NCBI GenBank assembly: GCA_043754515.1
Contig: JAYUUO010000071.1
Span: forward strand, 1-15,750
Direction of reading: 5' to 3'
Source of the DNA: Armatimonadota bacterium
Lineage (GTDB): Bacteria; Armatimonadota; Armatimonadia; Armatimonadales; Armatimonadaceae
DNA length: 15,750 nt
Below, piece by piece: positions 1-15,750 of this stretch (positions within the stretch are counted from its first letter, which is position 1; each line of letters starts with the position of its first letter). The notes beneath the pieces were generated by a model. The model was given only the letters and a program-made list of their open reading frames with translations, searched no databases and was not told the origin of the DNA. Position numbers and translations under genes: made by a program.

Positions 1-468
1 TCGGCGGGGTGGTGCGACGTTAACGCGTTGCTGACGGCCTGTGCGCGGAACAACATGCGGCTGACACGCGCGGATCTCGAAATCGTGGTCGTGGAGAACG
101 ACAAGCAGCGGTTCTCCTTTTCGGACGATGGCACGCGGATCCGCGCCAGTCAGGGTCATACCGTCGCGGTGGAACTGGAATACGCGCCCGTCGAGCCGCC
201 AGCGGTGCTGTACCACGGCACGGGTTCGGGGAGTGTCGGCGCGGTCTTCGCGAGCGGCTTACAGAAGATGCTACGTCACCACGTCCACCTTTCCCCTGAT
301 AAAGAGACTGCGATGCGGGTCGGGGCACGGCACGGTAAGCCGGTCGTGCTCGCGGTGGACGCGGACGCCATGCGCCGCGACGGCCACCTTTTCTACCGGA
401 GCGATAACGGCGTGTATCTGGTGGATGCCGTGCCGCCCGAGTTCCTGTCGCGCGCCGGAGACTCGTAA
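1..468 (+). CDS. kptA: RNA 2'-phosphotransferase (KptA/Tpt1 family), 5' end outside window
   Basis: Frame is open from base 1 (SAGWCDV...). Family motifs: NDKQRF, RIRASQGH, LYHGT, RHHVHLS, GARHG, NGVYL. TAA at 466-468. Confidence 0.95.
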   Translation, partial: SAGWCDVNALLTACARNNMRLTRADLEIVVVENDKQRFSFSDDGTRIRASQGHTVAVELEYAPVEPPAVLYHGTGSGSVGAVFASGLQKMLRHHVHLSPDKETAMRVGARHGKPVVLAVDADAMRRDGHLFYRSDNGVYLVDAVPPEFLSRAGDS

Positions 469-537
469 AGCCGCAATCCTCCGCGTAACGCGCCACGAAA
501 GTGGGTAAAGACTCGTCAGGAAGGATACGTATTTCTG

Positions 538-1065
538 ATGAGTCAACTGAACGAAGAGACGACCTACAAGCACGACCCCGAGGCGCAAAAGAAACTGCGC
601 GAGCTAGCGAAGAACATCAACATCGCGATGTTGACCACGATAGACGGCGACGGCACTCCACACTCGCGCCCAATGTCCACGAACGGCGAGGTCGAGTTCG
701 ATGGTGATATATGGTTTTTCACCTACGGGTCGTCCCACAAGGTACACGAGATAGAGCGCAAGCCGATGGTAAATGTCTCATTCTCCGACCCGCGCACGCA
801 AACCTATGTCTCGTTTTCCGGCACCGCCGAACTAGTGACGGATAAGGACAAGATCAAGGAACTGTTCAAGCCGGTCCTCCGAGCGTGGTTTCCGAAGGGC
901 ACCGACGAACCGGACATCGCCCTGATCAAGGTCAGCGCGACCAAAGCCGAGTACTGGGACGCGCCGAGCGGTTTCATCGCCACAACCGTCGGTCTGGTCA
1001 AGTCGCTCGCGACGGGCGAGGCATCCGCCAAAATGGGCGACCACGAGAAAGTCGCCCTGTCGTAG
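538..1065 (+). CDS. Pyridoxamine 5'-phosphate oxidase-like / general stress protein 26 family
   Basis: AMLTT, HSRPM, IWFFT, S.KV.EI, YVS.SG.A, WFP.G.D.PDIALIKV, AEYWD motifs. AAGGA Shine-Dalgarno-like sequence upstream. Confidence 0.88.
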   Translation: MSQLNEETTYKHDPEAQKKLRELAKNINIAMLTTIDGDGTPHSRPMSTNGEVEFDGDIWFFTYGSSHKVHEIERKPMVNVSFSDPRTQTYVSFSGTAELVTDKDKIKELFKPVLRAWFPKGTDEPDIALIKVSATKAEYWDAPSGFIATTVGLVKSLATGEASAKMGDHEKVALS

Positions 1066-1177
1066 AGAGTTCGTTGTCGCGGGCCGGTTAATGATGATCG
1101 GCCTTGTTCGCCCCCCTGACGCCCGCAAGACGTAGTGAAATGCCTCACACTGTGCTGGTTTGTCCCCATAAAAGGGG

Positions 1178-1185
1178 GGTATACT
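1178..1185 (+). promoter_or_regulatory. Putative -10 element (GGTATACT) for the VanW gene
   Basis: TATACT at 1180-1185 preceded by GG, the same pattern seen upstream of several other genes here. No clear -35. Confidence 0.4.
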
Positions 1186-1186
1186 G

Positions 1187-2707
1187 ATGCTTGCTGAAAC
1201 GTGGCGCGGTGCCAAAGCTGCGTTCGATGAAAGCCATCTCGCGATAAATCCTGCAAAATCTTCTCAACACTTGTCCGACTCCGCCGTGGTAGCAATTCCC
1301 GACGAGCCAACCGTCGCGCCCCGAGGGCCGAAGCCATTCCTGTACGCCGTTTTCGTTGTCGGTGGCGTCCTCGCGTCGCTGGCAGGCGTCGCCGTGGCGC
1401 GGGTCACGGAAGCCAAGCACCGCGCCGCCGTGCTGTCCACCGTATTCGCGCCAGGGGTTAAAGTCGCCGGGATCGCGCTCTCCGGTCTGTCCCGTGAACA
1501 GGGGAGCGAGAGGGCGCGTTCCTGGGCACGCGCTCAGCTTACGACGCACTACGTCGCACTGGTGACGCCCACGAGCGGGAAGCGGTTTTCCATCCCGCTC
1601 TCGCTGGTGGGCGGGCGGTACGATACGGATGCCGCTCTCGCCAAAGCCTTCGCGGTCGGAAAGGGCGAGGACACTTGGTCGCGGCTTCTGCACGGGGACA
1701 GGGCGTACGACGTTGGCATCGCCCCGGAGTTTCGCCTGGATGAGAAATTGCTCACGAAGCAGTTAACGGCGGTGGGCGCGAAGATAACCATCGCGCCTCG
1801 CAACGCCCGTGCGAAACTGGTCGGCAAGGTCTTACAACTAGCCGAACCGGAGCGTAAAGGCGTCACTCTTGACGTCCCGCAAACCCAGATCGCGTTACTT
1901 TCGGGCGGGGCCGCGGGGCTACGCGATGGTAAAGAGGTGACGATGGTGGTGTCGGAGACTACGCCGAAGATGACAGCGAGCGACTTGGGTAGCGTCAATA
2001 CTCTTCTTGCCTCTTTCACGACGTCGTTCGGCTCGTCGTCCTCGGCGCGGCAGAGTAACATCCGCAAAGCGACCGGCAGGATCAATGGCGCGTTACTCGC
2101 GCCGGGCGAAATATTCTCCTACAACGACACGGTTGGGCCGCGCTCGCTCCGGCTCGGCTGGCGCAACGCGCCGACGTACCAGGACGGGCAGGTGGTGCCG
2201 GGGCCGGGCGGTGGTATCTGCCAGACCTCGACCACGCTCTACAACGCGGTGCTACGGGCGAACCTGAAGGTAGTGGAGCGGCGGAACCATTCGATGCCAG
2301 TGCATTACGTTTCGCCCGGTTGCGATGCGACGGTGGACTACGGCTCGACCGACCTCAAGTTCCAGAACAGCACTTCGGGTCCCATTTATGTGGCGGCCTC
2401 CTCGCCGGGGGGACGGCTGACCTACAGCATCTACGGCGTCGCGGAAGCCGTGCCGGGCAAGATCGAGGTGGTGACGGGTGCGCATCATTCGAACTCTTCG
2501 GGAGGCTTTTCGGTGACTGCCTATAAGGTGATGCACGGTGCCGACGGCGAAACGACCCGCGAGTCCATCGGCACCTCCTCCTACCGCCCGATGGCACCCA
2601 AAGCGGCGCGTGTCAGGCCGCGCAAACACCGTCGCCCCCGCGCGGTGCTCCCGGTGGCACCGGTGCCAGCGTCCCTAGCCGTCACGCGGGTCACGGCACC
2701 CGGGTAG
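1187..2707 (+). CDS. VanW family protein with N-terminal membrane anchor and probable peptidoglycan-binding region; start uncertain (TTG at 1271 is possible)
   Basis: VanW motifs R..NI, L.PGEIFSYN..VGPR, GGGICQTSTTLYNA, ERRNHS.PV.Y..PG.DATV, DLKFQN. Hydrophobic segment FLYAVFVVGGVLASLAGVAVA. Basic, Pro/Ala/Val-rich C-terminal tail. Confidence 0.9.
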   Translation: MLAETWRGAKAAFDESHLAINPAKSSQHLSDSAVVAIPDEPTVAPRGPKPFLYAVFVVGGVLASLAGVAVARVTEAKHRAAVLSTVFAPGVKVAGIALSGLSREQGSERARSWARAQLTTHYVALVTPTSGKRFSIPLSLVGGRYDTDAALAKAFAVGKGEDTWSRLLHGDRAYDVGIAPEFRLDEKLLTKQLTAVGAKITIAPRNARAKLVGKVLQLAEPERKGVTLDVPQTQIALLSGGAAGLRDGKEVTMVVSETTPKMTASDLGSVNTLLASFTTSFGSSSSARQSNIRKATGRINGALLAPGEIFSYNDTVGPRSLRLGWRNAPTYQDGQVVPGPGGGICQTSTTLYNAVLRANLKVVERRNHSMPVHYVSPGCDATVDYGSTDLKFQNSTSGPIYVAASSPGGRLTYSIYGVAEAVPGKIEVVTGAHHSNSSGGFSVTAYKVMHGADGETTRESIGTSSYRPMAPKAARVRPRKHRRPRAVLPVAPVPASLAVTRVTAPG

Positions 2708-2752
2708 CAACTAGCTGTGCCCGAATCCCCAGACAGGTGTCTGCATCCGCTT

Positions 2753-3556
2753 TCAGAACAGGCTCAACTGTTTCTGTCCGGGCGGCGTCGGGTTCGGCAG
2801 TCCGAGTGCCGCGCGTAGATCGGCGATAGTCGCGGGCGCGTGTCCCTCGAAGAAGTTGCGTACGAACAGGTAGATCGGCTCCGGCGACTCCCGGCGCGCC
2901 CTATCTATTCGCCCCGCCCACTCCGCGACTTCCGCCGAACGGTCGAACTGACGCTCGTCGAAGCGGGCGACGCTGTTTTCCGTGCCGAGGAGCCGGATGT
3001 ATCGAAGGGGACCACCGAGATCGGTACGCTCCGTGGTCGCGGCAACTATATTGCGTTCTGCCAGGTAGACAGCGATGTTCGTTTCCTGCCAGGACGCGTG
3101 TCGCAGTTCGACGACCCAGGGCAAACCGCCGACCCCCGAGCGCGGGGCGGCGAGTATATCCGCGAACGCCGCGAGGGTGTCCTGCTCGCTCGCGGTGAAA
3201 TCGGGGGGCAGTTGCAGGAGCAGGGCACCGCAACGCGCTTCCATTCCTTTCGCGATCAGTTTCCCGAAGTCAATCGCGATGTCGGAAGTGCCCCCGAGTA
3301 GCCGACGCTCATGGGTGACGGCGCGGGGGACCTTGAACGAGAACCTGAAGTCTTCCGGTGTCTGCGCGCGCCAACCCTGGAGCGTGGACGGTTTGGGGAA
3401 GCCATAGAACGTCGCGTCAACCTCGACGGCTGTCATAACGGTCGCTAACTGCTCCAGCATCTTGGTCTGCGGCAGGTTCGCCTCGTAGAACGGCCCGCGC
3501 CAGTCGTCGTAGACCCAACTCATCGTACCGGTGTACACCGTGGCGATCTGACTCAT
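2753..3556 (-). CDS. DUF72 domain protein (YecE-like) with C-terminal QLSLF
   Basis: GT.SW.Y.DW.G.FY, VEVDATFY..P, W...TPEDFRFSFKVPR..TH, LLLQLPP, VELRH.SW, YIRL, N..EGHAP motifs. Start overlaps the upstream stop (ATGA, 3553-3556). Confidence 0.92.
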   Translation of the reverse strand: MSQIATVYTGTMSWVYDDWRGPFYEANLPQTKMLEQLATVMTAVEVDATFYGFPKPSTLQGWRAQTPEDFRFSFKVPRAVTHERRLLGGTSDIAIDFGKLIAKGMEARCGALLLQLPPDFTASEQDTLAAFADILAAPRSGVGGLPWVVELRHASWQETNIAVYLAERNIVAATTERTDLGGPLRYIRLLGTENSVARFDERQFDRSAEVAEWAGRIDRARRESPEPIYLFVRNFFEGHAPATIADLRAALGLPNPTPPGQKQLSLF

Positions 3557-4545
3557 TTGTCGGGGTTCATCGCCTCGGGGGGGAAGCGCACCACCGAATA
3601 CGGCGGCACCGTATTCTGCATGGTGTCCGGGTGCAGTATCGTTGCAAGCAGTTCGGCGGTTTCGGCGAGGCGGGGGCCGGGGCGGTTCAGGTAGGCGTTG
3701 CCGTCAATCGCGTAGCAGTCCCCGCTCCGCACGGCGGGCAGTTCGTACCAGCCCGGCAAGTCACTCAAGGTGGTAGACTCCCAGGCACCGCGCTCGGCGT
3801 CGAAGCCGCATGCGGCGAGGATGATGATCTCGGGATCGAAGCGCAACACGTCGTCCCATGGGATCACGCGCGAAGGCTCGCCGCGCTTATCAAACGGCGC
3901 GGGCACCGCGTTAACCAGGGTGAGTAGTTCCGGCGACCAGTGCCCGGCGCAGAAAAGCGGCTCCGGCCATTCCAGTAGCAGTGTTCGCGGGCGGTTGGGT
4001 GACGTGGCGGTTTCGAGTTTCACCGCCTCGAAGCGGGCGATCATCTCCCCGACCACTTCTCCTGCCTCCGCGTCGCGCCCTGTCGCCGCGCCGACCTGCC
4101 GGATGGCGTCCAGCACGCCCGAGAGCGTGGTCGGGGAAAGGTCGAGCACTGTAACGGAGCCGCCGAGTTCGGCGACTGCCTTCGCGGTGGCCTGGTGACT
4201 CGCCGCGCAGACGTCGCACAAGCCCTGCGTCAGGATCAGATCCGGCTTCAGATTCGCTATCCTCGCGATGTCGATGTGGTACAGGCCCTCTCCGGACGCG
4301 ACTGCGGCCCGAACCGCGTCGTCAATCTCTTTCGCGGAAGGCGGCACTTCGTACGGGTCGCCATCCTCGTCGAGTACCGTCTGCGGCGGGGGCAGTATCG
4401 TCTGCCGCGTGACGACGGGCAGTTCCTTTACCGTGAGCGGGAAATCACACGCGTGCGAGACCGCTACTAAATTCTCTTCCAGACCGAGTGCACAGACGAT
4501 CTCCGTCGCGAACGGCACTAACGAAACGATGCGTTGGGTAGACAT
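3553..4545 (-). CDS. BtuF-like cobalamin/iron-complex binding protein (periplasmic-binding-protein 2 fold), no signal peptide
   Basis: RIVSLVP.ATEIVCALG, VSHACDFP, LKPDLILTQ.LCDVCA, LEW.EP....GHW.PEL, DPEIIILA.CGF, LPAVR.G, DGNAYLNRPGPRL. Confidence 0.85.
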   Translation of the reverse strand: MSTQRIVSLVPFATEIVCALGLEENLVAVSHACDFPLTVKELPVVTRQTILPPPQTVLDEDGDPYEVPPSAKEIDDAVRAAVASGEGLYHIDIARIANLKPDLILTQGLCDVCAASHQATAKAVAELGGSVTVLDLSPTTLSGVLDAIRQVGAATGRDAEAGEVVGEMIARFEAVKLETATSPNRPRTLLLEWPEPLFCAGHWSPELLTLVNAVPAPFDKRGEPSRVIPWDDVLRFDPEIIILAACGFDAERGAWESTTLSDLPGWYELPAVRSGDCYAIDGNAYLNRPGPRLAETAELLATILHPDTMQNTVPPYSVVRFPPEAMNPDK

Positions 4546-4553
4546 GACGCACT

Positions 4554-4561
4554 AGTATACC
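4554..4561 (-). promoter_or_regulatory. Putative -10 element (GGTATACT) 8 nt upstream of the BtuF-like ATG
   Basis: Minus strand reads GGTATACT-agtgcgtc-ATG. The 21-bp intergenic gap has no clear Shine-Dalgarno. Confidence 0.5.
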
Positions 4562-4566
4562 GCCCG

Positions 4567-5262
4567 TCAGCGTCGCGCCATCATCGCATCCCCGACATAG
4601 CGGATCGCGTCCATCGGGTTCTGCTCCGCGACAGGGAGTTCGCCGACGAACATGGCCCGCGCCACGGGCCTCGCGTGGCCATCCACCCAGACGAAGTTCG
4701 CGGCCCGTTGGTGTCGGAACTCGATCGTGGGGGCGGGGAGCCAGTCAGACGGCGGCTCGATGGAGATGGTCTCGCCGGTCTGGCCCGGTATCGGGAAGTC
4801 GGGTATCCCCGCGTCGCCGAAAAGAACGGTCCGCGCGGGCGCGGAAAGATCCGCGAGCGGTGCGGACGCGGGCGTGTAGGTCCCGCCCACGAACATCAGG
4901 CGGCGGTTAATGCCGTAGCCGGTGCCGCCGAGGTTGTCACCCCCGGTGAAGGAGGGGCAACGATGTATCTCGCCGGATTTCAGGTACGGGTAGATCAGTC
5001 CGCGCGTCTTGTCGAGCTTCTGTCCCGGCGCGTCGCGCCCGCCGCACCAGTAGCGGAGCGTATTATACTGGTATAAGGGAAGCGTTTCGTCGTAATCCTG
5101 CGCATAGAGTAGGGACGCGGTGCCGATCTGTTTCAGGTTCGACAGACACACCGTAGCCCGCGCCTTCCCCCGCGCCTGCGCGAAGACGGGGAACAACATC
5201 GCGGCGAGCACGGCGATTATCGCGAGGACGACGAGCAGTTCGAGTAGCGTGAACGCTCTCAT
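4567..5262 (-). CDS. Prepilin-type N-terminal cleavage/methylation protein, DUF1559-like, with C-terminal H-X9-DG motif
   Basis: [31 protein letters not shown] (class III signal, E5), CLSNLKQIG....YAQDYDE.LP, and [14 protein letters not shown] (H-X9-DG). ATG 5262 is preferred to the ORF-track start 5316, which lies inside the riboswitch. GAAAGG lies 9 nt upstream of 5262. Confidence 0.93.
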
Positions 5263-5276
5263 GGACAGTAGCCTTT

Positions 5277-5409
5277 CCCCGGTTTCGCGCCGGAGGGGCA
5301 TAGTTTCTTTCCCCACGGCATTCGGACTTCAGGCGAACCTGTTACCGTTGCGCGACAGTGCCGGACTTACACCGGACTTCCCCGTTGGCGAAAAAAGCGT
5401 TATGCAGTT
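5277..5409 (-). promoter_or_regulatory. Cobalamin (B12) riboswitch, compact class-II-like architecture
   Basis: Minus strand: CCAACGG-GGAAGT-CCGG TGTAAGT CCGG (P4/T-loop)-CA-CTGT CGCGCA ACGG (P5)-TAA-CAGG TTCG CCTG (short hairpin)-AAGTCCGAATG-CCGTGG (closes P3). Downstream hairpin CTCCGG CGCGAAA CCGGGG (5295-5277) has a loop complementary to L5 and abuts the SD. Confidence 0.9.
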
Positions 5410-5415
5410 TTGAAC

Positions 5416-5421
5416 AGAGTA
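5416..5421 (-). promoter_or_regulatory. Putative -10 (TACTCT) for the riboswitch transcript
   Basis: TANNNT hexamer about 6 nt upstream of AACTGCATA, which would be the transcript 5' end near 5409. Confidence 0.35.
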
Positions 5422-5563
5422 ACGACGCGTCGGAAGATTCGCGACCGTTCGTTATGACTTACTGAGGGTAGCACGGGGCACGGTCTTTGTCAACCGCACC
5501 GTCACGCGCCGCCGAGTCGGTGCGTCCGGGTCAACATGCCTCCCGTGTTTCGGCGGCGATTCG

Positions 5564-5571
5564 GGTACACT
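5564..5571 (+). promoter_or_regulatory. Putative -10 (GGTACACT) for gnd-zwf
   Basis: TACACT at 5566-5571, then a short leader with SD GGAGGG (5591-5596) before TTG 5603. Confidence 0.45.
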
Positions 5572-5602
5572 GTCGCCGTAACGACTTCTCGGAGGGACGA
5601 CT

Positions 5603-6565
5603 TTGGAAATCAGCTTTATCGGGCTAGGGCGGATGGGCGGCAATATGGCGGTTCGGCTAACGGAGAGTGGTCACACGGTGTATGGCGCGGACCCGTCGCC
5701 GCAAACGCGTGAACTGGTGCAGGGGCAGGGTATCGCCGCGACCGTAGCCAAAGCGGGGGAACTCGCCGCTCTGTACAAGGGTACGCCGCGCATCTTCTGG
5801 CTGATGGTGCCCGCCGGGCCGATCACGGACAGTGCTATCTCCGAAATAGCGGCTACCACCTCAGCCGGGGACATCATCGTGGACGGGGGCAACGCCAACT
5901 ACAAGGACACCATTCGCCGCGCAAAGGAACTCGAATCGAAAGGCGTCCACTACGTGGACTGCGGCACTTCGGGCGGCGTCTGGGGGCTGAAGAACGGCTA
6001 CTGCCTGATGGTTGGCGCGAATGACACGGCCTTCGCCGCCGTCGAGCCGATCCTCAAAGACCTCGCGACCGAAGGCGGATACGCCCACGTCGGGCCGGTC
6101 GGCGCGGGTCATTACACGAAAATGGTGCATAACGGCATCGAGTATGGACTTTTGCAGGCGTATGCGGAAGGGTTCGAGCTACTCCACAGTGCGAAGGAGT
6201 TCAATCTGGATCTTTCCAAGATCACCGCCCTCTGGAACAAAGGGTCGGTGGTTCGCTCCTGGCTCCTGGAGCTTGCCGAGCGAGCGTTCGGCGAAGAGGG
6301 GCAGGAGTTCGAGGGCGTCGCGGACGACATTGCCGATAACGGAACCGGACGCTGGACGGTGGAAGAGTCGGTCGAGCGGGCGGTTCCGCTCCCGGTGATC
6401 ACGCTCGCGTTGCAGATGCGGTTCCGCTCCCGGCAGGACGAGTCGTACCAGGGGCAGTTCATCTCCGTCATACGCAACCAGTTCGGCGGGCACGTGATCA
6501 CCGCGATGCACAAGGACGCCGAGAATCCCGGCTCGGTTCCAGCGGGTGGGAAGAAGGATATTTAA
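5603..6565 (+). CDS. gnd: 6-phosphogluconate dehydrogenase, decarboxylating, short-chain (YqeC-like, probably NAD+-dependent)
   Basis: GLGRMG.NM, WLMVPAG, IVDGGN, DCGTSGGVWGL.NGYCLMVG, GAGHYTKMVHNGIEYG, W..GSVVRSWLLEL, RNQFGGH. 320 aa short form; TTG start with strong SD. Confidence 0.95.
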   Translation: MEISFIGLGRMGGNMAVRLTESGHTVYGADPSPQTRELVQGQGIAATVAKAGELAALYKGTPRIFWLMVPAGPITDSAISEIAATTSAGDIIVDGGNANYKDTIRRAKELESKGVHYVDCGTSGGVWGLKNGYCLMVGANDTAFAAVEPILKDLATEGGYAHVGPVGAGHYTKMVHNGIEYGLLQAYAEGFELLHSAKEFNLDLSKITALWNKGSVVRSWLLELAERAFGEEGQEFEGVADDIADNGTGRWTVEESVERAVPLPVITLALQMRFRSRQDESYQGQFISVIRNQFGGHVITAMHKDAENPGSVPAGGKKDI

Positions 6566-6574
6566 GGAACCCCA

Positions 6575-8065
<1,491 letters not shown>

Positions 8066-8158
8066 CGTGGCTATGCCAAAATCGATTCAGAACACACCTG
8101 CTCCGCGCAAGTGCTCGGGTGCGTGCATCTCGCGAACCGGGATCGCTGGCGAAACGCC

Positions 8159-8698
8159 GTGACCAGAGAGCAGTTCTGGAGCGTGATCGAGTCTTCGCGC
8201 ACGGGATTGGTAGTTGGTCGGACAGTGGAGGAGACGCAGGAGCAACAAGCGGAGCAACTACATGCCGCCCTTTCGCCGCTTTTGCCGGAGGAGGTCCAGC
8301 GTTTCGATCAGCACTTCAGCAAGTTCCTCACCGACGCGGACCGCTGGGATTTGTGGGGCGTCGCCTACCTCATCAACGGCGGATGCTCCGACGACGGCTT
8401 TGCTTATTTTCGCCGCTGGCTGGTCGCGCGTGGCGAGGCCGATTACACGGTGGCCTTGCGCGATCCCGATAGTCTGGTCAGTACCCTACCCGAAGGTTGG
8501 GATGACGATGCCGACTTCGAGGAGATCAAATATGTCGCGGGTGACGTATATCTAGAGAAGACCGGGATCGAACTCGCCGATGTCCCGCTACTACCCGATC
8601 TCGCCAGCGACGAGGGACGCGGAGAGACGAAAGGCGAGCCGTGGACGGAGGACGATCTCCCGACACTACTGCCCCGCATCTGGGCGCGGTTCGGTTGA
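8159..8698 (+). CDS. DUF4240 domain-containing protein
   Basis: MTREQFW.VIE, L..L.PEEV..F, WDLWGVAYLINGGCSDDGF.YFR.WLVARG, PDSL, C-terminal LPRIWARF. GTG 8159 gives the family-typical N-terminus. Confidence 0.85.
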   Translation: MTREQFWSVIESSRTGLVVGRTVEETQEQQAEQLHAALSPLLPEEVQRFDQHFSKFLTDADRWDLWGVAYLINGGCSDDGFAYFRRWLVARGEADYTVALRDPDSLVSTLPEGWDDDADFEEIKYVAGDVYLEKTGIELADVPLLPDLASDEGRGETKGEPWTEDDLPTLLPRIWARFG

Positions 8699-8831
8699 AG
8701 CCCCGACCGCGCTCAATCGCTCGGGTGCTGAGTGACCGCGCGCGTCACAACTGTTGTTTTGGCCTCTACCCGCCGATGGGGACACATCAGGAAATGGGAA
8801 AAATATGAGTGCCGTAAATCGGTGTAGAAAT

Positions 8832-9431
8832 GTGCCCAAAAAGAAAAAGAACTACTCGTCTCTGTCGCTGATGGACGCGATGCGCCTCGTCCCGGCGGAG
8901 GAGTTCACGCCGTGGGATTTCGCGCCCGCGCCCCGCGCCTCCAGTGCGTTTCTGCCGGAAGCATTTCGCCGCCTTCAGGGGTTTGACACGGAGACCGCGG
9001 AGCAAGCTAAAACTCTGATAATGGACGCGCTCGTCGCCGAGGTCGTGTCCGAGTTCCCCCGGCTGAAGGTCTGGAAAGCGGCCCCCCTCGAAACCGACAC
9101 GCTGACCGGGATCGCGGGCTACCTCATCACCCCGCGCTACGCTTACGTGGCGACCCCGCTCCTGTGTGTCACGGAGGCGAAGAAGGGTGACTCCCTACAG
9201 GGACAGGCGCAGCGCGTAGGCGAGATGCTGACTTGCCGGGAGAACAACACGTAAGACGCGTTCGTCCATGATGTTTGGGGAATTGTGAGCAACGGGCAGT
9301 CGTGGCAGTTTTACAAACTCACCGCGTCGGATGTCGTCTACGAATCCAGGCAGTTCTCCGTGGAACAGTCGCCAGAATTAATCGGCGCGCTTTACTTGCT
9401 GTGCGAGGAGTGCGCGGGTGCCGCGCGATGA
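8832..9431 (+). pseudogene. PD-(D/E)XK-like (type I restriction R N-terminal-like) uncharacterised protein, interrupted by in-frame TAA at 9252-9254
   Basis: The frame continues after TAA as DAFVHDVWGIVSNGQSWQFYKLT...ELIGALY to TGA 9429-9431, completing the expected G.VSNG..W.F motif after LL.VTEAKK...QG.AQ...EM. Start uncertain (8805 or 8832). Confidence 0.75.
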
Positions 9432-9638
9432 CCTGCGTGCCGACTCCCTGCGTGGGTTGACAGGCATCCGATATCGGGCTGGCAACCCGATGGCAGTGCG
9501 CTTAACATGACGCCTCTACTTTCATGTTTACAGACGTTGCCGTGCCGGAGGCGGGAACTATCGTCCTCTCGCTTAACGCATCCGGCGTGCTCGTTGCTGT
9601 CGTAGCGACGGCAAAGCCCAACAGGGCCGGTGCGTTTT

Positions 9639-9668
9639 CTGACACCGCGAATCACGACACGATATAAT
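9639..9668 (+). promoter_or_regulatory. Putative sigma70 promoter for the TA operon
   Basis: CTGACA (9639-9644), 18-bp spacer, TATAAT (9663-9668). Confidence 0.5.
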
Positions 9669-9711
9669 TCAAGCGACGGCAAGAAGAAGCACCACGAGTC
9701 CCGACACTCCT

Positions 9712-10092
9712 ATGGTTCCGCCGCAACCGCTCCCGCTCGTCTTCCTCGGCGGCGCGGAAAAAGATCTACAAAAACTGGTTAGCGATGCTCAGGACGTTTT
9801 CGTGACAGCACTCGAAATGGCGCGTGTTGGCAGAACACACCCGGATGCGAAACCAATAAAAGGCTACGGTGGGCTTCCTATCTACGAAGTCAAGGCAGAT
9901 GCGGACAGTGACACGTACCATCTGATGTACTTGGTGAAGGTCGGCAACGCGCTATATGTTCTGCTCGTCATCAAGAAGAAGAGCACATCGGGCATCGGCT
10001 TAGACAAGCAAGATGAGCGGATGCTACAAGCCCGCGTCGTTCACGCCGAAGAGCATTTCCAGACCAACCACCCCGTAAAAAAGAAGGGATAA
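9712..10092 (+). CDS. Type II TA toxin, RelE/ParE superfamily (Gp49/DUF891-like)
   Basis: F.G.A.KDL, AL..A..G..HPDAKP.KGY, IYEV...D.DTY...Y.VK....YVL...KKKSTSGI. Lies upstream of an XRE HTH gene (toxin-first, HigBA-like order). Confidence 0.85.
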   Translation: MVPPQPLPLVFLGGAEKDLQKLVSDAQDVFVTALEMARVGRTHPDAKPIKGYGGLPIYEVKADADSDTYHLMYLVKVGNALYVLLVIKKKSTSGIGLDKQDERMLQARVVHAEEHFQTNHPVKKKG

Positions 10093-10098
10093 CTACCG

Positions 10099-10446
10099 AT
10101 GATCGAAACTGAGCATACCGTTGACGAATTTACCGTAGTTGTAACGGACGCGAACCTGCATCGCGCTCTTGACCTGCCGAACGCCGAAGAGCGGCATACA
10201 AAAATGCAACTCGCGCTTCGCTTCTCCGAAGTGATCGCCGAATCCGGCCTGACATCGCCCGACGTTACAAATCGCACGAATCTGTCGCGGTCCGAAATCT
10301 CGGATATCGAGCGTGGGAAAACCGGCGGATTCACGATAGACCGACTACTAAAGGCGTTGACCGCGCTCAATCAAAACGTCGAGATCCGTGTCACGCCGTC
10401 GCGGGAGGTGGCCTATCTCACCGCGCACGTTTATGCGGGTGTTTGA
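10099..10446 (+). CDS. XRE-family HTH antitoxin
   Basis: N....LDLPNAEE...K.QL, GLT..., ISDIERGK..GFTIDRLL..L.AL...VEI.V. Starts 6 bp after the toxin stop. Confidence 0.85.
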   Translation: MIETEHTVDEFTVVVTDANLHRALDLPNAEERHTKMQLALRFSEVIAESGLTSPDVTNRTNLSRSEISDIERGKTGGFTIDRLLKALTALNQNVEIRVTPSREVAYLTAHVYAGV

Positions 10447-10463
10447 CGGGGCGGACGTGTTGC

Positions 10464-10985
10464 TTAGTGTATAATCGTGGCTCCCACAAATGACCGGGCA
10501 CTCGCTGTTGTCTGTTCGGCGGCGTAAACGACATGTCCCCATAGGCAACAGAACATTTCGCCGCCCATTGCCGCCAGCGACTCGCCGATCATCCACGGCT
10601 TCACCGAACCGTTACCCGCCCCGAAAGTGCCGCCACACTCGCCGCAATGGAAAGTATCGAAGCGGCGCTCGAATATCATCGTGTCTACTCGCAGATGTAC
10701 TTCGGTGAGTTGGTACTCGTCGGGCAAGCCGGATTCGAGCCAGTCCTTCATGGAGGCTAACAATTTGTATTCAGTGGGATGCCATGAAGCTAGCCGCCCC
10801 GACGAATAGGGGGGCGAGTCGTCCCGGTGGCGGCTCCGCCCGAATAGTGTCGTGTAACGCTCCTCCGCGAGCCGCAGTCGCTCCGCGAGCCGCTCGCGAA
10901 ACACGACTCCGCGAAAGGTAAACTCGCTGGGTTCCCAAAACGGTATATCGGTATGTCGCCGCTCCGGTAGTAGTCGAACAATCAT
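10464..10985 (-). CDS. Hypothetical protein with C-terminal CxxC...CxxxH/CxxxxH cluster
   Basis: 173-aa ORF. ATG overlaps the upstream TGA (ATGA, 10982-10985). Contains FHCGECG...GGEMFCCLWGHVVY. Confidence 0.6.
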   Translation of the reverse strand: MIVRLLPERRHTDIPFWEPSEFTFRGVVFRERLAERLRLAEERYTTLFGRSRHRDDSPPYSSGRLASWHPTEYKLLASMKDWLESGLPDEYQLTEVHLRVDTMIFERRFDTFHCGECGGTFGAGNGSVKPWMIGESLAAMGGEMFCCLWGHVVYAAEQTTASARSFVGATIIH

Positions 10986-11638
10986 CGCGCCTCTCCCGGC
11001 GGCCTCTGCCCGCCGGGCGGTGTATTGCTTAGAATACCTGTCAAGGTAGCGAGCAGTTCCGGCAAATCATCCGGCAAGGTGAACTGTCGAATGTCTTGCG
11101 TCACCTGCTTTGTTTCCCGGTGTAATGTACCAAACCGCCATACGTCACCGACCGATACCGCGCCATAAAGTGTGGGTATCCTCGGATCGGCGAAGGCGTC
11201 GAGCGCGATCAGTTCGGCGTCGAGTTGGGTAAACCCGCGTGCCATGTCCGCGTTTTTCGCCTCCACGACAAGAAGCGCGGACTGTTTTTCGAGGTAAAAA
11301 TCAAGCCGTCCGCGCAGTCGTGGGGATACGTTCACCGCGTATTCGGAATGTAGTTCGGCGTCAACGGTTACTGACACATCGAAGAGGATTGGCGCGAGGA
11401 AGAATTCACGGCGCGTCGTTTCGGCGACCATCGCGACACGCTAGAGGGTGAGGAGAATCCGATCTTGTAGGGGTATCACCCAGTCCGCCGCGCCCATATC
11501 GCTCCGCGATAAGGACAGCATCGCCCGACTGAAGCCGTAGCCCAGTTGTGCTATGATGACGCCGGTCTCCGCCGTAAATTCGAAATAATCATGGAAGCAT
11601 TCGACGTGAGCGGGCAAGACGAGCGATGGGGTAGCCAT
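10982..11638 (-). pseudogene. PD-(D/E)XK-like uncharacterised protein, interrupted by in-frame TAG at 11443-11441
   Basis: ORFs 11441-11638 and 10982-11431 are in the same frame (...LLTL*RVAMVAETTRREFFLAPIL). Motifs F.DYF, LGY, E..RREF..APIL, G.LDFYL, LLVVEAKNAD..RGFTQL.AELIALD, YGAVS.GDVWRFG.L. Confidence 0.8.
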
Positions 11639-11644
11639 GGCATC

Positions 11645-11652
11645 AGTTTACC
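11645..11652 (-). promoter_or_regulatory. Putative leaderless -10 element (GGTAAACT) 6 nt before ATG 11638
   Basis: Minus strand GGTAAACT-gatgcc-ATG. Confidence 0.5.
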
Positions 11653-11932
11653 TGGTTTCGCTATCATGCTGGCTGAGTAGTGCACTTACTATCGGTGACG
11701 CGACGCGGACCTGGTTCGCGCTCGGCGGTGATAATTTCGGCCGCGTCGCGCTCGGTATCGTTCAGCATCAATTCGTCCATATCGGAATCACTTCGGTTGC
11801 TGGTGCGTCGACTGCACGACGGGCAGGAAGTGGTAGCCCGACGGGAGAGTACATTCAGCGCATCCTATAGAGATCCGCACGTTTCATCGCTTCGTCTAAA
11901 TAAATACGCCCCATATCCGGTATAAAGCACAC

Positions 11933-12727
11933 ATGAGCACGGCAAAAAACGAGTTGCGATCCCTGAAGAAGTCTCTACTCAACTACTATACTAGTCTGAC
12001 CGAACTTGTTGCATCTGTTGCGATCCTGGCAGACCGACCCAGATTCATCATATAGATGGAGACTCTAGCAACAACGACATCGCAAATCTTTCATCATCTG
12101 CCTGCTTTGCCATAATGAAACTCAGTTGGTTGGTGGCTTCGCGAAAAAATTGACCCCCGCGCTAGTTACCCTCCATCGCGATAAGTGGGTATCCCGTATT
12201 CAATCGCGCAGGAACGATGCTGATAAAATAGCGACGGCCCGTACGGCAGGAGTTGTCACACCCCCCGTTGATGGAGTCTCCCAACATGAGTCAATTCCTA
12301 ACCCTCGAACTCTGTGGATAAATCAGGTCCCTGCATTCCGAAAAGCTATACATGTGCGTTCTCAACTGAAATGGCATTCGGGGAGCACATCAAAAATGAA
12401 CGAGGGTTGCTATGATGTGATTGATGTGCTGGAGAATGTTCTCTCGACACTTGCAACATGGTACCCTCCAATCACTTCGGCAACAAAACACCACGGGATT
12501 ATATGAATGCCGTGACTGCATCGCGGTTCGAATGGCATCGGGCGCATTTAGAACCTGATGGAATTGGTACGGGCGGTACTATGATCAGCACGATGGTCGG
12601 CGGTGAAGTAATCGGCGACCTAGAGGCAATGGTAGTCGATGTCGTTAGCTCATTGGCGATCCACTTCGATGACTTCGATTTCAAATCGTGGAAGGAGTAA
12701 TGGGATCAGGTGTCCATGGGCACATGA
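11933..12727 (+). pseudogene. HNH endonuclease-domain protein pseudogene (3 frameshifts, 2 in-frame stops)
   Basis: Stitched translation: MSTAK/KRVAIPEEVSTQLLY*SDRTCCICCDPGRPTQIHHIDGDSSNNDIANL/IICLLCHNETQLVGGFAKKLTPALVTLHRDKW...LATWYP/NHFGNKTP...FDFKSWKE*WDQVSMGT*. Shows the CxxC...HHID...N...NL...CxxCH HNH signature. Confidence 0.82.
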
Positions 12728-12885
12728 ATGAAAACTACCCGCTTGCCCCGATTTACTTGTTCTCGCGGTTTCGCACATGATAGCTCACTTTACGTCGAAC
12801 AGTTCATAAGTCCTGCGCGGCGCGGATAGAAGCAAAGTTTCTATAGTGACGACGCGGTGTAGGCGGGAAACCCGCGCCGCTTCGC

Positions 12886-12893
12886 GGTAACAT
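12886..12893 (+). promoter_or_regulatory. Putative leaderless -10 element (GGTAACAT) 6 nt before trpB ATG
   Basis: GGTAACAT-gagcgc-ATG(12900); no clear SD. Confidence 0.5.
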
Positions 12894-12899
12894 GAGCGC

Positions 12900-14120
12900 A
12901 TGACAACCACAGCGACTGTGCCGTTTACCTCCCAGCCGGACGCGCTGGGACACTTCGGGCGATTCGGAGGCCGCTATGTCCCGGAAACCCTGATTCCCGC
13001 CCTGGACGAACTCGCCGAACAGTACGAGCGGGCGAAAGCCGACCCCGCGTTCCGCGCCGAACTCGCCTCGCTTCTCAAAGAGTATGTCGGGCGCGAAACG
13101 CCGCTCACGTTCGCCGCGAACATCACCCGCGAACTGGGCGGCCCTAAGATTTATATGAAGCGCGAGGACCTGTGTCACACTGGGGCGCACAAGATCAACA
13201 ACACCATCGGGCAGATCCTGCTGGCACGGCGGATGGGCAAGCCGCGTATCATCGCGGAGACTGGCGCGGGACAGCACGGCGTGGCGACCGCGACCGTTTG
13301 CGCCAAATTCGGGTTTCCTTGCACCGTATATATGGGCGCGGAAGACATCAAGCGGCAAGCACTAAACGTTTTTCGGATGCGGATCATGGGCGCGGAAGTC
13401 CGCCCGGTCACATCGGGGACGCAGACGCTGAAGGACGCCATGAACGACGCGATGCGCGACTGGATGGCGAACGTCGGCGACACGCACTACATCATCGGCT
13501 CGGTCGCGGGTCCGCACCCGTTCCCGATGATGGTGCGCGATTTCCAGGCTATTATCGGCGAGGAGACGCGGCGGCAGACGCTGGAGCGCGAAGGGCAGTT
13601 GCCGGACGCCGTGGTGGCGTGCGTCGGCGGCGGCTCCAACGCGATGGGTATTTTCTACCCGTTCATCGGCGACGAGTCGGTGCGCCTGATCGGGGTCGAG
13701 GCGGCGGGCGAGGGCGTGGACACCGAGCGGCACGCGGCGACATTGACGAAGGGGCGGCCCGGCGTGCTACACGGCTCGCAGACCTACCTGTTGCAGGACG
13801 TGCACGGGCAGATTCAGGAGGCGCACTCGGTTTCGGCGGGCCTCGATTACCCCGGCGTTGGCCCCGAACACTCCTCGTTCAAGGATCGGGGGCGCGCGGA
13901 GTATGTGTCCGTCACCGACGCCGACGCGTTGGACGCGTTCGGCTGGGTCTCGCGGCGCGAGGGGATCATCCCGGCACTCGAAACCTCGCACGCGTTCGCG
14001 TACCTGAAAACGCTGGCGAAAACCATGACGCCCGATCAGATCGTGGTCGTGAACCTGTCCGGACGCGGCGATAAGGATGTCAACACCGTGATGTCGCGCC
14101 TCGCTATGCTCGGCGACTGA
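12900..14120 (+). CDS. trpB: Tryptophan synthase beta subunit
   Basis: [27 protein letters not shown] (PLP lysine), [57 protein letters not shown]. Confidence 0.98.
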
Positions 14121-14138
14121 GAGCCGGGAGACCAACCG

Positions 14139-14624
14139 ATGCCCGTCCGCCGTAGCCCCGGTGTTGAAATACTGCTCCTGCTACGGTGGACGGTGGCGGC
14201 GGGCGAGCTCACGCCCGCCGCCGTGACTAAACTCGGCCCGTATATCACGCGCTACGCCGAGACGCTGAACACACGGGTACACGCGGTCGGTGGGGTAGCG
14301 GATCACCTGCATCTGCTCGCCGACATCCCGCCCGACATGCCCGCCGAGCGGGTGTCGAAGGAGTTACACGCGCCGACGGCGCGGTATCTGCGCGACGTGC
14401 TCAATGTCCGCGACTTCGCCTGGGAAGTAGCGGGCGTTTCTGTCGTTTCGGTGTCGCCGGGGGAACGTGAGTTGGTCGTCGCGTATCTTGCGGATCAGGA
14501 GGCGCGGCATGCAAGCGGCGATCTGATCCCGGCGTATGAGAGCGGCGGGGCGGCGACGGTCGTCCCCGCCTCCACGGGCGAGGAGCTTCCCGGTTGGCTC
14601 GTGGACGCGATGAAGCGGGGATAG
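14139..14624 (+). CDS. IS200/IS605-type Y1 (HUH) transposase-like protein, divergent
   Basis: HAVGGVADHLHLL..IPP (HUH), FAW......SVS, AYLADQEARH (Y...Q). The N-terminal H.VW.TKYR-type motif is degenerate. Confidence 0.7.
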   Translation: MPVRRSPGVEILLLLRWTVAAGELTPAAVTKLGPYITRYAETLNTRVHAVGGVADHLHLLADIPPDMPAERVSKELHAPTARYLRDVLNVRDFAWEVAGVSVVSVSPGERELVVAYLADQEARHASGDLIPAYESGGAATVVPASTGEELPGWLVDAMKRG

Positions 14625-14701
14625 AGTGTCGGAGCGACCCGCCGCCGGGAGAGCCGTGCCCCTTGTTGCCACCACCGTCGAATACGCCGACAAAGAGTCT
14701 T

Positions 14702-15388
14702 ATGGCATCATCAACCGAAGCGTCTCGTCTTGCCGAACACTGTCGGGCGCGGTTGTCGCTCGAATCACTACCGACCACGAACGGGCGCGCCTATGTGCAT
14801 CTACCGCTCTGCATTCTGGATTCGGTCTGGTCCATTAGAGTTCGATATAGCGGCGTCGCGAATATCGTCGCGAGGTATCGCGCCCACTATGCGGTAGACG
14901 CTGGGGCTGAATTGGCGCACACCGTGTCTGAAATAATCGCGAATATAGAAGCCGTCGGGGTTGCGTCGTTCGCCACGGAAGTTGTGAAGAACTCGCAACG
15001 GACGTCGCCACGGGGCGGGGTTCTGAAAGCCGACGCGGTTCTACAATGGGCGCGGGTTCTGCGGTCGCAACGAATAGAAACCTTTGCCGGTTTGCCCGCC
15101 TACGGGGCAGACCATGCCATGGAGGCTCGGTTGCAAACTATTCCCGGTCAGGGTAGCGGGATCTCGCTCCGCTACTTCTTCATGCTTTGCGGCGACGAAT
15201 CGCTCATCAAGCCGGACCAGATGACCGCGCGGTTTCTCGAAGCGGCACTGAGCCGGTCTGTGTCGCCGGGCGAAATGCAGACGCTCTATTCCGAGGCTTG
15301 CTCTGTACTCAACGCCCGTTTTCCTAGTCTAACCCCACGCCTTTTAGATAATGCCGTCTGGCGTTATCAGCGAGCAGTCATGGCATAG
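14702..15388 (+). CDS. Conserved hypothetical protein, possible HhH (DNA glycosylase-like) fold
   Basis: Y..L.LCILDSVWSI..RY, N.QRTS.RGG.LKA.AV, IPGQGSGISLRYF.ML.G, KPD.M..RF, LD.AVW.YQR. ATG 14702 is preferred to the ORF-track start, which overlaps the previous gene. Confidence 0.65.
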   Translation: MASSTEASRLAEHCRARLSLESLPTTNGRAYVHLPLCILDSVWSIRVRYSGVANIVARYRAHYAVDAGAELAHTVSEIIANIEAVGVASFATEVVKNSQRTSPRGGVLKADAVLQWARVLRSQRIETFAGLPAYGADHAMEARLQTIPGQGSGISLRYFFMLCGDESLIKPDQMTARFLEAALSRSVSPGEMQTLYSEACSVLNARFPSLTPRLLDNAVWRYQRAVMA

Positions 15389-15495
15389 TGAATCATACTT
15401 TCGGCGCGGGCGTGGCGGGCTGACCGGGATGTTGCTATCTCGTCCCTGTACAACCGAAACCCGATTCGCTCCTGCATCCCACGGATTTGTGCCCC

Positions 15496-15750
15496 CAAGG
15501 CGATTGCATTTAACTGTTTTTCTCTGTTTGCCCTGCCAATATGGTCAGCAGATAATCGTTGTCCCAACCCGCCTTCAAACGCTTGGCTTTCAGGCTCGCC
15601 TCGACAGACGTGTCCCGCTTGACTAATGCCAAGGCCAAACGGCGCAACGGCACCAGGTTAGCAGGAGCATTGTCGCGCCTCACCCGACTTTCATCCTCCC
15701 GGAATGCCACATCTAAAACCCAGTCAGAGAAACCGCCTGAGCGGTTTTCT
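15496..15750 (-). mobile_element. ISAs1-family insertion sequence, 3' end (transposase C-terminus 15510-15750 plus terminal inverted repeat)
   Basis: WVLDVAFREDESRVR.DNAP.NL..LRRLAL.L...SLKAKR.KAGWDNDYLL.IL is the ISAs1 C-terminus. After the TAA the minus strand reads ATGCAATCGCCTTG (15509-15496), resembling ISAs1-type ends (ATGC.ATTGCCCTG-like). Confidence 0.88.

Follow-up and report, generated by a model that had tools for sequence, protein, structure and literature searches.

A type IV pilin-like protein under predicted cobalamin riboswitch control and its probable role in corrinoid uptake in Armatimonadota

Vitamin B12 enters across the outer membrane by the textbook BtuB-TonB route. In the 15,750-nt stretch of Armatimonadota DNA analysed here (the window), a cobalamin riboswitch precedes the gene for a small prepilin-like protein, which is followed by a gene for a BtuF-fold protein (Table 1). 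The locus raises the question of why a pilin should belong to a vitamin regulon, and whether such a protein could take part in B12 acquisition, as an initial annotation made from the sequence had proposed.

Table 1. Features of the locus, with positions in the window.
Feature	Position	Strand	Basis
DUF72 gene	2753..3556	(-)	PF01904, 154 bits
330-aa BtuF-fold protein without signal peptide	3553..4545	(-)	PF01497, PDB match 5ysc
231-aa DUF1559/H-X9-DG prepilin-like protein, cobalamin-regulon subfamily	4567..5262	(-)	ORF, Pfam, predicted fold, subfamily profile
H184-X9-D194-G195-H196 family motif	4675..4713	(-)	Literal in ORF; family-wide, not B12-specific
Class III (prepilin) signal: 3-residue leader, Ala -1, Phe +1, Glu +5, hydrophobic helix	5191..5262	(-)	PF07963 and TIGR02532; cleavage predicted
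AdoCbl-class cobalamin riboswitch aptamer and P13 hairpin	5267..5408	(-)	Rfam RF01482
P13 hairpin, loop 5289-5283, SD-like hexamer 5277-5272 in 3' arm	5272..5296	(-)	Rfam alignment and coordinates
Loop L5, predicted kissing partner of P13 loop (5-6 bp)	5350..5355	(-)	Complementarity read from sequence

The riboswitch, the pilin-like protein and the neighbouring genes

When the whole window was searched with the Rfam covariance models, a single match exceeded its threshold, an AdoCbl-class element (RF01482, clan CL00101; 5408-5267 on the reverse strand) that spans the full model (1-149) at 53.0 bits (gathering score 50; E-value 1.7e-7). This bears out the initial placement of a cobalamin riboswitch directly on the ribosome-binding site of the pilin-like gene; the genome yielded just one other cobalamin riboswitch. 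The 3' arm of P13 contains the SD-like hexamer, 9 nt upstream of the start codon (ATG at 5262), and L5 (5355-5351) is complementary to the P13 loop (5289-5285) over 5-6 bases at the level of sequence only. The L5-L13 kissing interaction has an established role in cobalamin riboswitches. From this arrangement we predict a translational OFF switch, in which P13 with its SD-like hexamer would block translation of the pilin-like gene when cobalamin is present. The same order of a hairpin followed by a purine run recurs in most of the short-leader orthologues. Across 28 leaders strict L5/L13 compensation was not demonstrated, a fixed 5-mer test being noisy, and the core pattern had no match in four. 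Minimum-energy folding of the leader was no better than that of shuffled sequences (z 0.46), as expected because the RNA is ligand-stabilized and pseudoknotted. A search for a sigma-70-like promoter found none. A GTG at 5316 was considered as the start of this gene and rejected because it sits within the aptamer.

The 231-aa protein exceeds the cut-offs of N_methyl (PF07963, 25.7 against 21.2 bits), DUF1559 (PF07596, 24.1 against 23.3) and TIGR02532 (26.2 against 16.3), in keeping with its initial description as a prepilin-type DUF1559 protein. The H-X9-DG-H motif is literally present; the score with the H-X9-DG model TIGR04294 is 14.5, below the cut-off of 19, which the orthologue L069 passes at 22.2. 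An AlphaFold2 model from a 147-sequence input reached a pLDDT of 95.7, with a helix at residues 6-56; an earlier model from 28 close sequences (pLDDT 54) was discarded. In a structural comparison the top 20 rows were all pilins or pseudopilins, the best match being weak (PilA4, 6xxd; Z 5.8, rmsd 3.7, 122 aligned) and ComP (5hz7) reaching Z 4.2. A Foldseek search of the PDB with the model returned nothing at E<=0.001, no sequence similarity to solved pilins was found beyond the N-terminal helix, and the head matches unnamed Atlas clusters. On the strength of the model, the protein is predicted to have a type IV pilin fold, with a long N-terminal helix on a beta-sheet head.

Conservation was compared with 50 unrelated paralogues, and no subfamily-specific His or Cys ligand was found. 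Each of W72, C102, H184, D194, G195 and H196 is shared by 88-100% of these paralogues and the H-X9-DG-H motif by 90-100%; close homologues differ at the His of HRCPSF and at the Cys of YWCGGRD. All three motifs put forward initially as candidate ligands (YWCGGRD, HRCPSF and H-X9-DG-H) thus have to be abandoned as such, being either variable among close homologues or family-wide. The positions enriched in the subfamily are mostly small residues (G74, G88, G115, D150, position 152 and G224).

The 330-aa ORF begins 21 bp downstream of the pilin-like gene on the same strand. Its product matches Peripla_BP_2 (PF01497) at 74 bits against a cut-off of 27.5 and the BtuF equivalog NF002894 at 35 bits against a cut-off of 234, and its best PDB match is a vitamin B12-binding protein (5ysc, E 2e-12). 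Since just two in-frame codons precede its ATG, we read it as lacking a signal peptide, and in six orthologues, too, the first strand is preceded by 1-4 residues. A periplasmic, exported BtuF was rejected because there is no room for a leader; judged from its sequence, this is likely a cytoplasmic corrinoid-binding protein. Of the BtuF neighbour described initially, therefore, the fold and the 21-bp spacing stand, but export does not, and no more than 6 of 19 family loci have a BtuF-like gene after the pilin-like gene. The DUF72 gene, whose start overlaps the BtuF-like stop by 4 nt, is probably a local passenger; the genes neighbouring 20 related loci include no DUF72 cluster. Nine window proteins were scanned and none is a BtuB, BtuC or BtuD, in agreement with the initial annotation; the FecCD and TonB-receptor matches of the genome are located on other contigs.

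Riboswitch pairing, operon partners and distribution of the subfamily

Pairing with a cobalamin riboswitch is confined to one of the 51 full-length paralogues in the genome, which has 63 prepilin-motif frames in all. The profile built for the subfamily gives the 231-aa protein 256 bits and 50 paralogues from its own genome 54 bits or less. At family level all 25 orthologue loci carry a same-strand upstream riboswitch (17 over the gathering score, all at E<=0.025). Among 72 Armatimonadota genomes, selected for carrying a subfamily-profile match, 75 of the 95 riboswitches have such a match no more than 1 kb downstream; this arrangement is found in 69 genomes, and in 71 if the distance is extended to 5 kb. 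Twenty-three of the 97 matches listed have no riboswitch within 1 kb, four of them lying further down riboswitch operons. As a control, 35 DUF1559 loci were chosen by motif, and a riboswitch was present at 10 of the 11 with a subfamily score above 90 bits and at 2 of the 24 below 70 bits. A FastTree tree placed all 30 riboswitch-linked sequences in one group that excludes all 50 own paralogues, with modest support (SH 82), and as the genomes are related the counts overstate independence. The link to B12 proposed initially is upheld by these homologue counts, and cobalamin riboswitch pairing is specific to this DUF1559 subfamily, which is mostly single-copy. Beyond the phylum, 8 of 19 top loci in Verrucomicrobiota have a cobalamin-clan riboswitch match (four over the cut-off), and at two other top loci the pilin-like gene comes after DUF4465 genes.

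Elsewhere the pilin-like gene heads operons with BtuF-, FecCD- and ABC-ATPase-like genes (L171, L172, L179, L137), with cobU-cobT-cobS (L175, L182) and with cobB or cobA (L171, L170). Its distribution was compared with that of BtuB-like receptors, counted as riboswitch-controlled when a riboswitch lies no more than 2 kb upstream of the gene. Such receptors occur in 14 of the 21 genomes that lack a subfamily match, in 6 of the 18 with weak matches and in 2 of the 72 with strong ones (G136 and G154, which have both systems). These 22 genomes span eight families, and a deeper re-search of 20 of them found no subfamily match above 76 bits. The pilin-like gene and riboswitch-controlled BtuB-like receptors are thus near-exclusive in distribution. 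Seven of the 21 genomes without the pilin-like gene are also without a riboswitch-controlled receptor. No Armatimonadota receptor in 151 genomes reaches the TIGR01779 cut-off, and a TonB-receptor-family gene of some kind, which could import B12 unregulated, is present in 38 of 41 genomes; the two TonB-receptor-like genes of the present genome have no riboswitch at either.

The B12 economy of the host and its pilus machinery

The genome appears to need B12, because it encodes MetH (over the cut-off) and NrdJ, the only ribonucleotide reductase found, and neither MetE nor CobS was found in the assembly, which is 92.7% complete. CobS is present in two of three congeners, and a gap in the assembly may explain why it is missing here. 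In the family it occurs in 2 of 31 genomes and in none of the 17 of high quality, so that most carriers show no sign of cobamide making; MetE-like matches, mostly short, occur in 22 of the 31. The type IV pilus genes comprise PilM, two PilB-like ATPases, the retraction ATPase PilT, five secretin matches and a prepilin peptidase match. A pilus machine capable of retraction and the predicted pilin fold both agree with the initial view of the protein as pilin-like. There is a stand-alone BtuC-like permease, tblastn with four BtuF-like queries found only two BtuF-like proteins in the genome, and both BtuF-like types in the family appear to be without signal peptides. The only TPP riboswitch of the genome precedes another paralogue, followed by thiamine diphosphokinase, which fits the existence of ligand-specific paralogues.

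A pilus-based route and its alternatives

We consider it very probable that the 231-aa protein has a role in corrinoid uptake. How it would act is a closer question, and from the sequence evidence we give a slightly better than even chance to a mechanism in which a B12-binding minor pilin, pulled in through a secretin, replaces BtuB in bringing the vitamin across the outer membrane. In such a mechanism, B12 shortage would lead the riboswitch to release translation of the pilin-like protein, which prepilin peptidase would cleave for incorporation into a retractile type IV pilus. Outside the cell the pilin would bind corrinoid, perhaps handed over by co-regulated PEP-CTERM surface proteins, and pilus retraction would pull the loaded pilin through a secretin. 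From there a BtuCD-like or DUF6580 transporter would carry the vitamin across the inner membrane, and in the cytoplasm the leaderless BtuF-fold neighbour would keep it for MetH and NrdJ.

Other readings of the locus have to be set against this one. The pilin could itself bind no B12 and serve instead as an adaptor through which co-regulated surface B12 binders (PEP-CTERM, DUF4465, beta-propellers) are docked, displayed or exported on the pilus machine. A PEP-CTERM protein gene comes directly after it in 7 of 19 family loci, and apart from the pilin a PEP-CTERM protein is the sole target of a cobalamin riboswitch found in the genome. Single PEP-CTERM-pilin frames (P0098, L270), the DUF4465-PEP-CTERM genes that precede the pilin-like gene in L268 and L270, and a pilin without a specific metal-ligand residue point the same way. 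We nevertheless regard an adaptor as unlikely, because the pilin-like gene often has no surface partner, standing by itself or immediately ahead of btuFCD-like genes, the partner families change while the pilin stays, and the PEP-CTERM family of G000 has no solved relative linking it to B12; searches with this partner family gave no Pfam domain apart from the anchor, no relative in the PDB and, in the Atlas, only clusters without a name. Somewhat less probable still is an inner-membrane-anchored periplasmic corrinoid binder, its pilin helix an anchor only and not part of a filament, that passes B12 to BtuCD or DUF6580 as a substitute for BtuF. Such a protein would suit a genome with only apparently leaderless BtuF-like types and a stand-alone BtuC-like permease, as well as the DUF6580-pilin single frame (P0102) and an Ala rather than a Gly at residue -1. 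In other families, however, the pilin adjoins BtuF-like genes whose N-termini, read by eye, resemble export signals (L171, L172, L181, L182), and it is with an outer-membrane receptor that absence of the pilin tracks.

Cobalamin riboswitches do regulate cobalt transporters, and minor pilins are frequently adhesins. The pilin could hence serve another function in B12 starvation, either cobalt capture, as also raised initially, or adhesion to B12-producing cells or surfaces, and in some Lentisphaeria (L137, L254) it precedes cobalt-factor methyltransferase-like genes. The scarcity of CobS in the family and its absence from the genes found here make cobalt capture unlikely, the genes that share operons with the pilin encode corrinoid importers and salvage enzymes, and the exclusion with BtuB-like receptors suits transport better, so that we judge such functions quite improbable. 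Finally, in so large a family chance adjacency is conceivable for one locus, and the gene might be a mere passenger, with no B12 role, behind a riboswitch meant for the genes downstream. This reading, to which we give almost no weight, is already contradicted: the riboswitch overlaps the gene's own ribosome site, every one of the orthologues retains it while downstream genes change or disappear, low-scoring paralogues seldom have one, and the pilin-like gene is the only recognisable target in 5 of 19 family loci and therefore not a passenger.

Uptake by a B12-binding pilin can be compared with several known systems. Retraction-driven import is known for competence type IV pili. ComP-type ligand-binding minor pilins have the pilin fold and PilB-like, PilT and secretin genes in common with the present system, but their cargo is DNA, whereas here it would be a 1.4-kDa cofactor. 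BtuB-TonB with BtuFCD (E. coli, Bacteroides) shares the regulator, the lead position in the operon and similar downstream partners; BtuB is a beta-barrel with a plug, of about 600 aa, and the 231-aa pilin fold has neither feature, so that the analogy is functional only. Riboswitch-regulated extracellular B12 capture is described for Bacteroides BtuG, BtuH and BtuJ (DUF4465), and members of the DUF4465 family are shown to bind B12 (PMC13398666). The Bacteroides proteins deliver to BtuB and fold as propellers or jelly rolls, unlike the pilin here, and the words pilin and prepilin are absent from the main text of that source. The Sulfolobus bindosome (Bas system) is described as nutrient binders with type IV pilin signal peptides that are assembled by pilus machinery for scavenging (PMC4371748). 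This archaeon has no outer membrane, and the subunits of its bindosome are large binding proteins of the ABC type that have borrowed their signal, whereas here the host is diderm and the whole 231-aa protein is a predicted pilin, with no ABC substrate-binding fold. The riboswitch and the pilin fold are each of known kinds; the combined system has no characterised member in the literature searched, in which no paper on a cobalamin riboswitch-pilin pairing was found, and the protein is likely part of a pilus-based vitamin import without earlier description.

Two sources present DUF1559/H-X9-DG proteins as no more than a large family of paralogues whose function is unknown, or as putative solute binders (PMC10632474; PMC2754498). 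The 231-aa protein shares with the family at large the prepilin signal, the DUF1559 stretch and the literal H-X9-DG-H motif, but its subfamily is tied to one vitamin regulon and its own score is below the TIGR04294 cut-off. We tentatively suggest, at somewhat less than even chances, that these proteins form a library of ligand-specific minor pilins, with which a retractile type IV pilus imports small nutrients without TonB-dependent receptors, this subfamily being the B12 receptor, the TPP-switched paralogue the B1 receptor, and dozens of other paralogues receptors for other nutrients. In this diderm phylum the majority of the genomes sampled appear to use a pilin where BtuB-TonB is the textbook route, and one of the largest uncharacterised paralogue families would gain a named ligand and a small soluble domain to assay. 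If true, type IV pili would import small molecules besides DNA, and the ligand-specific pilin library would be a new general route of outer-membrane uptake in Armatimonadota and PVC bacteria.

Riboswitch, pilin and neighbouring genes

The window comprises its whole contig, and the only Rfam element above threshold within it is an AdoCbl riboswitch. The initial annotation described this riboswitch, the pilin frame and the BtuF-like neighbour accurately: a covariance check of the pilin leader returned RF01482 above threshold, the frame has a prepilin motif, a weak DUF1559 match and a literal H-X9-DG-H, and the neighbour's closest solved relative is a B12-binding protein. None of the six ordinary neighbours in the window is conserved beside pilin orthologues.

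Coordinates of features in the window
Feature	Position	Strand	Remark
AdoCbl riboswitch (RF01482)	5408-5267	minus	53.0 bits, Rfam threshold 50
L5 loop	5355-5351		
P13 loop	5289-5285		
SD-like hexamer	5277-5272		pilin start 9 nt further on
231-aa prepilin-like frame (pilin)	5262-4567	minus	starts five bases past riboswitch
330-aa Peripla_BP_2 protein (BtuF-like)	4545-3553	minus	21 bp downstream of pilin
Tpt1/KptA	1-468		ordinary neighbour
Pyridoxamine-oxidase-like	538-1065		ordinary neighbour
VanW-like	1187-2707		ordinary neighbour
6-phosphogluconate dehydrogenase	5603-6565		ordinary neighbour
DUF4240	8111-8698		ordinary neighbour
IS200-like	14139-14624		ordinary neighbour

The L5 loop pairs by complementarity with the P13 loop, and the SD-like hexamer forms part of the P13 3' arm. 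Going by the behaviour of this riboswitch class, cobalamin binding would lock P13 here and stop translation of the pilin. Most orthologues with short leaders share the hairpin and the purine run after it. In several more the leader spans 270-410 nt, and there the switch may operate in another way.

AlphaFold2 (147 sequences) modelled the pilin with a pLDDT of 95.7 and an N-terminal helix of 51 residues. Its top 20 structural matches were pilins or pseudopilins throughout, the best being PilA4 (Z 5.8, rmsd 3.7, 122 aligned), a weak score that is silent on function. The ligand residues first proposed (YWCGGRD, HRCPSF, H-X9-DG-H) failed: two of them vary in close homologues, and 88-100% of paralogues share the Trp, Cys, His and Asp-Gly-His that are invariant. 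Positions enriched in the subfamily of riboswitch-linked pilins are mostly Gly, Ala and D150, a pattern compatible with a wider pocket. In the BtuF-like neighbour, the relation to a B12-binding protein was upheld and export was not, a signal peptide being impossible; the most plausible reading is a protein that holds corrinoids in the cytoplasm.

Specificity of the riboswitch-pilin pairing

The pairing is real, specific and phylum-wide. The source genome (G000) has 63 prepilin-motif frames, 51 of them full-length with the DG motif, and two detected cobalamin riboswitches, one in the window and a degenerate one ahead of a PEP-CTERM gene. Against a head-domain profile the window pilin scored 256 bits and the other full-length paralogues at most 54. 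Among the 31 Armatimonadaceae genomes, 27 gave matches, 25 with E <1e-22, and the homologue count proposed initially found a cobalamin-clan match upstream on the same strand at 25/25 of these loci, 17 above the gathering score. Across the phylum, 130/151 genomes had a profile match; in the 72 of these scanned for riboswitches, 75 of 95 riboswitches had a listed match no more than 1 kb downstream, an arrangement seen in 69/72 genomes (71/72 within 5 kb), and among the matches listed 23/97 were without a riboswitch within 1 kb; a further 67 weaker matches fell outside the listing.

A control set of 35 DUF1559 loci chosen by shared motif alone split cleanly, with riboswitches at 10/11 high scorers and 2/24 low scorers, both of the latter Lentisphaeria. 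A FastTree built from 106 head domains placed the 30 switch-linked sequences, without exception, in a single group (SH 82). That group also took in 6 high scorers that have no switch close by and 3 Lentisphaeria proteins; it excluded all 50 paralogues from G000. The profile also matched in 39/81 Verrucomicrobiota genomes, with a clan match at 8 of the 19 top loci scanned, 4 above the cut-off. As the genomes are related to one another, none of these counts represents independent trials. Proteins of a sister subclade (L069-L089) end in an acidic DxDxDG-type tail, similar to a calcium-binding loop, that is absent from the Armatimonadaceae proteins.

Operon partners and the BtuB-like receptor

The pilin is the constant element of these loci. 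Downstream of it at 19 Armatimonadaceae loci are a PEP-CTERM protein (7), DUF6580 (3), an orthologue of the window BtuF-like protein (6) and a second BtuF-like type (8); 5 have no B12-like neighbour and 1 ends at a contig edge. At 20 loci from other families, it heads BtuF-, FecCD- and ABC-ATPase-like genes (L171, L172, L179), cobU-cobT-cobS (L175, L182), or cobB, cobA and secreted-protein genes, and about 6, judged by eye, lack a recognisable partner. At L183 (G131:C1) a cobalamin riboswitch precedes class I ribonucleotide reductase genes nrdA and nrdB and then the pilin, so that a B12-independent isoenzyme and the pilin would share one switch. Single frames uniting the pilin with DUF6580 or with a PEP-CTERM protein may be real fusions or read-through. 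A small DUF5522 module is fused to or overlaps a BtuF-like gene in two cobalamin operons (L045:8123-9223, L172:4326-5294). The degenerate riboswitch of G000 (C68; L060:4040-5049) scored 20.8 bits in Rfam and is clear by local profile; the 220-aa PEP-CTERM protein behind it, of an unnamed family with >100 homologues, is a candidate surface B12 binder.

No receptor in the 151 phylum genomes reached the TIGR01779 cut-off, and the best-scoring ones lie directly behind cobalamin riboswitches. In the 111 genomes with riboswitch data, a switch-controlled receptor was present in 14/21 without a pilin match, 6/18 with weak matches and 2/72 with strong ones (G136 and G154, which have both); several of the remaining 12 weak-match genomes possess a switch-linked pilin. 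A broader-profile search of 20 of the 22 receptor genomes found no pilin >76 bits and none behind a switch. Seven no-match genomes have neither system: 3 lack a switch match, in 3 the switch lies ahead of a different secreted protein, and in the last it sits at the end of a contig. This distribution suggests that the pilin may occupy the place expected of BtuB; a TonB-receptor-family gene of some kind in 38/41 genomes counts against that reading, and the two such genes of G000 have neither riboswitch nor BtuB match. At L210, L213, L214 and L205 (G139, G106, G094, G130), genomes without a strong pilin match or switched receptor, the switch controls a secreted protein, which at L205 has dockerin and BtuG-like YncE/DUF5074 propeller matches. 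In G185, which carries a switch-controlled receptor, a long prepilin-motif protein outside the subfamily (10 bits) lies behind one of seven cobalamin riboswitches (L211, C40).

A probable role in corrinoid uptake

G000 encodes MetH, and NrdJ (with an internal intein; C116, L059) is the sole reductase detected; MetE and CobS were not found in this 92.7% complete genome. MetE-like matches occur in 22/31 family genomes and are strong in two. G019 (85% complete) lacks orthologue and riboswitch match and has strong MetE matches in pieces. G000 also has one stand-alone BtuC-like permease, PilM, two PilB-like ATPases, PilT, five secretin matches and a prepilin peptidase match. Three tandem secretin genes lie apart from the other pilus genes (C201, L275), and three short tandem pilins are candidate major pilins (C306, L277).

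The pilin very probably takes some part in corrinoid uptake. By a narrow balance we favour a corrinoid-binding minor pilin of a retractile type IV pilus that would carry B12 through a secretin, replacing BtuB. It is possible, if unlikely, that the pilin is instead an adaptor serving surface binders, and rather doubtful that it is a membrane-anchored periplasmic binder. Cobalt capture, part of the initial proposal, or adhesion is improbable: CobS was found in only 2/31 family genomes, and most carriers show no sign of cobamide synthesis, which argues against cobalt, although both CobS genomes are congeners of G000 and its absence there may therefore be a gap. That the pilin is a passenger is hardly credible.

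The pairing is absent from the literature covered: in non-subscription main texts no paper was found that joins DUF1559 or a prepilin to a cobalamin riboswitch (supplementary regulon tables could list such cases), and nothing was found on Armatimonadota cobalamin with pilin, on pilin with cobalamin riboswitch and btuB, or on DUF6580. For H-X9-DG proteins, and for prepilin-type proteins in connection with a cobalamin riboswitch or Planctomycetes, only unrelated items came up. Published work describes DUF1559 as of unknown function with putative solute binding (PMC2754498, PMC10632474), B12 binding by DUF4465 (PMC13398666), a bindosome (PMC4371748) and 79 pseudopilin-like genes in Fimbriimonas, interpreted as attachment pili (PMC4072686).

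Another DUF1559/H-X9-DG paralogue of G000 (C309:2883-3970; L189, L279) lies directly behind the only TPP riboswitch found in that genome (58.9 bits) and is followed by thiamine diphosphokinase. This link, checked in G000 alone, supports a bolder reading in which the family would be a set of ligand-specific uptake pilins.
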